NCBI GenBank assembly: GCA_949289575.1 | Contig: CASEOG010000004.1 | Coordinates: 6,053 to 70,052, forward strand | Direction: 5' to 3' | Length of the DNA stretch: 64,000 bases | DNA from: an uncultured Spirochaetales bacterium | GTDB lineage: Bacteria > Spirochaetota > Spirochaetia > JAFGXN01 | Part shown: positions 1 through 64,000 of the stretch, piece by piece | How positions within the stretch are numbered: position 1 is the first letter of the stretch | Layout: the number at the start of each line of letters is the position of its first letter | Notes under the pieces: generated by a model | Seen by the model: the letters and a program-made list of their open reading frames with translations, nothing else | Databases searched by the model: none | What the model was told of the DNA's origin: nothing | Translations under genes and position numbers: made by a program

Positions 1-744
1 AACGACAACGGTTTCTGTTCTTTTATCCGTTTTAAGGATCTGGCGAGTGACGAAGTAACGGTAGAAAACGTTTTTTCGTATCACAGCCGGAACGGTAAGA
101 GGCTGATGTTTGCTATTTACGGCAGGGATTCCGTAGAGATTTTCCGGAAAGTTTTCCGTTACGATTCGAACGGAAAAGTGACAAAAGAGGAAATCACTTA
201 TCCCCGCAAATCGTCGAAACCGTCCGATACGGTCGATTATATTTACGACGAGTCGGGAAATCCCGTGAAAAAGATAACGGTCAGAAACGCCACGGGTCGG
301 CAGCGGTCCGCAGAGTCTTTTTCCTACGGTGCAAACGGTCTGCTTCTCGGTAAAGAAACCGTTACTTTCGCCGATCGGGGAAAAACAAAAAAGACAGTCG
401 AACAATGGGAGTATAATTCCGCCGGGCAAAAAACAGCTTACCGAATTTCGGCAGAGAACAAAATTCGGAAAACGGAATATACTTATACCGAGGACGGAAA
501 AATTTACGAAGAAATCCGTTATGAAGACGGAAAGCAGCTTTCCCGTAAGGTTTACCATTACGAAAAAGGGGTCTGTGCCGCAGAACTGGTCAGTGACGGA
601 GAAGACCGGTTAACGTCGATTACACGTTTAAGTTACGACCAAAAAGGGAATTGGATTCAAAAGGTTATGTACCGCTTCGGTGAAAACAGCAAGCGGGTTG
701 AAGTTTACCAGATTGAAAAGCGGGAAATCCGTTACCGCCGCTGA
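1..744 (+). CDS. YD/RHS-type repeat protein, 5'-truncated by the window edge (C-terminal part only)
   Basis: Frame 1 is open from base 1 with no stop before 744. Repeated Y-D/E-x-x-G-N/K-x(6-8)-Y units (FRYDSNGKVTKEEITY, YIYDESGNPVKKITV, YTYTEDGKIYEEIRY, LSYDQKGNWIQKVMY) are typical of YD repeats. Confidence 0.6.
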   Translation, partial: NDNGFCSFIRFKDLASDEVTVENVFSYHSRNGKRLMFAIYGRDSVEIFRKVFRYDSNGKVTKEEITYPRKSSKPSDTVDYIYDESGNPVKKITVRNATGRQRSAESFSYGANGLLLGKETVTFADRGKTKKTVEQWEYNSAGQKTAYRISAENKIRKTEYTYTEDGKIYEEIRYEDGKQLSRKVYHYEKGVCAAELVSDGEDRLTSITRLSYDQKGNWIQKVMYRFGENSKRVEVYQIEKREIRYRR

Positions 745-791
745 CCGGAAGTGTCGGCGCGGGAAAGTCCGCGCCGATTGATGAGTTCCGG

Positions 792-2774
792 TTACAGTGA
801 ACAGCTTTCTCCGTCGCAGAATTTTTCTCCCTCCGGGGTGGTTGTCACGAAAGAAAAGTCGACCGGTTTCAGGTTCTTGATTCTTTCTTCGTAGACCTCT
901 TTCGTGATCTCTTCGTACGGCATCTGCTGATAGCCGTTTTCCGTCAGCGGCAGCATGCTGATGGCTTTCAGGCTTTCTTCGAAAGCAGACAGAACGCGGG
1001 CAATATCTTTCTTTTCGTTTTCCTTAAATGTGACGGTAATCGAGACGTTGTTGTCGGCCCAGTAATACTGGTAATCGACGCAGTTTTTGACCTGCTCCCA
1101 GATAGAAACATCGGCTTTTTTGCGATCGAAAAATTTCTCGTGAACGGGAAATTCGATAACGGAGGTTTTCTTCTTTTCTTCTTCGGTCGACCCGTAAATC
1201 GAATATTCGATTTTGTAACCGGCTTTCCGTAATGCTTCGACAAGAGGCGAATTGCTGGCAATCCGAACCCGACGGATGTAATATTCCGAGTGGGGGTAGT
1301 GGATGCCGGGAGAAACGCCGGGCAGGAGACTGACGCTTCCCGACGGTTTGACGCTGGTGATTTTGATCGATTTCGGAATGCAGAGCCAGTCGGAATAGAT
1401 GTCGTCCAGCTCTCTCAGGTAGGTGTACCCTTTGTCGCACCATTGCAGCATTTCCCGGCGACCGTGGCGGACAAAAGCATCGATGATTCCCGACTGGCTG
1501 GTACCGATTCGTCTGTTTTTCATCAGAATGGCGTTGGTTTCTTCCCAATGGGTCGGCAGGAGAGTAACCGATTTGGCATACAGGTAGGCCGATTTGAGAG
1601 TTTCTCTGTATTCTTCGTAATTTTTGTGAAGTGAAGGGAATGTTTCGACCAGACAGCAGAGCTCCATCGACTCGAGTGTCTGTTCACCGCACGGGTTGAC
1701 ACCCATGGCCAGCTTGTCGGCATTGTAAACGGTGTCCTTCAGTCGTCCGTATTTACGGATGTTGGAAAGCCATACAATTCCGGGTTCTCCGTTGAGGGCA
1801 ATGGACCGGGCAATTTTCTCGTAATCGGTCTTTCCGATTTCGGCAAAAACCGAATTGTTGCTGGCCCAGCGGTGAGTTTTCATCTCTTCGGGAAACAGGT
1901 TGTAGTCTTTCATCGTGACATAATCCTGGTCGTCGTGAGCACCGATGGCAATTTCCGCGGATCTTCTGACATTTCCGGCCACAACACAGACCCCGATCAT
2001 ATTCATCAGGTCGACAATATCGGTAGAGGTCAGCTCGTGTCCGATTTTCGAATCGAGCAGTTTTTTGACGGAGTCAATCAGCCGAATCAGCGGATCCGGT
2101 CCGGAGGCGACACCGCCGAAACCGCGGATCGGAGCGCCGTAAGGTCGGATGTTCGAAAAATCGAATTCCGGCATTTTCTGTCCGAGAAAGTAGGCATCCA
2201 GAGTCAGTCCGAGTGCTTCAACCCAGCCTTCGCGCGTATCCGGGACGGTGAAGGAGAGGCCGTCTGCGGGGCGGGGCTGGCGAATTGTGCATTTACCGGC
2301 ACCTTTTGTATCGAACCCGATGCCGACACCGAGCATCAGAGCATCCATTGTCCAGGTAAAAGCAAGAGAGCCCCTTGTTTCGATATCGATTGTACTGACA
2401 AAACCGCAGTTGTTGAGAGCGGCCGATCCTTTTTCGATAATAAAATCGGTTCCCATCATCCAGAGTCCGCGTCCGGGAGGAAGAAATTTGAAGTTGAAGA
2501 TTTTGTCATACATAATTTGGGCCGATTTTTGGGCTTTGTGAGGTTTCCACGGCAACTTAAGCTTTCGGCAGTGGTCCTGCTGGATACTGAAGACACCCTC
2601 GACGACGCGGCGCACCGTTTCATACCATTTTTCGTTTCTGTTTTCTTCTTCGATTCGTCTGGAATAGGTTCTCAGGTAAACAAATTCTCCCAGCGGCCCC
2701 CAGGCAACCGGTCTGTCTTTGTATGATGCGATAAATTTTTCATCAAGTCCGAAAGTTCTCATAATCCCTCCCAT
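792..2774 (-). CDS. nrdJ: adenosylcobalamin-dependent ribonucleoside-triphosphate reductase (class II monomeric RNR)
   Basis: 660 aa. The N-terminus (PLGEFVYLRTYSRR...EKWYETVRRVVEG) resembles the Lactobacillus leichmannii RTPR N-terminus. The C-terminal CDGESCSL cysteine pair matches the thioredoxin-interacting tail. ATG start at 2774. Confidence 0.85.
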   Translation of the reverse strand: MGGIMRTFGLDEKFIASYKDRPVAWGPLGEFVYLRTYSRRIEEENRNEKWYETVRRVVEGVFSIQQDHCRKLKLPWKPHKAQKSAQIMYDKIFNFKFLPPGRGLWMMGTDFIIEKGSAALNNCGFVSTIDIETRGSLAFTWTMDALMLGVGIGFDTKGAGKCTIRQPRPADGLSFTVPDTREGWVEALGLTLDAYFLGQKMPEFDFSNIRPYGAPIRGFGGVASGPDPLIRLIDSVKKLLDSKIGHELTSTDIVDLMNMIGVCVVAGNVRRSAEIAIGAHDDQDYVTMKDYNLFPEEMKTHRWASNNSVFAEIGKTDYEKIARSIALNGEPGIVWLSNIRKYGRLKDTVYNADKLAMGVNPCGEQTLESMELCCLVETFPSLHKNYEEYRETLKSAYLYAKSVTLLPTHWEETNAILMKNRRIGTSQSGIIDAFVRHGRREMLQWCDKGYTYLRELDDIYSDWLCIPKSIKITSVKPSGSVSLLPGVSPGIHYPHSEYYIRRVRIASNSPLVEALRKAGYKIEYSIYGSTEEEKKKTSVIEFPVHEKFFDRKKADVSIWEQVKNCVDYQYYWADNNVSITVTFKENEKKDIARVLSAFEESLKAISMLPLTENGYQQMPYEEITKEVYEERIKNLKPVDFSFVTTTPEGEKFCDGESCSL

Positions 2775-2832
2775 GCACTTTCGATAGTGTTATACCGTCC
2801 GAATTGGTCGATTTTAACACTATATATGCTTG
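2775..2832. promoter_or_regulatory. palindromic operator candidates upstream of the reductase gene (NrdR-box-like 16-mers; 9-bp inverted repeat ATAGTGTTA/TAACACTAT)
   Basis: GCACTTTCGATAGTGT (2775-2790) and ACACTATATATGCTTG (2817-2832) each match the NrdR box consensus acaCwAtATaTwGtgt at about 12 of 16 positions. Their starts are 42 bp (4 helical turns) apart. A perfect inverted repeat ATAGTGTTA...TAACACTAT lies at 2784-2792 and 2815-2823. Confidence 0.3.
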
Positions 2833-2894
2833 TTTGAAAAAAATCAACGATTTTTTCCGGGCTTTTCAAATTTAATTTTTTGAAAAATTCCTTA

Positions 2895-2924
2895 TTGACT
2901 TTCCGTTTTATTTTCGGATATAGT
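2895..2924 (+). promoter_or_regulatory. sigma70-like promoter for the marR/efflux operon
   Basis: TTGACT (2895-2900), 18-bp spacer, TATAGT (2919-2924), about 40 bp upstream of the marR ATG. Confidence 0.4.
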
Positions 2925-2934
2925 GATTGTAAAG

Positions 2935-2945
2935 TAAGTTAACTT
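2935..2945. promoter_or_regulatory. palindrome TAAGTTAACTT, candidate MarR operator (copy 1)
   Basis: Perfect palindrome AAGTTAACTT between the predicted -10 and the marR RBS. The same 11-12-mer recurs at 3475-3486. Confidence 0.45.
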
Positions 2946-2964
2946 TTTCGAGGGGTATAAGAAT

Positions 2965-3459
2965 ATGAAAAATCATGTTTCGCGAGAAGTCCTTCTTGAA
3001 TTTTTGAAGGCACTTGAGAAAATGAAAGGGTTTCCCCGCCTTATTAACGGAAAAATCAACGGGTTAAAGCATTCGGAAGTTTCCCTTATTTTTCTTATCG
3101 GTGAGTTAAGAGAAAAAAACCGGAAGGTTTTTGCCTCCGATTTATCCTCTGTTCTGCTTGTTTCGCGGGCAGCGGTGACCCCGACCATTCAGTTTCTGGG
3201 GAAGCACGGCTTTTTACGGCGGGAGACCGAAAATTCGGATGCGAGAAAGGCCGCACTTTATCTGACCGAAAAAGGAGAGCAGGCACTTCAGGCTGCCAAA
3301 GATTATCATTACCGGTTTTTCTCGCAGTTTGCCGAATCAATCGGAATGGAACGAGTTGTCGACCTGACGCAGCTGTTGAATCTTTTTTACGAATTTTTTT
3401 CTGCGGAGTTAAATACAAAAGAGAATGTAACCTTCCGCGGAAAAAATTGTTCTTGTTAA
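2965..3459 (+). CDS. MarR family transcriptional regulator
   Basis: 164 aa. Winged-helix core ...SDLSSVLLVSRAAVTPTIQFLGKHGFLRRETENSDARKAALYLTEKG... matches the MarR pattern. RBS GAGGGG upstream of the ATG. Confidence 0.8.
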   Translation: MKNHVSREVLLEFLKALEKMKGFPRLINGKINGLKHSEVSLIFLIGELREKNRKVFASDLSSVLLVSRAAVTPTIQFLGKHGFLRRETENSDARKAALYLTEKGEQALQAAKDYHYRFFSQFAESIGMERVVDLTQLLNLFYEFFSAELNTKENVTFRGKNCSC

Positions 3460-3474
3460 AAACAAATCGTTAAT

Positions 3475-3486
3475 TAAGTTAACTTA
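3475..3486. promoter_or_regulatory. palindrome TAAGTTAACTTA, candidate MarR operator (copy 2) in the 45-bp marR-tolC spacer
   Basis: Identical core AAGTTAACTT to the site at 2936-2945. It sits immediately upstream of the outer-membrane factor gene RBS. Confidence 0.45.
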
Positions 3487-3504
3487 CAGAAAGAAGGAGA
3501 GATA

Positions 3505-4920
3505 ATGAAAAACAAACTTTATGTTGTTTCTTTTTTGCTTTTCTTTTCGACAGCGATTTTTGCCGAGTCCTACGAGCTTTCGCCCGATGACGCGGTTAAT
3601 ATTGCGTTGAAAAACAATCTGGAATTGAAAACATCGGAGATCAACTTAAAAACAAAGCTCAGAAACAAAAAACAGGTCTATAACCAGCTGGTTCCTTCGC
3701 TTTCGGCCGGTGTTTCGGTCAGTCGTTCCAATCTGAACCCGGGTGAGACTTACAAAAAAATGTTTTCATCCGGAAGCGGAACGGGCGGAGCTTCTCCGAT
3801 TCCTTCATCCGTTTATCCCGACTGGAGTGCGACCTTTCAGCTGAACGGTACTTTTGCGTTGAACGGAGCCTTTTTTACGGCGATTGAAACGGTCAGAAAC
3901 GATTACACAGCCGGTTTGATTTCCTATGAAGATGCCAAGGCTTCTTTGGCGAAAAGCATCAAACAGGCCTATTTCGATCTGGTTTATCTCGAAGAGAACG
4001 TTAAACTTCTGCAGGAGAGTCTCGATCTTGCCGAAAAACGTTATCTTCAGGCACAGAGAAATTACAACAGCGGTCTTGTTCCCGATGTCGACCTGCTGCA
4101 GGCGCAGGTCTCGATGGAAAATGTCCGGCCTCAGCTTTTGCAGGCTCAAAACAATTACGATACGGCCGTCATGCAGTTTAAAATTAATTTGGGACTGGAC
4201 CTTGAAGACACCGTTTCTCTCGACAGCGGGGCATTGGACAGTGCCGATGCCTTGCAGATCGAACTGGATGCCGCCAGACTTTCGAACGAATATTTAAACG
4301 AACGCTATGATATTCAGACAATCCGTGCGAATATCGATCTCCTGGAATCATCCAAAAAATCGACAATGGCAGCCGCTATGTCTCCGACGTTTACACTTTC
4401 GGCAGGTTATCTTCCCCGTATCGGTATCTTCGGGTCCGACGTAGCCGATGCGGATAAAAATGCACAGTATAAAGACTGGCTTGATTCCGGCAACGTGTCG
4501 TTCGGACTTTCCATTCCGATTGATACACTGATTCCGGGAACTTCTACATATACAAAAACGGCCGAAATTCAGGATTCGATCGACAGTATGCAGGTATCAC
4601 TGGAAAATGCGATCCGGTTCGCCGATCTGGAAATCAAATCGATTGTGATGAATATCGAGAATGCCAGAGAACAGTTGGAGGTTTATAAATCTTCCGTTAA
4701 TCTGGCGCAAACGGTCTATAACCGATATTCCGACGGTTATCGATTGGGAACGGTCGAGATTTTGGATTTTGAAAATGTCGAAAATCAGCTCAATCAGGCA
4801 CGGTTGAATTTAGTCAGCGGAAAAGTGACGCTGGCGAAGGCGCTGATGGATTTGGAATACGCTTTGAATCGCAGTTTAAGCGAAATCAGAGAAAACGATA
4901 TTGAGGAGATTGAACAATGA
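3505..4920 (+). CDS. TolC-family outer membrane efflux protein
   Basis: 471 aa. Signal peptide MKNKLYVVSFLLFFSTAIFA. Two OEP-type repeats with coiled-coil segments (LQAQRNYNSGLVPDVDLLQAQ...; LAQTVYNRYSDGYRLGTVEILDFENVENQLNQAR). Confidence 0.8.
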   Translation: MKNKLYVVSFLLFFSTAIFAESYELSPDDAVNIALKNNLELKTSEINLKTKLRNKKQVYNQLVPSLSAGVSVSRSNLNPGETYKKMFSSGSGTGGASPIPSSVYPDWSATFQLNGTFALNGAFFTAIETVRNDYTAGLISYEDAKASLAKSIKQAYFDLVYLEENVKLLQESLDLAEKRYLQAQRNYNSGLVPDVDLLQAQVSMENVRPQLLQAQNNYDTAVMQFKINLGLDLEDTVSLDSGALDSADALQIELDAARLSNEYLNERYDIQTIRANIDLLESSKKSTMAAAMSPTFTLSAGYLPRIGIFGSDVADADKNAQYKDWLDSGNVSFGLSIPIDTLIPGTSTYTKTAEIQDSIDSMQVSLENAIRFADLEIKSIVMNIENAREQLEVYKSSVNLAQTVYNRYSDGYRLGTVEILDFENVENQLNQARLNLVSGKVTLAKALMDLEYALNRSLSEIRENDIEEIEQ

Positions 4921-5939
4921 AAAAGATTTTCATTCCGGCGGCCTTCGCTTTGGCCGGTCTTTTGATTTTGAGCGGATGCAAAAAAGAACAGGCGCAGGAA
5001 GGTGAAACCGTTCAAATTTATGCGGTACGGACTGCTCCTGTTACCGCCGGCGAAATTCAGGATTATATCAAACTTTCCGGTGAAATCATTACGAAAATTA
5101 ATGTCGATGCTTATGCCGATGTTTCTTACGGACGGATTCGGCAGCTGCAGGTTGACGTCGGCGATTATGTCCGCCGTAATCAGGTTATCGCCTATGTTGA
5201 CCCGTCGACTCCGGGAACGGTGTATAATCTGAGCCCCGTTGTGGCTCCGATTTCCGGTTACATTACTCACCGAAACGGACAAATCGGTTCAACGGTGACT
5301 TCGGCGACGGCCATCTACCGTATCGGCGACCTGACTCAGCTGCGGATGCTGACAAGCACTCCGGAGCGTTATGTTTCCAAAATTTACGGCAATCAAAAGG
5401 CTGAAATCACGTTGGAAGCTTTTCCGGGAAAGATCGTAACAGCTCGGGTTGCCGAAATCAGTCCTGTTTTGGATACGGTCAGCCGGACAATGGATGTTTG
5501 GCTGGAGTTTACTTCATCTATCGAAGGATTTAAACCGGGAATGTTCGGAACCGTTAAACTTTTCACCGATTACAAAGACAATATCATTAAATTGCCGGTT
5601 GATACGGTCGTTACACGGTTTAATGAAAATTTCGTGTTTGTTCTTTCCGACGAGGCGGTTGAGATTGATAATCCCGATTACATCAGCGAAAGCGAAACGC
5701 CGGGCATTCCTCAGAAAATCATGCAGCCGACAGTAGAACGGCGCTTGGTGGAGCAGGGAATTCGGATTGACGGAACTGTTGAAATCACAAGCGGTTTGAC
5801 ACTTGACGACATTGTTGTTATTGAAGGACAGGGACAGTTGGACGACGGCGTTTTGGTTCGCATTATTAATGAAGATGAAGCGGCCGAAGGCAAAGAGGAA
5901 GTCGTCGAAACGGAAATTGTTGAAGAAGTTGCGGAGTAA
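4917..5939 (+). CDS. efflux RND transporter periplasmic adaptor subunit (membrane fusion protein)
   Basis: 340 aa. Lipoprotein signal (LILSGC). HlyD/AcrA-like layout with biotinyl-lipoyl-like, beta-barrel and MP domains. ATGA overlap with the upstream gene. Confidence 0.8.
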   Translation: MKKIFIPAAFALAGLLILSGCKKEQAQEGETVQIYAVRTAPVTAGEIQDYIKLSGEIITKINVDAYADVSYGRIRQLQVDVGDYVRRNQVIAYVDPSTPGTVYNLSPVVAPISGYITHRNGQIGSTVTSATAIYRIGDLTQLRMLTSTPERYVSKIYGNQKAEITLEAFPGKIVTARVAEISPVLDTVSRTMDVWLEFTSSIEGFKPGMFGTVKLFTDYKDNIIKLPVDTVVTRFNENFVFVLSDEAVEIDNPDYISESETPGIPQKIMQPTVERRLVEQGIRIDGTVEITSGLTLDDIVVIEGQGQLDDGVLVRIINEDEAAEGKEEVVETEIVEEVAE

Positions 5940-5944
5940 AAACT

Positions 5945-8900
5945 ATGATAGCGAAAACGGTTGTTAATAAGCCGGTAACGATTCTGGTGCTCTTTGTCCT
6001 GATTTTGGGCATCGGCGCTTACGTCTCTTCCGGTTTGGATATCGACCTCTACCCCGAAATGGATCCGCCCGTTCTGTTGGTTTTTACCGAGTATGACGGC
6101 GCCGGTCCCGAGCAGGTTGAGGAGCATGTAACCCGTATTCTGGAAGGTAACCTTACCAACGTTACGAATATTAAAGAGATTCGTTCGATATCGCAACGCG
6201 ATCAGAGTATGGTTATTTTGGAATTTGAATGGGGAGAGGATTTGGCGGAAGCGGCGGCCGACGCCCGCGACAAAATCGAATTTGTGACGGGAATGCTGCC
6301 GGATGAGGCGGAGAGTCCGCAGCTGCTGAAATTTGACCCATCGATGCAGCCGATTGTTTATCTGACGCTGATCGGAAATAAAAATGAAATTGAAATGTAC
6401 GAGTTGGCGGACGATATTGTCGTTCCTCGTCTGGAGCAGATTTCCGGCGTTGCATCGGCCAGCATCTCAGGTTTGACCGAGCCGATTGTTCGTATTGAAG
6501 CGGATCAGAACCGCCTCGATGCTTTCGGATTGACGTTGACGGGTGCCGCCAACGGTCTTTTCAATAAAATTTCCACACAGAACACCAACACCTCCGGCGG
6601 TGAAATTGACGACGGTAAAAAAGCGTATCTGGTAAAAACAACCGGCGAGTATGCGTCGTTAGAGGAGATTGCCGACACGGTCGTTTCCGTTACATCAACG
6701 GGCAACATGGTCCGCCTCTCCGATTTGGCTGAAGTCAAAATGGGGCAGGAAGATCTTTCGCAGATTGTTACGATTGACGGGCAGAGGTCGATGTCGATTC
6801 CTGTCCGCAAACAGAGCGGCGGAAACAGTGTGGCGGTCGCTGATTCGGTTTTGGCTCGCGTCGATGAAATCAACCGCGATCTGCCGGCCGGTGTCAGACT
6901 CGAAGTTCTGTATGACAGTACGAAGATGATTCGTTCCGCCATTGATTCGGTTGTGGAAAACCTCTTTTCCGGTATGGCGCTGGCGATGGCGGTTCTTTTC
7001 CTCTTTTTGCGGGTCATTAAAAGTACGCTGATTATCGGTTTGTCGATTCCGATTTCGTTGCTGATCACGATGACGTGTATGTATTTTGCGGGATTGACGC
7101 TGAACATGCTGACGATGACCGGATTGGTTCTCGGTTTGGGTATGATCGTCGACTCGTCCATCGTTGTTTTGGAAAACGTCTTCTCATACCGTGAAAAAGG
7201 CGCGAAGCACAAAACGGCCGCCATCTTAGGCGCTACCGAGATGATAGGGGCTATCACAGGTTCGACACTGACGACGGTCTGCGTCTTCATTCCGGTTATC
7301 ATGTTCCGGAGCGAGTTGGAGTTCCTCGGAGTTTTGACCGGCGATTTGGCATTTACAATTGTCATCGCGCTGATGTCTTCGCTTTTTGTCGCCGTCACTC
7401 TGGTTCCGGTTTTGTGCAGTACTTATCTGAAACTGACACCGCGTTCTCAGAATCCGATCCGCATCCGCTGGCTGGCGAAGGTTGACGATTGGTTTGCTGC
7501 CGGTTTGGACAAACTCGATTCCGGGTACCGCGCATTGCTGAAGCGATGTCTGGATAAACGCTGGATTGTTGTCGGCGTTGTCTTCCTCTTCTTTGTGGCA
7601 TCGATTATGATTATTCCTTATTTGGGATTCGACTTTATGCCGCCGAGTTCGGACGACTCAGTCACTTTGGAAATGACGCTTCCCGAAGGAACCCGCGTTG
7701 AAACGACGATGGAAAATTTGGAGGCGCTGAAGCTGATTGTTGATAAAGAGGTGACCGGAACCGATCGGATCGTTTACACAGCCGGTTCGAGCAACGGTGT
7801 GTCGGCGGCTGAAACCAATGTCGGAACGATTCAGTTTATTCTGCCGGAATTTGACGAACGGACAACGACAGTCGATGATATCAAAGCGATTATGCGGCCG
7901 CATTTTTACAAATTCCCCGACGCCATTTTTTCGTTTACTGAACGGTCGATGGGCGGCAGCAGCCACGATATCGACATCGTTATCAAAACCGACGATTTGG
8001 ATAAAGGAAAACGTATCGGTTTGGAAATCATCGATTTATTGAAAGAGCATGTTCCCGATGTTCTTGAACCGGATATCGATATGAAGGACGGTCTTCCGCA
8101 GGCAGAAATCATCATCAATCGTCAGAAAGCGTATGCGTTGGGAATCGATATGTACAGCGCCGGCCGCGAAATTTTGGCTTCCGTCGACGGTATTCAGTGC
8201 GGTTATTACCGTACCGGCGGCGACGAGTATGAAATCCATCTGATGTTCCGAGAAGAAGACCGTGCCAATTTGGTTGATTTGGAAACCATTACCGTTTCCA
8301 ACAGTAGTTCGCAGAAGATTCCCGTTGCCAGTTTCGCAACTGTTGAGGTGACTGAAGGTCCGGTGACCATCAACCGTGAGGATCAAATCCGTGTCATTCA
8401 CATCGAAGCCGATATGTCCGACAATACGTCGCTTTCGGAAGTGACCTCGCAGATTAAGGCGGTTATCGATCGTTATCTGATTCTTGACGACGATGTCATT
8501 ATTACTTACGGCGGCGATTACGAAGATATGCAGAACATCGGTATGAAGCTCATTGCCATCGTTTTGATTGCTCTGGCGTTGGTTTTCGGCGTTATGGCGA
8601 GTCAGTTCGAAGACCTTCTGAATCCGTTCATCATCTTTCTTTCAATGTTTACGATGAGTATCGGTGTTGTCGGCGTTTATCTGATTACAGGTCAGGCGAT
8701 GAGTACCTTTTCGATTATGGGCGTCGTTATGTTGCTGGGAATGGTTGTCAATAACGGTATCGTTTTGGTTGACTACACCAATCTGCTGGTCAGCCGCGGA
8801 ATGCCGATTTACGAAGCGTGCATTGCCGCCGGAGGAAGCCGTTTGCGTCCGGTTCTGATGACCACACTGACGACGATTCTCGGTATGTATCCGCTTGCGG

Positions 8901-9139
8901 TTTCTGAAGGCGAAGGATCGACGCTGATTCAGCCGATCGGATTGACGATTTTGGGCGGAATGACGACAAACACCATTATGACGCTGGTTTTGGTTCCTTG
9001 TTTGTATTATATCTTTAATAAAACCCGTTACGAAAAGCGGCAGCAGCGCGAAAAAGCCAGACGCCAGAGAGAATTGGAAAACCGCCGTCTGATTGAAGAG
9101 CGCAGAAAGGAAAAGGAGGCGGCTCGTGAAACGAATTGA
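5945..9139 (+). CDS. efflux RND transporter permease (AcrB/AcrD/HAE family)
   Basis: 1064 aa. 12-TM RND topology with two large periplasmic loops. Conserved RND TM4 region (GLVLGLGMIVDSSIVVLENV). Arg/Glu-rich charged C-terminal tail. Confidence 0.9.
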   Translation: MIAKTVVNKPVTILVLFVLILGIGAYVSSGLDIDLYPEMDPPVLLVFTEYDGAGPEQVEEHVTRILEGNLTNVTNIKEIRSISQRDQSMVILEFEWGEDLAEAAADARDKIEFVTGMLPDEAESPQLLKFDPSMQPIVYLTLIGNKNEIEMYELADDIVVPRLEQISGVASASISGLTEPIVRIEADQNRLDAFGLTLTGAANGLFNKISTQNTNTSGGEIDDGKKAYLVKTTGEYASLEEIADTVVSVTSTGNMVRLSDLAEVKMGQEDLSQIVTIDGQRSMSIPVRKQSGGNSVAVADSVLARVDEINRDLPAGVRLEVLYDSTKMIRSAIDSVVENLFSGMALAMAVLFLFLRVIKSTLIIGLSIPISLLITMTCMYFAGLTLNMLTMTGLVLGLGMIVDSSIVVLENVFSYREKGAKHKTAAILGATEMIGAITGSTLTTVCVFIPVIMFRSELEFLGVLTGDLAFTIVIALMSSLFVAVTLVPVLCSTYLKLTPRSQNPIRIRWLAKVDDWFAAGLDKLDSGYRALLKRCLDKRWIVVGVVFLFFVASIMIIPYLGFDFMPPSSDDSVTLEMTLPEGTRVETTMENLEALKLIVDKEVTGTDRIVYTAGSSNGVSAAETNVGTIQFILPEFDERTTTVDDIKAIMRPHFYKFPDAIFSFTERSMGGSSHDIDIVIKTDDLDKGKRIGLEIIDLLKEHVPDVLEPDIDMKDGLPQAEIIINRQKAYALGIDMYSAGREILASVDGIQCGYYRTGGDEYEIHLMFREEDRANLVDLETITVSNSSSQKIPVASFATVEVTEGPVTINREDQIRVIHIEADMSDNTSLSEVTSQIKAVIDRYLILDDDVIITYGGDYEDMQNIGMKLIAIVLIALALVFGVMASQFEDLLNPFIIFLSMFTMSIGVVGVYLITGQAMSTFSIMGVVMLLGMVVNNGIVLVDYTNLLVSRGMPIYEACIAAGGSRLRPVLMTTLTTILGMYPLAVSEGEGSTLIQPIGLTILGGMTTNTIMTLVLVPCLYYIFNKTRYEKRQQREKARRQRELENRRLIEERRKEKEAARETN

Positions 9140-9413
9140 CATCATCTGCAATAACTCCATTTTTGAAGATGTGCAGGAAATTCTTTTGGAATTGCAGGTT
9201 AAAGCGTACACGAAAATCGAAAACGTCCACGGCGTCGGAACAGAAGGACAAAAGTGGGGAGACGCCGTCTGGCCGCAGGAGAACTTTATTTTGACAATTT
9301 ATTGTCCGATCGATGAAGTTTCCAAAATTGTCGATAACTTTCGTGATTTGAAAACCCGTTTTCCGACCGAAGGACTCAAGTTGTTTCTTTCGGATGCTGA
9401 AATGCTTTTATAG
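9126..9413 (+). CDS. small P-II-like (DUF3240/P-II fold) protein, translationally coupled to the RND permease
   Basis: GTG at 9126 preceded by AGGAGG (9114-9119). The start lies inside the last 14 nt of the RND gene. The sequence VKRIDIICNNSIFEDVQEILLELQVKAYTKIENVHGVGTEG follows the P-II beta-alpha-beta pattern. Confidence 0.55.
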   Translation: MKRIDIICNNSIFEDVQEILLELQVKAYTKIENVHGVGTEGQKWGDAVWPQENFILTIYCPIDEVSKIVDNFRDLKTRFPTEGLKLFLSDAEMLL

Positions 9414-9421
9414 GAGAGAGA

Positions 9422-10150
9422 ATGCATAATTCGATTTTGTTCGTTGCTCCCGATTCGGAAAAGCGGCAGCAACTGTTTAAAGCTTTATGGGGCGCCGGAT
9501 TTTCGGTACGCTGTTTTTCGAATCCGAACGACGTGCTGAATTCGGTATGGAATGATCCGCCGTCTCTGATTCTGATTCAAAATCAGGCAGAGACGTTCGA
9601 TTCCGTTCATTTCGTATGCGAAATCAGAAAAATATCGACGGTACAGATTGTTTTAATGCTTTCCGATTTGGAAGAGTGCGGAGCCGCCGAAGCATTGCAG
9701 GCCGGAGCCGATTCTCTTTTACCGTGGAAAATTGCACCGTCTCTTTTTCTCGAGTGGATTAAAGCTCTGTTTCGCCGGATTTCTTATTATCAGAACGGCA
9801 ATGAGGAAGGCCGTATCTTCTTTCGGGGTTTTGTTTTTCATGAGAAGGGACGTTATCTGGAATATCATCAGCAGAAAATCAGGATGGCCGATAAAGAATT
9901 CGATGTTTTGCAGGTCCTTTTGAAAAATGCCGGGAAACAGTTGAGCTCCAAATATATATATTCTCAGGTGTGGGGCGAAGTGTTCGGAGATATTTCGACG
10001 GTAGGTGTTCATATCAAGCGAATCAAACTGAAGCTTGCCCAATATGAAACCTATCCCTTTATTTCCAATATTTATAAAGCCGGATATGTGTTTGATAAAA
10101 AATGTCTGGATACGGGAATCCCCGATCCTTCGGAAAAAGAATTTCGTTAA
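9422..10150 (+). CDS. atypical OmpR-family response regulator (degenerate receiver lacking the phospho-acceptor Asp, plus winged-helix DNA-binding domain)
   Basis: 242 aa. The C-terminal trans_reg_C signature is present (VWGE...TVGVHIKRIKLKL...AGYVF). The N-terminal receiver-like fold has LILIQNQ where D-containing LxxDxxMP is expected and only a single acidic residue in the beta1 loop. Confidence 0.65.
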   Translation: MHNSILFVAPDSEKRQQLFKALWGAGFSVRCFSNPNDVLNSVWNDPPSLILIQNQAETFDSVHFVCEIRKISTVQIVLMLSDLEECGAAEALQAGADSLLPWKIAPSLFLEWIKALFRRISYYQNGNEEGRIFFRGFVFHEKGRYLEYHQQKIRMADKEFDVLQVLLKNAGKQLSSKYIYSQVWGEVFGDISTVGVHIKRIKLKLAQYETYPFISNIYKAGYVFDKKCLDTGIPDPSEKEFR

Positions 10151-10273
10151 ATTCATCCGAATCACTTGTCATCAACCGTTTTTTGTGTTAAAGCATAGTT
10201 ATACGGAGGTGCGTTATGAAAAAACTTTTTTTCTTTCCTCTCCTGTTCTCCCGGTAACGGGTTATTGATATTT

Positions 10274-10307
10274 AAGAGAGGCTTCGGCCTCTTCTTTTCT
10301 TTTTTTT
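10274..10307 (+). terminator. rho-independent terminator-like hairpin between the regulator gene and glyA
   Basis: AAGAGAGGC-ttcg-GCCTCTT stem followed by CTTTTCTTTTTTTT. It ends 1 nt before the glyA RBS AAGGAG. Confidence 0.5.
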
Positions 10308-10322
10308 AAAAGGAGCGTAAAC

Positions 10323-11831
10323 ATGTCGGTCTTGGATTACATTAAGGAAAAAGGTGCCGAAAACGTAACCGAAGGAATGATTGCCTATTGGGCATCTCTG
10401 GAAAAAGTGGCGGAAGTGGCGCCGAATGTCGCTTCGTCGATTGTCAAAGAGCTGGAGTCTCAACGGTCGTATCTGAAACTGATTGCCAGCGAGAACTTTT
10501 CGTCACTTTCGACGCAGCTGGCAATGGGCAACCTGTTGACCGATAAATATTCCGAAGGAATCCCGTATCACAGATTTTATGCGGGATGCGATAATGTCGA
10601 CGAAATCGAAGCGTATGCGGCCGAACAGGCGTGTAAGTTGTTCGGAGCCGAACACGCATACGTCCAGCCTCACAGCGGGGCCGATGCCAACCTGTGTGCT
10701 TATTGGGCCATTTTAAACGAGAAGATTCAGATGCCGATGCTCGAAGAGTTCGGAGAAATGAATCCGTCCAAACTGACTCAGGCCGATTTCAATAAAATCA
10801 GAGAAAAGTGCGGAAATCAGCGCCTTATGGGGTTGGATTACTATTCCGGCGGTCACCTGACTCACGGATACCGGTCGAATGTTTCCGCTCAGATGTTCGA
10901 GGCATATTCGTATACGGTCGACAAAGAGACCGGTCTGCTTGATTATGATGCCATCGAAAAACAGGCTCTGGAAATCAAACCTTTGATTCTTCTTGCCGGG
11001 TATTCGGCTTATCCCCGTCTGATTAATTTCAAACGCATGAAGGAGATTGCCGAAAAGGCCGGAGCCGTCTTTATGGTTGATATGGCTCACTTTGCAGGAC
11101 TGGTCGCCGGAGGGGTTCTGACCGGTGAGTATAATCCCGTGACTTATGCCGATGTGGTGACAACGACAACACACAAAACTTTGCGCGGTCCCCGCGGCGG
11201 TCTGGTTTTGTGTAAAAAGGAGTTTGCCGAATCGGTTGATAAAGGATGTCCTCTCGTAATCGGCGGACCGCTGCCGCATGTGATGGCCGCGAAAGCGATT
11301 GCCTTTACGGAAGCCAACAGCCCCGCTTACAGGCAGTATGCGGCGAACATTGTGAAAAATTGTCAGGCGTTTGCCAAAGCCTGTATCGATTTGGGAATGA
11401 AGGTGGCGACCGGCGGTACCGATAACCATCTTTTCCTGATTGATGTGACCGGCTACGGTCTGAACGGACGTCAGGCGGAAAGTGTTGTTCGCGAATGCGG
11501 GATTACGTTGAACCGCAACGCACTGCCTTTCGACCCGAACGGCCCCTGGTACACCAGCGGACTGCGGATCGGAACGGCTGCCGTAACGACATTGGGAATG
11601 GGTGAAGCCGAAATGAAAGAAATTGCTTCTATTTTCGATTTTGTTCTTTCGCAAACAAAACCTGCCGAAATCACCACCGGAGAAAAAGCGGGAACGCAGA
11701 GCAAAGCAAAATATACGGTTGCGCCGGAAGTGGTCGGCGAAGCCCGGAGCCGCGTTAAAGCCTTGCTGGACCGTTTCCCGGTTTATCCCGAATTGGATCT
11801 CGATGCGTTAAAAAAACGCTTTTGCTGTTGA
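10323..11831 (+). CDS. glyA: serine hydroxymethyltransferase (long form)
   Basis: 502 aa. Hallmark PLP-lysine octapeptide TTTHKTLRGPRGG. N-terminal ...LIASENFSS.... It has insertions and a roughly 60-aa C-terminal extension relative to ~415-aa SHMTs. Confidence 0.9.
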   Translation: MSVLDYIKEKGAENVTEGMIAYWASLEKVAEVAPNVASSIVKELESQRSYLKLIASENFSSLSTQLAMGNLLTDKYSEGIPYHRFYAGCDNVDEIEAYAAEQACKLFGAEHAYVQPHSGADANLCAYWAILNEKIQMPMLEEFGEMNPSKLTQADFNKIREKCGNQRLMGLDYYSGGHLTHGYRSNVSAQMFEAYSYTVDKETGLLDYDAIEKQALEIKPLILLAGYSAYPRLINFKRMKEIAEKAGAVFMVDMAHFAGLVAGGVLTGEYNPVTYADVVTTTTHKTLRGPRGGLVLCKKEFAESVDKGCPLVIGGPLPHVMAAKAIAFTEANSPAYRQYAANIVKNCQAFAKACIDLGMKVATGGTDNHLFLIDVTGYGLNGRQAESVVRECGITLNRNALPFDPNGPWYTSGLRIGTAAVTTLGMGEAEMKEIASIFDFVLSQTKPAEITTGEKAGTQSKAKYTVAPEVVGEARSRVKALLDRFPVYPELDLDALKKRFCC

Positions 11832-11872
11832 CTGTTTTGACTTTTTATGTTAAATAATTAACAGGATCTTTG

Positions 11873-11904
11873 AAAAAAGAAGTCGTTTTTCGACTTCTTT
11901 TTTT
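11873..11904 (+). terminator. rho-independent terminator after glyA
   Basis: AGAAGTCG-ttttt-CGACTTCT hairpin followed by a T7 run. Confidence 0.6.
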
Positions 11905-11909
11905 GTATC

Positions 11910-12365
11910 GTGAGGTTAATTTTGGAAAAGAGAGATGAAAACCGGGAACCCGATTCCGTTATCAGACCTGTGTGTGAAGCGCTTCATCTTCGGCTGATAG
12001 ATGCGGCCATGAGAAAAAGCGGAAACACGGTCGATTTCTCGATTGTTATCGATAAAGACGGCGGCGTGTCGACGGAAGACTGTGCCGCTCTTCATCAGAC
12101 CCTTTTTCTGAAATTACAGACTCTTTACAATAAAGATATCGGTCTGGAGATTTCATCACCGGGATTGGATCGCCTGCTGAAATATGAGGATGAATTCCCG
12201 CTGTTTAAAGGCCGTCGTGTCCGCTGGCTTCAAAAAGGAGAAGCCGATTACCTTACGGGAATGATTGTCGGAATGACAGACCGTATTGTTGTGTTTCAGA
12301 CAGATGCCGGAGAAGAAAAAGAGGTTTCTGTTGATGATATATTAAAAGCGAAACTAAACGGATAG
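11910..12365 (+). CDS. rimP: ribosome maturation factor RimP
   Basis: RimP-like N-terminal domain (LHLRLIDAAMRKSGNTVDFSIVIDKDGGVSTEDCAALHQTL). The start is uncertain: GTG 11910, or TTG 11922 which has a GAGG RBS 6 nt upstream. Confidence 0.75.
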   Translation: MRLILEKRDENREPDSVIRPVCEALHLRLIDAAMRKSGNTVDFSIVIDKDGGVSTEDCAALHQTLFLKLQTLYNKDIGLEISSPGLDRLLKYEDEFPLFKGRRVRWLQKGEADYLTGMIVGMTDRIVVFQTDAGEEKEVSVDDILKAKLNG

Positions 12366-12374
12366 GAGTAAGAA

Positions 12375-13856
12375 ATGTCTCAAAAGTTCGGAGAAGTTCT
12401 TCGTAATTTGGCGAAAGAAATGGGGATTTCGGAAGATTTAATTAAAAAGGTCACGGAAGAGGTTTTGTTGACTGCTTATAAAAAGAATTACGGCACTGTC
12501 GATAATGCCGAGGTTCGTTTTAATGAGGAAGCCGACGGCTGGGTTCCGACGCTCTATTCCCGGAAAGAAGTTGTCGAGGATGTTTACGAAGAGGTCAAAG
12601 AAATCGAATTGGATGAAGCGAAGAAGCTTGAACCCGAAAGCGAAATCGGAGATACTCTTTTTATCGAAGTCGATCCTCTGATAGATTTCGACTATTCTGC
12701 CGTTCAGGCTGCCCAACAGAAAATGAAACAGCTGATACGTGATATCCAGAAAGACTCTCTTTATTCCGAATTTAAGCAGAAAGAGGGACAGCTGATTATC
12801 GGTTATTATCAGAGAGAAAAGAACGGAAATATTTTTGTCGATCTGGGGCGCATTGAGGGTGTTCTTCCCAAAAAATTCCAGTCTCCGCGCGAGATATACA
12901 AGCTGAACGACAGACTGAAATGTTATGTTTACGAGGTTTCGAAGGCCGGACCGCACGTTTCCATCACTCTTTCGAGAACCCACTCGGAATTTGTTCAGCG
13001 TCTTTTCGAAAACGAGATCCCCGAACTGACGGACGGAAGTATCGAAATCAAAAATATCGTTCGCGATGCCGGATTCAGAACAAAAATGGCGGTCTATTCC
13101 CGCCGCAGCGACATCGACCCTGTCGGTTCCTGCGTCGGATTAAAAGGTGTACGGATTCAGGGAATTATTACCGAATTGGAAGGCGAGCGTATCGATGTTG
13201 TCCGCTATGACTCGGACCCCAAAAAATATATCGCCAATGCACTTTCACCTGCTTCTCCCGAAGCCGTTTATATTTTGGACGATCATGCAAAAACAGCTCT
13301 TGCCGTTGTCAAGGAATCGCAGCTCTCTTTGGCTATCGGCAAACAGGGACAGAATGTCCGTCTGGCCAACCGGCTTGTGGATTGGAATATTGACGTGAAG
13401 ACCGAAGAACAGTTTGCCGAAATGGAACGTTCTCCCGAATTGCGTCAGGCAGTCGAAAGTCTTTTCAATCAGGCCGATGAAATTCAGAATATCCGCGAAC
13501 TGTCGGAAATACCCGCCCGCATTGCCGATATTCTGGCTTCCCACCGGATCGAAAAAATCGAAGACCTGATCAGTCTGAGCGATGAAGCGAAGGCGGAAAT
13601 TACCGAAATGAGTGCCGACGACTGGGATACGGTCGACAGGGTTCTTTCCGAGTCGGTTGATATTGTCGAAAACGAAGAAACGGAGATGCCCGCACAGGTT
13701 GAAGCCGGAGAAGCGGTTACGGGCGGGGAAGAAGAGGTTGAAGAGGTCGAAGTTTACGAATGTCCCGAGTGCGGACATGAAATTACTGCCGATATGACGA
13801 CCTGTCCGAATTGCGGTGTCGGATTGAGTTTCGAATACGAAGAAGAGGAAGAATAA
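12375..13856 (+). CDS. nusA: transcription termination/antitermination factor NusA, with acidic C-terminal tail ending in a C4 zinc ribbon
   Basis: 493 aa. NusA N-terminal domain, S1 and KH domains (LAIGKQGQNVRLANRL). C-terminal ...EEVEEVEVYECPECGHEITADMTTCPNCG. Confidence 0.9.
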   Translation: MSQKFGEVLRNLAKEMGISEDLIKKVTEEVLLTAYKKNYGTVDNAEVRFNEEADGWVPTLYSRKEVVEDVYEEVKEIELDEAKKLEPESEIGDTLFIEVDPLIDFDYSAVQAAQQKMKQLIRDIQKDSLYSEFKQKEGQLIIGYYQREKNGNIFVDLGRIEGVLPKKFQSPREIYKLNDRLKCYVYEVSKAGPHVSITLSRTHSEFVQRLFENEIPELTDGSIEIKNIVRDAGFRTKMAVYSRRSDIDPVGSCVGLKGVRIQGIITELEGERIDVVRYDSDPKKYIANALSPASPEAVYILDDHAKTALAVVKESQLSLAIGKQGQNVRLANRLVDWNIDVKTEEQFAEMERSPELRQAVESLFNQADEIQNIRELSEIPARIADILASHRIEKIEDLISLSDEAKAEITEMSADDWDTVDRVLSESVDIVENEETEMPAQVEAGEAVTGGEEEVEEVEVYECPECGHEITADMTTCPNCGVGLSFEYEEEEE

Positions 13857-13867
13857 TCGAGAAACAT

Positions 13868-16507
13868 ATGGAAGAAGAGAACAAAAAGAAAACTTTGCTT
13901 GTGAAAAGCGTTCCCAGTGAGGAAAAACCCGCGGCAGCTCCCGTTACCGTGAGGAAAAAGGTTGTCAAAATCAAGGTAGCTTTAAAAAAGGATACGGCAG
14001 CGACGGGAGAGTCTTCGGGTGAAACAGCTGTTCCCGTATCTGCGGGAGAGACAGCTGCGGTTCGTGTCGAACCCAAAGCGACGGCCGCTCCTTCGGAAAA
14101 TTCTTCCGCACCGAAAATTCAGGCTGCCGGGTCTTCTCAAGAGGAAAAATCCGGAGAAACGGCTTCTTTCTCCGCAAGAACGGCGACCGTCACACGCAAA
14201 CCGGCAGAACCGGCGGCTCAGGCCTCTTTCTCGCGGCCGAAAACAAACCCCGACTATTTCGGTTTCGGACCGTCCCGCAACGGCAATCGGGACCGTAATT
14301 CGGACGGCAGAAGCGGGTTCGGTAACCGCGGTCCCGGACGTTACGACGGAGGGAGCCGCTTCGGAAACGGACAGGAGAGATCCGGTTCCTTTCGGACCGG
14401 CGAGAACGGCGGACGCTTCGGCGGTCAGAACGGATTTCCCCGCAGCGGATCGCCGTCGGGAGGCAACCGCTTTTCCGATCGCAACGGCGGCAGAAGCGGT
14501 GGTTTTGCATCGGGAACTCCCGGACGAACGGGCGGCGGTAATCGGCCTTTCGGCGGAAATTCTTTCGGTTCCCGTCCTTCGGGCGGCGGACCGGCGGCTC
14601 TGCCTCAAAAGAAGGTTAAAAAATTCTACACGAAAGGCAAAAATAAAGAAGAAGAAAGACGCGAACAGGAAGAAATTCTTTTCAGTCTGAAAGCCAAAAA
14701 GGAGAGCGTCAAAACCAATTCGGTTCCCAAAGAGATTAATATTTTGGATGCGATTACGGTTTCGGAACTTGCCAAAAAAATGAATCTCAAAGCCTCCGAT
14801 CTGATCGCCAAACTGATGTCGATGGGAATGATGTGTACAATCAACGATCAGCTGGATGCGGATACGGCGTCGATTCTGGCCGATGAGTTCGGATGTAAAG
14901 TCAATGTCGTATCGCTTTACGACGAAACGGTTATCGAATCGCAGGTTATCGACGAATCGAAAATGGTGAAGCGCCCGCCGATTGTGACCGTTATGGGACA
15001 TGTCGACCACGGAAAAACACGGCTGCTGGATGTCATTCGCGAATCGAATAAAATCGATACCGAGTCGGGGGGCATTACACAGCATATCGGTGCCTATAAA
15101 GTCACGCTGCCCGGAGATCAGGAGATTGTTTTCCTCGATACACCCGGACACGAGGCCTTTACATTAATGCGTGCCCGCGGAGCACAGATTACCGATATTG
15201 TCGTTCTCGTTGTGGCTGCCAACGACGGTGTGATGCCTCAAACCGTCGAAGCGATTAACCACGCAAAAGCGGCGGGTGTTCCCATTATCGTGGCTGTCAA
15301 CAAAATGGATTTGGCCGATGCCAATCCCGATCGAGTCAAACAGCAGCTTTCCGAGCACGGACTGGTTCCCGAAGACTGGGGCGGCGATACAATTTTTTGC
15401 GAAATTTCGGCGCTGAAGAAGACGGGAATCGACAATCTTCTCGAAAACATTATTCTGCTTTCGGAAGTGCTTGAACTGAAAGCCGGTCTCGAATGCCGGG
15501 CCGAAGGAACCGTTCTGGAAACCCGTGTCGATAACGGCCGCGGTATTATATCGACCGTTATTATTCAGCAGGGTGTTTTAAGAACCGGAGATCCCTTTGT
15601 GGCGGGCGTCTATTCCGGAAAAGTCAGAGCGATGTTCAGCGACTCGGGAAAGAAAATCAAAGAAGCGACTCCGGCAACACCGGTCGAAATCATCGGTTTC
15701 GACGGGATTCCCGATGCGGGTGTGCCTTTCACCGTCACCGAAAGCGAAAAAGAGGCCAAAAACATTGCCCAGAAACGTCAGGAACTGGAAAAAGCAATCG
15801 AATCGAAAAATCTGAAAAAGATCACTCTTGATAATCTCTACAGCACATATAAAGAAGGGAACCTTCCCGAGCTGAAAGTGATTATTAAGGGAGATGTTCA
15901 GGGATCGGTTGAGGCGATCCAGGCGGCATTGGAAAAATTGAGCAACGACGAAATCCGTCTTCACGTTATCCATACCGGAGTCGGTGCGATTGTCGAAAAC
16001 GACGTCAATTTGGCCATGGCTTCCAATGCGATTATTATCGGTTTCCATGTTCGTCCGATTCCCAAAGCAGCGGCGATTGCCGAGGAGAAAAAAGTCGAAA
16101 TCCGGAAATACAGTATTATTTACGATGTTGTCGAAGATATCGAGCTTGCCCTGGAGGGAATGCTGAGCCCCGAATACGAAGAGAAACTGCTCGGATCTCT
16201 TGAAGTACGGGATACGTTCCGGGTTCCGAAAGTCGGTATAATTGCCGGCTGTCATGTGACTTCCGGTGTCGTGAAGAGAAACGGTCGGGTTCGTCTGTTC
16301 CGCGATAATGTCGAAATTTATTCCGGAAAAATTGCCTCTTTAAAACATTTCAAAGACGATGTGAAGGAAATGAAAGAAGGTTTCGACTGCGGTCTCGGAA
16401 TTGAGAACTGTCAGGATATTCAGGTGGGCGACGTGATTGAGGCCTATGAAATGGTTGAAATCAAACGCCATCTCAAGTCTGCCGACGAAAAAGGGAAAAA
16501 GGCATGA
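13868..16507 (+). CDS. infB: translation initiation factor IF-2
   Basis: G domain ([26 protein letters not shown]). Start set at ATG 13868 (MEEENKKK) just after the nusA stop. The N-terminus is a Gly/Arg/Asn-rich low-complexity region. Confidence 0.85.
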
Positions 16508-16872
16508 ACGGACATCGGCCGGAACGGGTTGAATCACTGATTGCGGAAATTGTCGGTTCGATGCTTGTGTCGGGAAAATTAAAAGACCACCGGATTTCGC
16601 CTTTTGCGACCGTCACCTACGTGAAGGTCTCTTCCGATTTTGCGTATGCGAAAATCGGTATCAGCTGTTTCGACGGACAGCAGAAAGCGAAAAAGAGTGT
16701 TGCCGGTCTCAATTCCGCAAAAGGAATCATTCAGGCGGAACTGGCCCGAAAGATGAGGCTGCGCAACACTCCCGTTCTGACCTTTCTGGCGGATTCCTCT
16801 CTGGAAGAAGGTTATCTCATTAATAAAAAAATCGAGGAACTATTGATTGAATCGCCTGTTTCTGATAAATAA
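16504..16872 (+). CDS. rbfA: ribosome-binding factor A
   Basis: 122 aa. RbfA-like KH fold (RVESLIAEIVGSML...). ATGA overlap with the infB stop. Confidence 0.8.
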   Translation: MNGHRPERVESLIAEIVGSMLVSGKLKDHRISPFATVTYVKVSSDFAYAKIGISCFDGQQKAKKSVAGLNSAKGIIQAELARKMRLRNTPVLTFLADSSLEEGYLINKKIEELLIESPVSDK

Positions 16873-17716
16873 AGAGAGTGGGGTGACCTCTTTTCAGACG
16901 GTCTCCCGTGTTCGTAGAAAACTGAAAATAAAAAAAACCGGGCACGCCGGAACGCTGGATCAGTTTGCTTCCGGGTTGCTTTTGATTTTAACAGGTCGGT
17001 ATACGAGGCTTGTTGAATATTTTACGGATTTTGACAAAGTTTATCGTGCGACTTTCGAATTCGGAAAAGAAACGGATACTTTGGATCCCGAGGGACGGGT
17101 GATTGCCGAATCCGGGATTCCGCCCCTTTCCGAAATCGAAACCGCTCTTCCTTCTTTTTTCGGTAAAATATCCCAACAGCCTCCTCAGTATTCGGCCGTC
17201 CATATCGACGGTGAACGGGCTTACCGCCTGGCTTTGAAAGGACGGGAAGTCGAAATGCCTTCGCGCGAAATCGAGATTTTCGACTGGAAGATTCTCGATT
17301 ACCGGCCCCCGTTTCTCGAAGTGCAGATTCACTGTTCCAAAGGAACGTACATCCGTTCTTTGGCACGCGATTTGGGACGGGCCTGCGGCAGTTGTGCCTA
17401 TGTTACCCGGCTGGAACGGCTGGCGGTCGGCGGCTTTTCGCTCTCCGATGCGGTGACGGTCGATGCCTTAAGCGAATCGGGAGAGGAAGGTCTGAGAGAC
17501 GCCTCTTTGGCGGCGGGAGCCGGCTTCCCGGTTCTTTCGATTAAAGAGGTGTTTGCAGCCGATTATTTTAACGGGAAACCGATTGCGGCACATTGGTTCG
17601 ATACGGAAGCCGCCCCGGGGCTTTTTGCCGTTTTTTGCCGGGATCGGTTTGCGGGAATGGTCGAAAAAACCGAGACGGGATTTTTCCGTTACCGGTTTGT
17701 TCTGGCGGAAGAATGA
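16847..17716 (+). CDS. truB: tRNA pseudouridine(55) synthase TruB
   Basis: GVTSFQTV...KTGHAGTLDQFASGLL motif containing the catalytic Asp. TTG start overlapping rbfA. Confidence 0.85.
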   Translation: MNRLFLINKESGVTSFQTVSRVRRKLKIKKTGHAGTLDQFASGLLLILTGRYTRLVEYFTDFDKVYRATFEFGKETDTLDPEGRVIAESGIPPLSEIETALPSFFGKISQQPPQYSAVHIDGERAYRLALKGREVEMPSREIEIFDWKILDYRPPFLEVQIHCSKGTYIRSLARDLGRACGSCAYVTRLERLAVGGFSLSDAVTVDALSESGEEGLRDASLAAGAGFPVLSIKEVFAADYFNGKPIAAHWFDTEAAPGLFAVFCRDRFAGMVEKTETGFFRYRFVLAEE

Positions 17717-18450
17717 AGATTACGGAATGGGACCGATTGCGTCCGGCAGCAGATCCGGTACCGGCAACCGTCGTCATCGGGGTCTTCGACGCTTTTCACC
17801 GCGGCCACCAAACGCTGACGGCCGCCGCTTTTGCCGAATCGGGGGAGGCCGTTCGGGTCGCCGTCACCTTCCGGGTGATGCCGCCGGGAAAAGGCAAACC
17901 GGTTTATCCGTTTCGAATGCGGTTGGCCGATTTGGAAGCCGCCGGGTTCGACGAAGCGGTTGTGATCGATTTTAACGCACGGTTTGCCGCGCTTTCGGCC
18001 GAACGGTTTTTCCGGAAGCTGACGGCCGCGTACCGGATCGACCGGCTGACTGTCGGTGCCGATTTCCGCTGCGGGAACGGCCGGGCGACTGCGGTTGCCG
18101 ATTTGGAACGGCTGCTGCCCCAAACCGCGGTGCAGGCGGTGATGCTGACCGGCGGAGCGGAACAGAAAGTGTCGGCAAGCGATATCCGCCGTTTTTTGGC
18201 GCAGGGACGTCCGGAGGCGGCCGCGGCGGTTTTGGTCAGACCTTACCGGCTGCCGATGCGGCTGACGGGAAAACGATGGGGTATCCGGCGGCGGTGCGGG
18301 TTGACGGTTCTGGCCGACGGCGTTTACGAAGCGCAGGTTGCCGGCGAAAAAATGAGAATCGGGGTGAAGGGGGCCCTGATTCGAACAGATCGGGAGTTAT
18401 TGGTGAAAAAGCCAATCGAAATAATTATTTTGTCGAGATATAAGGAGTAA
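17713..18450 (+). CDS. ribF: bifunctional riboflavin kinase / FMN adenylyltransferase
   Basis: N-terminal adenylyltransferase motif VVIGVFDAFHRGHQ. ATGA overlap with truB. Markedly GC-rich and Ala/Arg-rich. Confidence 0.8.
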   Translation: MKITEWDRLRPAADPVPATVVIGVFDAFHRGHQTLTAAAFAESGEAVRVAVTFRVMPPGKGKPVYPFRMRLADLEAAGFDEAVVIDFNARFAALSAERFFRKLTAAYRIDRLTVGADFRCGNGRATAVADLERLLPQTAVQAVMLTGGAEQKVSASDIRRFLAQGRPEAAAAVLVRPYRLPMRLTGKRWGIRRRCGLTVLADGVYEAQVAGEKMRIGVKGALIRTDRELLVKKPIEIIILSRYKE

Positions 18451-18453
18451 AAC

Positions 18454-18723
18454 ATGGCATTGACAAAAGATCAGAAACAGGACATTATCGCGAAATTCGG
18501 CGGAGATGCGAAAAACACCGGTTCCACGGAAGTACAGATTGCTCTGATGACCGAGCGGATCAGAGATCTGACCGAGCACTTCAAGCTCAATCCGAAAGAT
18601 CACAATTCGCGCCGCGGACTGCTGCAGTTGGTCGGAAAACGCCGCCGTCTGCTGCGCTACTACAAAAGAGTCAATCTGAACGGTTACCGTGAACTGATTG
18701 CCAAACTCGAATTAAGAAAATAA
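18454..18723 (+). CDS. rpsO: 30S ribosomal protein S15
   Basis: 89 aa, [16 protein letters not shown]...[22 protein letters not shown]... is canonical S15. Confidence 0.95.
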
Positions 18724-18740
18724 TCTAAAGAAGGTATTTT

Positions 18741-20834
18741 ATGGAAAGATTAACAATCAAAATCGGGAAGCAGGATCTGGTTCTGGAAACAGGCCGTATG
18801 GCCAAACAGGCAAACGGATCCGCTTTCGTGACTTACGGCGGCAGTGCCGTTTTGGCAACTGTCTGCTGCAGCTCACAACCGACACCGGGGCTGGACTTTG
18901 TCCCGCTTCAGGTGGAGTATAACGAGCGCTATTATGCGGCGGGAAAAATTCCCGGCGGCTTTCTCAAAAGAGAAGGACGACCGAAAGATAAGGAAATTTT
19001 GGTTTCCCGTCTGATCGACCGCCCGATGCGCCCGCTTTTTTCGAAAAAATTCGGCCGCGAGATTCAGGTTGTGCCGACCGTTGTGTCGACAGACCAGATC
19101 AACCCGCCGGATATGGTGGCGATGATTGCCGCCTCGGCAGCCGTAACCATTTCCGATATTCCTTTCGACGGTCCGATTGCCGGTGTCCGTGTCGCTTACG
19201 TAAACGGCGAATACATCATTAATCCGACTTTCGATGAAATCAAAAGCGGACAGATGGATATCGTTGTTGCCGGAACCGAAGAAGGCATCACAATGGTCGA
19301 AGGCGGCGCCAAAGAGGTGAGCGAAGAGGTGATGCTGACGGCAATCGAGAAAGCTCATGTCGTGATTGCCGATGTCTGCCGCCGGATTCGCGATTTTGCC
19401 GCCCGTGTCGGCAAAGCCAAACTGCCGCTGGCCGGTACCGATCTCCGTTACGAAAACGAATCGGCTGTCCGTGCCTTTGCGGAACCGCTCTATGCGAAAG
19501 CCTCTTTCGTTAAAAACAAACTGGAACGCCATGAGGCGAAAGCCAAAGTCCGCGAATCGATTCTTTCCCAATTCACGACGGAAGAGACACCTCAGGAAGA
19601 AATCAACCTGCTGAATGCGCTTTGCGACGAAATCGAGAGAGAGGTTGTCCGGCTTTCCGTTTTAAACAACGGCATCCGTATCGACGGCCGGAAAGCCGAC
19701 GAAATCCGCCCGATTACCTGCGAAGTCGGCGTTCTGGACCGCACGCACGGCAGTGCGCTCTTTACACGCGGCGAAACGCAAAGTTTGGGTGTCGTCACCT
19801 TGGGAACAACCGATGACGGAAAACTGGTCGACGATATCGACGGAGATAAATCGTACGAGCACTTCATGCTTCATTACAATTTCCCTCCGTACAGTGTCGG
19901 CGAAACCGGACGTCTGACAACCGGACGTCGCGAAATCGGTCACGGTCATCTGGCTCTCCGGGCATTGGAATCGATGATTCCCGATTCGAAAGAGTTCCCT
20001 TACACCATTCGTGTCGTTTCCGAAATTCTGGAATCGAACGGTTCTTCCTCGATGGCAACGGTCTGTTCCGGAACGTTGAGTCTTTTGGATGCCGGCGTGC
20101 CCCTGAAGAAACCGGTTGCCGGTATCGCGATGGGACTGATTTCCGACGGAGAGAAAGCAATCGTTTTGAGCGATATTTTGGGTGACGAAGACCATCTCGG
20201 CGATATGGATTTCAAAGTGACCGGAACGGCCGAGGGCATTACCGCTTTTCAGATGGACATCAAAATCAAGCGTGTCGCTCCCGATTTGATGAAAACCGCT
20301 CTGGAACAGGCCAAACAGGGACGTCTTCATATTCTCAGCATCATGAATCAGACGCTGAGCTCTCCGCGTGCCGAGGTGAGCCGCTTTGCCCCGAAAATCG
20401 TTTCAATTCGCATTAATCCGGATAAAGTCGGTGCCGTTATCGGCAGCGGCGGAAAAACGGTGAAGGCTCTGACGGAAAAAACGGGTGCCCAAATCGTTAT
20501 CGAAGAGGACGGAACCGTTCAGATTTACGGCAAAGATCAGGAATCGGCGGAAAAAGCGATGAAAATGGTCGAGGCCATTGCCACCGATCCGAAACCGGGA
20601 ACGCTCTTTCAGGGTGTTGTCAAAAAAATCATGGATTTCGGAGCCTTTGTCGAATTTGTACCCGGGAAAGAGGGTCTGGTTCATATTTCCAAGCTGGCCG
20701 ATCACCGTGTCGAAAAGGTCACCGATGTTTTGAAAGAAGGTCAGGTTATTCCTGTCAAAGTGCTGGAAGTCGACAAATTGGGACGGATTAATCTCTCCTA
20801 TATCGACGCGATTCGGGATCAGAAATCGGAATGA
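18741..20834 (+). CDS. pnp: polynucleotide phosphorylase / polyribonucleotide nucleotidyltransferase
   Basis: 697 aa. Two RNase PH domains, KH domain (IGSGGKTVKAL) and S1 domain at the C-terminus. Confidence 0.95.
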   Translation: MERLTIKIGKQDLVLETGRMAKQANGSAFVTYGGSAVLATVCCSSQPTPGLDFVPLQVEYNERYYAAGKIPGGFLKREGRPKDKEILVSRLIDRPMRPLFSKKFGREIQVVPTVVSTDQINPPDMVAMIAASAAVTISDIPFDGPIAGVRVAYVNGEYIINPTFDEIKSGQMDIVVAGTEEGITMVEGGAKEVSEEVMLTAIEKAHVVIADVCRRIRDFAARVGKAKLPLAGTDLRYENESAVRAFAEPLYAKASFVKNKLERHEAKAKVRESILSQFTTEETPQEEINLLNALCDEIEREVVRLSVLNNGIRIDGRKADEIRPITCEVGVLDRTHGSALFTRGETQSLGVVTLGTTDDGKLVDDIDGDKSYEHFMLHYNFPPYSVGETGRLTTGRREIGHGHLALRALESMIPDSKEFPYTIRVVSEILESNGSSSMATVCSGTLSLLDAGVPLKKPVAGIAMGLISDGEKAIVLSDILGDEDHLGDMDFKVTGTAEGITAFQMDIKIKRVAPDLMKTALEQAKQGRLHILSIMNQTLSSPRAEVSRFAPKIVSIRINPDKVGAVIGSGGKTVKALTEKTGAQIVIEEDGTVQIYGKDQESAEKAMKMVEAIATDPKPGTLFQGVVKKIMDFGAFVEFVPGKEGLVHISKLADHRVEKVTDVLKEGQVIPVKVLEVDKLGRINLSYIDAIRDQKSE

Positions 20835-21268
20835 AAAAGGTCCCGATCAAGGCAGTTTTTAAAGAAAACCGCAAACCGGTTTACGGTTCGCCCCTGGCTT
20901 CGGGGGCGGATCTGTTTGCGGATATCGATGAACCGATACGGCTGCAAAGTCTGGAACGGTGTCTGGTGCCGACAGGTTTTTTTCTCCAGATTCCGGACGG
21001 CTATGAGGCGCAGGTTCGTCCCCGGTCGGGGTTGGCCGTTCGCCACGGCCTCTCGCTGGTCAATACACCGGGAACCATCGATGCCGATTACCGCGGCGAA
21101 GTGAAAGTGATTCTCGTGAACCTCGGGAAAGACCCGGTAACGGTCTCTCCCGGCGACCGGATTGCCCAGCTGGTCATAGCTCCGGTCGTGCAGGCGGAAT
21201 GGATTGCCGTCGACCGTTTGGAGGCGACGGAGCGCGGTGAAGGCGGATTCGGTTCGACGGGAGTTTAA
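20831..21268 (+). CDS. dut: dUTP diphosphatase
   Basis: 145 aa. dUTPase motifs (SGLAVRHGL, GTIDADYRGE, RIAQLV). ATGA overlap with pnp. Confidence 0.9.
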   Translation: MKKVPIKAVFKENRKPVYGSPLASGADLFADIDEPIRLQSLERCLVPTGFFLQIPDGYEAQVRPRSGLAVRHGLSLVNTPGTIDADYRGEVKVILVNLGKDPVTVSPGDRIAQLVIAPVVQAEWIAVDRLEATERGEGGFGSTGV

Positions 21269-21271
21269 CCG

Positions 21272-22567
21272 GTGAAAGGACATCGACGGTACTGGACGAT
21301 TTACGGCTACCTGTTTCGGGAATTTATTCTTTCCTTTATGGTAGCCTTCTTCATTTTTTTCGCACTGTTTCTGGTGAACGAGCTTCTGGTCATTGCGTTG
21401 AGAATGCAGAAAAAAGATGTTCCCGTTTCGACCGTCTTCATTTTTTTGCTTTATTCGCTTCCTTATGTTCTTTCCTATACGTTTCCGTTATCGACAATGG
21501 TCAGTTGCCTGATGGCTGTCGGCCGCTTTCATTCCGACAATGAGATGCTGGCCATGCGGGCCAGCGGAATTCGTTACAGTAACATTTTTGTTCCGTTCAG
21601 TTTTGCGGCAGTGATTCTCACTCTGATTTCGTTTGTCATGAACGACTACTTTCTGCCTCTCGGAATGGAAAAACGGTATTCTCTTCTCAATCAGGTTGCA
21701 TTGTCGAACGCTTCGGTTATTTTCGAACCGTACGATGTGTCCGACCCGATTCAGGGAAAAATTATCATTACCGGCGATATAGAAGAAAACCTGATTCGGA
21801 ATCTGATTATAGTGGACAGGGATCCGGATGCCAATCGGCGGATTATTGTTTCCAAAAATGTGTCATTCCGGCAAAACGAACAGCTGGAAGGGGTCATGCA
21901 TTTGAATATGAAAGAACCGTTCATGCTGTCGACCGATAAAAACAGACGGAATTCGTATAATTACACAACCGCGCGGGAAGCCGACTATAATATTCTTTTA
22001 AAAGATTACGCCGGAACCGTTTTCTCTTCTTCGGATCCGTCGACAATGACCAGCAGTCAGGTTCGCGAAATGATACGGGAAGAGAAGGAACGGCTTCACA
22101 ATAACCGTGTACGTCAACGGGAACGGGTCTCTTCGGACCTTTATCAGCTTCGTTGCCGTTACGACGACATGTTCGAGTCTTCTTTTTTTATGCGGCAGTA
22201 CAAACAGTCCGATGTCAATTCACTGGCAGGCGATTACGAGAACTATCTGATTCAAAAAAACAGAAAAATCAGCAATAAAAGCCTTTCCCGTCTGGAAACC
22301 GAATATCATTATAAATTTGTTCTGCCGACCGGCTGTATAGCCTTGATCCTCCTGGCTTTTCCTTTGGGACTTTTTTCGAAACGCAGCGATAAAGCTGTCG
22401 GTTTGGGATTGGGCAGTATTTTTGCTTTTGTCTATTGGGTTTTGATTATGATGTCAAAGATTATCGGATATACATCCGATTTTCCGCCGGTTTTAATTAT
22501 GTGGCTTCCCAATATGATTGTCGGCATCGCCGGGATTATTATATATTCCATCAGAATGAGGCAGTGA
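21272..22567 (+). CDS. LptF/LptG family permease (YjgP/YjgQ)
   Basis: 431 aa. N-terminal TM cluster, large periplasmic loop and C-terminal TMs. GTG start. Confidence 0.7.
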   Translation: MKGHRRYWTIYGYLFREFILSFMVAFFIFFALFLVNELLVIALRMQKKDVPVSTVFIFLLYSLPYVLSYTFPLSTMVSCLMAVGRFHSDNEMLAMRASGIRYSNIFVPFSFAAVILTLISFVMNDYFLPLGMEKRYSLLNQVALSNASVIFEPYDVSDPIQGKIIITGDIEENLIRNLIIVDRDPDANRRIIVSKNVSFRQNEQLEGVMHLNMKEPFMLSTDKNRRNSYNYTTAREADYNILLKDYAGTVFSSSDPSTMTSSQVREMIREEKERLHNNRVRQRERVSSDLYQLRCRYDDMFESSFFMRQYKQSDVNSLAGDYENYLIQKNRKISNKSLSRLETEYHYKFVLPTGCIALILLAFPLGLFSKRSDKAVGLGLGSIFAFVYWVLIMMSKIIGYTSDFPPVLIMWLPNMIVGIAGIIIYSIRMRQ

Positions 22568-22568
22568 G

Positions 22569-23663
22569 ATGATGCGGACTTTACACAGAATGCTTTTTAT
22601 GCAGTTTCTCAAAGTTTTTTCCGTGGCTCTGCTGCTGTTTGTGTTTATTATTGTTTTTGTCGATATTTTTTCTCATCTTTATTCGTATATTGTCAGCGAT
22701 ATCCCGATCGGAAAGATATTTTACATAACGGTTCTTTATATTCCGAAATGCATTCATTATTCGGTTCCGATTGCGGTTCTGTTCGCAGTTTCGTATACTC
22801 TCGGATCCTTTTACGCCAATAACGAACTGGTTGCGGTCTTTTCTTCGGGCGTTCCCCTGCATAAATTTGTTTTGCCGCTTCTGATTTTCGGATTTTGCGG
22901 CAGTCTTTTCAACTTCCTTTTTGAAGAATTGGTTGTCATCGATACGCTCAGGATGAAAAACAATGCCTATAACGAAGTCATGTATTATACTTCGTCCTCG
23001 GACGGTGATAAACAGCGTGCGGCTGTTTTCGACATTGACAAAAATATCATCTATTATGCGGGATCCTATCGCGATGCCAGTCAGGTTTTGAACGATGTCA
23101 CTTTAATTCAGCTTTCACCGCAGGGAGATCTGATTTCCAGAATCGATGCCCGGGAAGGCGAGTGGAACGGTTATTTTTGGGATTTTCGAGAGGTGCGCTT
23201 GTTTGATGTTCACGCCGAAACAAAAAAAGTGACGGAAAGTTACCGGGAAACCCTCGGTTCGGAAAAATATAACAAACCGCCGAAGTTTTTCAGAGAAGTG
23301 ACCAAAGATATTACGGAATTGAGACTTTTTGAGGCGATAGACTGGCTCGGTGAGCTGAAGGAAGCCAACGTCGCCAAAAAATACAGGGATGCTTTAATCG
23401 AATTTTACAAGCGGTTTTCGTTTACGTTTACAACGTTTATTGTCGCTCTGATTTCCTGTGCTTTGGGAAGCCGCTTTAATAAAAATATTCTGCTGTACAG
23501 TCTGTTAATGAGTATTATCATTGCGGTTGTTTACTACGTCTATCAGATGATTACGGAGCTTTTTGCCAGCGGCCGTATATTACCGCCGTTTGTCGGATCG
23601 TGGCTTCCGTTTTTCACGTTTCTCATTGTCGGTCGGATTTTATTCAGGAGAGCCAGAACATGA
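22569..23663 (+). CDS. LptF/LptG family permease (second paralogue)
   Basis: 364 aa, same architecture, immediately following the first permease. Confidence 0.7.
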   Translation: MMRTLHRMLFMQFLKVFSVALLLFVFIIVFVDIFSHLYSYIVSDIPIGKIFYITVLYIPKCIHYSVPIAVLFAVSYTLGSFYANNELVAVFSSGVPLHKFVLPLLIFGFCGSLFNFLFEELVVIDTLRMKNNAYNEVMYYTSSSDGDKQRAAVFDIDKNIIYYAGSYRDASQVLNDVTLIQLSPQGDLISRIDAREGEWNGYFWDFREVRLFDVHAETKKVTESYRETLGSEKYNKPPKFFREVTKDITELRLFEAIDWLGELKEANVAKKYRDALIEFYKRFSFTFTTFIVALISCALGSRFNKNILLYSLLMSIIIAVVYYVYQMITELFASGRILPPFVGSWLPFFTFLIVGRILFRRART

Positions 23664-24793
23664 AGCCTTTGTTTGAATGTACTTACCGGGATCCGAACAG
23701 CCGTGCGCGGCTGGGGCTTTTGCATTTGCCGCACGGAACCGTCGAAACGCCGGTGTTTATGCCGGTCGGCACAGCCGGTGCCATTAAGGCCTTAAAACAC
23801 AGTGATTTGGAAAAAATCGGATACCGGCTGATGCTTTCCAACACTTATCACTTATATTTGCGGCCGGGTGCCGATGTCATGGCGGCTTACGGATCGCTGC
23901 ATGAGTTCGACAGCTGGCAGCACAATATTTTGACCGACAGCGGCGGTTTTCAGGTCTTTTCATTGGCGCCTTTCCGGAAAATTCGGCACGAGGGGGTGCG
24001 TTTCCGCAGTCATATCGACGGCAGTTACCACAACTTGACACCCGAATCGGTGGTCGATTTTCAGACCATTCTGAATTCGGACATTCAAATGGTTTTGGAT
24101 GTGTGCAGCGAGAAGGGAATCTCCGAGAAGAAAGCCAAAGAAGCGGCTTATATCACCGCGGAATGGGCCGTCCGTGCCAAAAAACAGTGGCTCGAAAAGC
24201 GGGAAGCCGGCTACGCCGGCCATTTATTCGGAATCGTACAGGGCAATTTCTATAAAAATCTGCGGAAAATGTGCGCGGAGCAGATCAACGAAATCGATTT
24301 TCCGGGAATCGCTATCGGCGGTCTTTCCGTCGGCGAGGAAAAAAACGAATTTGCCGATTTCCTCAGTTATACGGCCGCATTCCTGCCGGAAGACAAACCG
24401 CGCTATGTGATGGGAATCGGCTCTCCCGACTATCTCTTTGAGGCGGTCGCCAACGGAATCGATATGTTTGATTGCGTTCTGCCGACGCGGGTTGCCCGAA
24501 ACGGAACGGCGGCGACGGACGACGGATGGATTGCGCTGAAAAAAGAAAGGTATGCGACGGACAGGCGGCCGCTGCAGGAAGGCTGCCCGTGCACGGCGTG
24601 CCGGACTTACAGCCGCGGTTATCTGCGTCATCTTGTGAAAGCCGGAGAAATTCTGGCTCCGATGCTGATTACCGAACACAATCTGACCTATTTTTACCGC
24701 TTGATGGAGCGTATTCGTCTTTCGATTCGCGAAAACCGTTTTACGGAGTTTAAAAACGAGTACCTGCAGCGTTTTACGGGAGGGAACGGATGA
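23660..24793 (+). CDS. tgt: queuine tRNA-ribosyltransferase
   Basis: TGT family (TPVFMPVGT, LSNTYHL, DSGGFQ). Zn-binding CxCxxC...H near the C-terminus. ATG 23660 overlaps the previous stop (ATGA). Confidence 0.9.
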   Translation: MKPLFECTYRDPNSRARLGLLHLPHGTVETPVFMPVGTAGAIKALKHSDLEKIGYRLMLSNTYHLYLRPGADVMAAYGSLHEFDSWQHNILTDSGGFQVFSLAPFRKIRHEGVRFRSHIDGSYHNLTPESVVDFQTILNSDIQMVLDVCSEKGISEKKAKEAAYITAEWAVRAKKQWLEKREAGYAGHLFGIVQGNFYKNLRKMCAEQINEIDFPGIAIGGLSVGEEKNEFADFLSYTAAFLPEDKPRYVMGIGSPDYLFEAVANGIDMFDCVLPTRVARNGTAATDDGWIALKKERYATDRRPLQEGCPCTACRTYSRGYLRHLVKAGEILAPMLITEHNLTYFYRLMERIRLSIRENRFTEFKNEYLQRFTGGNG

Positions 24794-26349
24794 CTCGGGA
24801 ACAGGATAAACAACGAAGTACCTCGCTTTCGGCTCTGGTCGTCATGGCGGCAACTCTTTTTTCCAGAATGCTCGGATTTATTAAAGTGGCTCTCATCAGT
24901 CACCTTTTCGGGGCAACCGGGAAAGCCGATGTCTTTAATTTCGTCTTTGATATTCCCAACAATCTGCGGAAACTGATGGCGGAAGGAGCGCTTTCATCGG
25001 CCTTTATCCCTACACTGTCGCAGTCGATTGCCGACAAAAACGGGAGCGATAAACGGTTGGTGAGAACCCTGCTGACTTTTCAGTTTCTGATACTGATTCC
25101 GCTGTGCGTTCTGGCCGTCATTTTCAAACGGGAAGTGATTCTCTTTCTCTCCGAATACAAAGATCCCGAACAGATTGAACTGGCGGCCTCACTCTTTCAG
25201 TTCTTCATTCACTATATTGTTTTCGTCAGCATTTCCGCCGTGATTATGGCGACTTTGAATTCCCGCCGTCATTTTCTGACGCCGGCACTGGCTCCGATTG
25301 TCTTTTCCGTTTGCGTCATTATTTCCGTTTTGGCTTTTCATAAGAAATGGGACATTTTTTCGATGGCGCTCGGCGTTCTTTCCGGCGGCGTGGCACAGAT
25401 TCTGATTCAGCTGCCGGTTTTTTACAAAAAAGGGTACCGAATGACACCCGATTTTCATTTTCGGGATCCTTATTTCCGCACGATTCTGCGCCGTTGGGTT
25501 CCCGTCCTTTTTGCTTCATGTATTTTCTTTGTGAATCAGCTGATAGCCAACAAATTCGCGTCGGGATTGGATGACGGATCGGTTTCGGCTCTCAAAAACT
25601 CGATTATTTTCTGGCAGCTGCCGCAGGGAATTTTCGGAGCCTCGCTGTCGACGGTGCTGTTTCCCAAAATGAGCCGCGAAGCGGTCGAAAACGATACGGA
25701 AGGATTGAGACGGAGCGTCAATTACGGGTTGACGTTTCTTTACATTCTGCTGGTTCCGTCATCGCTCATTCTGATTCTGTTCGGACCGCAGATGGTGGCC
25801 GTCACATTGCAGCACGGGAAGTTTACGCTGACCGACTCGCTGCTCACGGCACGGGTGCTTGCATATTACAGTCTGGGACTTTTTTTCAGTGCCGGCTTTA
25901 CCTTTCTGCAGCGCTTTTTTTATTCGCGGCAGAAATTTTTTATCCCGGTTGCCGTTTCGATTGTGCTGGTTCTGATCGATATCGGCTGTTCGCTCTGGCT
26001 GAAGGAAACGGCTTTACGGGTCTCCGGTCTGGCTCTTGCCAATTCCATAGCTTTTGCCGTTGCTTTTTTCATTCAGCTTTATCTGGTAAAACGGGAACTG
26101 CATCACATCGGTTTCAGAAGTTTTCTGACTGAGGCCGGGAAGGGAACCCTGGCCATGATTCCGTTTACGGCCTATCTGGCCGCTGTCGGATTTCTTTCGT
26201 ATTGGAAAGAGGGCTTTTCGCTGATCAATTTCGCGACAGCTGCTCTCGTCGGAATCGGTGCGGTCCTGATTCTTTTCTTTTCTTTTTATCTCTTTAAGAT
26301 TGAAATTCTGACCGATATTCTTAAAAGAAGGAGAAAATCGTGTGATTAA
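24790..26349 (+). CDS. murJ: murein biosynthesis integral membrane protein MurJ (lipid II flippase)
   Basis: 519 aa polytopic protein with MviN/MurJ N-terminal signature (MLGFIKVALISHLFGATGKADVFNFVFDIPNNLRKLMAEGALSSAFIP). Confidence 0.85.
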   Translation: MTREQDKQRSTSLSALVVMAATLFSRMLGFIKVALISHLFGATGKADVFNFVFDIPNNLRKLMAEGALSSAFIPTLSQSIADKNGSDKRLVRTLLTFQFLILIPLCVLAVIFKREVILFLSEYKDPEQIELAASLFQFFIHYIVFVSISAVIMATLNSRRHFLTPALAPIVFSVCVIISVLAFHKKWDIFSMALGVLSGGVAQILIQLPVFYKKGYRMTPDFHFRDPYFRTILRRWVPVLFASCIFFVNQLIANKFASGLDDGSVSALKNSIIFWQLPQGIFGASLSTVLFPKMSREAVENDTEGLRRSVNYGLTFLYILLVPSSLILILFGPQMVAVTLQHGKFTLTDSLLTARVLAYYSLGLFFSAGFTFLQRFFYSRQKFFIPVAVSIVLVLIDIGCSLWLKETALRVSGLALANSIAFAVAFFIQLYLVKRELHHIGFRSFLTEAGKGTLAMIPFTAYLAAVGFLSYWKEGFSLINFATAALVGIGAVLILFFSFYLFKIEILTDILKRRRKSCD

Positions 26350-28087
26350 GAGACCTCTCTTTTTTTTCGGAGCGTTATTAACCGTCTTCTGTTTTCACTC
26401 TTTGGCGGCAGCCGATACCGAAACGGTGTCTTTATCGTCGTCGGTTCTTTCTTCCGAACCGGCATCGGTTGCGAAATCCGAATCTGCCGATTCGGTTTCT
26501 GTCCCGTCGGCAGCCGATAAGACTCAGGCGGAACCGAATTCCTCAGCACCGACTTCGACAGAGGCCGATTCTCACTCCTCGACGACAAACCTGACAGCGG
26601 ATTCACCGGAGAAGGAGATCTCCTACGAAGACATCTTCAAATGGGGGATGGAAACCCAGATCCTGGAAACTCTGAAAAAAATTACGGAAGCCGGAACCGC
26701 CGTTCCCCGAGAACAGCTGGAAACTCTTTACCGTGAATCGCTTTCGGCACCGATCCGGGCGGCCTGTCTCGATTACTGGCGTGAAAAAAAAGATCCGTTT
26801 TTATATGATGATGTGCTCGGTGAATGGAGCGAACTTCCTGTCCGGGAAACGGTTTTGCAGCAGGCGACTCTCAATTATCTGTTTGCCTTTCTTCCCGAGA
26901 AACAGGATGAAAAGACGATCGGTATTTTGGGCGATGTTCTCCGCTATGCCGATTACGGTGTCAAGTCACATCTGTTGAGTCTGATTGCCGAAAAACAGCT
27001 GACGGCATTCGAACCGGTTCTTCTGGAGGCGTGGAAAACAGCCGACGGTCAGACCGCGTTTCAGGCTGCGGTTCTGAAGACGCTCGGTAAACTGAAAACC
27101 GGTGATGCGTTTGAAATCCTGAAAGCACAGCTGGAGAATACCGATTTGCCGACCGATTTGCGGATGGCCGCTGCCGAAGGGTTGGGCGGTTACGAAACCG
27201 CCGACGCATACGGAGTACTCGAATCGTTTATGACGGAAACCAATATTTATCTCCGGCTGAAAATTTTCGATTCGCTGCTCTCGACAAAAAATCCGAATTT
27301 GAAAAAAACAATCGAGCAGGGCGGAAAAGACGGTTACTGGCAGATTCGCCGTTCGGTCTTTCGGTTCATCGGTGAGAACGGGTTGACCGAATATGCCCCG
27401 ATGATGCTCTTTAAAGCGAAAAACGAACCGGAGCGGTCGGTTCGCGAGACTGTGATTCGGCAACTGGGGAAAATGGATCTTCCCGAAATCCGGACCTATC
27501 TTCAGGAGACGGTGCGCAACGAAAAAAATCCGATGACAACACGGAAACTGGCATTCGATGCTCTCGGCGGTTACCAATATGCGCAGCAGATTCCGTTTCT
27601 GATGGATTTATGGACACGGTACAAAGACAAGCCGACGGGAACCATTGCCGAACACATGGCGATGCGTCTTTCGGTGACCGAAGAAGCAGGGCTTGATGTC
27701 ATGTATGAGCTTTTCTTTTTGTCGCCGGTCGGTCTGTTCAAACTTTACGCTTTACGCGGAATCGGTCTCAATCATTCACAGTCGTGCCGTGCCGAAATCG
27801 AAAAAATGCGGCAGAGCGACAAAAATGATCAGCTGACACGGGCGGCTAAGGCCATCGATTACGGCGACGGACCGGTTTCCGACCCGGCTGCGGCTGCCCC
27901 GGACACGAAAACCGATCCGGCGGCGGGACCGGCTGCACAGAACGAGACGGCACCGGCTGCGTACGGGGAGAAAGCGGCGGGGGCTGAAAACCGTACGGAT
28001 AACACGAGAGAATCGACCGGGAACGGCACAGCAGAATCGCCTGCGGCCGATTCCTCTGTTTTCGAAGCCGCAAACGAAAAAGCATAA
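26342..28087 (+). CDS. secreted HEAT/PBS-lyase-type repeat protein with Pro/Ala-rich C-terminal tail
   Basis: Signal peptide. Repeated alpha-helical ~30-aa units (...AACLDYWREKKDP..., ...AAAEGLGGYETADA..., ...RKLAFDALGGYQYA...) suggest HEAT-like repeats. Confidence 0.55.
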   Translation: MIKRPLFFFGALLTVFCFHSLAAADTETVSLSSSVLSSEPASVAKSESADSVSVPSAADKTQAEPNSSAPTSTEADSHSSTTNLTADSPEKEISYEDIFKWGMETQILETLKKITEAGTAVPREQLETLYRESLSAPIRAACLDYWREKKDPFLYDDVLGEWSELPVRETVLQQATLNYLFAFLPEKQDEKTIGILGDVLRYADYGVKSHLLSLIAEKQLTAFEPVLLEAWKTADGQTAFQAAVLKTLGKLKTGDAFEILKAQLENTDLPTDLRMAAAEGLGGYETADAYGVLESFMTETNIYLRLKIFDSLLSTKNPNLKKTIEQGGKDGYWQIRRSVFRFIGENGLTEYAPMMLFKAKNEPERSVRETVIRQLGKMDLPEIRTYLQETVRNEKNPMTTRKLAFDALGGYQYAQQIPFLMDLWTRYKDKPTGTIAEHMAMRLSVTEEAGLDVMYELFFLSPVGLFKLYALRGIGLNHSQSCRAEIEKMRQSDKNDQLTRAAKAIDYGDGPVSDPAAAAPDTKTDPAAGPAAQNETAPAAYGEKAAGAENRTDNTRESTGNGTAESPAADSSVFEAANEKA

Positions 28088-28096
28088 AATAATATT

Positions 28097-29212
28097 TTAT
28101 TTTCTTCTCAACAGAATCCCCGTTTCGATTTTCGAGGTCTGCGGGAACATGTCGAAAAAGACCGCTTCGGCGATCGTGTAGTTTTGCGTCAACACTTTTA
28201 AGTCGCGCATCAGGTCGGGCGGCGAGCAGGAAATGTAAACGATTGTTTGGAGGCCGCTTGCGGCCAAAGCGGCGGCTCCGTTTTTGAGGCCGGCTGCCGG
28301 CGGATCGGCGATGCAGAAGTCGTAAGCGGCGGCCGGCTTCCCGCGGTGAAGAACGCGGTAAAGATCTTCGCGGCGGTAGGAGATTTTTACCCCGGGGAAG
28401 GCGGCGGCCGCGCGGTTGGCGGCGGCGACCGCGTCGGCGTTGAGGTCAAACCCGGTAATCGAGGCGGCGATTTCCGTCAGCGGCAGCGAAAAGTTGCCGT
28501 TGCCGCAAAACAGATCGAGTATACGGCTTTTCCCGGAAGCGGTCCCGGCGGCCGCCCCGGCAATCCAGCGGCGAATTTTATCGTTGACTTCGTTGTTGAC
28601 CTGCGCAAACGGCATCATGGCCGCGGCGCCGTGACCGCCGATTATCGCCTGCCGCCACTCTCCGTCGCGGTCGAGGTAGAGCTGCCGCTCTTCGCCGGCG
28701 GCTGCCGGCTCAGGCGATTCGGTCAGCTGCGCCAGTGCGCGGTTGAGGGCGCCGCAAACGCAGAGACAGCGGTCAATCGGCTGCGGATCGCGGCTGCCTT
28801 TGCGGTAGAGTGCCGGCCGGCCGGCCGCGTCGATGCGGATGCGCAGGCGGTTGCGGTAGCCGAACGGGGTGGAGGCGACAGTGAGCAAAGGGGGGAGTGT
28901 GATGCCGGCGCGCGCGGCACACTCTTCGATGATTGCCGTTTTCAGCTGTAACTGTCTTTCGTAACGGATGTGCTGGAAATCGCAGCCGCCGCAGCGGCCG
29001 AAATAAGGGCAGGGCGGTTCGATGCGGTCGGCGGAAGGTTCGCGAATGCGAATTGCTTCGGCCGTCATATAATGTGCTTTCGAAACAGGTGACGGTTCGG
29101 CTTCGACCTTTTCCCACGGCAGCGTATACGGAATCCAGCAGATTTTTCCGTCGATCCGTCCCAATCCGTATCCGCCGTAAACAATTTTTTCAATTTCGAC
29201 AATTTCCGCCAT
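28097..29212 (-). CDS. 23S rRNA (uracil-C5)-methyltransferase, RlmD/RumA family
   Basis: N-terminal TRAM domain. Fe-S cluster cysteines CPYFGRCGGCDFQH. SAM-MTase motifs (LDLFCGNGNF, ADPPAAG). Strongly GC-rich compared with neighbours. Confidence 0.75.
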   Translation of the reverse strand: MAEIVEIEKIVYGGYGLGRIDGKICWIPYTLPWEKVEAEPSPVSKAHYMTAEAIRIREPSADRIEPPCPYFGRCGGCDFQHIRYERQLQLKTAIIEECAARAGITLPPLLTVASTPFGYRNRLRIRIDAAGRPALYRKGSRDPQPIDRCLCVCGALNRALAQLTESPEPAAAGEERQLYLDRDGEWRQAIIGGHGAAAMMPFAQVNNEVNDKIRRWIAGAAAGTASGKSRILDLFCGNGNFSLPLTEIAASITGFDLNADAVAAANRAAAAFPGVKISYRREDLYRVLHRGKPAAAYDFCIADPPAAGLKNGAAALAASGLQTIVYISCSPPDLMRDLKVLTQNYTIAEAVFFDMFPQTSKIETGILLRRK

Positions 29213-29249
29213 TGCCGTATTCTATCACAATCACTTTTTTTGGTAAAGG

Positions 29250-29278
29250 TTGAATAAAGCGTTAAAAAACGGTATACT
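29250..29278 (+). promoter_or_regulatory. sigma70-like promoter (TTGAAT-17-TATACT) placing the TSS at or about the ATG of the next gene (possible leaderless mRNA)
   Basis: TTGAAT 29250-55, 17-bp spacer, TATACT 29273-78. The ATG lies at 29285 with no SD sequence in between. Confidence 0.4.
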
Positions 29279-29284
29279 TCATCC

Positions 29285-31174
29285 ATGAAAGTTTTGTCAT
29301 CACTGTTGTCTTTTTTGTTTCTTTTTTTCGGAGGAGATCACGAACCGGTCTCTGTTGCCGAAAATCGGGTCGATTACCGGCTGAGCGGAATTGTCCGTTT
29401 TGAAAAAAATCATTATTTTCTTTATTCTGATACTTACGGAGTGGCCTATTTCGATTCGAAAATCGGGGAGCCGGAATACAGAAACGAAGGATTGCTGATG
29501 AAAACCGTCTATCCCTTCGAAGAAGGGCGATTCTTTCAGAGAGTCACATCGATGTCGGTACTGGACGGAAATCGGGCAGCGGCTCTTTTCAGTCTCGGTC
29601 TGCGCATTACGGACGACGGAGGACTCTCCTGGCATCCCGTTCCTACGGGATCTTCCAACGGGCTGAAAAGCAGCAACTATTTTTCTTCCGTTGCTCTTTC
29701 TTCTTCCGACCCGGATCATATTTTGCTGGGAACTTCGTTTAACGGTCTTTTCGAGACAAAGGACGGCGGTCAGACGTGGAGATCGCTTAATAAATCCCTG
29801 ACCGGATTCAGCGGTTCGTTTTATATGGGGGCCGATTTTTACGAAGAAATTTCGGCTCTCTGCTTTTCATCCAAACCGGGGACAATTTATATTGCCAAAG
29901 GATACGGAGGCGGATTGTACGAGGCCGACCGTATGACATCTCAGTTTACGAAAATTGCGACACCGTTCAATGAGGAGATTGTTAATTTACGTCTCCAAAC
30001 CGAAGATCCCGCTGTTTTGGAAGTTTATACACGCGAAAATATCCGTTTTTATCATACGGCCGAACGGCGATGGATTGAAAAAATCGACAAACTTCCCCGT
30101 TTCGCCGTCACTCCCGATAAAGTGAAGGAAGAACGCAGGGCAAAGGCGGCCGGACGTACGGGGATTTACATCAATGCGAACTGGGCTTCCGGAAGCCGTT
30201 TGCAGACACATTTAAATACAATTGCTTCCAAAAATCTGAATTCTTTTGTCGTTGATGCCAAAAACGATCAGGGACTTGTGGTTTTCGATTCGCAGTCGGA
30301 TCTGCCGAAAAAGATGGGGGCCTATGTTCCCCGGTATCGTCTCGACGATCTTTTGAAAACCGCGAAGGAACATAATTTATATGTGATTGCCAGAATCGTT
30401 GTTTTTAAAGACCCGAAGCTTTACAGATACGAAAATAACCGCTTTGCAATTTGGGACAGTCGGACAAACAGTCCGTGGGGATTGAAATTCAAAGAGGTGA
30501 ACGAAGAAACGGGTGAAGAAAAGTGGGTTCAGCGTGAATTTTGGGTCGATCCGTATAACGAAGAAGTGTGGGATTACAATATCGCACTGGCTGAGGAACT
30601 TCAGCAACGAGGGGTTGATGAAATTCAGTTTGATTATATCCGGTTTCCGACAGACGGTCCCGTCGAATCCTGTTATTACCGTCATAAAAAATCGGGTATG
30701 CGCAATATCGATGCACTCGAATCTTTTTTGAAGAAGGCCCGCGAAACAATTTCGATTCCGATCAGCACGGATCTGTACGGTTACAACTGCTACTATAAAA
30801 TGGGAAACTGGATGGGCCAGGGGATCGAAATGTTTTCCGAATATGTCGATGTGATTTCTCCGATGTATTATCCGTCTCATTTTCCCCGCTCTTTTGTTTA
30901 TAATGCGGATTATTTAAAATGGAGCCGGATTCTCTATCACGACGGAACGGCACGGGCCCGATCTTCTGTCAGAGAGGACTGTCTGATTCGTCCTTATGTT
31001 CAGGCTTTTCGTCTTCCCCAGGAATTTTGGATGGAAAAATCCGAATATGACCGCTATGTGGTCGAGCAGGTCGATGGCCTGAAAGCGGCGGATGCTTCCG
31101 GCTATACGTTGTGGAACAATTCCAATCAGTATTATATGCTGGATGCACTGCCGGCCGAGCCGAATTTGAAATAA
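29285..31174 (+). CDS. secreted BNR-repeat protein with DUF4015-type putative glycoside hydrolase (GH-like TIM barrel) domain
   Basis: Signal peptide. BNR motifs (TDDGGLSW, TKDGGQTW). The C-terminal half (YINANWAS...YVIARIVVFKDP...EIQFDYIRFPTDG) resembles DUF4015/GHL10-type hydrolases. Confidence 0.6.
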   Translation: MKVLSSLLSFLFLFFGGDHEPVSVAENRVDYRLSGIVRFEKNHYFLYSDTYGVAYFDSKIGEPEYRNEGLLMKTVYPFEEGRFFQRVTSMSVLDGNRAAALFSLGLRITDDGGLSWHPVPTGSSNGLKSSNYFSSVALSSSDPDHILLGTSFNGLFETKDGGQTWRSLNKSLTGFSGSFYMGADFYEEISALCFSSKPGTIYIAKGYGGGLYEADRMTSQFTKIATPFNEEIVNLRLQTEDPAVLEVYTRENIRFYHTAERRWIEKIDKLPRFAVTPDKVKEERRAKAAGRTGIYINANWASGSRLQTHLNTIASKNLNSFVVDAKNDQGLVVFDSQSDLPKKMGAYVPRYRLDDLLKTAKEHNLYVIARIVVFKDPKLYRYENNRFAIWDSRTNSPWGLKFKEVNEETGEEKWVQREFWVDPYNEEVWDYNIALAEELQQRGVDEIQFDYIRFPTDGPVESCYYRHKKSGMRNIDALESFLKKARETISIPISTDLYGYNCYYKMGNWMGQGIEMFSEYVDVISPMYYPSHFPRSFVYNADYLKWSRILYHDGTARARSSVREDCLIRPYVQAFRLPQEFWMEKSEYDRYVVEQVDGLKAADASGYTLWNNSNQYYMLDALPAEPNLK

Positions 31175-31226
31175 AAAATTTGCTTCTCTCTGTTTTTCAT
31201 GTTATGATGAACAGAGGAGGCGTTCT

Positions 31227-32747
31227 ATGTCGGCAAAATATATCGGATCGATTGATCAGGGAACAACAAGTACACGGTTTATTCTGTTCGATTATGCGGG
31301 GAAACCCTGTTTTTCGTATCAGAAAGAGCATAAGCAGATTTATCCGAAACCGGGCTGGGTAGAACACAATCCTTTGGAAATCCTTGAAAATACGAAAGAA
31401 TGTATTCGGGAAACTCTCCGACAGGCCTCGGTCGAAAATCCGAGGGAGGAAATTGCGGCGGTCGGAATTACGAATCAGAGGGAAACGATTATAGCCTGGA
31501 ATCGCGAAACAGGAAAACCTTATGCCAACGCTGTTGTCTGGCAGGATTTGCGCGGAGAGGACTTTATCAATGAAATGCTGGCCGGCGGCGGGAAATACCG
31601 TTTTCTCGAAAAAACGGGACTGATGCTTTCTCCCTATTTTTCCGGATCGAAAATGAAATGGCTTTTGGACAATGTTCCCGGTTTGCGCGAAGATGCCGAA
31701 TCGGGAAAAGCTCTTTTCGGAACCATCGACACCTGGGTTTTATGGAATATGACCGGCGGACCCCGCGGCGGTCTGGCCGTGACCGACGTGACCAATGCCT
31801 GCCGTACTTTTTTAATGGATTTGGCAACGCTTTCCTGGGATGACGAACTGCTGACGCTGTTCGGATGTCCGAAAAAAGCTCTCCCCGAAATTGTCTCCTC
31901 TATTCCGGAACTTCCTTACGGTTATTCGTCGGCCGATTCTCCTTTCGGGGAAGGGGTTCCTTTTTCGGGAATTCTGGGAGATCAGCAGGCCGCTCTGTTC
32001 GGTCAGACCTGTTTTAAAGCGGGAATGTCGAAATCGACTTACGGAACCGGCGGTTTTCTTCTGATGAATGTCGGGAAACATATTGTTTATTCCGATTCCG
32101 GTCTTCTGACAACGGTGGCCTACAGAAAAGGAAACGAAAAACCGGTTTATGCGTTGGAAGGTTCGGTGGCCGTTGCCGGCTCGCTGATTCAGTGGGTCAG
32201 GGACAATCTCGGTTTAATTCGCAATTCAAAAGAAATCGACCGCTTGGCGGCCGAAGTCGAAGATAACGGCGGTGTCTATTTTGTGCCGGCCTTTGCCGGT
32301 CTTTTTGCCCCGTACTGGCGCAGCCGTGCACGGGGCGTCATCTGCGGTTTAACCGGATATGCCGACCGCCGGCATCTCGCACGGGCCGTTTTGGAGGCAA
32401 CCGCTTTTCAGACTTTTGATATCTTCCGGGCGATGAGCCGCGATGCCGATATCCGAATCCCCGAATTGAAGGTCGACGGCGGTATGACAAACAGCGAACC
32501 GTTGATGCAGTTTCAGTCCGATTTGCTGAAGATACCGGTTATCCGTCCTGTTGTTACGGAAACAACCGCTCTCGGGGCGGCCTATGCGGCCGGTCTGTCG
32601 GTCGGATTCTGGAATTCGTTTGACGAACTGATTCAAAACTGGCATGTCGATAAAGTGTGGAATCCTCAGATGGATGCCGGCCGTCGTCTGGCTTTACTGG
32701 CCGATTGGAAAAAAGCGCTGGAAAGAAGTTACGGGTGGATTGATTAA
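31227..32747 (+). CDS. glpK: glycerol kinase
   Basis: 506 aa. FGGY kinase N-terminal IGSIDQGTTSTRFILFD and EHNPLEI. Strong RBS GAGGAGG. Confidence 0.95.
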   Translation: MSAKYIGSIDQGTTSTRFILFDYAGKPCFSYQKEHKQIYPKPGWVEHNPLEILENTKECIRETLRQASVENPREEIAAVGITNQRETIIAWNRETGKPYANAVVWQDLRGEDFINEMLAGGGKYRFLEKTGLMLSPYFSGSKMKWLLDNVPGLREDAESGKALFGTIDTWVLWNMTGGPRGGLAVTDVTNACRTFLMDLATLSWDDELLTLFGCPKKALPEIVSSIPELPYGYSSADSPFGEGVPFSGILGDQQAALFGQTCFKAGMSKSTYGTGGFLLMNVGKHIVYSDSGLLTTVAYRKGNEKPVYALEGSVAVAGSLIQWVRDNLGLIRNSKEIDRLAAEVEDNGGVYFVPAFAGLFAPYWRSRARGVICGLTGYADRRHLARAVLEATAFQTFDIFRAMSRDADIRIPELKVDGGMTNSEPLMQFQSDLLKIPVIRPVVTETTALGAAYAAGLSVGFWNSFDELIQNWHVDKVWNPQMDAGRRLALLADWKKALERSYGWID

Positions 32748-33370
32748 TCCGTCACGATTTCTTTGACAGGTTCTTCCGGATCGTTCCCGGTTTCGTTCAG
32801 TCTTTCGAGGTTTTGCAGACGGTTTTCGAGAAGGTACCGGCGGTTGCGGTATTTTCTGTAGGGAAACTGAAAGCCGACGCAGGCGCCCGCACCGAGAACC
32901 GTTACAACGGCACCGGCAATGCTCAGGTTGCCGAAGGCGGTCGTGACAGCCGACGGATTCGGGTTGGAGTCGGTCGGAATCGGTGTGTACGGGTATTCGC
33001 TTCCTGTTTCGATAAAGGCATCGAGAATCACCATTAAGAGACCGAGTGCGGTGATGCCGACAGATGTAAACTGGAAAGTTTTGTACATAATGTAGTTTTT
33101 CTTGTTTTCTTCCAGTTTCCGGCGAAGAGATTCGGGAGTCTCTTCGCTTTCTTCGGATATTTCGGGAAAGAAAAATTCATCGGGTTCCGTATCGGGTATT
33201 TCTATCTGAACCGGAGCCGATATATCCGTTTCGGAAAGATCGGTTTCGGTAGAGGTGTTTTCGCTCTCTTTCGGCAATTCCGATACGGCCGGTTTTTCCG
33301 TTTCGCCGGATAAGGAAAATGCGTAAACCGGCAGAATGCAGAAAATAAAAAAAAGCGGAATTTTTTTCAT
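32744..33370 (-). CDS. hypothetical secreted/membrane protein (signal peptide, acidic Glu/Ser/Thr-rich region, one TM helix, C-terminal cytoplasmic tail)
   Basis: 208 aa with no recognisable family. Convergent 4-nt overlap with glpK. Confidence 0.5.
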   Translation of the reverse strand: MKKIPLFFIFCILPVYAFSLSGETEKPAVSELPKESENTSTETDLSETDISAPVQIEIPDTEPDEFFFPEISEESEETPESLRRKLEENKKNYIMYKTFQFTSVGITALGLLMVILDAFIETGSEYPYTPIPTDSNPNPSAVTTAFGNLSIAGAVVTVLGAGACVGFQFPYRKYRNRRYLLENRLQNLERLNETGNDPEEPVKEIVTD

Positions 33371-33491
33371 GTCGGAATTATATCTTATTTTAACAGGTAT
33401 GTAAACCGATTCCGGGAAAGGAGAGATAAAAGGCTTTCTTTCGTGAGGGTTCGATTTTTTACCGGAAGTTCCGAAAAAATTTTCAAACAGC

Positions 33492-33520
33492 TTGACAAAG
33501 AGTACGAAATAGTATATTTT
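33492..33520 (+). promoter_or_regulatory. sigma70-like promoter for the tRNA cluster
   Basis: TTGACA (33492-97), then TATATT with a 15-bp spacer or TATTTT with a 17-bp spacer, about 20 nt upstream of tRNA-Gly. Confidence 0.5.
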
Positions 33521-33541
33521 TATTCTGTCATTGAGACAAAT

Positions 33542-33613
33542 GCGTTTGTGGTATAACGGCTATTACCTCAGCCTTCCAAGCTGAAGACGTGGGTTCGACT
33601 CCCATCAAACGCT
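33542..33613 (+). tRNA. tRNA-Gly (anticodon TCC)
   Basis: Hand-folded cloverleaf. Acceptor GCGTTTG/CAAACGC. Anticodon stem TCAGC/GCTGA with loop cTTCCaa. T-arm GGGTTCGACTCCC. No encoded CCA. Confidence 0.85.
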
Positions 33614-33627
33614 GACATGTTGATGTC

Positions 33628-33701
33628 GCCACCTTAGCTCAGCCGGCCAGAGCACGTGACTTGTAATCTCGGGGTCGTCAGTTCGAATCTGACAGGTGGC
33701 T
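33628..33701 (+). tRNA. tRNA-Thr (anticodon TGT)
   Basis: Acceptor GCCACCT/AGGTGGC. D-arm GCTCAGCCGGCCAGAGC. Anticodon loop cTTGTaa. T-arm GTCAGTTCGAATCTGAC. Confidence 0.85.
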
Positions 33702-33709
33702 GTGAAAAC

Positions 33710-33792
33710 GGGGAGGTTCCCGAGTGGCCAAAGGGGCCAGACTGTAAATCTGTTGGCTTACGCCTTCGAAGGTTCGAATCCTTCTCTCCCCA
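33710..33792 (+). tRNA. tRNA-Tyr (anticodon GTA), type II with long variable arm
   Basis: Closely parallels E. coli tRNA-Tyr (GGGGAGGTTCCCGAGTGGCCAAAGG...ACTGTAAATCT...GAAGGTTCGAATCCTTC). Confidence 0.85.
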
Positions 33793-33797
33793 TAATA

Positions 33798-33823
33798 ATC
33801 CGGATTTTTCCGGATTTTTTTTT
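33798..33823 (+). terminator. rho-independent terminator after the tRNA cluster
   Basis: ATCCGG-attttt-CCGGAT hairpin followed by a T9 run. Confidence 0.6.
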
Positions 33824-33839
33824 GCTCCGATTCTTCCTC

Positions 33840-33868
33840 TTGACTTTCCCTTCTTTCTTCTTTAGAAT
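33840..33868 (+). promoter_or_regulatory. sigma70-like promoter (TTGACT-17-TAGAAT) for the ykgJ-like/large envelope protein operon, with the TSS predicted at the ATG (leaderless)
   Basis: TTGACT 33840-45, 17-bp spacer, TAGAAT 33863-68. The ATG lies at 33876, 7 nt downstream, with no SD. Confidence 0.4.
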
Positions 33869-33875
33869 ATTACGA

Positions 33876-34310
33876 ATGTTTTTTGATAACGGACTATCAT
33901 TTGAATGTCAGAAGTGTTCGGCCTGTTGCCGGCACGAACCCGGCGCGGTTTTTCTCAGAAAAGGAGAAGCCGGGAAAATAGCTTCTTTTTTGAATATGGA
34001 TGTTCGTGATTTTTTTCGTGCTTTTTGCCGTATTCTTTGGAGCGGGGACGGGGACCGTGTTTCTCTTCGCGAAAAATCCAACTATGACTGTATTTTTTGG
34101 CAGGACGGGGGATGCCGGATTTACCCGGTTCGACCGGTTCAATGTTCTGCCTATCCGTTCTGGCCGCACATTGTGGAATCATTAACGACATGGAACGAAG
34201 AGGCTCTCCGCTGTCCGGGGATTGGAAAAGGAAGAGTCTTTTCTTCGGACGAGATTACAGACCGGCTCGAAATGATGAAAGGAGATTTCAGTGATGGAAC
34301 TGAATTTTAA
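33876..34310 (+). CDS. YkgJ-family cysteine-cluster (CxxCxxCC) putative Fe-S/zinc protein
   Basis: 144 aa. N-terminal FECQKCSACCRHEPGAVFL and downstream DGGCRIY...PVQCSAYPF are typical of UPF0153/YkgJ. The longer six-frame ORF from 33696 was discarded because it runs through the tRNA genes. Confidence 0.7.
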   Translation: MFFDNGLSFECQKCSACCRHEPGAVFLRKGEAGKIASFLNMDVRDFFRAFCRILWSGDGDRVSLREKSNYDCIFWQDGGCRIYPVRPVQCSAYPFWPHIVESLTTWNEEALRCPGIGKGRVFSSDEITDRLEMMKGDFSDGTEF

Positions 34311-34485
34311 GGAAACAGTCGGGTTATATATTCTTTTGAAGAACAATGCGGCCGGTCTCTCTGCTTCTTTGAGCCGATTACTCGTTCGCATCGAAAAAAA
34401 ATTAAACGAGGAACTGACCTTGGCCCAGTTGCGGAATATTGAAGATTTCTACCGGTCACTGGATGATTACGAGGGGGGATTATGA
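34291..34485 (+). CDS. small hypothetical protein (64 aa), translationally coupled on both sides
   Basis: GTG/ATG start (34291/34294) after GGAG. It overlaps the ykgJ-like gene by 20 nt. Its stop overlaps the ATG of the giant envelope gene (ATGA). Predicted helical, no known family. Confidence 0.5.
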   Translation: MMELNFKETVGLYILLKNNAAGLSASLSRLLVRIEKKLNEELTLAQLRNIEDFYRSLDDYEGGL

Positions 34486-37400
34486 AACGATTTATTCTGA
34501 TAGGCCTTTTTATTTTTATTTCGGGCTCTGTTTTTTCCCTGAATACGGAACCGGACGGGAAATCCGACCGTTATTCGTCTCTCCTGAACCCGGGTCAAAC
34601 CTTCTCGGGCGCAGGGGTTCTTCGAAACGACTCTCTGACCGATACTTTTGTGAATCCCGCTGTTCAGGCGTTTCAGCAGCGATTTGCTTTTGATATCAAT
34701 TATGCCGGAATTGTCGGGCATACGGATGCGCATCCCCGAAACGGTTATCCCGGACATGCCGTGACACTCGGAGCGGGACTGCCGAGTCCGATCGGTTATT
34801 TCACACTGACCGGCGGTTTTTTTTATTCCGATTTAAGTGATTACGCGCTGGGGTCTCAGGGATTCTTTGATGTGGCGCTCGGAAAGAAGGTTTTCGACGA
34901 TCTTTATCTCGGACTGGGTCTGAAGAGTGTCATCGGCAGTCTTGCCGGAAGTTCGATCGATTATCTTGTGGCCGCCGATCTCGGTGTCGTCCATACACCC
35001 GGGAATGTCGGAAGAGTGACGGATTTCAAATGGGGAATGGCGCTTCAGAATCTCGGGTGGGGAACAATGACGCCGTTTAATCCGAATCAAAACAGCCGCG
35101 GATTACTGGCTCCCGATCTCTTTTCCGTTCAGGCGGGTCTTTCTTTTTCCGTTCTGAAGACAGAGCGGTTTAATCTGGGATTCGAGACGGAAATCCTTTT
35201 GCCTTCTTTTATGAATTTCGAGGCGGGCGCCGGATTCCTGTTCGAATTCGAGCGTCTTTTTGCCTTTTCTGTCTCTTCCCGTGTCAATGCCCTTCAGTTG
35301 CGTGACGGCGATTTTTCAAATCTTCTGCCTTCTTTCGGTTTCGTATGCCGGTATATCCCCAAGGCGCAGGATGCATCCGTACTGGATGATTTGACAGAGG
35401 TTCACGTAAAAGCGGGAACCGGCGCCCTCAAAGGTTTGAATTTGTGGACTTATCAGGCCGGAACTACTGTTTTCCTCGGAGGAGAAGATACTTTTGCTCC
35501 CGAAATTCGATTCGAGATTCAGAGCGAAAGCGGAGAAACCGATGCCTTTTTCTCGGCGACGGATACCGCCTCCGTGGCATCTTCGCAAGCTGTCGGGAAA
35601 TCCGATGCATCCGTTTTCGAAAAACAGGCGCCGGCCAAGGAGCTTCCGATTGCGGTTCGGGGGAAAAAATCCGAAACAGCTTCCTCCGTCAAACAGGACA
35701 TACCCGATAGCGGCGAAGCGGTTGTCCGGCCGGTTCCTTCGGTACAGGCACCTCCTCATTCTGACAATCCGAGACCCGAATATTATGTCTCTCCCAATTT
35801 CGACGGTATTCAGGATTCTCTGAGAATTTCGTTTCGTCTTCAGGATACACGGCTTATCAAATCTTATTCTTTTATTATCGAAGACGAAAGCGGACGGATT
35901 GTCAGAGTTATTCAGAATAAAGAACAGCGCAGCGAAAATAAAGGCAGAGATTTTTTTAAAAACCTGTTCCGCCCTTACAAAGGAATTCATATTCCTTCCG
36001 AAATAGTTTGGGATTGTACCTCCGATTCGGGAGAGATTGTTGCGGACGGGCTCTATTCGTTTTATTTTACGGCCTCCGACGAAAACGACAACATTTCTGT
36101 TTCTCCCCGTACCTATTTTGTCATTGATACCGTCTATCCGCAAGTCGATTTCGTGTATGACGAAGACGACCTTATTTTTTCACCCAATCAGGACGGGAGC
36201 AAAGATTTTCTGACGGTTACGCAAATCTCATCGGAAGAAGTTCTTTGGAAAACGCAAATCGAAAATAATTTTATCGGTATCGTTGATATAAAGAATTATA
36301 AAGGTAAACTTCCCGAACAACTGGTCTGGGGAGGAAAGAATCAAAGCGGTATTCCCGTTCCTGACGGAACATACCGTTATCGTGCGGAAGCGGTTGACAG
36401 GGCAGGAAACCGGACCGAGAAAATTCTGGACGGAATCATTTTAAATACGGAACAGACTCCGATTCAGCTCTTTACCGATGCGACGGCAATCTCTCCGAAA
36501 AGCGAAACGGGAAATCCTTTCCTGACGCTTACTCCCGATTTGGCCGTCAAAGACGATATTGTCGAATGGCAAATTTGTATTATCAACAGCAGCGGAGAAG
36601 CTGTCAAAGAGTTAAAAGGCACGGGTGTCATGGAAGGATTTATTTTCGACGGACTGGATTCCGACGGTCAGCCTTATCCGGACGGTGAGTATACGGCCCG
36701 ATTGAATGTGGTTTACCGTAACGGCAACCGGCCTCAGTCGGTGACGCCCCGGTTTTATATTGATACGGTAGCGCCTTCGGCCGAAGTCTCGATTCCCGAT
36801 CCGATTTTTTCACCCGATCAGGACGGGCAGAAAGATTGTCTGGTTATCAGGCAAAAAGGTTCGGTTGAATCCGAATGGACGGCGGAAATTTCCGATCGTA
36901 ACGGCGATATTGTTTTTACGCAAATATGGTACGGAGAACTCCCCGAATCGTTCCTTTTTGACGGCTATGACAGGAACAGTCGTGTTTTGCCGGATGGGGT
37001 TTATTCCTATCGCCTGACGGCGACCGATGATGCCGGAAACAGCGGCGGCAGTCCTTCCGTCCCGTTTACGGTTGATACCCGGAAAAGTGCCGTTGCGCTG
37101 AAGACCGGATATGCCGCTTTCAGTCCGAACGGTGACGGGATTAAAGATACCGTCGAACTGATTCCCGTCATCGAAAATCAGGGGAATGTGACATCTTACA
37201 GTCTGACAGTCATTGACGGATCCGGTCGGATTGTCCGTGATTTTTCCGACAGTCGGTATATTCTTCCCCGGTACGAATTTGACGGAAAAGACAGAAACGG
37301 AAAACTGCTGCCTGACGGAAATTATCGTTTTAAACTGAACGTTGTTTATGCGAACGGGCAGAATGTGACACAAATTTCGCGTCCGGTCCGGCTGAAAACA

Positions 37401-38777
37401 ACCTTTCCGAAGGCCGAATTGTCGTATGATAATTTGTGGTTTTCCCCGAACGGTGACGGATTAAGAGATACACTGACATGGAAACAGAAATCGACATCGG
37501 AGGATTTGTGGACGGGCATAATCAGAAACAAAAACGGGAAAGAAGTTCGGACATTCAAAACAACGGGAAAACTTTCCGATTTTGTTTGGGACGGAAAAAA
37601 CAATCAGGGAAATCTGTTGCCGGACGGCGTATACTCTTATTCGCTCGAAGCGACGGATGAGGCCGGGAACCGGTTCTTTACCGAAGTCAGGGATATTCGT
37701 CTCGACCGGAGTCCGACACTGGTGTCGGTTTCTGTCTCTTCCCGCGGAATTTCGCCCAACGGCGACGGACGCCTCGATACAATGCTCATTAAACCGACTG
37801 TTTCCAATAAAACAGGTATCCGCAGCTGGAATATTGTTCTGAAACATGAGAACGGTGAGCGGAAAACTTACGCGGGAGAAGGTAATACCGTACCCGAATC
37901 GATAGAATGGGACGGACTGACCGACGCCGGAAAGCTGACGGAAGGAAAGTACAGCCTGACAATGACGGTTGACTATTTTAAAGGCGATCGTCCCGAAGCG
38001 GTTATCGACAATCTGATTGTCGACATAACGCCGCCCGTATTGAAAGTCAGTCTGAGCCCGCTGCCGTTCTCTCCCGATAATGATAATGTTAATGATGAAT
38101 TATCGATCGAGATCGGATTCGAGGAGGCTGGAGATATCGGGAAATGGCAGTTTGCCATCTTTGACCCCAAAAATAATCCCTTTAAAAAATTCGAGGGGCG
38201 GGGTAAAAAGGTCGGCGTCATCCGCTGGGACGGGCGTTCCTTTAAAGGGGATACTGTATTCTCGGCAGAGGATTATCCTTACCGATTTATGGCTGCCGAT
38301 CAATGGGGAAATTACAGCGAAATTTCCGGTGTGATTCCCGTTGATATTTTGGTGGTCAGAGACGGCGACCGGTTGAAAATTCAGATTGCCAATATCAATT
38401 TTGCGCCCAATTCACCCTCTCTTTCAAGCGGTGATCCCGAATTAATGAAGAAGAACCGGTCTGTTCTTAACCGCCTGGCACAAACACTGAAAAAATACAA
38501 AACGTATCAGGTACAGGTGGAAGGTCACGCCAATGCCGTATTATGGTATAATGCGGTACAGGCCGAAAAAGAAGAGAGAGAAAATTTATATCCGCTTTCA
38601 CTGGCGCGCGCAAAAACAATCGTTCAGGAACTTGAAAAATTGGGGGTCGATCCCCAGCGCCTGTCGGCAGTCGGTAAAGGCGGTACGAATCCGGTTATCG
38701 ATCCGAAAAAAGATGCGGAACTGTGGAAACGCGAAAACTGGAAGAACCGTCGTGTCGAATTTATTCTGGAAAAATAG
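34482..38777 (+). CDS. giant cell-envelope protein: signal peptide + N-terminal beta-barrel-like domain + 8 tandem FlgD-Ig-like repeats + C-terminal OmpA-like peptidoglycan-binding domain
   Basis: 1431 aa. N-terminal ~350 aa are Gly/aromatic-rich with alternating beta-strand patterning. Eight ~105-aa units each carry the FlgD-Ig-like signature FSPNxDGxxD plus a W...DG...G..LPDG.Y.Y...A.D.AGN motif. The C-terminus (NRLAQTLKKYKTYQVQVEGHANAV...LSLARAKTIVQELEKLGV...NRRVEF) is OmpA_C-like. Confidence 0.8.
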   Translation: MKRFILIGLFIFISGSVFSLNTEPDGKSDRYSSLLNPGQTFSGAGVLRNDSLTDTFVNPAVQAFQQRFAFDINYAGIVGHTDAHPRNGYPGHAVTLGAGLPSPIGYFTLTGGFFYSDLSDYALGSQGFFDVALGKKVFDDLYLGLGLKSVIGSLAGSSIDYLVAADLGVVHTPGNVGRVTDFKWGMALQNLGWGTMTPFNPNQNSRGLLAPDLFSVQAGLSFSVLKTERFNLGFETEILLPSFMNFEAGAGFLFEFERLFAFSVSSRVNALQLRDGDFSNLLPSFGFVCRYIPKAQDASVLDDLTEVHVKAGTGALKGLNLWTYQAGTTVFLGGEDTFAPEIRFEIQSESGETDAFFSATDTASVASSQAVGKSDASVFEKQAPAKELPIAVRGKKSETASSVKQDIPDSGEAVVRPVPSVQAPPHSDNPRPEYYVSPNFDGIQDSLRISFRLQDTRLIKSYSFIIEDESGRIVRVIQNKEQRSENKGRDFFKNLFRPYKGIHIPSEIVWDCTSDSGEIVADGLYSFYFTASDENDNISVSPRTYFVIDTVYPQVDFVYDEDDLIFSPNQDGSKDFLTVTQISSEEVLWKTQIENNFIGIVDIKNYKGKLPEQLVWGGKNQSGIPVPDGTYRYRAEAVDRAGNRTEKILDGIILNTEQTPIQLFTDATAISPKSETGNPFLTLTPDLAVKDDIVEWQICIINSSGEAVKELKGTGVMEGFIFDGLDSDGQPYPDGEYTARLNVVYRNGNRPQSVTPRFYIDTVAPSAEVSIPDPIFSPDQDGQKDCLVIRQKGSVESEWTAEISDRNGDIVFTQIWYGELPESFLFDGYDRNSRVLPDGVYSYRLTATDDAGNSGGSPSVPFTVDTRKSAVALKTGYAAFSPNGDGIKDTVELIPVIENQGNVTSYSLTVIDGSGRIVRDFSDSRYILPRYEFDGKDRNGKLLPDGNYRFKLNVVYANGQNVTQISRPVRLKTTFPKAELSYDNLWFSPNGDGLRDTLTWKQKSTSEDLWTGIIRNKNGKEVRTFKTTGKLSDFVWDGKNNQGNLLPDGVYSYSLEATDEAGNRFFTEVRDIRLDRSPTLVSVSVSSRGISPNGDGRLDTMLIKPTVSNKTGIRSWNIVLKHENGERKTYAGEGNTVPESIEWDGLTDAGKLTEGKYSLTMTVDYFKGDRPEAVIDNLIVDITPPVLKVSLSPLPFSPDNDNVNDELSIEIGFEEAGDIGKWQFAIFDPKNNPFKKFEGRGKKVGVIRWDGRSFKGDTVFSAEDYPYRFMAADQWGNYSEISGVIPVDILVVRDGDRLKIQIANINFAPNSPSLSSGDPELMKKNRSVLNRLAQTLKKYKTYQVQVEGHANAVLWYNAVQAEKEERENLYPLSLARAKTIVQELEKLGVDPQRLSAVGKGGTNPVIDPKKDAELWKRENWKNRRVEFILEK
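35781..38350 (+). repeat. eight tandem divergent ~315-bp coding repeats (FlgD-Ig-like modules) inside the giant envelope gene
   Basis: SPNxDG motifs occur at about 35790, 36178, 36493, 36805, 37123, 37441, 37753 and 38068. The period is about 315 bp. The first unit is longer. Confidence 0.7.
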
Positions 38778-38786
38778 GAGTTCTTT

Positions 38787-39785
38787 GTGAGTCGAAAATA
38801 TCTTTTTTTTCTTCCCGGAGCCGTATTAATCCTCATTGTTATCGTACTTGTGACAGCTTTCCCGGTTTTGAACTCGTCTCCGTCCCGTTCGGCAACGACG
38901 GTCCGTTCGTTTACTGTAGAGAGCGGAGAAGGTGTTTCCCATGTGGCTCACCGCCTGAAAGAAGAGGGACTGATTCGCAGTGAAACTTTTTTCAAGCTGA
39001 TATGCAGACTGTCGCGGCTTCAGTTTTCTTTGCAGAAAGGAAATTATCTGATCGAAGGCCGTTTGTCGTCAACGGCGATTCTGTCCATGATGACATCCGG
39101 AAAGCAGGTGACCGTTTCGGTCGTCATCCCGGAGGGTTATACGGTGCGGCAGATAGCCGATGTGCTTTATACCGGCAAAATCATTGCGGATCGGGACCGG
39201 TTCATTGAAGCCGTTCATGCCTTTTCTCTCGAGAAGTACGGTGTTAATCATACCGGAGCGGAAGGATTCCTCTTTCCCGATACCTATGTTTTTCAGTATA
39301 ACATGTTTTACAATGATATTATTTCCGTCATGACCGACAACTTTTTCAAAAAAGCAGACGAGGCGGGGCTGACAATCGATAATCATTTTTACGAAAAGGT
39401 CATTCTGGCTTCTGTTGTCGAAAAGGAGTATCGGGTCGAAGACGAGGCGCCGGTCATCGCTTCCGTATTTCTGAACCGGTTGAAAAAAAAGATGAGGCTC
39501 GAATCCTGTGCGACGGTTCTTTATGTTATCACCGAAATTCTCGGAAAACCGCATCCGAATCAGCTTTTTTATTCGGACTTGGAAATCGACAGTCCTTTTA
39601 ATACATACCGTAATGCGGGACTGCCTCCCGCTCCGGTATCGAATCCGGGAATGGTCGCATTGAAGGCGGCTTTTTATCCGGCAGAAACCGATTATCTGTT
39701 TTTCGTTGTCAGGGGTGACGGATCGGGGCGGCATACATTTACGAAAGATTTTTATACCCACAACTATTATAAGCGGCATAATTGA
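38787..39785 (+). CDS. mltG: endolytic murein transglycosylase MltG (YceG-like)
   Basis: 332 aa. N-terminal TM anchor. YceG signatures (LASVVEKE, CATVLYV, YNTYRNAGLPPAPVSNPG). GTG start with AGGAG RBS embedded in the end of the upstream gene. Confidence 0.85.
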   Translation: MSRKYLFFLPGAVLILIVIVLVTAFPVLNSSPSRSATTVRSFTVESGEGVSHVAHRLKEEGLIRSETFFKLICRLSRLQFSLQKGNYLIEGRLSSTAILSMMTSGKQVTVSVVIPEGYTVRQIADVLYTGKIIADRDRFIEAVHAFSLEKYGVNHTGAEGFLFPDTYVFQYNMFYNDIISVMTDNFFKKADEAGLTIDNHFYEKVILASVVEKEYRVEDEAPVIASVFLNRLKKKMRLESCATVLYVITEILGKPHPNQLFYSDLEIDSPFNTYRNAGLPPAPVSNPGMVALKAAFYPAETDYLFFVVRGDGSGRHTFTKDFYTHNYYKRHN

Positions 39786-39786
39786 A

Positions 39787-41583
39787 ATGGCAGTGATTCC
39801 CAAAGAGGTGATTACGGCAGTTATGGAGTCTGCCTCTATTGTAGATGTTGTTTCGCGTTATACGACAAAAATTGTCAGGAAAGGAGAGCGCTACTTTGCC
39901 TGTTGTCCTTTTCATAACGAGAAAACGCCCTCCATGTCCATCACCCCTTCCAGAAATATGTTTCACTGTTTCGGATGCGGCGAAAGCGGAACTGTGATTT
40001 CTTTTCTGCAGAAAATCGAAAAAATCTCATTTTCGGAAGCTGTGGCCAGATTGGCCGATGAATTTCATGTTCCGTTTCATCTCTCTTCCGTTCAGACAGT
40101 TTATGACAGGCAGCGCGACGCTTACTATGCGATTTATGCCCGGGTGAGGGATTTGTATCATGAAGAACTGTTAAATCGCAGGAAAGATTCTGCGATCGAC
40201 AGATATATTAAAGAACGGGGAATCCCCGAAGAGGTCATTCGGGAATTCCGGCTGGGGTATTCACCGGCCGACCGGCAGTGGCTGTGGGGGCGTTTGCAGT
40301 CGGAAGGGTATTCTCCTTCATATCTGAAATCGGATATCGGTCTGTTCTCCAAAAATTATGATAAAATTTCTTTCTTTTCAAATCGGCTTATGTTTCCCAT
40401 TCACGACAGTTTCGGGCATTGTCTGGCTTTCGGCGGGCGGCTTTTGGAAGGAGAGGGGCCTAAGTATCTGAATACGGGAAAAACATCTTATTTCGAAAAA
40501 GGAAACGGATTTTATTTCGGACCGGATGCTTTCCGGGAAATGAGAATTCATGAGACTGCCGTTTTGTGCGAGGGGTATATGGACGTGATTGCCTTTTACC
40601 GGGCCGGAATTAAGAATGTTTTTGCGCCTTTAGGGACGGCATTTACGCAAAACCAGGCCGAGTTGCTGGCCGTTTCGGGCGCCAAAACGGTTTTGATCGG
40701 TTTTGACGGAGATGATGCGGGAAAACGGGCGGCCGCAAAGGCTGTCGAAATTCTTCGACGAAAAAATATCGGAGCAAAAGTTGCCGAATTCACGGAATAT
40801 AAAGATCCGGATGAATATTTAAACAAAGAGGGACCCGAATCGCTGAAAAATTTATTAAAAAATGGTATAAACGGGTTGGATTTTCTAATAAAAAATATTA
40901 TAGTAAAACATGGAAATTTAGATTCTCCTGAAGCAAAAGAAGCTGTTGTTTCGGAGGTTTTTCCGTATATCGGTTCTATCGGGAGTGAAGTAGGTAAAAA
41001 CGCAGCCTTACAGTCTTTAGCGGAGAAATTGCATATCAGCGAGAAGGCCGTATCGGATGATTTTCGGGTTTTTTCCGAAAAAAATCATGACCGGACAAAG
41101 ACTGCCGCGACAAGACCGACACTCAAGACAGAGCCGCCGGTTCCTGCCGTACGGACAGACGACAGCCAGGAATTTTTTCTGTTTGCGGCGTTGGTAGCGG
41201 AGCCGGCCTGTTTCGAACAGGTCAGGCGATGTATCGGTGTGGAGGATCTTGTTTCGGCTCGGGCTCGTGAAATTTATTATCTGTTGGAAGATGCGTACAG
41301 AAAAAATCGGTTAAATTCCGATGCGATTCTTTCAATGATGGAAGATTCCTCCGCGGTGCGGTTTATCGTCGAGAAACTCGCCGATAATGAGTTTTCATCC
41401 GAGAATATTAAAAAAATGATTCCCGATTTGATTTTACAGGAGAGAATTTTCATTTTGAAAAACAAAATAGATGATCTTCAATTTAAGATTTCCCATTCCT
41501 CCGGTAAAAGCAGAGAAACGGTCGATAATTTTATTCGTGAGAAAATAAAATATGAAAAAGAGTTGTCGAAACTCAAACCGTAA
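39787..41583 (+). CDS. dnaG: DNA primase
   Basis: Zinc-binding CCPFHNEKTPSMSI...FHCFGCGESG. TOPRIM domain (EGYMDVI, GFDGDDAG). ATG 39787 right after the mltG stop. Confidence 0.9.
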   Translation: MAVIPKEVITAVMESASIVDVVSRYTTKIVRKGERYFACCPFHNEKTPSMSITPSRNMFHCFGCGESGTVISFLQKIEKISFSEAVARLADEFHVPFHLSSVQTVYDRQRDAYYAIYARVRDLYHEELLNRRKDSAIDRYIKERGIPEEVIREFRLGYSPADRQWLWGRLQSEGYSPSYLKSDIGLFSKNYDKISFFSNRLMFPIHDSFGHCLAFGGRLLEGEGPKYLNTGKTSYFEKGNGFYFGPDAFREMRIHETAVLCEGYMDVIAFYRAGIKNVFAPLGTAFTQNQAELLAVSGAKTVLIGFDGDDAGKRAAAKAVEILRRKNIGAKVAEFTEYKDPDEYLNKEGPESLKNLLKNGINGLDFLIKNIIVKHGNLDSPEAKEAVVSEVFPYIGSIGSEVGKNAALQSLAEKLHISEKAVSDDFRVFSEKNHDRTKTAATRPTLKTEPPVPAVRTDDSQEFFLFAALVAEPACFEQVRRCIGVEDLVSARAREIYYLLEDAYRKNRLNSDAILSMMEDSSAVRFIVEKLADNEFSSENIKKMIPDLILQERIFILKNKIDDLQFKISHSSGKSRETVDNFIREKIKYEKELSKLKP

Positions 41584-41601
41584 ACCGGAGAAACAGATAG
41601 A

Positions 41602-43617
41602 ATGAAGAAAGAAATTAATGGCTTTTCTACCAAAGAAATTCTTGATTTAATTAAACCGAGGAAAAAGCTTTCGTTCGACGAATTAAATGATTTGCTTCCG
41701 GACAATTTCGATGCCAACTATCTCGACGAAGTTTACGATTTGTTGGAAGATGCGGGAATTGAGTTGGAAGATGATTCTTTTATCGATAACGACGATGAGA
41801 AAGAATCGGAGATGACGGCGGAGGACGATATGGATTCCGCCGATTATCAGCCCGAATCCGAACCGAATCTCGACGACATTGAAAATATCGACTCTCTCGC
41901 GGATGAGGATGACGAAGATATTGTCGAAATGGATGACGATATGCGTCCCGATGCAGCTATTGCCAAACTGGGTGAGATGCGGCAAATGTCTTCCGGAATG
42001 GATGACATGGAGACACTCGAAAATCCCGATATCGAGGCGGAAGAGACCGAAGATGAAGATCTCGATGTTTATGCGGACGAGGATTCAAGACAGGATGCAT
42101 CCGGCGATTCCGACTCCGATATGCCTTCTTCTTCCGGTATGGTGACTTCATCAAAGGATATTTCGGCAAATGATGATCCGATCCGGCTTTATTTGCATGA
42201 AATCGGAAAAGAGCCCCTGCTGAGCGGAGAGGAAGAAGGTGCATTGGCCCGTGAAATGGAAAAAGGGGCCGAAATGATTCTTCATGTGATTAAATCAAGC
42301 GGTATGATTATCGATCGGTTTAATCAGCTGCTGGTGCGTATCGCCGAACGCCAGTCTCATCTGGATGATAATACAAAAAAAATCGACGACCATGAGGATT
42401 CCAAAAAACTCGACACATACAAGGACCGTCTTAAAGGAATTGCATCAAAGATTAAATCATACAAAGAACTGAAAAGTAAATACAAGACGTACAGCGAATT
42501 CCTCGAAGACGAAGAGCTTCAGAAAAAAAAGAAAAGTCTTTTGAAAGCGATCCAAGGAATCGTGATCGAACAGGATGATATTATTACCTATTCCGATGAA
42601 TTTATTACCGTTCAGAATAAAATCCACAGAATTCAGAATGAACAGGAAAAACTTCAGAAAGTCCTGAAAATTTCGAGTATAAAAGAATTGCGTTCACTCA
42701 GCAGGGATTTGGCTATCTCTTCCAAACGGGGAGATATCGAAACCCGGCTGATGCTCAGTGCCAATCTGATTAAAGACCGGATTCGAAAATATCAGGAAAA
42801 TTACAATACATTTAAGGACATCGAATTTCTGTTTGAGGACAGAATCCCCGACATTCTGGAAAAAGCAATCGAGATTAAAAAAGGAAAGGAAAAGCTTAAA
42901 TCGGCCAAAGATAAACTGATTCAGTCCAATCTCAGACTTGTAGTCAGTATCGCCAAAAAATACACGAATCGCGGACTTCATTTTTTCGATCTCGTTCAGG
43001 AAGGAAATATCGGTCTGATAAAAGCGGTTGAAAAATTCAATTATAAATTGAATTATAAATTTTCGACTTATGCGACATGGTGGATTCGTCAGGCGATTAC
43101 CCGTTCTATATCGGATCAGGCACGCACAATCCGTGTGCCGGTCCATATGATTGAGCAGATTAATAAAGTATCCCGCGAATCAAGACAACTGATGCAGTCG
43201 TTGGGCCGTGAACCGACCGACGAGGAAATTGCCGAAAAACTCGGATGGCCTCTGGAGAAAGTGACCTCCGTAAAAAGTGTCGCCAGAGAACCGATTTCGT
43301 TGGAATCTCCTTTGGGCGAGGAAGAAGATTCTCTTTTGGGAGATTTTATAGAAGATAAAGCGGTCGAGAATCCGGCCAATCAGACGGCATTTAAAATGTT
43401 GCAGGAGCATTTGCGCGGAATACTCAATGATCTGCCGGAAAGAGAACGGGAGGTCATTCAGATGCGCTTCGGACTGGAAGACGGATATTCGCTTACGCTT
43501 GAAGAGGTGGGACTCTATTTTAATGTGACCAGAGAGCGAATTCGGCAGATAGAAGCAAAAGCATTGAGACGTTTAAAATTACCGAAACATACGGAACGGT
43601 TAACGGATTATAAATAA
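41602..43617 (+). CDS. rpoD: RNA polymerase sigma factor RpoD (sigma-70) with long acidic N-terminal region
   Basis: Region 2.x [34 protein letters not shown]. Region 4 ([28 protein letters not shown]). Acidic region 1.1 and non-conserved region. Confidence 0.95.
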
Positions 43618-43634
43618 AAGGAGAGGAGAAGCAA

Positions 43635-44429
43635 ATGAATAACAGCACGAAAACGGGACTGATCGGATTACAGGAAGTTTTGTATAAAAAATCTCTTTTG
43701 GAAAAAGAGATTTCCGATGCCCCCAAGACTTTAATGACAAACATCGAAGTTCTTAACAAATTAAAAAAGGCATACGTCGAGAAAAACAATTATCTGGAAA
43801 GAAAAACCGAAAGAATAAACAAAATCAGAGAACGGTTAAACGATCTCGAAGTTCAGAGAAACGAAGCCGAAAAGCAGATGGGAGATATCGAGACGCAGAG
43901 AGAATACGAGCTTCTCGACAAGAAGATTAAAGAATTCGCCCAAAAAGAGCAGGAACTTCGGATTAAATACAACAAAGAACGTCAGGAATTCGACGAGCTG
44001 AAGCTTGATATGTCCAATAAGGAAAACATGATTCTGGCGCAGGAAAAAGAAATCGAGGCCGAAAAAGAGAAGCTGGAATCGTATATTGCCTCCAAGCAGA
44101 CAGAACTCGACAGTCTGAAAGGCAGAGAAAAAGAAATTCTGCCGGGAATAGGAGACGATATTGTTTATAAATTCGATCGGATTGTCAGAAAAAAAGAGGG
44201 CGTGGCTATTGTTCCGATAAAGAACGGAGTCTGTACGGGGTGTAATATCATGCTGACGCCCCAGTTCGTGAACGAAGTACGTGAAGAAACTTCCATTTCG
44301 TTCTGCCCGTATTGCAGCCGGATTCTGTACTGCGAAGATAACGAAATCGAGCAGGAACAGGCCGAAATGAAATTTGACGATGCCGATTTGGGAGGTCTTT
44401 CGGATTTGAATCCGGATGTTGATTTTTAA
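43635..44429 (+). CDS. coiled-coil C4 zinc-ribbon domain protein (COG1579/DUF164-like)
   Basis: 264 aa. Long heptad-repeat coiled coil followed by CTGCNIML...CPYCSRIL zinc ribbon. Confidence 0.65.
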   Translation: MNNSTKTGLIGLQEVLYKKSLLEKEISDAPKTLMTNIEVLNKLKKAYVEKNNYLERKTERINKIRERLNDLEVQRNEAEKQMGDIETQREYELLDKKIKEFAQKEQELRIKYNKERQEFDELKLDMSNKENMILAQEKEIEAEKEKLESYIASKQTELDSLKGREKEILPGIGDDIVYKFDRIVRKKEGVAIVPIKNGVCTGCNIMLTPQFVNEVREETSISFCPYCSRILYCEDNEIEQEQAEMKFDDADLGGLSDLNPDVDF

Positions 44430-44432
44430 GTA

Positions 44433-44772
44433 AACAGGCCGAGCAGTCGCTTTGCGTACCGTCGGTATGCAAAGAGGAAAGTCCGGGCTCCGCAGAACAG
44501 AATGCCGGATAACATCCGGGGCCGTTTTTAACGGTACAGAAAGTGCAACAGAAAAGATACAGCCCGTATCTTACGGGCAATGGTGAAATGGTGAGGTAAG
44601 AGCTCACCGCAACGTCGGTAACGGCGCTGTTGGCAAACCTCATTCGGAGCAAGGTTAAATAGGCAACCGGGTTGTTCGCCCGATGGTTGCGGGTAAACTG
44701 CTACACGGTTTCCGCGAGGGAACCGGCAGATAGATGACTGCACAGACAGAACCCGGCTTACAGGCCTGTTTT
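44433..44772 (+). ncRNA. rnpB: RNase P RNA (bacterial type A)
   Basis: Universally conserved blocks GAGGAAAGTCCGGGCTCC (P4 5' strand), ACAGAAAGTGCAACAGAAA, GGTAAGAGCTCACC, CGGTAACGGCG, AGCAAGGTTAAATAGG and ACAGAACCCGGCTTA (P4 3' strand). P1 pairs AACAGGCC with GGCCTGTT. A T-run follows. Confidence 0.9.
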
Positions 44773-44794
44773 TTATAGACAGTTGGAGATTCTT

Positions 44795-45739
44795 ATGAGT
44801 AAGAACAGTTATGTTTTTTATCAGTCACCGCGAAAAAAAGCCCTGCGCGCTTTGAAAATTACGGCTGCCGTTGTTATTCCTGCGGCGGTCGCGGTCTTCG
44901 TTGTTTGGGGTATTGCTTCGGGACAGTTCGCCCGGTGGTCCGAAAAAGACGAACGGCTGAACGGTGATTACGAAGCTCTTTTTGCCGAGAAAAAATACGA
45001 TTTGGTGATGGAAGTCACTTCCGAAGTTCTTGCCGGGAATCCTTTTGATAAAAAGGCTTTGATATATGACGGCTTTGCCAATTATTATTACGCAATTCAG
45101 CTGGATTCTTTCGAAGAGCAGCTGAATTATCTCGATCGGGCAGCGCTTTCTTTGCGGAAGGTGCGTGTTTTGGATGAAAACCGTCTGACAGGAAAAATCG
45201 ATTATTTCCTGGGACGGATTTATTATATGAAGGGAACATTCTATCTCGACGAATCGATCGTCTATTTCCAGTCATCCCTCGACCTCGGATATAAAGACCA
45301 TAAAAACGAAATCTATTATTTTCTGGGGATGGCATACTCCCGTATCGGAATGTTTGACGAAAGTCTGAATTGGCTTAAAAAAGTGGAAGGGGATTCCGAT
45401 GTATCCGGTCTTTTAATTGCCATTACATATTATCATCAAAAAAATTATCCGGTCGCACTGGAAAATCTGGATATGATACGGCGGCAGACAAAGGATGACA
45501 AAGTCAAACTCAGCTGTGACTTTTGGAAAGCCAAAACATATCTGGAACAGAATAAATACGAAGAAGCCATCAGACTTTACACGGAGATTCTCGAAGAAGT
45601 GGATTCCGCGGATGCGCATTATAATTTAGGACTGGTATATAAAAAAATGAACAATATCATCCAGGCAAGAGCCGAATGGAGAAAAGCGATTAAATTACAG
45701 CCGACCCACATGGGGGCATTAATGGAGTTAAATCATTAA
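44795..45739 (+). CDS. membrane-anchored TPR-repeat protein
   Basis: N-terminal TM (ITAAVVIPAAVAVFVVWGIA) and several TPR-like units (e.g. AHYNLGLVYKKMNNIIQARAEWRKAIKLQP). ATG 44795 has GGAG 7 nt upstream. The six-frame ORF starts at TTG 44783. Confidence 0.6.
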   Translation: MSKNSYVFYQSPRKKALRALKITAAVVIPAAVAVFVVWGIASGQFARWSEKDERLNGDYEALFAEKKYDLVMEVTSEVLAGNPFDKKALIYDGFANYYYAIQLDSFEEQLNYLDRAALSLRKVRVLDENRLTGKIDYFLGRIYYMKGTFYLDESIVYFQSSLDLGYKDHKNEIYYFLGMAYSRIGMFDESLNWLKKVEGDSDVSGLLIAITYYHQKNYPVALENLDMIRRQTKDDKVKLSCDFWKAKTYLEQNKYEEAIRLYTEILEEVDSADAHYNLGLVYKKMNNIIQARAEWRKAIKLQPTHMGALMELNH

Positions 45740-45757
45740 TAAGGGAGGATTCTGAAT

Positions 45758-46792
45758 ATGAAAAAGAACATTTTGGATACCTTTTCCACCGATATCGGAA
45801 TGGATTTGGGAACCTGTAATACGCTTGTTTATTTGAGAGGCAGAGGGATTGTCCTGAAAGAGCCTTCTGTTGTTGCCATCGAAAGAGGAACGAAGCGGGT
45901 GGTGGCCGTCGGACAGGAAGCCAAACGTATGTTGTGGCGGACTCCCGATAAAATTATTACAATTCGTCCTTTGAGAGACGGTGTTATTGCCGATTTGGAT
46001 ACGACCGAAAAGATGATTCGTTATTTCTGTTCGCAGGTCATCAAAAAACGGTTTTTTATTAAACCGCGGATGGTTATCGGGGTACCTTCCTGTATAACGG
46101 ATGTGGAAAGACGTGCGGTTGTCGAAAGTGCCATGAAAGCCGGAGCCCGGAATGTTATTCTGATTGAAGAATCCCTGGCGGCGGCAATCGGAGCGGGAAT
46201 GCCGATACACGATCCGGTCGGCAATATGGTCTGCGATGTCGGCGGCGGAACTTCCGAGATCTCCGTTATTTCTTACGGGAATATGGTTGTGACACGGGCT
46301 ATTCGGGTCGGCGGAGATGAGTTTGACGAATCGATTATCAAATATGTACGTGATAAACGAAACCTGATTATCGGTCAGTCGACAGCCGAAGAAATTAAAA
46401 TCAGTATCGGAAATGTTTTGCCCGATGACAAAATCGAAAAAAAAGAGGTTAAAGGAGTCGATACGATTACGGGACTTCCCCGACGAATCGAATTGGATTC
46501 CGTCGAAGTCCGTGATTCGCTGCTTTCTTCCGTCGATCTCATTTTGGAAGAAATCAAAAAAACACTCGCCGCAACTCCGGCCGAACTGGCGGCAGATATC
46601 ATCGAACGGGGTATTGTTCTGACAGGTGGAGGCGCTTTACTGAAAGGATTCGGACAGTATATCTCCAATCAGACAAAAGTACCGGTTATCGTAGCCGAGG
46701 ATCCTTTGCTGTGTGTTGCCAAAGGGGCCGGAATGTATTTCGATTCGGTAACAAACAGTTACGGAGACAATAATCTCTATAATGACCTGTAA
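45758..46792 (+). CDS. mreB: rod shape-determining protein MreB
   Basis: 344 aa, actin-like ATPase ([37 protein letters not shown]). Confidence 0.95.
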
Positions 46793-46806
46793 ACATCCGA
46801 ACGGTT

Positions 46807-47667
46807 ATGGTTTCTTCCCGGTTATCGAAAAAATTCAGAAAACATAAAGATACAATCCTCTTTGCGGTTTGTCTGCTCTTTTCTTTGTCGCTACTAGTTT
46901 TTTCGACTCCCGCCGGAATCGGCGGAATCGGGAAGATCGGCTTTTCTCTGGTTTCTGTCGTTCAGAAAGGATATTACGGAGCGGTCGGATTCTTTTCGGG
47001 GACGGTCAATTCCATTTCAGAACTGAAAAAACTGAAATCGGAGTATGAAGAATTAAAGAAGACGGTCGAAGAAAATTATCATTTTCTGAATACTCTGGAG
47101 AATCTCCGTGTAGAGAACGAACTTCTGAAAGAGCAGATGCATATTTCCCGTCAGCTGACATATGAACATATCACGACAAATGTCATTGCCAAAGATCCCG
47201 GTAATTTTCATTCGTATTTTAAAATCGGGTGCGGATCACGGGAAGGGGTTCAAAAATATATGCCGGTAATTGTTTCCCAGCGGGGCAAATACGGACTCGT
47301 CGGGCTTGTTATTATGACAGGTTATTCTTCTTCCGAAGTCATGCCTCTGTTTTCGAACGGTTGTTCGGTGGCAGCCCGATTATTGGAATCCAGATACGAC
47401 GGTCTTGTCTCCGGATTGGGATATACGTCGGACTATATTCTAATGAAGTATGTTTCTCAGGCGGCGAACGAAGAAATCAAAATCGGGGATCTTGTTGTGA
47501 CTTCCGGAATGCAGTCCATTTATCCTTACGGGATTCCCATCGGATATGTGGATCAGATTGTTTCGGGAAAGGGTGAGACAACAATTACACTCTATTTAAA
47601 ACCTGTGATTGAATTTTCCCAACTCGAATATGTTCAGGTTCTGAAAGCAAAAACTCCGGAGCTGTAG
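46807..47667 (+). CDS. mreC: rod shape-determining protein MreC
   Basis: N-terminal TM, coiled coil (ELKKLKSEYEELKKTVEEN), then beta-rich C-terminal domain. Conserved position after mreB. Confidence 0.8.
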   Translation: MVSSRLSKKFRKHKDTILFAVCLLFSLSLLVFSTPAGIGGIGKIGFSLVSVVQKGYYGAVGFFSGTVNSISELKKLKSEYEELKKTVEENYHFLNTLENLRVENELLKEQMHISRQLTYEHITTNVIAKDPGNFHSYFKIGCGSREGVQKYMPVIVSQRGKYGLVGLVIMTGYSSSEVMPLFSNGCSVAARLLESRYDGLVSGLGYTSDYILMKYVSQAANEEIKIGDLVVTSGMQSIYPYGIPIGYVDQIVSGKGETTITLYLKPVIEFSQLEYVQVLKAKTPEL

Positions 47668-47668
47668 C

Positions 47669-48187
47669 ATGTATTACAATATACGAAATAAAAGAATCAT
47701 TATTCATTTTATTGTATTGATGATCATGGCTGTCATGCAGGGTCTCTTTATCCGCTTCTTCGACTATTTCTGGGGAAATATAAATATTGCTTTGGTCTAC
47801 TTTATTTTTCTGTCATTCTATCTCGGAAAATCTGTCTCGTATAAAATCGGTTTTTGTTTCGGACTGCTGCTGGACTGTTTCGGTGCGACGTACGGGTTTT
47901 ATGCCTTTATTTTTGCGCTTCTCGGATATGTGACAGGTCTTTTCTCAGGGAAATTTTATCTGTCGGGGATTCTCCTGCCGGTTCTTTTTACACTGATTCT
48001 TTCGCTGTTTTATTTTGCGACGGGAACGGTTTTGCTTTATATATTTTTTACGGTGACATGGAGCCGCCTGCTGATTAATGCGGCAATACAAACTCTTTTA
48101 AATATTCTTTTGAGCCCGCTTGCGGCATTTCTCTTCAGACGCTATTTTTTCAGGCGTGTCGGAATAGTCGAAAATGGCAGACAGTAA
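47669..48187 (+). CDS. mreD: rod shape-determining protein MreD
   Basis: 172-aa polytopic membrane protein directly after mreC. Confidence 0.65.
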   Translation: MYYNIRNKRIIIHFIVLMIMAVMQGLFIRFFDYFWGNINIALVYFIFLSFYLGKSVSYKIGFCFGLLLDCFGATYGFYAFIFALLGYVTGLFSGKFYLSGILLPVLFTLILSLFYFATGTVLLYIFFTVTWSRLLINAAIQTLLNILLSPLAAFLFRRYFFRRVGIVENGRQ

Positions 48188-50042
48188 ATTTCAACAGCAA
48201 AACCTGAAACGCCGTGTTGCCGTATTGCTTTGGTTAACGGGGTTTGCTTTCTTTTTAATCATCACCCGTCTGTTTGTGTTGCAAATTGTCAATCAGGCGC
48301 AATATCAGGAAAAAGCGATTAATCTGGCACGGAGAGAAATTCGGATTCCGGCCTTAAGAGGAGATATTCTGGACTGTCACAACGAGCTCCTGGCCTCAAA
48401 TCGTGATACCTTTTCTATCGAAATTATTCCGGCAGATGTACCGAACGGACAGATGGAAGATGTTCTGACCAATCTTTCGTATGCCCTGAATATTCCTTAC
48501 CGGACACTGACCGAGAAAATTCCTCAGTCTAAATACCGTTCCTATTCTCCGATCGAGATTATTTCGGGAATCGGTTTGTCGGATATTGTTGTGATTGCCG
48601 AACACAGCGACCTGTATCCGGGCGTTTACTGGCATAATTTTTCAATCAGAAATTACGAAAACGTCGGATCGATGTTTCATATTATAGGATATATCAATAA
48701 AATCAGTCAGGAAGAGTTGCGTTTTTTATATAACCAGGGCTATCGAGGGTATTCCCAGATCGGAAAATCGGGAATCGAAAAAGAGTACGATACTCTTTTA
48801 AGAGGAATTGACGGTAAAAGATTTCAGTCTGTCGATGTTAAAGGCAGAACCATTGCCGCCGATCAGATCTCCGATATTCCTCCCGTGACCGGAAATTCTC
48901 TTGTTCTGACTATCGATCGCCGGATACAGCGTTTATGCGAGGATGCCTTGGGAGAGCGTCCGGGATCGGTTATTGTTCTTCGTCCTTCGACAGGAGAAAT
49001 TCTGGCAATGGTCTCCTATCCGTGGATAGATCCGAATATATTTTATGCCAACAAAAATCATCAGCAACTCTCCGACCATTATAACGATAAACAGAAGCCT
49101 TTTTTTAACCGCAGCATCAGTGCCGTTTATCCGCCGGCGTCGACCTTTAAAGCAATAATGGCAGCCATGATTCTGGAAGAAAACCTTGTTCCCGAAGATT
49201 ATACGGTAAATTGTACGGGAAGAGTTTTTATCGGAGACCGCTATTTTCATTGCACCAAACAGCACGGTAAAATGAATCTCAAATCGGCCGTATCGGAATC
49301 CTGCAACATCTATTTCTATACGATAGCCCATCAGTTTGCCGATATTTCGCTAATATCGGAATATGCATCGAAATTCGCATTGGGTGAAAAATCATTTATC
49401 GACTTACCCGAAGAATCGCCGGGAACACTTCCGACCCCGGAATGGAAACTGAAACAGTATTCCCGACGATGGGTCGGCGGCGATACGATTAATATGTCAA
49501 TCGGACAGGGCTTTCTGGCTGTGACGCCGCTTCAAATGGCCAATGCGTATGCAATGATCCTTAATAACGGAAAAATTTACAAACCTCATATTCTGAAAGC
49601 AATCCGTGATCCGGAGTCGGGACGAATCCTTTCCGAAGTGATGCCGGAAGTTATCCACTCGGTCGATATGGATCCGTCGACATACGAGAAAATTCGCAGG
49701 GCATTAAGAGAAACTTGTGTGTCGGGAACAGCGAAAAATGTACTGACAACCCGTCTTGTGAAGGTTGCGGGGAAGACAGGTACGGGACAGACAGCCGGTT
49801 TTACCGATAATTACGCGAGCTGGTTTATTTCATACGCTCCGTACGACGCTCCGCCGGAAGAGCAGATTCTGGTCTCGATTGTAATAGAACCGCAGGCCGG
49901 TACCGAGTACCAGTGGTGGACACCGTTTGCCGCCAATATCATTTATCAGGGAATTTTCGGAAATCAGGATTTCTATCAGGCCGTCAAAGCGCTGCACTGG
50001 CAGTGGCTTTTCCCCGATTTGGAGAAATATAAAAATGAATAA
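48174..50042 (+). CDS. mrdA: penicillin-binding protein 2 (peptidoglycan D,D-transpeptidase)
   Basis: 622 aa. N-terminal TM. PBP dimerisation domain. Transpeptidase motifs STFK, SxN (SESCN) and KTGT. Confidence 0.9.
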   Translation: MADSKFQQQNLKRRVAVLLWLTGFAFFLIITRLFVLQIVNQAQYQEKAINLARREIRIPALRGDILDCHNELLASNRDTFSIEIIPADVPNGQMEDVLTNLSYALNIPYRTLTEKIPQSKYRSYSPIEIISGIGLSDIVVIAEHSDLYPGVYWHNFSIRNYENVGSMFHIIGYINKISQEELRFLYNQGYRGYSQIGKSGIEKEYDTLLRGIDGKRFQSVDVKGRTIAADQISDIPPVTGNSLVLTIDRRIQRLCEDALGERPGSVIVLRPSTGEILAMVSYPWIDPNIFYANKNHQQLSDHYNDKQKPFFNRSISAVYPPASTFKAIMAAMILEENLVPEDYTVNCTGRVFIGDRYFHCTKQHGKMNLKSAVSESCNIYFYTIAHQFADISLISEYASKFALGEKSFIDLPEESPGTLPTPEWKLKQYSRRWVGGDTINMSIGQGFLAVTPLQMANAYAMILNNGKIYKPHILKAIRDPESGRILSEVMPEVIHSVDMDPSTYEKIRRALRETCVSGTAKNVLTTRLVKVAGKTGTGQTAGFTDNYASWFISYAPYDAPPEEQILVSIVIEPQAGTEYQWWTPFAANIIYQGIFGNQDFYQAVKALHWQWLFPDLEKYKNE

Positions 50043-51366
50043 CAGCGGCTTTACCGATCAAAAAAAATCTTTTTTCGGCTTTGATTTTGTTCTCGCCGTT
50101 ATGGTTCTGGCGTTGTGTACCGTCGGAATTCTTTTTATTTATTCCAGCGGAATTAATTCCGACAATTTTCAGACATCGACCGAGTTCATCAAGCAAATTG
50201 TATTCTCCATTATCGGTATTGCGTGTGCGGTTTTGGTGTTATTTATAGACTACAGCCGTTTCCGCTTCCTTTCTGTTTATCTTTATATTTTATCTCTGGT
50301 GGTTTTGGTCTTTCTTCTGATTTTCAGTCCTTTGATCAACGGTTCACGGTCATGGATCGGCATCGGCGGGTTCGGTATTCAACCGTCCGAATTGGTAAAA
50401 ATTTCTTACATTTTGGTCTTTGCCCGTTTTATTGAAAATAAACAGAAAGAAATCGGAACACTAAAGGTTTTTGCGGAAGCCTTTCTGCTGATGCTTCTGC
50501 CGGCAGGACTCGTTTTGCTTCAGCCCGATTTGGGGACTGCTTCGGTTTATTTTGCTTTGTTTTTTATAATGTTCTACTTCGGCGGCGGGAACGCCCGTTA
50601 TATTGTTTTCTCTCTTCTTGTTGTGATTATGACATCTGTCATTACGGTTTTACCTCATTGGGAAGTTCTGATTGCGCAACGAAAAGTTCCTCTTCTGTTG
50701 CTGCTGACCGATCCTGTTTATTATTTTCCGTTTTTGTTTTTTTGGCTGTTTGTTTTTATTGTCTCTGCTGTCGGTTTTTTTGTTTACAAAAAATCTTTCT
50801 TTTACCGAATAGCGTATGTATCACTGATTGTTTTTATCTCACTGGTTCTGGGGAAAATCGGATCGGGGGTTCTTAAAGATTATCAGATTAAACGGCTGAT
50901 TGTCTTTCTCGATCCCAAGGTCGATCCGTACGGTTCCGGATACCACATACTTCAATCACTGACTGTAATCGGATCCGGCGGATTTTCGGGAAAGGGATTT
51001 ATGAACGGAACGCTGGGAAAATACGATTTTCTGCCGCAAAGAAGTACCGATTTCATTTTTTCTACAATTGCGGAAGAATGGGGGTTTGCCGGCTGTTTTT
51101 TTGTACTGGCTCTTTTCGGGGCCGTCATGATAAAGATTATTCTGGCGGCACGTGATTCAAAAGATATCTTCGGGAGAATGATTTGCATCGGTGTTTTTGC
51201 TTTGATTTTTTATCACATGGTGATTAATATCGGAATGACAGTCGGCGTTATGCCGATTACCGGAATTCCTCTGATTTTTATTTCTTACGGCGGCTCTTCA
51301 CTGATTTCTTCCCTGATCGGCATAGGTTTTGTCCTCAATATCCGCATGAGGAGGTTCGGTATTTGA
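50035..51366 (+). CDS. rodA: peptidoglycan glycosyltransferase RodA (SEDS family)
   Basis: FtsW/RodA/SpoVE polytopic membrane protein with conserved C-terminal ...PITGIPLIFISYGGSS.... ATG 50035 (MNNSGFTD) was chosen over the upstream ORF extension. Confidence 0.85.
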   Translation: MNNSGFTDQKKSFFGFDFVLAVMVLALCTVGILFIYSSGINSDNFQTSTEFIKQIVFSIIGIACAVLVLFIDYSRFRFLSVYLYILSLVVLVFLLIFSPLINGSRSWIGIGGFGIQPSELVKISYILVFARFIENKQKEIGTLKVFAEAFLLMLLPAGLVLLQPDLGTASVYFALFFIMFYFGGGNARYIVFSLLVVIMTSVITVLPHWEVLIAQRKVPLLLLLTDPVYYFPFLFFWLFVFIVSAVGFFVYKKSFFYRIAYVSLIVFISLVLGKIGSGVLKDYQIKRLIVFLDPKVDPYGSGYHILQSLTVIGSGGFSGKGFMNGTLGKYDFLPQRSTDFIFSTIAEEWGFAGCFFVLALFGAVMIKIILAARDSKDIFGRMICIGVFALIFYHMVINIGMTVGVMPITGIPLIFISYGGSSLISSLIGIGFVLNIRMRRFGI

Positions 51367-53813
51367 ATCGGGATTTAAACGAAAAAATCAATTATCTTAT
51401 TGAAACCGGTGAATTTCTTAAAATCTCCAACCCGGTGCGTTACATGGGCGGCGAATTCGGCTGCGTCGACCCCGGTGAAAAACCGGATTCGGCCCTGAAG
51501 ACGGCGGTTTGTTTTCCCGATACCTATGAAATCGGAATGAGCAATATGGCCGTAAAAATTTTATATGAAATTCTGAACAGCGAACGGAATATACTTGCCG
51601 AGAGGGTTTTTCTTCCCGATCCCGATGCGGTCGCGTTTTTTGCCGAAAAAGAAATTCCTCTTTACTCTCTCGAGTCGAAAACACCTTTAAAAAATTTCGA
51701 TTTTCTTTTGATTACCGTCAGTTCGGAACTTCTGTATACAAATATTCTAAAAATACTCGAAATAAGCGGAATCCCCGCACGAAAAGAGGAGAGAACCGAA
51801 TCCGACCCGATTGTGATTATCGGCGGACCGGCTGTTACCAATCCGCTTCCTTTATCCCGCTTCGCCGATTTTGTCTGTATCGGTGAATTCGAGGCCTGTT
51901 TCCAACCCTATACTACGGTTGCCGGGAATCCGCAACTCAGCCGGGCCGAACGTTTATCGGTATTCGACCGATCGGTTCATTACTGGCGGCCCGGAAAGAA
52001 GGCCGTTCGGGCCGTTACTCCTTCTTTGTCCCGTCGTCCGAACCGTTTTTATCCCGTTCCCTCGGTCCGACTCTCGCAGGATCACGGCAGCGTCGAAATC
52101 ATGAGAGGCTGCCCGAACGGTTGCCGTTTTTGTCTTGCCGGGATTTATTACCGTCCGTTTCGGGAAAAGGCGCTTGCGGATGTGATCTCCGAGATCGATC
52201 ATCTTGTTTTCGGACTCGGTTACAGAGAAATTTCGTTGGCATCATTATCTTCCGGTGATTATTCGCAAATCGGAACTCTGATGAAAATCCTGGCAGAGCG
52301 GTATAAAGAAGAGCAGGTCTCTTTTTCGCTGCCTTCAATTAAAGTCAACTCTTTTACGCTTGATTTGCTGGAACCGCTTTCCGGAGTCAAAAAAAGCGGT
52401 CTGACTTTGGCCGTCGAAACCCCCGGAGAAGAAGGGCAGACTTCCGTCAATAAAAATGTTTCCCGGGAGAAATTATTTTCGATTATCGATGCCGCAAAGT
52501 CCCGCGGTTGGAAACTGATTAAACTTTATTTTATGATCGGTTTACCTTATTATATCGATGATCCGAAAAAAGAAAAAGAGATGATTATCGGACTCATCAG
52601 GGATGTTGCCTCTTATTCCGGTATGGCCATCAATGTCAACATCGGAACATTTATTCCGAAGCCGCATACCCCTTTTCAGTATTCCCCGCAATTGCCGTAT
52701 GAAAAAGCTAAAGAAATTTTAAAAGAGATAAAATTCGAATTTGCGGCAGAGAGAAAAATAAAAATTAACTATCACGATCCTTTTATTTCCTATGTCGAAA
52801 GTATTCTTTCAAAAGGCGATGACTCATGCTGTGATATTTTGGAAAAAGCCTATCGATACGGCGCGCAAATGGATGCCTGGAGTGAATATTTCAACAGAGA
52901 AGCATGGGAAAGGGCTTTTTCCGAACACCATCCCGATATTCACAGAATTCTGTCTGTCAACAGAGACTCTTATCCGTGGCAGGAGATTTCTCTTTCTGTT
53001 TCCGATTCCTTTTACAAAGAGGAATTTCGGAAATCTAAAATCCCCGAATTGACATCTCCCTGTTCCGAAACGTGCGATCATCCGTGCGGCAGCTGCAACA
53101 GAGCGGCAAAAATTTCCAGAACGAACGTTTGTTCGATGAATTTTATCCCTCCCAAACCGGATTCTGCTCCTGTTTCCGATCGGGCCCGTTGGTTTATTCT
53201 CCGTTTTTCGCGTCACGGAATGTCGACTTATATTTCCCAAAAAAATATGATTCCTTTGATGGAAAGAATTTTCTTTCGTGCCGGGTGGAAACTTCAGTTT
53301 ACGGAAGGGTTTAACCGGAAACCCAAAATGGAATTTGCCAATCCGCTTCCGATCGGTTATGCTTCCGATTCGGATTATATGCGCATCAGACTTTACAACA
53401 CGGAGTCGCCGGATTTACTTCTGCGTCGCATTTCGGATGTTTCGGAACCTTCCGTCAGGTTTCTCCTTCTCGATCCTGTCGAAATACCGGAGCAGACACA
53501 TCTTCCTTCTCTGATGAGTCTTTATTCATCTTCGGAGTTTCTGATTTCCGCATTGCCGGATTCGGGTTCTCTTTTTAAGAAACATTCGGATGCTGTCAGA
53601 AGTGAAGCTGCCGGAAATGATTTATTGTCGGTTCTTGACTCCGGGGCGGATTATCTCCGTTTCAATATAAAAAATCTTCCTTTAAAGAAAGTTCTTCCGT
53701 TTTTGGATTCTTCATCCGGTCTCGGGATCACTCGTACCGAAACCTTCTTTTTTCATCCTGTTCTGAAAAAGGAGCTTCCTTTCTCTTTTTATTCTTCCTA
53801 CTTCAAATTCTGA
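51363..53813 (+). CDS. fused radical SAM protein: TIGR03960-type B12-binding/radical SAM domain + TIGR03936 (DUF2344)-type C-terminal domain
   Basis: 816 aa. CxxxCxxC motif (MRGCPNGCRFCLAG). The N-terminal region resembles B12-binding-domain radical SAM proteins. The C-terminal ~230 aa resemble DUF2344. TTG start overlapping the rodA stop. Confidence 0.7.
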   Translation: MNRDLNEKINYLIETGEFLKISNPVRYMGGEFGCVDPGEKPDSALKTAVCFPDTYEIGMSNMAVKILYEILNSERNILAERVFLPDPDAVAFFAEKEIPLYSLESKTPLKNFDFLLITVSSELLYTNILKILEISGIPARKEERTESDPIVIIGGPAVTNPLPLSRFADFVCIGEFEACFQPYTTVAGNPQLSRAERLSVFDRSVHYWRPGKKAVRAVTPSLSRRPNRFYPVPSVRLSQDHGSVEIMRGCPNGCRFCLAGIYYRPFREKALADVISEIDHLVFGLGYREISLASLSSGDYSQIGTLMKILAERYKEEQVSFSLPSIKVNSFTLDLLEPLSGVKKSGLTLAVETPGEEGQTSVNKNVSREKLFSIIDAAKSRGWKLIKLYFMIGLPYYIDDPKKEKEMIIGLIRDVASYSGMAINVNIGTFIPKPHTPFQYSPQLPYEKAKEILKEIKFEFAAERKIKINYHDPFISYVESILSKGDDSCCDILEKAYRYGAQMDAWSEYFNREAWERAFSEHHPDIHRILSVNRDSYPWQEISLSVSDSFYKEEFRKSKIPELTSPCSETCDHPCGSCNRAAKISRTNVCSMNFIPPKPDSAPVSDRARWFILRFSRHGMSTYISQKNMIPLMERIFFRAGWKLQFTEGFNRKPKMEFANPLPIGYASDSDYMRIRLYNTESPDLLLRRISDVSEPSVRFLLLDPVEIPEQTHLPSLMSLYSSSEFLISALPDSGSLFKKHSDAVRSEAAGNDLLSVLDSGADYLRFNIKNLPLKKVLPFLDSSSGLGITRTETFFFHPVLKKELPFSFYSSYFKF

Positions 53814-53842
53814 AAAAAGCCGTCATTTTATGACGGCTTTTT
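53813..53842. terminator. bidirectional rho-independent terminator between convergent radical-SAM and greA genes
   Basis: A6-GCCGTCAT-ttt-ATGACGGC-T5 gives a perfect 8-bp stem flanked by an A-run and a T-run. Confidence 0.75.
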
Positions 53843-53858
53843 AACGGAGGGAATCCTC

Positions 53859-56558
53859 TCAGTCTATATCTTCGTAAGCCTCGATTCCCTTTACTTTGTA
53901 ACTGTAAGGAATTTCGTTGATTTCGAATACGAGCTTTTCTCCTGTTTTGGCGCCTATCAGGTTCTTTCCGAAAGGAGAGAGATAAGAAATAATATTTTCA
54001 TTCGGATCGGATTCCCACGGTCCGAGAATAGTGTAGTGTTCTTCTTTTCCGCTGGCAGTGTTCAACAGTGTTACCTTTGTTCCGAATCCGACTTGAGACG
54101 TATTAATCTCTTCTTTCTCGAAAACATGTGCTTTCTCAAGATCTTCCTGTAACTTGGAAGCGGTTGCATTCAGGATAGTCTGTTTTTCTTTTGCCGCTTT
54201 GTATTCGGCATTTTCTTTCAGGTCTCCCAGTTCCAACGCTTCTCCGATTTCTTTCGAGTTATTCGGAATTTCCACATCAATAATGTATTTGAGTTCACGT
54301 GATTTGGCCTGATGCGAACGTCTGAGAACAAGCAGTGTGCGTGAAATAATATCCCGCGCCGAAAGTGTTTTGCTTTGTTCGTCGCCGAATTTAAATTCGG
54401 GATGCGAGTCGGCAATCATTTTCCGGACTTCATGTTTCAGACTCAGCGAAAGACCTTTGATTTCGCTGACGATGGAATAAATCTTCGACAGCTTGTCGGA
54501 AGAGGCATGGGCGACCATTTCTTTCAGTCTTTCTTCTTTGAAAAGAATTGTCTCGATCTGCTGGGCCAGTTTTCGGTTTTCGCTGACGTTATACCGGTTG
54601 TCCATTTCTTTGTAGAGTGTTGACAGAAGCTGGACGGCATTGATGATGAAAGTTTCCTCGGTCACCCGGCAGAAATCCCGGTAGTCGGATGCATTCTTAA
54701 TCAGCCATATAAACGCCATTCGATCTTCTCTGAAATTGGAAGCAATTTCGGAAAACATTTCCGCAATCAGATCCGTTTGATTCTGATTCGTTAAATCATC
54801 GAGAATTGTCTTGTTGAGGCATTTCGGGAAAAGACGTGTGTAAATGACAGGCCAATCCGGAAATTCTTTAACAAAACGGATAAAACTTTTTCTGATTTCA
54901 GCGTCTTCGATTTTCTCGAAGATGGCAACCAGCTGGTTTTTGTCTTTCAGAATATCTTTAAAGTGACTGTGAAGTCCGGGGTTCAGATACGGATATTCTT
55001 TGACAATTTCACGAACAAGAACGTAGGCCGATATATTGATATCTGTCGGCTGGGACATTTCTTTCAGATAGGAAGTGAAATAGGTATAAATATCATTGAA
55101 ATAGTCGGAGTCGGGTTCGCATTCTTTGAGGAATTCTCTCATGACCTTTACGCGGGAATAAAATTTTGTATTGGCTTTGAAATTATTGTAGAGTTTTTCT
55201 TCCACGGTAATCGGTGTTTCGCGTACGGTAAAAACATCCGTCTGGTCCGGAAGATTGCCGAAGTCGGGATCTTTGTCGAGAATATTTTTGGCCTCTTTGC
55301 TCCAGGTATTCCATTCGGCAGGGGTCAGAATCGAAGGTACCAGTTCGGCTTTGATCTGTTTGAGTGAGGCCGAATTGTCGAAACTGGTGATAATGGTTCT
55401 GACAGCCCAGCGGGGGTCCGATTTGACGCGGTCATGAAGACGTTTTTTATCGATAACGCTTTTGAGAACCCAAATATGGTTTTTCGGCAGGCAGATAAGA
55501 GCCGTAACAGCCATATCGAGAGACATCGGATGATTGCGTTTTGTGACAAAATCGATATTCAATGTTTCGTTGTCGATGTTGCGGATAACGCCGATTCCCC
55601 AGGTGCGGTGATAGACAAAAGCACCGGAGTCAAACGAGATATGTTTTTCGAAATCCAGAATTGCTTCGTGAATATTACGCCACTCTTTGTTTAATTCCGA
55701 TTTCTCGATATAACTCTCGACTTTCGAATGATTGGCATATTTTCGCTTATAACATTCAACCAGCTGTTTTCTGACATCCGAGTCTTTCGGGTTGTAATCC
55801 ACGATTTTTTTCAGTACGGTAATGCAGAGGTCCCATTTTTCCGACTCCCGTGCCGCATTGTAAAGGTCGAGAAGGAGTTGGGATGCTTTTTCGGTATCGA
55901 AAGAAACCGCTACCTTTTTTTCCGTGTTCAGGAAAAAATTCAGGTCGTCGAAATCGAGCGAAAGCAGACGGGTCCATAATTCTTTGACGTGATTGAATGC
56001 TTTTTTGTTGATATAGCGGTAGACAGCTTTTTTGTAATAATCGACGGCTTCTTCCGTTTTGCCTTCTTCTTTTTTCCTGTCGGCAATATTTTTGACAATA
56101 TCGGCTTCGTCGTAATCGATTTTAATAAGACGTTCCCATACCTCGTATTTTTTTTCCTCGTTGTTCGATTGGGCGTAACATAACGAAAGGGTCCGCAGTG
56201 CCAGTTTCTGCTCGCCGAAAGAGAGCATTTTTTCGCAAATTCCCTCGACAATCTGAAATTTATGGTTGTCGGTAAAAATTTCAATCAGTTTTGTGATAAC
56301 GGAATCATCAATCAATTGAAAATAGAGCGATAAAATGCCGGTGATATACATGGCAATAATGCTGTTCTGCGTATGAGCAATGTGTTCATCGCAAAGCGTT
56401 TTCAGCTGCATGGCATAATCGTTGGCAATCGCATCGTCAATAATGGCGTCGAGTTCTTTAAAGTAGGTCATTGTATAACTGTTCAGGGCAGCCCGTGTCC
56501 ATTTTTCTTCGTCCAACTGTCTGGTGATCTGATTCAGTTTTGCCTCAATGTCATTCAT
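53859..56558 (-). CDS. greA: transcription elongation factor GreA, long spirochete-type form (large N-terminal extension)
   Basis: 899 aa. The C-terminal ~150 aa carry the GreA/GreB coiled-coil (LELGDLKENAEYKAAKEKQ) and FKBP-like domain (VGFGTKVTL...HYTILGPWESDP). The N-terminal ~740 aa are helical and uncharacterised. Confidence 0.75.
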   Translation of the reverse strand: MNDIEAKLNQITRQLDEEKWTRAALNSYTMTYFKELDAIIDDAIANDYAMQLKTLCDEHIAHTQNSIIAMYITGILSLYFQLIDDSVITKLIEIFTDNHKFQIVEGICEKMLSFGEQKLALRTLSLCYAQSNNEEKKYEVWERLIKIDYDEADIVKNIADRKKEEGKTEEAVDYYKKAVYRYINKKAFNHVKELWTRLLSLDFDDLNFFLNTEKKVAVSFDTEKASQLLLDLYNAARESEKWDLCITVLKKIVDYNPKDSDVRKQLVECYKRKYANHSKVESYIEKSELNKEWRNIHEAILDFEKHISFDSGAFVYHRTWGIGVIRNIDNETLNIDFVTKRNHPMSLDMAVTALICLPKNHIWVLKSVIDKKRLHDRVKSDPRWAVRTIITSFDNSASLKQIKAELVPSILTPAEWNTWSKEAKNILDKDPDFGNLPDQTDVFTVRETPITVEEKLYNNFKANTKFYSRVKVMREFLKECEPDSDYFNDIYTYFTSYLKEMSQPTDINISAYVLVREIVKEYPYLNPGLHSHFKDILKDKNQLVAIFEKIEDAEIRKSFIRFVKEFPDWPVIYTRLFPKCLNKTILDDLTNQNQTDLIAEMFSEIASNFREDRMAFIWLIKNASDYRDFCRVTEETFIINAVQLLSTLYKEMDNRYNVSENRKLAQQIETILFKEERLKEMVAHASSDKLSKIYSIVSEIKGLSLSLKHEVRKMIADSHPEFKFGDEQSKTLSARDIISRTLLVLRRSHQAKSRELKYIIDVEIPNNSKEIGEALELGDLKENAEYKAAKEKQTILNATASKLQEDLEKAHVFEKEEINTSQVGFGTKVTLLNTASGKEEHYTILGPWESDPNENIISYLSPFGKNLIGAKTGEKLVFEINEIPYSYKVKGIEAYEDID

Positions 56559-56573
56559 TCTTTTTTCTCCCTG

Positions 56574-57518
56574 TTATTTTATCAGCTCGTCGTAAACGGC
56601 TCCGTCTAGAGCTTTTATTTTGTTTAAGAGAATCCCGATTTCGTAGTGATTGCCTTCCGAATGAGGTGCCGCATGCAAATGGAAAATCAGGCGGCAGTAT
56701 GCGTAAATCAATCGGGGAAGGACAAGTCCTTCCGGTTCTTCATCCTCCAGAAGCCGAATCCTCTGTTTTAAATCCCTTAATTCGTTTGAGAGAAGCTCCC
56801 TTCGAATGTTGAATATTTTAAAAGCGGTTGCATAAACCGGAATCCATTCCGGCAACTCTTCTTTTTTTATATTGTACTCATTTGTCAGTAAATCTGCAAG
56901 TCTTTTTATATAAATCGTTTCAATAAAATTCAAATTAATTTTTTGCGGATTATAATAAAAGGCTTCCGAAAAAAAGACCTTGCCTTTCATTCCGTCGCCC
57001 TGAAGAGAGCAGCAGTCGGCCAGTTCGGCCAGTATTTCGGAGTTGTGCTTATCGGTCATATACGCTTTTTTCAAAATATCGAGAGATTTTGTAAAGTCTC
57101 CCAGAAATTTGTAACAGCGGCCGATGAGAAGAAAAAAACTGTCTTCGGGAGCACAGGCCGGATCTTCGTGTCTTGCCTGAAGAAGAAAAAAAAGAGCATC
57201 GGAGAAAATCTTCTGACGAATTAATCGGATACCCCGTTCGAACAAAGGAAATTGCGAGGAAAAATGACCGGAGAAGGATCCCCAAAAATCGATTAATTTT
57301 TGAGCCTGCTGATATTTGCCGCGAATCTCCGTAACTTCGTCGCAGGCGTTTTTCCAGAAACGGACACATTTAACGGCAGTCAGAAACGATTCCGAATGAT
57401 AAGCATGCCGCATATGGGTTTCGCAAAACTCTTCCGCTTCCGCCCAGTTTCCGTTCTTCAGATAACCGTAAATACCGTCCCAGTCTGAATCGAGATTGAA
57501 TTTCGTCTCAATTTCCAT
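56574..57518 (-). CDS. hypothetical TPR-like helical-repeat protein (upstream of greA in the same operon)
   Basis: 314 aa with no specific family recognised. Helical repeat content. Confidence 0.5.
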   Translation of the reverse strand: MEIETKFNLDSDWDGIYGYLKNGNWAEAEEFCETHMRHAYHSESFLTAVKCVRFWKNACDEVTEIRGKYQQAQKLIDFWGSFSGHFSSQFPLFERGIRLIRQKIFSDALFFLLQARHEDPACAPEDSFFLLIGRCYKFLGDFTKSLDILKKAYMTDKHNSEILAELADCCSLQGDGMKGKVFFSEAFYYNPQKINLNFIETIYIKRLADLLTNEYNIKKEELPEWIPVYATAFKIFNIRRELLSNELRDLKQRIRLLEDEEPEGLVLPRLIYAYCRLIFHLHAAPHSEGNHYEIGILLNKIKALDGAVYDELIK

Positions 57519-57609
57519 GTGAGATATTCTACATCATTTTTTCCGAATAGGCAATAATTCTTCTTTTTTATTTGCTGACATTTTCAATGATTAATGTTAT
57601 ATTCGGATT

Positions 57610-58260
57610 ATGGGGCTTTTTACAACCGTATCGATTCTTTCTTCCGATTTTTCCGCAATCGGCGACACTTTACGGGAAGCGGCGGACGCCGGCGCTTCCA
57701 TGATTCATTGGGATGTGATGGACGGTCATTTTGTTCCCAATCTGACATTCGGCCCGAAGCTGATTGACGATTTTCGGAAAAAATCATCTCTTCCGTTTGA
57801 TACTCATTTAATGATTACCTCTCCGGGTGATTATCTGGACCGCTTTCTGAAAAGCAGCGATTATCTGACTTTTCATGTAGAGTCTGTTGATAAACCGGGA
57901 TATCTGATATCCCGCATACGGGAGGCCGGTAAAGGAGCGGGATTATCGATTAAACCCCAAACGCCGCTGCCGCTTCTGACCCCCTATATTTCCGACCTTG
58001 CATCGGTACTGCTGATGGGGGTCGAACCCGGATTCGGCGGTCAGACAATCTCGGATGCCGTTTACGACCGCCTCGCTCTGTTGGTACGGATGCGCCGGGA
58101 GGCCGGTGCTGCTTTTAAAATTGTTGTCGACGGCGGTGTCCATGCCGAAAATGCCGCCATACTGCGCCGTGCCGGCGCCGACGGCGTGGTGCTCGGTTCG
58201 GCGTTTATAGCGGCCGAAAACAAGAAGAAATTTATAGAGGCGGTTTCTGCGGATAAATGA
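57610..58260 (+). CDS. rpe: ribulose-phosphate 3-epimerase
   Basis: 216 aa, SILSSDF...IHWDVMDGHFVPNLTFG and VDGG motifs. Confidence 0.9.
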   Translation: MGLFTTVSILSSDFSAIGDTLREAADAGASMIHWDVMDGHFVPNLTFGPKLIDDFRKKSSLPFDTHLMITSPGDYLDRFLKSSDYLTFHVESVDKPGYLISRIREAGKGAGLSIKPQTPLPLLTPYISDLASVLLMGVEPGFGGQTISDAVYDRLALLVRMRREAGAAFKIVVDGGVHAENAAILRRAGADGVVLGSAFIAAENKKKFIEAVSADK

Positions 58261-59411
58261 AAAACGTCATCAACGGAAAGCTGTTGGATAAAGCTGTATC
58301 TCTCTTTAAGAAACGGCGGTATGCCGATGTCGTCGATTTACTGACTCCGCATCTGCTTTCTTACGGAGACAGCTATCTCTATTTCAAACTGATGACAATT
58401 TCTTCTCTGATGATTCTTGACTGGAGCGGGGCAGCCGCTTATCTGAAAACGGCTGTCAGACTGGAACGGTATCGGGATCCCGATTTGCAGATTGTTCGTG
58501 CCGTTATTTTGATGAAAACAGGAGAAACAGCCGAGTCCTACCGGATTTTGTTTGAACTGGAACGGAACGGAAAGTGGGGACATCTGACAAAAGAATTGCT
58601 GGAAGCATCGCGGCATACGGAAAACAGACAGGCACTGACGGAAGTTCTCGAGACTCTGATAAAAATGCGGCTCGGGAAAATCCGCCCCGATGCCGTTTCC
58701 GAAATCCCGGGCCGGCGTGAGCAGACGTTTTATACAAGCCGTGCGATGCGCGTTCATCCTGCGGCGGTCGCCGTGGTTTTCGGTGTCTGTGCGTTTCTGT
58801 CATTGACCGGTATCGGAATCTATTTCGGGGTTTCCGCACGGCAAAACAGGGAACCGGTCCGCACCGAAGGAGATTCGATCCGACTGACAAGAGAAGATCA
58901 GCTGGCGGTATACGATATCCGGACCCGTTATTTTCTGACCGACAAAGAGATCGAGCGATCCTTTTCGCGCCTGAGAAGTTATTACCGGAACGGCGACGAT
59001 AACATGGCGCAAAGAGAAATAAATCGCATTAAAGAATCGAATGCGGCAATCGATGTCAAAGATAAAGCCTCCGCATTCGAGCGTCTTCTTTCCGAAAAAC
59101 GGGCCGAAAAAACAAAAACTTTTTTTACCTACGATGAGGTCAGCCGCGATCCTTTTCTTTATCATAAAACGCTTGTCGTTTGGAGAGGCTCACCGGCCAA
59201 TTTACGGGTGACCGACTCATCGATTACATTCGATTTTTTGGTCGGCTATGAAAACAAGAAATTCCTTGAGGGAACGGTTCCGGTGTATGTCGATTATGCG
59301 GTGAAGCTTTACGAAGGGGAAGCGTACGAAATTGAGGGTGAAATTCTTGCTGTCGACGACAACAGTTTCCGTCTTCACGCATTTTCCGTCAGAAGGATAC
59401 AAATTAATTGA
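58257..59411 (+). CDS. hypothetical single-pass membrane protein (TPR-like cytoplasmic N-terminal part, one TM, C-terminal domain)
   Basis: 384 aa. TM AAVAVVFGVCAFLSLTGIGIYFGV. ATGA overlap with rpe. Confidence 0.5.
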   Translation: MKNVINGKLLDKAVSLFKKRRYADVVDLLTPHLLSYGDSYLYFKLMTISSLMILDWSGAAAYLKTAVRLERYRDPDLQIVRAVILMKTGETAESYRILFELERNGKWGHLTKELLEASRHTENRQALTEVLETLIKMRLGKIRPDAVSEIPGRREQTFYTSRAMRVHPAAVAVVFGVCAFLSLTGIGIYFGVSARQNREPVRTEGDSIRLTREDQLAVYDIRTRYFLTDKEIERSFSRLRSYYRNGDDNMAQREINRIKESNAAIDVKDKASAFERLLSEKRAEKTKTFFTYDEVSRDPFLYHKTLVVWRGSPANLRVTDSSITFDFLVGYENKKFLEGTVPVYVDYAVKLYEGEAYEIEGEILAVDDNSFRLHAFSVRRIQIN

Positions 59412-59468
59412 CAAAACGGCACTTTTCCGCCATTAATAAATTCGAATATAAACAAAAAAGGAGATAAT

Positions 59469-60599
59469 ATGGCTGCAACAAAGAAAACATTTATGAGCTC
59501 GGCTGATTTCGAATCGTCCGATGATAAACTGAAAGCGCTTGAAGCCGCCAAACTTCAGATTGAGAAACAGTTCGGAAAAGGATCTCTGATGAAACTGGGG
59601 GAAAAACAGAGCATGAATGTCGAAGTGATTCCTTCCGGGTCGATCTTGATTGATGCAGCATTGGGTGTCGGCGGTTATCCGAAAGGAAGAATTATCGAGA
59701 TATTCGGACCCGAATCATCGGGAAAGACAACACTTGCTCTTCATGCAATAGCCGAGGCTCAGAAAAAAGGAGGGATTGCCGCTTTCGTCGATGCCGAGCA
59801 TGCCCTCGATCCGGTCTATGCACGGAATTTGGGTGTCAATACGGACGAACTCTGGGTTTCCCAACCGGATACGGGAGAACAGGCTCTCGAAATTACCGAG
59901 TCGCTAGTCCGGTCGGGCGCTGTCGATATTATTGTCGTAGACTCTGTTGCCGCATTGACACCTCAGGCCGAGATAGAAGGGGATATGGGAGATTCTCATA
60001 TGGGACTTCAGGCCCGCCTGATGAGTCAGGCCCTCAGAAAACTGACGGGCATTATCGGAAAATCGGGAACAACACTGATTTTTATTAATCAAATCAGGAT
60101 GAAAATCGGGGTGATGTTCGGTAACCCGGAAACGACAACAGGCGGTAATGCTTTAAAATTTTATGCATCGGTACGTCTCGATGTCCGAAAAATCGAAACC
60201 ATAGCAAAAGGAGACGATGACCCGGTCGGGAACAGAGTTCGTGTTAAAGTTGTCAAAAACAAGGTGGCCCCGCCGTTCAGACGTGCGGAACTGGAAATGG
60301 AATTCGGTAAAGGAATTTCCGCCGAAGGCAGTCTTTTGGATGTCGGAGTCAAATACGATATCATCGAAAAAAGCGGCAGCTGGTATTCCTATAACGGCGA
60401 CCGTTTGGGACAGGGACGTGATAATATCAAAGAGTTTTTAAAATCGAATCCCGCAGTTGCCGCCGAAATCGAAGAAAAAGTCAGGAAAATTCTTTTTTCT
60501 CCGGAATCGGCCGCATCTTCGGATGAAAATCCCGTTCCCGAACAGTCATCCGTAAAACTTTCCGGCACAACCGTAAAAAAAGGCGGACTTGAAGAATAA
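59469..60599 (+). CDS. recA: recombinase RecA
   Basis: Walker [10 protein letters not shown]. The RecA loop regions are canonical. Confidence 0.97.
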
Positions 60600-61330
60600 T
60601 GGACGGCGTACCGGCCTCATCAGCCGATTTTAAACTCGAAAAATTCGAAGGCCCTCTCGATTTGCTTGTGACACTGATTCGTAATAACGATATCAATATT
60701 TACGATATTCCGATAGCCGAAATTACGGATCAGTTTATCGGGTATATCGAGCGGGGTGACAGAATCAATTTAAACAATCTGACCGAATTTTATTATATGG
60801 CCTCGACTCTGATTTATATTAAATCGAAGATGCTTTTGCCGGTTGATGTCGATTTGGATGAAGAATTCGAAGATCCGCGCCAGGAATTGGTCGAAAAACT
60901 GATAGAATATCAGAAATTCAGAAAAATTACCGATATGATGCAGGAGCAGATCGGGGAAAACGAATGGTTTATCGATCGACGCCGCAGGCAAAAGACACTG
61001 CCGTTTCCCGAAACCGGTCAGGATTGGGAAGATATGGATGTACTGGATTTATGCCGTATCTTTTCCGGTCTGATGAAAAAAGTTCCTTTTAATGTAAATA
61101 TTTACGAAGATGTTTCCGTTGAAGAAAAGCAGACATTGATTGATGAGTTTCTGCAGACAAAGAAAGAATTTCTGTTTACCGATTTGATAAAAAATTTCGA
61201 TTCGGCAATGGAAGTGATCTGTGCTTTTCTTTCGATTCTGATTTATGTCCGTGACAGGAAAATATCGCTGATGCAAAACCGGATGTTCGGTGACATTAAA
61301 ATTACGGCATACAGAAAAGAAATTACGTAA
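60599..61330 (+). CDS. scpA: segregation and condensation protein A
   Basis: 243 aa, the N-terminal LDLLVTLIRNNDINIYDIPIAEITDQF is typical ScpA. Confidence 0.85.
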   Translation: MDGVPASSADFKLEKFEGPLDLLVTLIRNNDINIYDIPIAEITDQFIGYIERGDRINLNNLTEFYYMASTLIYIKSKMLLPVDVDLDEEFEDPRQELVEKLIEYQKFRKITDMMQEQIGENEWFIDRRRRQKTLPFPETGQDWEDMDVLDLCRIFSGLMKKVPFNVNIYEDVSVEEKQTLIDEFLQTKKEFLFTDLIKNFDSAMEVICAFLSILIYVRDRKISLMQNRMFGDIKITAYRKEIT

Positions 61331-61349
61331 ACGGGAGAAGGAGAAACGA

Positions 61350-61919
61350 ATGTCCGAGGTGAAGAATAGTCAACGGGAAAATCCCGAAATTCACAGTCAG
61401 GCTGCGCTGATTGAAACAGTTTTATTTTTGGAAACCGATCCCGTACCTGTCGAAAAACTGATAAAAATAACAGGGCTGACGGAGCAGGCCGTTTCGGAGG
61501 CTTTAAGCTATCTGTCGGATGCCTGTAAAAATGCCGATCGCGGATTGGAACTTTCGCAGCTGGGCGGCGGTTATTTTCTGATGCCAAAAGAAGAACATTG
61601 GGAAATTTTGAAAGAGCGTTACGGTAAAAAGAATGACGACCGTTTATCCAGGGCTGCGCTCGAAACTCTTTCCATTATCGCATATTCCCAACCGATAACC
61701 AAATCGGAAATCGAAAAAATCAGAGGTGTTTCCGCCGATACCATGATACGCAATCTTTTGGATAAAGAACTTATTGTCGAAAAAGGCCGCAAAGATTCAC
61801 CCGGCCGTCCGATGATGTACGGAACAACATTAAAATTTCTTACTGTTTTTAAATTAAAAAGTATTGCCGATTTGCCGAAACTCGGAGAAGCCGAAAAAAC
61901 CAAGTTCGAGCTCAACTGA
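61350..61919 (+). CDS. scpB: segregation and condensation protein B
   Basis: Tandem winged-helix ScpB pattern (AALIETVLFLETDPV; SRAALETLSIIAYSQPITKSEIEKIRGV). ATG 61350 has a GGAGAA RBS. Confidence 0.85.
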   Translation: MSEVKNSQRENPEIHSQAALIETVLFLETDPVPVEKLIKITGLTEQAVSEALSYLSDACKNADRGLELSQLGGGYFLMPKEEHWEILKERYGKKNDDRLSRAALETLSIIAYSQPITKSEIEKIRGVSADTMIRNLLDKELIVEKGRKDSPGRPMMYGTTLKFLTVFKLKSIADLPKLGEAEKTKFELN

Positions 61920-62650
61920 TGGAAGAATTCCCCGTACGAATTCAAAAATATATTGCGGCCTGCGGATTGATGTCGAGAAGGAAGGCGGAAGAGGCTGTTG
62001 CCGCCGGCAGGGTCTCCGTAAACGGAACGGCTGTAAACGAACCCGGGTTTAAGGTCTCGAAGACCGATCGGGTGACTGTCGACGGCATTCTTTGTATCCC
62101 GCAAAACCGGAAAATTTATATTTTACTTAACAAACCGGAAAAGGTGATATGTTCGCGAATCGACACATGCGGACGTACAACCGTCTTTGATCTGCTTCCG
62201 GAAAAATTTCGAACCGGATTTCATACTGCCGGCAGACTCGATTTTATGTCGTGCGGTCTGATTATCATTTCCAACGACGGTCGGCTGACGGCCGGTCTGA
62301 CACACCCGTCCCGCGGAATCGAAAAAGAGTATCTGGTCCGAACGGATAAAAAAATTGATGAGAATTTGCTAAAAAATTTTCAAAACGGCTTTTCTATAAA
62401 TGAAATTTCGTATAGAATAAAAACGTATAAGATTCTGAGTCGCAACGAGTATCTCTTCGTTCTGACGGAAGGAAAAAATCGGGAGATTCGGAATCTTCTG
62501 AATCAAAATCATATTGGAGTTAAACTGTTGCGACGGATACGCATCGGCGGCGTAAAAATCGCAGATCTGAAATCGGGAGAATTCAGATATTTAACCTCGC
62601 AAGAGGTTGACAGTTTACTGGAAACGGGTGTAAATGGTTGTAGCAATTGA
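61919..62650 (+). CDS. rRNA pseudouridine synthase, RsuA/RluB family
   Basis: N-terminal S4 domain (RIQKYIAACGLMSRRKAEEAV). Catalytic GRLD motif (HTAGRLDFMSCGLIII). Confidence 0.85.
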   Translation: MEEFPVRIQKYIAACGLMSRRKAEEAVAAGRVSVNGTAVNEPGFKVSKTDRVTVDGILCIPQNRKIYILLNKPEKVICSRIDTCGRTTVFDLLPEKFRTGFHTAGRLDFMSCGLIIISNDGRLTAGLTHPSRGIEKEYLVRTDKKIDENLLKNFQNGFSINEISYRIKTYKILSRNEYLFVLTEGKNREIRNLLNQNHIGVKLLRRIRIGGVKIADLKSGEFRYLTSQEVDSLLETGVNGCSN

Positions 62651-63281
62651 CGGTCCCGCCGGTGTCGGGAAAAGCACTGTCGCACATCGAATCGCATCGG
62701 AATTCGGCTTTCATTTTTTAAACAGCGGAAACTTTTACCGTTGTATTGCCTATTTTGCTTTGAAAAAGCGGATTCCGGTTGATAATTCTTCTGCTTTAAT
62801 TCGCATAGCCGAAGAATTGAATTTGTCTCTCAAACACGATTGTCTTTATTACGAAGACGAAAATATCGAACCTTATCTTCATACACATGAAATAGATGAA
62901 ATCGTAGCTCCCGTGTCTGCCGTACCGGAAGTGAGAGCAGCCGTTAACCGGTTAATCAGAAAACTCTACTCGAATGTCGATCTTGTCTGTGAAGGCAGGG
63001 ATATGACAACCGTTGTTTTTCCCGATGCGGAAGTCAAAATATATCTTGATGCTTCGCCCGAAATTCGAGCCTCACGCCGTCTTCATCAGGGATGCAGTTC
63101 GGCCGATTATCAGACCATTTTGACATCCATACAAAACAGAGACCGGATTGATACAGGGAAATCGGTCGGAAAACTTTGTGTTGCCGAAGATGCTTTGTAT
63201 ATCGATACTTCCGATCTTGATTTGGATTCAGTTACCGAAAAAATTTTATGCCATATAAAGGAAAATAGGAGAAAGAAATGA
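62634..63281 (+). CDS. cmk: cytidylate kinase
   Basis: P-loop IDGPAGVGKST. Overlaps the upstream gene by 17 nt. Confidence 0.9.
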   Translation: MVVAIDGPAGVGKSTVAHRIASEFGFHFLNSGNFYRCIAYFALKKRIPVDNSSALIRIAEELNLSLKHDCLYYEDENIEPYLHTHEIDEIVAPVSAVPEVRAAVNRLIRKLYSNVDLVCEGRDMTTVVFPDAEVKIYLDASPEIRASRRLHQGCSSADYQTILTSIQNRDRIDTGKSVGKLCVAEDALYIDTSDLDLDSVTEKILCHIKENRRKK

Positions 63282-64000
63282 ATTTTGATGAAATGATGGA
63301 CATCAGCCAGGATGAAATGGAAAAGTCTCTCGAGAGCTTCGGAAACGTTATCGAAGGGGATGTTGTAGACGGAAAAGTTGTATCGGTTACCGCTTCGAAT
63401 GTATTCCTGGACGTGAAATGCAAATCGGAAGGGATTTTATCGATTTCCGAATTCGGAGACAATATTCCGTCGGTCGGAGATACCGTTCAGGTATTTCTTG
63501 AAAGAAAAGAAGACAGAGAGGGGCGTCCGGTCATTTCGAAATCAAAAGCCGATGAACAGAGAATTAAACGTTCTCTGAAAACCGCAACGGCTGCTCACGA
63601 GCCCGTTACCGGTAAGTTCGTAAAAGAGGTCACCGGAGGATTGAGTGTCGATTTGGGGGCCGATATTCTTGCTTTCTGTCCGACATCCCAGATTGATATT
63701 AACAGAGTCGAAAATCCGTCGGAATGGATCGGTAAAACAGGAGAATTCCTGATTCAGCGACAGACCGACCGCAAATCGATTACCGTTTCGCGTCGTCGCT
63801 ATCTTGAAGAAAAAATCAATAAAGCCCGCGATGAATTCTTTAATACGGTCAAAGAAGGTGATGTGGTCGAAGGCGTTGCCAAAAATTTTACTTCTTACGG
63901 TGCTTTCGTCGATCTGGGCGGATTTGACGGACTGCTCCATTTGTCCGATATGAGCTGGGGGCATGCCAGCAGTCCGCGAACTTATATGAATAAAGGCGAC
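63278..64000 (+). CDS. rpsA: 30S ribosomal protein S1 (3'-truncated by the window edge)
   Basis: Read directly from the frame at 63278 (MNFDEMMDISQDEMEKSLESFGNVIEGDVVDGKVVSV...). Successive S1 domains. No stop codon before the window end. ATGA overlap with cmk. Not in the ORF track because it is open-ended. Confidence 0.8.
   Translation, partial: MNFDEMMDISQDEMEKSLESFGNVIEGDVVDGKVVSVTASNVFLDVKCKSEGILSISEFGDNIPSVGDTVQVFLERKEDREGRPVISKSKADEQRIKRSLKTATAAHEPVTGKFVKEVTGGLSVDLGADILAFCPTSQIDINRVENPSEWIGKTGEFLIQRQTDRKSITVSRRRYLEEKINKARDEFFNTVKEGDVVEGVAKNFTSYGAFVDLGGFDGLLHLSDMSWGHASSPRTYMNKGD

Follow-up and report, generated by a model that had tools for sequence, protein, structure and literature searches.

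The window, by which we mean the whole 64-kb stretch of DNA that was analysed, comes from an uncultured gut Spirochaetia bacterium and contains an efflux operon of six genes, namely, those for a MarR-family regulator, an outer-membrane channel, a periplasmic adaptor, an RND permease, a small P-II-like protein, and a second regulator. The operon lies between conserved flanks, with ribonucleotide reductase upstream and glyA, rimP, nusA, infB, rbfA, truB, ribF, rpsO, and pnp downstream, and comprises the following features:

2895..2924, forward strand: promoter-like site TTGACT-18-TATAGT upstream of marR, the region's best, matching the consensus at 10 of 12 positions
2934..2947, no strand assigned: palindrome GTAAGTTAACTT(TT), candidate MarR operator just 3' of the -10 box
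2965..3459, forward strand: leading gene of the operon, coding for a MarR-family regulator (Pfam MarR 26.4 bits, cutoff 24.6)
3474..3487, no strand assigned: repeat occurrence of the palindrome (TTAAGTTAACTTAC), in the spacer that separates marR from the outer-membrane gene
3505..4920, forward strand: TolC-like outer-membrane efflux protein (Pfam OEP 159.7 bits)
4917..5939, forward strand: periplasmic adaptor, or membrane-fusion protein (HlyD_D23 82 bits; TIGR01730 126 bits)
5945..9139, forward strand: RND permease, multidrug type (ACR_tran 759 bits over residues 2-1024 of 1064)
9114..9119, forward strand: AGGAGG ribosome-binding site of the small gene, within the RND coding sequence, read from the sequence
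9126..9413, forward strand: PG0541-family P-II-like gene with a GTG start, 95 aa (NF045581 95.2 bits; Pfam P-II 35.5 bits)
9412..9416, forward strand: AGGAG, the regulator's ribosome-binding site, which shares nucleotides with the TAG stop codon of the small gene, read from the sequence; the junction is kept in relatives
9422..10150, forward strand: orphan OmpR/PhoB-type regulator with an aspartate-less pseudo-receiver, 242 aa (Trans_reg_C 59.5 bits, and alignments)
10276..10308, forward strand: intrinsic terminator (GAGAGGCTTCGGCCTCTT followed by a T run), invariant in six lineages

The promoter-like site, whose -35 box and flanking AT-rich block are kept in relatives, is likely to be the promoter of the operon, to judge from its sequence, and the two palindromes are putative operators of the MarR product. 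Within the 64-kb window, TAAGTTAACTT occurs only at the first of these operator sites and at 3475-3485, with about 0.7 matches expected by chance. The exact AAGTTAACTT palindrome is not conserved in the relatives in which it was sought, where only GTTAAC-type variants occupy the first site, and GTTAAC...GTTAAC or TTGTTAA...TTAACAA the second. Among the NCBIfam models, the MarR gene product finds only weak MarR-type matches; its gene is present in the related loci L001, L005, and L008 and has shrunk to a 44-aa ORF in L011 and L012. At the other end of the operon, the first convincing terminator after the regulator sits inside the leader of the downstream glyA, a gene with a promoter and leader of its own, both conserved, and an Rfam search of the regulator-glyA spacer returned nothing meaningful. 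Given the spacing of the genes, with conserved junctions and a first convincing terminator that comes only after the regulator, we infer that marR through the regulator are carried on a single transcript.

The adaptor gene overlaps the preceding outer-membrane gene by 4 nt, and the RND gene, whose product ends in a highly charged, cytoplasmic tail of 40 residues, contains within its last 14 nt the GTG start of the small gene (9126-9128), with AGGAGG 6 nt upstream, as the initial annotation had noticed. This start is preferred over an upstream TTG at 9093 because 18 of 18 homologues are 95 aa long and begin with MK[RK]I, and it gains further support from the overlap between the RND and small genes that is also present at six related loci. 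The purine-rich GGAG core of the ribosome-binding site is kept in five relatives, where the start codon varies between GTG, ATG, and TTG. The gap between the small gene and the regulator measures 8 nt (9414-9421), not the 9 bp first reported.

The small protein and the regulator both belong to known kinds. The former is a member of the NCBIfam family NF045581 ('PG0541 family transporter-associated protein'), which it matches at 95.2 bits (cutoff 45), with residues 2-88 covering model positions 1-89 of 91. An assignment to DUF3240 (PF11582), to which the protein had originally been likened, was dropped for want of a Pfam match at E<=1. The other part of that proposal, a P-II-like nature, fared well: the protein matches Pfam P-II (PF00543) at 35.5 bits against a cutoff of 25, over profile positions 1-76 of 102, and its AlphaFold2 model (mean pLDDT 79.6) runs in the order beta-alpha-beta-(loop)-beta-alpha-beta, with strands at residues 2-9, 28-31, 53-60, and 85-90, helices at 10-22 and 62-78, and a low-confidence segment at 36-44. 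Such an arrangement corresponds to the double beta-alpha-beta, ferredoxin-like fold, with strands 2 and 3 joined by a long loop at the position of the T-loop. All of the top 50 Foldseek matches of the model are P-II or P-II-like chains, including the carboxysome-associated CPII, GlnK, SbtB, and PotN (E about 1e-5, TM about 0.7); by sequence, the solved structures yielded only marginal matches to CPII (E 0.017).

The resemblance to the pairs GlnK-AmtB and SbtB-SbtA extends to the predicted fold, the long loop at the T-loop position, and the linkage to the gene of a trimeric transporter. However, sequence identity to the small protein is only 14-21%, the partner here would be an exporter of the RND type, and the likeness is one of 'works like' rather than of membership in the GlnB/GlnK group. 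In an hhalign comparison with E. coli GlnB, only GlnB residues 1-77 were aligned, at a probability of 29%, so that the canonical B-loop (TGxxGDGKIF) and the C-terminal arginines fall outside the aligned part and are not recognisable from it. At the place corresponding to the B-loop, the PG0541 family has FPxEG[IL]KxF, and nucleotide binding may have been lost. The most conserved stretch of the family is the loop motif GxGxxGxxxGDxVWPxxN; a degenerate DNA pattern for this motif, scanned over the genome contigs, found a single, probably random, actinobacterial match (L013).

The wider distribution of the family ties it to the pump. In all five contexts examined outside the clade, which were read from contigs that encode PG0541-family members, the gene comes directly after the RND gene and is the last in its cluster, with no OmpR-type regulator behind it; it overlaps the RND gene by 4 nt in four of these lineages and follows it after 11 nt in the fifth. 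The PG0538-PG0541 cluster of P. gingivalis, tabulated in a review as TolC, adaptor, RND, and 'transporter-associated protein' (PMC12094164), resembles the present operon in that the gene for a protein of similar length (about 90-97 aa in the family) comes last after those for the channel, adaptor, and RND permease and overlaps the permease gene. The present case differs in that the gene for an Asp-less regulator follows in the same operon, and in that the overlap is one of 14 nt with a GTG start, whereas the usual overlap is a 4-nt ATGA. In addition, the PG0541 domain occurs in some cases as a C-terminal extension of the permease itself: P0091 joins a full-length ACR_tran domain to a C-terminal PG0541 domain through a linker of about 30 residues, and two fragments, P0067 and P0105, show a fusion of this kind. 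The conserved partner of the PG0541 protein, then, is the pump and not the regulator. The pairing of the small gene with the regulator is specific to this clade and seems not to represent a more widespread system. The fusions are metagenome gene calls, for which frameshift artefacts are possible in principle; the linker of P0091 is normal.

The recent history of the locus bears on the same point. Between positions 4750 and 9450, the window is 98-100% identical to L001, against a background of 67-82%, and this block of about 4.7 kb is a recently exchanged cassette of adaptor, RND, and P-II genes, the 3' end of which coincides exactly with the junction between the P-II-like gene and the regulator. 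In phylogenetic trees, the adaptor, RND, and P-II proteins place the window with L001 and L008, whereas the regulator, glyA, nusA, and the outer-membrane protein place it with L005. The small gene has thus been shown to recombine together with the adaptor and permease genes, and the resident regulator now adjoins a P-II allele that shares only 69% identity with its counterpart in the nearest relative. An assembly chimera was considered as the cause of the mosaic and ruled out by the contig counts, which are 271 for the exact P-II sequence of the window, 26 for its regulator, and 208 for the L001-type regulator.

The winged helix of the regulator is intact (Trans_reg_C 59.5 bits, cutoff 26.2, residues 151-224), and its receiver domain scores below the Pfam threshold (Response_reg 21.9 bits, cutoff 30.2). 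The AlphaFold2 model (pLDDT 81) has a normal receiver and winged helix, the former with five strands alternating with five helices over residues 4-124, that is, a (beta-alpha)5 fold, and it superposes on SaeR, YycF, and PhoB effector domains with target-normalised TM scores of 0.84-0.87. Alignment with PhoB, OmpR, CheY, and BaeR puts a glutamine in place of the phospho-acceptor aspartate (LILIQ53NQ), in keeping with what the initial annotation had read from the sequence; the acidic pocket is likewise degenerate, the acidic pair being A9-P10, and beyond this, the threonine has become L80, the lysine W102, and the switch tyrosine L99. None of the seven clade members retains any of the five catalytic residues, and the changes are the same or equivalent throughout (Q53 is R in P0002, and L80 is I or V in others). 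It follows that the protein is not a canonical response regulator and is not switchable by a histidine kinase; the genes called in the operon and in the conserved flanks include none for such a kinase. No OmpR-type direct-repeat site was identified upstream of the operon.

With a receiver fold in the model and no phosphorylation-site aspartate, the regulator falls within the Asp-less or pseudo-receiver class (Maule 2015) as defined in a J Bacteriol perspective of 2025, in which the domain is recognisable as a receiver and that residue is absent (PMC12632262). It shares with the atypical OmpR/PhoB regulators HP1043/HsrA, ChxR, RitR, actinobacterial GlnR, NblR, and CosR the combination of a receiver and a winged helix, the loss of the aspartate, and the lack of a partner kinase, and RitR, HP1043, GlnR, and CosR are among its fold matches. 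Nevertheless, its identity to each of these does not exceed about 25%, and it belongs to a small clade of its own; it carries substitutions at all five catalytic positions (A, P, Q, L, W), as opposed to one or two; and its gene closes an efflux operon. Its homologues make up only six clusters (54-97% identity), the next sequences being ordinary regulators at 26%, and a scan of metagenome contigs with the clade alignment recovered nothing but an unrelated regulator, 27% identical (L026). Asp-less or atypical proteins make up about 2% of the OmpR-type regulators (PMC4395418), and the present protein would be one more lineage among those that work without phosphorylation.

On balance, we consider it probable that the P-II-like protein tunes the pump, while the regulator is an orphan, phosphorylation-independent factor of the same transcript. 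Taken part by part, the most likely role of the small protein is to act on the trimeric pump in the manner of GlnK on AmtB, and the most likely status of the regulator is that of an orphan factor, independent of phosphorylation, encoded on the transcript of the pump. In such a scheme, MarR would sit on the two palindromes and repress the operon until freed by an inducer, and the overlapping start and stop signals would match the amount of P-II-like protein to that of the permease. The small protein would form a trimer and dock, via its conserved loop, on the cytoplasmic face of the permease or on the C-terminal tail, from where it could tune pump activity according to a cytoplasmic ligand, by analogy with the action of GlnK on AmtB and of SbtB on SbtA. 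As for the regulator, probably a remnant of a pump-linked two-component system, it would act without phosphorylation, its activity being set mainly by its abundance, that is, by expression of the operon, or by some ligand, and it would feed back on the operon or on other targets.

A literature search for a functional study of PG0541-type proteins found no experiment, so the docking step is pure analogy. We know of no established cytoplasmic protein regulator of RND efflux pumps. RND permeases are trimers, and they expose little cytoplasmic surface, which we counted against docking. P-II-family proteins regulate transporters that function as trimers, according to one review (PMC10710835). A family that is conserved, sometimes fused to the permease, and exchanged together with it is a good candidate for a cytoplasmic regulator of RND pumps. 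Cytoplasmic control of these pumps is a question for the PG0541 family as a whole, and one that is better addressed in P. gingivalis than in the present organism.

It is rather unlikely, in our estimate, that the regulator is unconnected with the pump and is an independent factor, needing no phosphorylation, for the glyA-nusA region or for distant genes that merely uses the operon transcript. The regulator is found only in this clade, always between the pump genes and glyA, it tracks the tree of the housekeeping genes and not that of the pump cassette, and it is retained in L011 and L012 despite the loss of marR, all of which would fit such independence. Yet, it is tightly coupled in translation to the pump genes, the 8-nt gap leaving it without a promoter-like site, and glyA is already provided with its own conserved promoter and leader. 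Moreover, OmpR-type regulators next to RND pumps, such as BaeR, CusR, and AdeR, commonly control those pumps, and the best match of the regulator by sequence among solved structures, if a weak one, is BaeR (51 bits). The arrangement recalls BaeSR-MdtABCD, CusRS-CusCFBA, and AdeRS-AdeABC, where an OmpR-family regulator likewise lies beside RND pump genes; here, however, the kinase gene and the phosphorylatable aspartate are missing, and the regulator appears to be encoded downstream on the pump transcript rather than in a separate regulator-kinase pair.

The initial annotation had gone further and combined the two proteins into a partner-controlled switch for the pump. Its components stand, namely, a P-II-like protein translationally coupled to the RND permease and an Asp-less OmpR-type regulator, whereas their functional pairing is unsupported by the comparison. 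If the P-II-like protein bound the regulator and set its DNA binding, a sensed small molecule could switch transcription of the pump without phosphorylation, and a kinase-less regulator does need another input. P-II proteins elsewhere bind transcription factors or their co-factors, as in GlnK-TnrA of Bacillus and PII-PipX-NtcA of cyanobacteria. The only evidence for direct contact, though, is adjacency, that is, the 8-nt gap and the overlapping stop codon and ribosome-binding site, kept in all clade members across 54-97% regulator identity; since all of these occupy one chromosomal position, the conserved adjacency counts as a single evolutionary event. Against this, none of the other PG0541-family contexts examined includes the regulator, the fusions involve the permease, the recombination breakpoint parts the two genes and has left a 69%-identical P-II allele beside the resident regulator, and the operon is already served by a MarR repressor; we therefore hold a direct pair to be improbable. 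Still less probable is a more elaborate variant, in which the P-II-like protein would partition between the RND permease and the Asp-less regulator and so relay pump load or energy state to transcription, a kinase-less OmpR-type protein having been recruited for this purpose in this clade. The analogy would be with GlnK, which is sequestered by AmtB and also binds TnrA, and, if true, such partitioning would amount to a transporter/P-II/transcription-factor relay for efflux.

It is very doubtful that the P-II-like protein senses or chaperones metal in the cytoplasm, in the manner of CutA1 or 'PII-NG', and that the pump exports metal cations. Where PMC7726332 touches on them, citing Sant'Anna et al. 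2009, the 'PII-NG' genes are described as P-II genes that cluster with czcCBA heavy-metal RND pumps in Proteobacteria, and Geobacter GSU2134 as an example of this type that is the first gene of its operon. Compared by description only, the two cases share a P-II-domain gene in an RND pump operon, and the function of PII-NG is likewise only inferred, but the gene comes first in the GSU2134 operon and downstream here, and the pump is one for metals there and multidrug-like here. The permease in the window fits multidrug-type models (NF033617 at 632 bits, and another at 504 bits) far better than CusA/CzcA (389 bits). The local regulator, moreover, is of the MarR type, which usually senses organic ligands, and C8 and H35, the invariant single cysteine and histidine of the close clade, are not conserved across the wider family.

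Finally, the notion that the regulator is in decay, a functionless leftover from a two-component system that has been lost, to which the loss of all five catalytic residues and the receiver score below the Pfam threshold might seem to point, is hardly tenable and is largely refuted by selection: both domains are under purifying selection, with dN/dS of 0.06-0.19 in the receiver and 0.02-0.03 in the DNA-binding domain (synonymous sites being near saturation), the ORF is intact in every lineage, and the replacement residues A9, P10, N54, P101, and W102 are themselves invariant across the clade.

The studied region takes in the 3' end of an operon on the plus strand, with a ribonucleotide reductase gene upstream on the opposite strand and glyA, rimP, nusA, infB, rbfA, truB, ribF, rpsO, and pnp downstream. 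The operon comprises:

2965-3459, plus strand, MarR-family regulator gene (gene call and Pfam)
3505-4920, plus strand, TolC-like outer-membrane protein gene (gene call and Pfam)
4917-5939, plus strand, periplasmic adaptor (MFP) gene (gene call and Pfam)
5945-9139, plus strand, RND permease gene (ACR_tran, 759 bits)
9126-9413, plus strand, small P-II-like ORF (read from the sequence)
9422-10150, plus strand, OmpR-type regulator gene (read from the sequence)

Direct reading agrees with the initial annotation that the small ORF begins within the last 14 nt of the permease gene, at GTG 9126 (a 14-nt overlap), with AGGAGG at 9114-9119, 6 nt 5' of the start; the regulator follows as closely as described there, although after 8 nt, not 9. 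The AGGAG of the regulator (9412-9416) shares bases with the TAG stop of the small ORF, and the first convincing intrinsic terminator 3' of the regulator lies at 10276-10293, followed by a T run. No histidine kinase gene is found among the called genes of the operon, the upstream reductase, and the downstream glyA-pnp region.

The small protein is an ordinary member of a curated family whose function is putative, matching NCBIfam NF045581, 'PG0541 family transporter-associated protein', over its whole length (95.2 bits, cutoff 45). Its proposed P-II-like character stands, on the strength of a Pfam P-II match (35.5 bits, cutoff 25) that covers the first three quarters of the model, an AlphaFold2 model built from 19 homologues (mean pLDDT 79.6) that runs strand, helix, strand, long low-confidence loop, strand, helix, strand, and Foldseek comparison with the PDB, where the best matches are exclusively of the P-II type (CPII of Thiomonas, GlnK, SbtB, and PotN; E about 1e-5, TM about 0.7); the suggested likeness to DUF3240 does not, no such Pfam match appearing at E<=1. 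The protein thus has a P-II-like fold, but nucleotide binding cannot be assumed because, in a profile comparison with Escherichia coli GlnB, only GlnB residues 1-77 are aligned, and the nucleotide-binding B-loop and the C-terminal arginines fall outside. Among 60 diverse family members, eight positions are invariant or nearly so (T29, G36, G38, G45, W49, P50, N53, and G83), six of which sit inside the loop or at its base, within the motif YT..V.G.G..G...GD.VWP..N.

The linkage of this family to RND permeases is conserved and occasionally extends to fusion. Scanning 1.84 billion representative proteins gave 313 representatives of the family. In several, the domain is fused to the C-terminal end of an RND permease; one (P0091, 1142 aa) consists of a full-length ACR_tran domain, a linker of ~30 residues, and a PG0541 domain. 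Two further proteins from this search, P0067 and P0105, are likewise RND permeases with a C-terminal PG0541-type domain, again joined by a linker of ~30 residues. In Porphyromonas gingivalis, a review table lists PG0538-PG0541 as TolC, adaptor, RND permease, and 'transporter-associated protein' (PMC12094164), and reports of P-II-domain genes adjoining RND pumps, under the name 'PII-NG', go back to 2009, as cited in PMC7726332. The literature searched yielded no functional study of PG0541-type proteins. The permease of the window is closer to multidrug-type (632 bits) than to CusA/CzcA-type models (389 bits). Past the Pfam domain, it carries a 40-residue Lys/Arg/Glu-rich tail, NKTRYEKRQQREKARRQRELENRRLIEERRKEKEAARETN (residues 1025-1064, window 9020-9136), which might serve to dock or tether the P-II-like protein.

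The regulator has kept an intact winged helix at its C-terminus (Trans_reg_C, 59.5 bits), and its receiver scores only 21.9 bits, under the Pfam cutoff of 30.2. Alignment with BaeR, PhoB, OmpR, and CheY confirms both the absence of the phospho-acceptor Asp and the degenerate acidic pocket that had been noticed earlier, with all five catalytic positions altered: the acidic pair (DD) is replaced by A9 and P10, identical in the other clade members, and the Asp by Q53 (R in the relative P0002). The Thr/Ser position is L80 (I or V in other clade members), the switch Tyr is L99 (I in the relative P0006), and the Lys position is W102, again identical across the clade; Ser81, one residue away from the Thr site, is not conserved. 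All seven clade members keep A9, P10, N54, P101, and W102. The model (pLDDT 81) shows a normal receiver and winged helix, similar to KdpE, PrrA, and RpaA as well as to the atypical regulators CosR, RitR, HP1043, and GlnR. Having lost all phosphotransfer residues, the protein is a genuine regulator of the aspartate-less pseudo-receiver class, as defined in PMC12632262, which accounts for ~2% of OmpR-type architectures (PMC4395418). Purifying selection acts on both domains (dN/dS is 0.06-0.19 in the receiver and 0.02-0.03 in the DNA-binding domain; synonymous sites are close to saturated). Homologues among 5.8 billion proteins form only six clusters (54-97% identity), followed by ordinary regulators at about 26% identity; the regulator is a clade-restricted, new lineage within a known class.

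The initial annotation had proposed that the P-II-like protein and the regulator together form a switch for the pump, and indeed, gene order and tight junctions are identical at every locus examined in the clade, which consists of uncultured Spirochaetia from metagenomes (one NCBI record is named 'Spirochaetia bacterium'). However, all these loci occupy one chromosomal position, from the reductase gene to glyA, so that the adjacency, inherited from a single ancestor, can be counted only once. Furthermore, the synteny survey does not bear out the switch: an OmpR-type gene after the small gene is absent in all five contexts examined outside the clade. In four lineages, the small gene comes last, overlapping the RND permease gene by 4 nt: two related spirochaete-like groups (49-53% identity), a Spirochaetales MAG, and Kryptonia-like bacteria, where a TetR regulator is present; in the fifth context (L025:568-11000), it lies 11 nt 3' of the RND gene. 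The order there is an adaptor with two FHA domains, RND permease, P-II-like gene, a second (split) RND permease, and a STAS-domain protein, which hints at phospho-signalling inputs to PG0541-linked pumps elsewhere. In the nearest non-clade relatives (L014:7747-8682 and L021:7032-7967), a Mem_trans/SBF-family transporter gene, of the auxin-efflux/bile-acid carrier type, follows the P-II-like gene in place of the regulator.

A recent exchange bears on the same proposal. Compared with the related locus L001, window ~4750-9450 (~4.7 kb) shows 98-100% DNA identity against 67-82% for background genes; this block takes in ~170 nt at the 3' end of the outer-membrane gene, spans the adaptor, permease, and P-II-like genes, and reaches ~30 nt into the regulator. 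In protein identity matrices, glyA, nusA, the outer-membrane protein, and the regulator of the window group with L005, and the adaptor, permease, and P-II-like protein with L001/L008. Contig counts rule out an assembly chimera: 271 contigs carry the exact P-II sequence of the window, 26 carry its regulator, and 208 carry the L001-type regulator. The mosaic thus reflects a recent swap of the adaptor-permease-P-II cassette between species-level lineages by homologous replacement. The small gene was co-transferred with the pump, which links its product to the pump; the 3' end of the cassette falls exactly on the P-II/regulator boundary, and the P-II allele now beside the resident regulator is only 69% identical to that of the nearest relative, which argues against allele-specific co-adaptation of the two. 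A joint switch is, accordingly, quite improbable, and the pairing extends the PG0541-type operon in this clade alone; nothing so far indicates that the extended form works differently.

We consider the following scenario reasonably probable. MarR would control transcription of a single mRNA, from marR through the regulator gene; translational coupling would fix the stoichiometry of the P-II-like protein and the permease; and the P-II-like protein, as a trimer, would dock via its conserved loop on the trimeric permease, at the cytoplasmic side or the charged C-terminal tail, and modulate it, on the model of GlnK-AmtB and SbtB-SbtA. According to a review, control by P-II seems to be confined to trimeric transporters (PMC10710835). 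The regulator, probably left over from a two-component system linked to the pump, would work without phosphorylation, its activity tracking operon expression or some ligand.

The palindrome GTAAGTTAACTTAC, with one copy just 3' of the marR promoter-like site and one just 5' of the outer-membrane gene, fits a candidate MarR operator, and the pump would therefore already have a local repressor; the 64-kb window holds no copy of its core TAAGTTAACTT beyond these two (2934-2947 and 3474-3487), and relatives carry GTTAAC-type variants, not the exact palindrome, at the same two places. In L011 and L012, marR has shrunk to a 44-aa ORF (2233-2367 in L011, same position in L012), and the pump genes, P-II-like gene, and Asp-less regulator are nevertheless retained. 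Directly 5' of the -35 box of the operon promoter, an AT-rich palindrome, AATTTTTTGAAAAATT (2868-2888), kept in the window, L001, and L005, could be an UP element or the binding site of a second regulator. The divergent promoter region of the reductase gene contains an inverted repeat, ATAGTGT ... ACACTATAT (about 2784-2818), kept in relatives, which we take to resemble an NrdR box. Finally, the glyA leader (window 10151-10322), which has no match in Rfam, is strongly conserved across six lineages and includes a promoter-like TTGTCA-17-TAAAGC, a mini-ORF of 13 codons (10216-10257), a small hairpin in which two pairs are compensatory, the invariant terminator at 10276-10293, and a Shine-Dalgarno GGAGG that pairs with CCTCC further downstream; the leader may function as a so far undescribed attenuator of glyA.

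Follow-up and report, generated by a model that had tools for sequence, protein, structure and literature searches.

The window, the whole 64,000-nucleotide stretch of DNA that was analyzed, encodes a 1431-aa protein that joins a predicted β-barrel, a linker, eight Ig-like repeats and a divergent OmpA-like domain. This uncharacterized spirochete envelope protein, here called the giant, probably ties the outer membrane (OM) to the distant cell wall. We lean, with modest confidence, toward the reading that it is a long-reach OmpA-type tether from the OM to peptidoglycan (PG) across the flagella-containing periplasm. A literature search found no published description of this barrel, Ig-repeat and OmpA-like architecture, in agreement with the first-pass annotation, which had not recognized the arrangement as a described system. 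The giant and its parts are located as follows.

34482-38777, plus strand: giant, 1431 aa (ORF and Pfam)
34482..34538, plus strand: putative signal peptide, aa 1-19 (read from the sequence; modeled as a helix at 2-19)
34539..35510, plus strand: FadL/PorV-fold outer-membrane barrel, aa 20-343 (fold prediction)
35511..35777, plus strand: low-complexity Ser/Ala/Val/Pro-rich linker, aa ~344-432 (composition)
35778..38378, plus strand: eight Ig-like repeats, aa 433-1299 (Pfam, motif positions, repeat alignment)
38379..38777, plus strand: divergent OmpA-like domain, aa ~1300-1431, and stop codon (PF00691)

The putative signal peptide reads MKRFILIGLFIFISGSVFS, followed by LN, and contains no lipobox Cys. 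The N-terminal domain had been described as β-barrel-like, and structure prediction gave a 14-strand FadL/PorV-type barrel (AF2 model, pLDDT 89.5, pTM 0.85). The barrel consists of an N-terminal hatch segment with N58-P59-A60, the 14 β-strands and a conserved post-barrel segment (G333/D336/P340). Across 95 sequences, N58 and P59 were invariant and A60 was at least 90% conserved. The best structural match was PorV, which shares the fold without being a transporter. No sequence-level match was obtained with the Pfam FadL, UPF0164 and Toluene_X models.

Family members of ~1340 aa are shorter than the window lineage by ~90 aa, most of which is the linker; at the related loci L010, L011 and L012, the first repeat begins shortly after the barrel. 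The repeats start at aa 436, 566, 670, 776, 880, 987, 1090 and 1196 and are ~105 aa long, except for the first (~130 aa). Their pairwise identity is 16-41%, and they fall into two alternating subtypes (r2/r4/r6 and r3/r5/r7). Pfam searches returned FlgD_ig as the top family (1.8e-40), followed by CHU_C (1.2e-39) and Big_13 (1.2e-16). As all three match the same repeats, a generic Ig-like fold is indicated. The FlgD_ig and PF00691 searches confirmed the eight FlgD-Ig-type modules and the OmpA C-terminus of the first-pass annotation, but its hint of a hook-cap or T9SS link finds no evidence in matches to generic Ig-like repeats. Eight repeats were counted in 55 of the 73 complete family members. 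Among the others 4 or 12 repeats prevail, and 10, 11, 14 and 16 occur once each.

The OmpA match (PF00691, aa 1317-1412) scored 46.4 bits against a cutoff of 27.2. The domain carries the motif GHAN-(x)19-LSLARA ... NRRVEF and an insertion of ~10 residues. All complete family members (73/73) lack the canonical DAP-binding Asp and retain the Arg. The best solved-structure relative is Treponema pallidum Tp0624 (PDB 5JIR, E 1.4e-5), for which the same Asp loss and no DAP binding were reported (PMC5104382). Most spirochetes have ornithine peptidoglycan, and their PG layer lies distal to the OM with the flagella in between (PMC5104382). Loss of the Asp with retention of the Arg fits this ornithine-type peptidoglycan. 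Because the Asp is absent family-wide, we only infer peptidoglycan binding by the giant; wall binding by this domain could also be absent or aimed at another ligand. The earlier claim of an OM-anchored, peptidoglycan-bound protein thus stands as to a predicted OM barrel and the presence of an OmpA-like domain, but is weakened by the non-canonical nature of that domain and its missing Asp.

The exact giant protein was found on 16 metagenome contigs, full-length homologues extend down to 34% identity, and the barrel has ~200 representative relatives, indicating that the architecture did not arise by chance. The host of the window is an uncultured Spirochaetia MAG lineage. Other Spirochaetia encode the system in two pieces, a barrel gene of ~355 aa and, directly after it, a separate Ig-OmpA gene. 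The stand-alone barrels (355-361 aa) occur in three unrelated genomic contexts, and the arm gene starts within 3-41 nt. Its 1045-1055-aa product carries a separate signal peptide, the OmpA-like motif seen in the giant and eight repeats, a number found in each of the complete split partners (3/3); the fourth split locus is truncated. The adjoining, Sec-exported arm gene supports a periplasmic Ig-OmpA arm that works with the barrel. Together with the counts in the fused proteins, the repeat number suggests that arm length is constrained.

As a tether, the giant would be exported by Sec and inserted by BAM, and aa 20-343 would fold in the OM into the predicted 14-stranded barrel of FadL/PorV type. 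A barrel of this kind has both ends on the periplasmic side, which would leave the C-terminal extension hanging into the periplasm: first a flexible linker of ~90 aa, then eight rigid Ig-like domains arranged as four A/B pairs, and last the divergent OmpA-like domain. The separate Sec signal peptide of the split Ig-OmpA proteins argues for the same placement. These two lines of evidence support, as an interpretation, the earlier proposal that the Ig repeats span the flagella-housing periplasm. The OmpA-like domain would dock non-covalently on the cell wall. With the ~4 nm generally expected for an Ig-like domain and the periplasmic dimensions generally assumed for spirochetes, the eight-domain arm would reach ~30 nm and could span the distance from OM to PG, which is unusually large in spirochetes. 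Conservation of the NPA hatch suggests that the barrel may also keep FadL-like uptake of hydrophobic compounds.

The ykgJ-like gene, a small ORF and the giant overlap in series and run on into mltG-dnaG-rpoD.

33542..33792, plus strand: tRNA-Gly(TCC), tRNA-Thr(TGT), tRNA-Tyr(GTA) cluster, directly upstream (ARAGORN)
33797..33816, plus strand: terminator-like hairpin and T-run after tRNA-Tyr (consensus scan, pattern match only)
33840..33868, plus strand: promoter-like site TTGACT-17-TAGAAT (consensus scan, 10/12 consensus matches)
33876..34310, plus strand: ykgJ-like gene, ATG start, 144 aa, CxxCxxCC putative Zn/Fe-chelating domain (Pfam PF03692)
34294 (ATG, 63 aa) or 34291 (GTG, 64 aa) to 34485, plus strand: small ORF, AGGAG at 34280-34284
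38787-39785, plus strand: mltG, 9 nt after the giant (Pfam, NCBIfam, gene calls)
39787-41583, plus strand: dnaG, 1 nt after mltG (Pfam, NCBIfam, gene calls)
41602-43617, plus strand: rpoD, 18 nt after dnaG (Pfam, NCBIfam, gene calls)

The hairpin reads AATCCGGATTTTTCCGGATT, then TTTTTTT. With only 7 nt between the end of the -10 element and the ykgJ ATG, the ykgJ transcript may lack a leader or carry a very short one. Position 33840 was rejected as a CDS start, being the first base of the promoter-like site, and a longer ORF from GTG-33696 is an artefact that reads through the tRNA genes. At related loci a tRNA also precedes ykgJ, and in L008, L009 and L029 tRNA-like antisense ORF artefacts were seen ahead of it. 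The consensus scan found no strong terminator between the downstream genes mltG, dnaG and rpoD, which are probably co-transcribed. Domain searches, gene calls and the short gaps bear out the claim that the operon continues into these three genes. Their order is kept in L005-L007, L011, L013-L015, L031 and L032. Other cell-envelope genes also surround the giant: murJ upstream, and mreBCD and a PBP2-like penicillin-binding protein gene downstream of the adjoining mltG.

The ykgJ-like product matched PF03692 with 36.5 bits (E 8e-9, cutoff 23). Its gene overlaps the small ORF by 17 nt (ATG start) or 20 nt (GTG start), and ATGA at 34482-34485 contains the small-ORF stop and the giant start. The tight coupling described earlier was thus reproduced, its 20 nt holding for the GTG start. 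The ATG is the start chosen by gene callers and seen in homologues, so the ORF first given as 64 aa is real and conserved but is better read as 63 aa. Its product is helical, acidic and cytoplasmic and belongs to an uncharacterized family. Purifying selection acts on the small ORF, which represents a genuine gene family.

The first-pass annotation took ykgJ and the small ORF for a maturation or regulatory unit dedicated to the giant, in which the cytoplasmic proteins would mature, chaperone or regulate it. The tight overlaps, a separate Shine-Dalgarno sequence for each of the three genes and the selection on the small ORF favor this idea. The ykgJ-small-giant order is kept in L008 at 32-45% identity with the same 20-nt overlap, ykgJ lies upstream in L005-L009, L014-L016, L018, L021, L024, L026, L029 and L032, and the small ORF immediately precedes the giant in the window lineage, in L005-L009, L011 and L013-L015 and in 14/17 metagenome loci. 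The synteny breaks elsewhere, however. The L028/L029 lineage has tRNA-ykgJ-small-mltG-dnaG with the giant absent from the operon, and neither gene was present near Alkalispirochaeta-type giants (L010 and L012) or near the split loci (4/4). More distant relatives carry an MBL-fold gene between ykgJ and the small ORF, and in most relatives the ATGA overlap couples the small ORF to this gene, with ~47 nt separating it from the giant. Since the small ORF and the giant each occur without the other, a dedicated three-gene module is not supported, and we consider it quite unlikely. Both ykgJ and the gene of the 63-aa protein are instead real and conserved, apparently translationally coupled neighbors, not obligate partners of the giant, in a conserved putative operon tRNA-ykgJ-(MBL)-small-(giant)-mltG-dnaG-rpoD.

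The other alternatives concern the giant itself. Its main role might be to take up hydrophobic nutrients as a FadL-type channel, with the arm positioning the channel or handing substrates on across the wide periplasm and with tethering incidental. This is unlikely but is the strongest alternative, and uptake and tethering are not mutually exclusive. The closest structure is the non-transporter PorV, Pfam FadL and Toluene_X gave no match, and transport alone leaves the conserved eight Ig and OmpA-like domains, fused or in an adjoining gene, unexplained. A surface adhesin with its Ig-like repeats outside the cell, binding host or substrate molecules, is improbable. Intimin and invasin likewise join an N-terminal barrel to C-terminal Ig-like domains, but they use a 12-strand inverse-autotransporter barrel, whereas the giant has a plugged 14-strand FadL/PorV barrel. 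Its C-terminal ~500 aa (aa 931-1429) align to positions 99-579 of the NCBIfam Lsa66 model with 267 bits, which is well under the 700-bit cutoff, so the giant is not an Lsa66 equivalog. Lsa66 showed binding to laminin, fibronectin and plasminogen, and immunofluorescence revealed it on intact leptospires (PMC3130794). The most distal domain of the giant, however, is OmpA-like, a periplasmic wall-binding module; the arm of the split systems carries a common Sec signal peptide and no recognized signal for translocation across the OM; and most carriers are free-living spirochetes from the environment or from bioreactors. Even less probable is an arm that acts on the flagella, its FlgD-Ig-like repeats binding or corralling the periplasmic filaments to keep the ribbon in position instead of acting as a plain spacer. 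The Pfam family ranked first is FlgD_ig, and arm and flagella would share a compartment (PMC5104382), but the competing CHU_C and Big_13 matches indicate a generic fold, the FlgD N-terminal domain is absent, and no flagellar genes lie nearby in any locus examined.

The tether reading was compared with known systems. In a survey of OM tethers, OmpA, defined as a barrel plus PF00691, was the only tether type found in Spirochaetes (bioRxiv 10.1101/2021.05.31.446380). Like the giant, OmpA of Escherichia coli and Acinetobacter baumannii has an N-terminal OM β-barrel and a periplasmic C-terminal PF00691 domain in one polypeptide. The OmpA barrel is, however, an 8-strand OmpA_membrane domain, whereas the giant has a 14-strand FadL/PorV fold, ~950 aa of linker and eight Ig-like domains between barrel and OmpA domain, and no DAP-binding Asp; its system also exists as two adjoining genes. 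T. pallidum FadL-type proteins resemble the giant's barrel by fold only and carry an α-helical extension instead of Ig repeats and an OmpA-like domain. Tp0624 D3 (PDB 5JIR) shares the missing Asp, LSxxRA and a spirochete origin, but its motif is TAD(x)6[E/Q]xxLSxxRA against GHA[N/V](x)14-22 LSxxRA in the giant family, and Tp0624 has unrelated D1/D2 domains, no barrel and no Ig repeats. Lsa66 of Leptospira interrogans (LIC10258; NF053608) is laid out like the split arm gene, with FlgD-Ig-type repeats between a signal peptide and a C-terminal OmpA-like domain. The Lsa66 study, which presents the protein as a surface-detectable, matrix-binding adhesin of a pathogen, records no fused barrel and describes just the signal peptide and the OmpA-like C-terminus (PMC3130794). 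With Braun's lipoprotein the giant would share a concept and has no homology: it has an Ig-domain array instead of a coiled coil, and its attachment is presumed non-covalent. Lpp is an OM-anchored, wall-attached ruler of periplasm width whose length sets the OM-PG spacing. Relative to known OmpA-type tethers, the giant would add a FadL/PorV-type barrel, a long Ig arm and an atypical OmpA-like domain.

The 1431-aa giant envelope protein is predicted to combine a FadL/PorV-fold outer membrane (OM) barrel, eight Ig-like domains and an OmpA-like domain. Its gene and the features upstream of it were arranged as listed.

Features at and upstream of the giant gene
33542-33792: tRNA-Gly, tRNA-Thr and tRNA-Tyr cluster, preceding the ykgJ-like gene
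33797-33816: terminator-like hairpin, after the tRNA cluster
33840-33868: promoter-like TTGACT-17-TAGAAT, after the hairpin
33876-34310: ykgJ-like ORF, 144 aa, with a CxxCxxCC domain (PF03692)
34291 (GTG) or 34294 (ATG) to 34485: small ORF, 63 aa from the ATG
34482-38777, plus strand: giant, 1431 aa, its start sharing ATGA with the TGA stop of the small ORF

The first-pass annotation had described three ORFs tightly coupled by overlaps, and the ORF coordinates were reproduced. The ykgJ-like and small ORFs overlap by 17–20 nt, depending on the small-ORF start, and the small ORF joins the giant through ATGA. Gene callers and all close homologues indicated the ATG as the small-ORF start. Shine-Dalgarno-like sequences were observed for the small ORF (AGGAG at 34280) and for the giant (GAGGGGGG around 34470). 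The operon had also been said to run into mltG-dnaG-rpoD. These three genes follow the giant at spacings of 9, 1 and 18 nt. No convincing terminator was found between them, in agreement with that description.

The end of the -10-like TAGAAT is 7 nt from the ykgJ ATG, which is not preceded by a Shine-Dalgarno sequence; thus the ykgJ message may be leaderless or near-leaderless. Alternatively, transcription of the tRNA cluster may continue into ykgJ in spite of the hairpin (33797-33816). A GTG-initiated ORF at 33696-34310 (204 aa) was rejected because it passes through tRNA genes. Antisense ORFs within the giant (e.g., 35316-36143, minus strand) were considered spurious, as the plus frame is conserved in all homologues. 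For dnaG, the mechanical ORF list gave a TTG start at 39706 (625 aa, 80-nt overlap with mltG); gene callers and homologues favoured the ATG at 39787 (598 aa). Between glpK and the tRNA cluster lies a 208-aa ORF (32744-33370, minus strand) with 62% identity in L005, a close relative of the window; it had no match in Pfam or NCBIfam. The wider neighbourhood, examined in locus L001 (window-equivalent ~24.5–58.8 kb), holds many genes of cell-envelope and housekeeping function. Those upstream are tgt, murJ and genes for a HEAT-repeat protein, a tRNA U5-methyltransferase, a DUF4015 protein and glpK; those past rpoD encode a Zn_ribbon_9 protein, a TPR protein, MreB, MreC, MreD and a PBP2-like penicillin-binding protein.

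Residues 1–19 of the giant resemble, by eye, a lipobox-free Sec signal peptide. The barrel (aa 20–343) was modeled using AlphaFold2 with an alignment of 95 relatives (pLDDT 89.5, pTM 0.85). The model contains a short-helix segment followed by 14 β-strands, which supports the earlier suggestion of an N-terminal barrel. In this predicted structure the strands are antiparallel and transmembrane, as in the FadL/PorV fold. The hatch segment carries an NPA motif; all 95 sequences share N58 and P59, and at least 90% share A60. The NPA motif is needed for FadL gating (PMC8407342), and its retention leaves room for a possible additional FadL-like uptake function. An inverse autotransporter of the intimin/invasin type, which has a 12-stranded barrel and a passenger threaded to the surface, was ruled out on barrel type.

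No curated family, including Toluene_X/FadL and UPF0164, matched the barrel in a Pfam hmmscan of aa 1–352 at E values up to 10, and no NCBIfam model matched residues ~20–345. A word-index protein search with aa 1–373 (34482-35600) found no relatives. An exhaustive HMMER search identified 202 representatives of barrel relatives. They were of two kinds. In one, the barrel is fused to repeats and an OmpA-like domain; the other consists of stand-alone barrels, whose only matches, DUF3575 and TraF_2, were both below threshold.

A conserved GxxDxxxPxI segment lies just past the barrel. The barrel is followed by a linker of ~90 aa, rich in Ser, Ala, Val and Pro and absent from most relatives. Because of this linker, the protein has 1431 aa, compared with ~1340 aa in most relatives. 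The eight Ig-like repeats proposed earlier were located at starting positions aa 436, 566, 670, 776, 880, 987, 1090 and 1196. FlgD_ig, CHU_C and Big_13 models of Pfam overlap on them. The repeats alternate between two subtypes: repeats 2, 4 and 6 are 36–41% identical to each other, and repeats 3, 5 and 7 are 25–30% identical. Over the repeat region (aa 433–1299, 35778-38378), the subtype motifs read FSPNxDG...DGxYxYxxxAxDxAGN and SPxxxG...GxYxxxLxVxYxNGxxP. Among 73 complete fused proteins, 55 have 8 repeats, 6 have 4 and 8 have 12; 10, 11, 14 and 16 repeats were each seen once. The prevalence of 4, 8 and 12 suggests that the evolutionary unit may be a pair or a quartet of Ig-like domains.

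A link to the FlgD hook cap or to T9SS cargo had been raised, and strong HMM hits led these memberships and that of Lsa66 to be weighed; none of them held. A FlgD hook cap has an N-terminal domain plus a single FlgD_ig; the giant lacks the former and matches FlgD_ig-type repeats only. NCBIfam FlgD models scored far under their cutoff (best, 110 vs 230 bits). T9SS type-B cargo, which carries its sorting domain at the very C-terminal end, was rejected since the CHU_C/TIGR04131 matches are internal (e.g., aa 771–850 and 986–1060) and the C-terminus is OmpA-like. The Lsa66 equivalog (NF053608), which calls for at least 700 bits over the full model, was also rejected, at 267 bits over model positions 99–579 only.

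The C-terminal domain (aa 1317–1412) matched PF00691 with 46.4 bits against a gathering threshold of 27.2. The canonical OmpA_C binding motif is TD(x)7NxxLSxxRA, in which Asp, Asn and Arg are critical (PMC5104382). The giant instead has GHAN-(x)19-LSLARA: the Asp is missing, an insertion of ~10 aa is present, and the Arg is kept. For the peptidoglycan (PG)-binding OmpA_C domain described before, the family assignment stood; the canonical binding motif is absent. The other complete family members show the same loss of Asp and retention of Arg. Nearly all of the 73 complete family members have GHA[N/V/A] in place of TD; the canonical TD was seen in none, with 5 giving no match to the search pattern. 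By sequence, the best solved relative is Treponema pallidum Tp0624 (5jir), which has likewise lost the Asp and whose D3 domain shows no DAP binding; L-ornithine replaces DAP in most spirochetes (PMC5104382). Cell-wall binding by the giant's OmpA-like domain would be a reasonable inference.

The exact giant protein was found on 16 metagenome contigs, and the nearest named genomes are uncultured Spirochaetia MAGs. Named members come from Alkalispirochaeta americana and Rectinemataceae, and their annotations go no further than "OmpA family protein", "Ig-like domain (group 3)" or "FlgD immunoglobulin-like domain containing protein". The version of A. alkalica has 1787 aa. The genome scan used the narrower alignment A2 (two peptide patterns, 8 loci), and it under-samples the taxonomic range.

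Stand-alone barrels comprised 57 representatives of 185–381 aa, the complete ones being ~340–380 aa. A conserved PPxI segment precedes an acidic tail at their end, and the two may form a docking element. Four stand-alone barrels were looked up. In three unrelated contexts (beside an rnf operon, a lipase gene and a resolvase gene), a separate gene of 1045–1055 aa lies 3–41 nt downstream. The arm that it encodes starts with a signal peptide, has exactly eight repeats and shares the atypical OmpA-like motif of the giant. At the fourth locus, the contig stops after two repeats.

Split loci: ~350-aa barrel gene, then arm gene
L033, 6001-10265
L035, 1708-5926
L036, 3545-7801
L037, 263-2110

This natural pair of fused and split forms is strong sequence-based evidence that the barrel and the arm would work together. 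The signal peptides at the split loci indicate that the arm probably reaches the periplasm via ordinary Sec export.

The ykgJ-like protein matched PF03692 (36.5 bits vs 23), with CQKCSACC visible in the sequence; NCBIfam gave no match. A profile search with the small ORF identified 89 clusters of 53–84 aa (mostly 57–65 aa), all unannotated. For the small ORF compared with its 79%-identical relative in L005, pN was 0.16 and pS 0.76. AlphaFold2 confidently modeled a short protein of helices (pLDDT 92.9). These results mark the small ORF as a genuine, conserved gene.

In relatives, the three-gene synteny was found in part. The order ykgJ-small-giant-mltG-dnaG-rpoD is kept in the close relatives L005–L007, and L008 (32% barrel identity) keeps ykgJ-small-giant with overlaps of 20 and 8 nt. 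The order in most of the remaining relatives is ykgJ-MBL-fold gene-small-giant-mltG-dnaG-rpoD, with an ATGA overlap between the MBL gene and the small ORF, which lies ~47 nt upstream of the giant. The MBL-fold (Lactamase_B_2) gene encodes ~313 aa (8063-9004 in L014) and also occurs in L009, L011, L013, L015 and 14 metagenome loci. It is missing from the ykgJ/small junction in the window lineage, L008 and L028/L029, and tblastn across the 64-kb window found no copy. In L028 and L029, from a peat-metagenome lineage, both the MBL gene and the giant are absent.

Giant-less loci: tRNA-ykgJ-small-mltG-dnaG
L028, 104-1378
L029, 544-1243

Conversely, Alkalispirochaeta-type giants occur in the order sbcB-cysE-giant with ykgJ and the small ORF absent nearby, and neither gene is near any split locus. 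Since L028 and L029 carry the operon without the giant, the small ORF tracks the housekeeping operon, not the giant. The YkgJ-like and small proteins would be best seen as conserved members of an operon ending in mltG-dnaG-rpoD, not as a dedicated maturation unit for the giant. For the small protein, a role linked with ykgJ/MBL or with the housekeeping operon seems to us more likely than that of a giant-specific chaperone. It represents a family of small proteins, conserved beside mltG-dnaG-rpoD, that had no annotation before.

At the level of prediction, barrel and arm are coupled in the fused as well as the split forms, and the number of repeats is constrained. In spirochetes, the PG layer is distal to the OM, with flagella between (PMC5104382). 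From the barrel topology and the Sec export of split arms, the arm would be periplasmic. Its OmpA-like domain would dock on ornithine-type PG, and the giant would serve as a long-reaching tether or spacer that links OM and wall non-covalently and is fitted to a wide, flagella-containing periplasm. At the general expectation of about 4 nm per Ig-like domain, eight would span about 30 nm. A bolder reading, less likely than not, is that this architecture, fused or split, is the principal OM-wall connector of many non-pathogenic Spirochaetia. Its four A/B Ig pairs would then form a length-quantised ruler, of which versions with 4, 12 and 16 repeats exist, and would set an OM-PG distance at which the periplasmic flagella have room and can rotate. 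The divergent OmpA-like domain would represent an ornithine-type PG recognition mode.

Other readings were weighed against the tether. A giant that is primarily a transporter fits the FadL/PorV fold but leaves the conserved arm unexplained, and we consider it unlikely. A dedicated module of ykgJ, small ORF and giant, put forward earlier as a maturation or regulatory unit, is quite improbable: the association breaks in both directions, and this two-way decoupling contradicts it. A surface adhesin would account for the resemblance to Lsa66 (267 bits vs a 700-bit cutoff; PMC3130794), yet it is at odds with the barrel type, with an OmpA-like domain at the end of the protein and with split arms that are exported by Sec alone, and has very little probability. 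Flagellum binding by the arm is the least probable reading, since only what a generic Ig model happens to be called points to it.

How the spirochete OM is held to a far-off wall with rotating flagella between them is poorly understood, and the Tp0624 study framed the OM-PG linkage strategy as an open issue (PMC5104382). As an OM-wall tether, the giant is a well-founded candidate for this question on wholly computational grounds. The family offers a concrete, testable form of it, with a defined OM anchor, a constrained spacer and a family-wide variant of the wall-binding domain. As A. alkalica and A. americana are cultured carriers, Lpp-style repeat-deletion and cryo-ET work is feasible in principle.

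A literature search found no paper describing the giant's architecture. A survey defined the OmpA-type tether as a barrel plus PF00691 in one protein and found it to be the sole tether class in Spirochaetes (bioRxiv 10.1101/2021.05.31.446380). The giant has both parts and, by its architecture, represents a distinct variant within this class. Classical E. coli-type OmpA has an 8-stranded OmpA_membrane barrel, whereas the giant has 14 modeled strands and no OmpA_membrane match in Pfam. The FadL/PorV barrel, the Ig-like repeats and the OmpA-like domain are known parts, and the logic of barrel plus wall binding is that of OmpA. The family also puts the FadL/PorV fold to a new use. What is new is the combination of these parts, together with a long Ig spacer of constrained repeat number, an OmpA motif that is non-canonical throughout the family, the occurrence of both fused and split forms, and the associated small-protein family.
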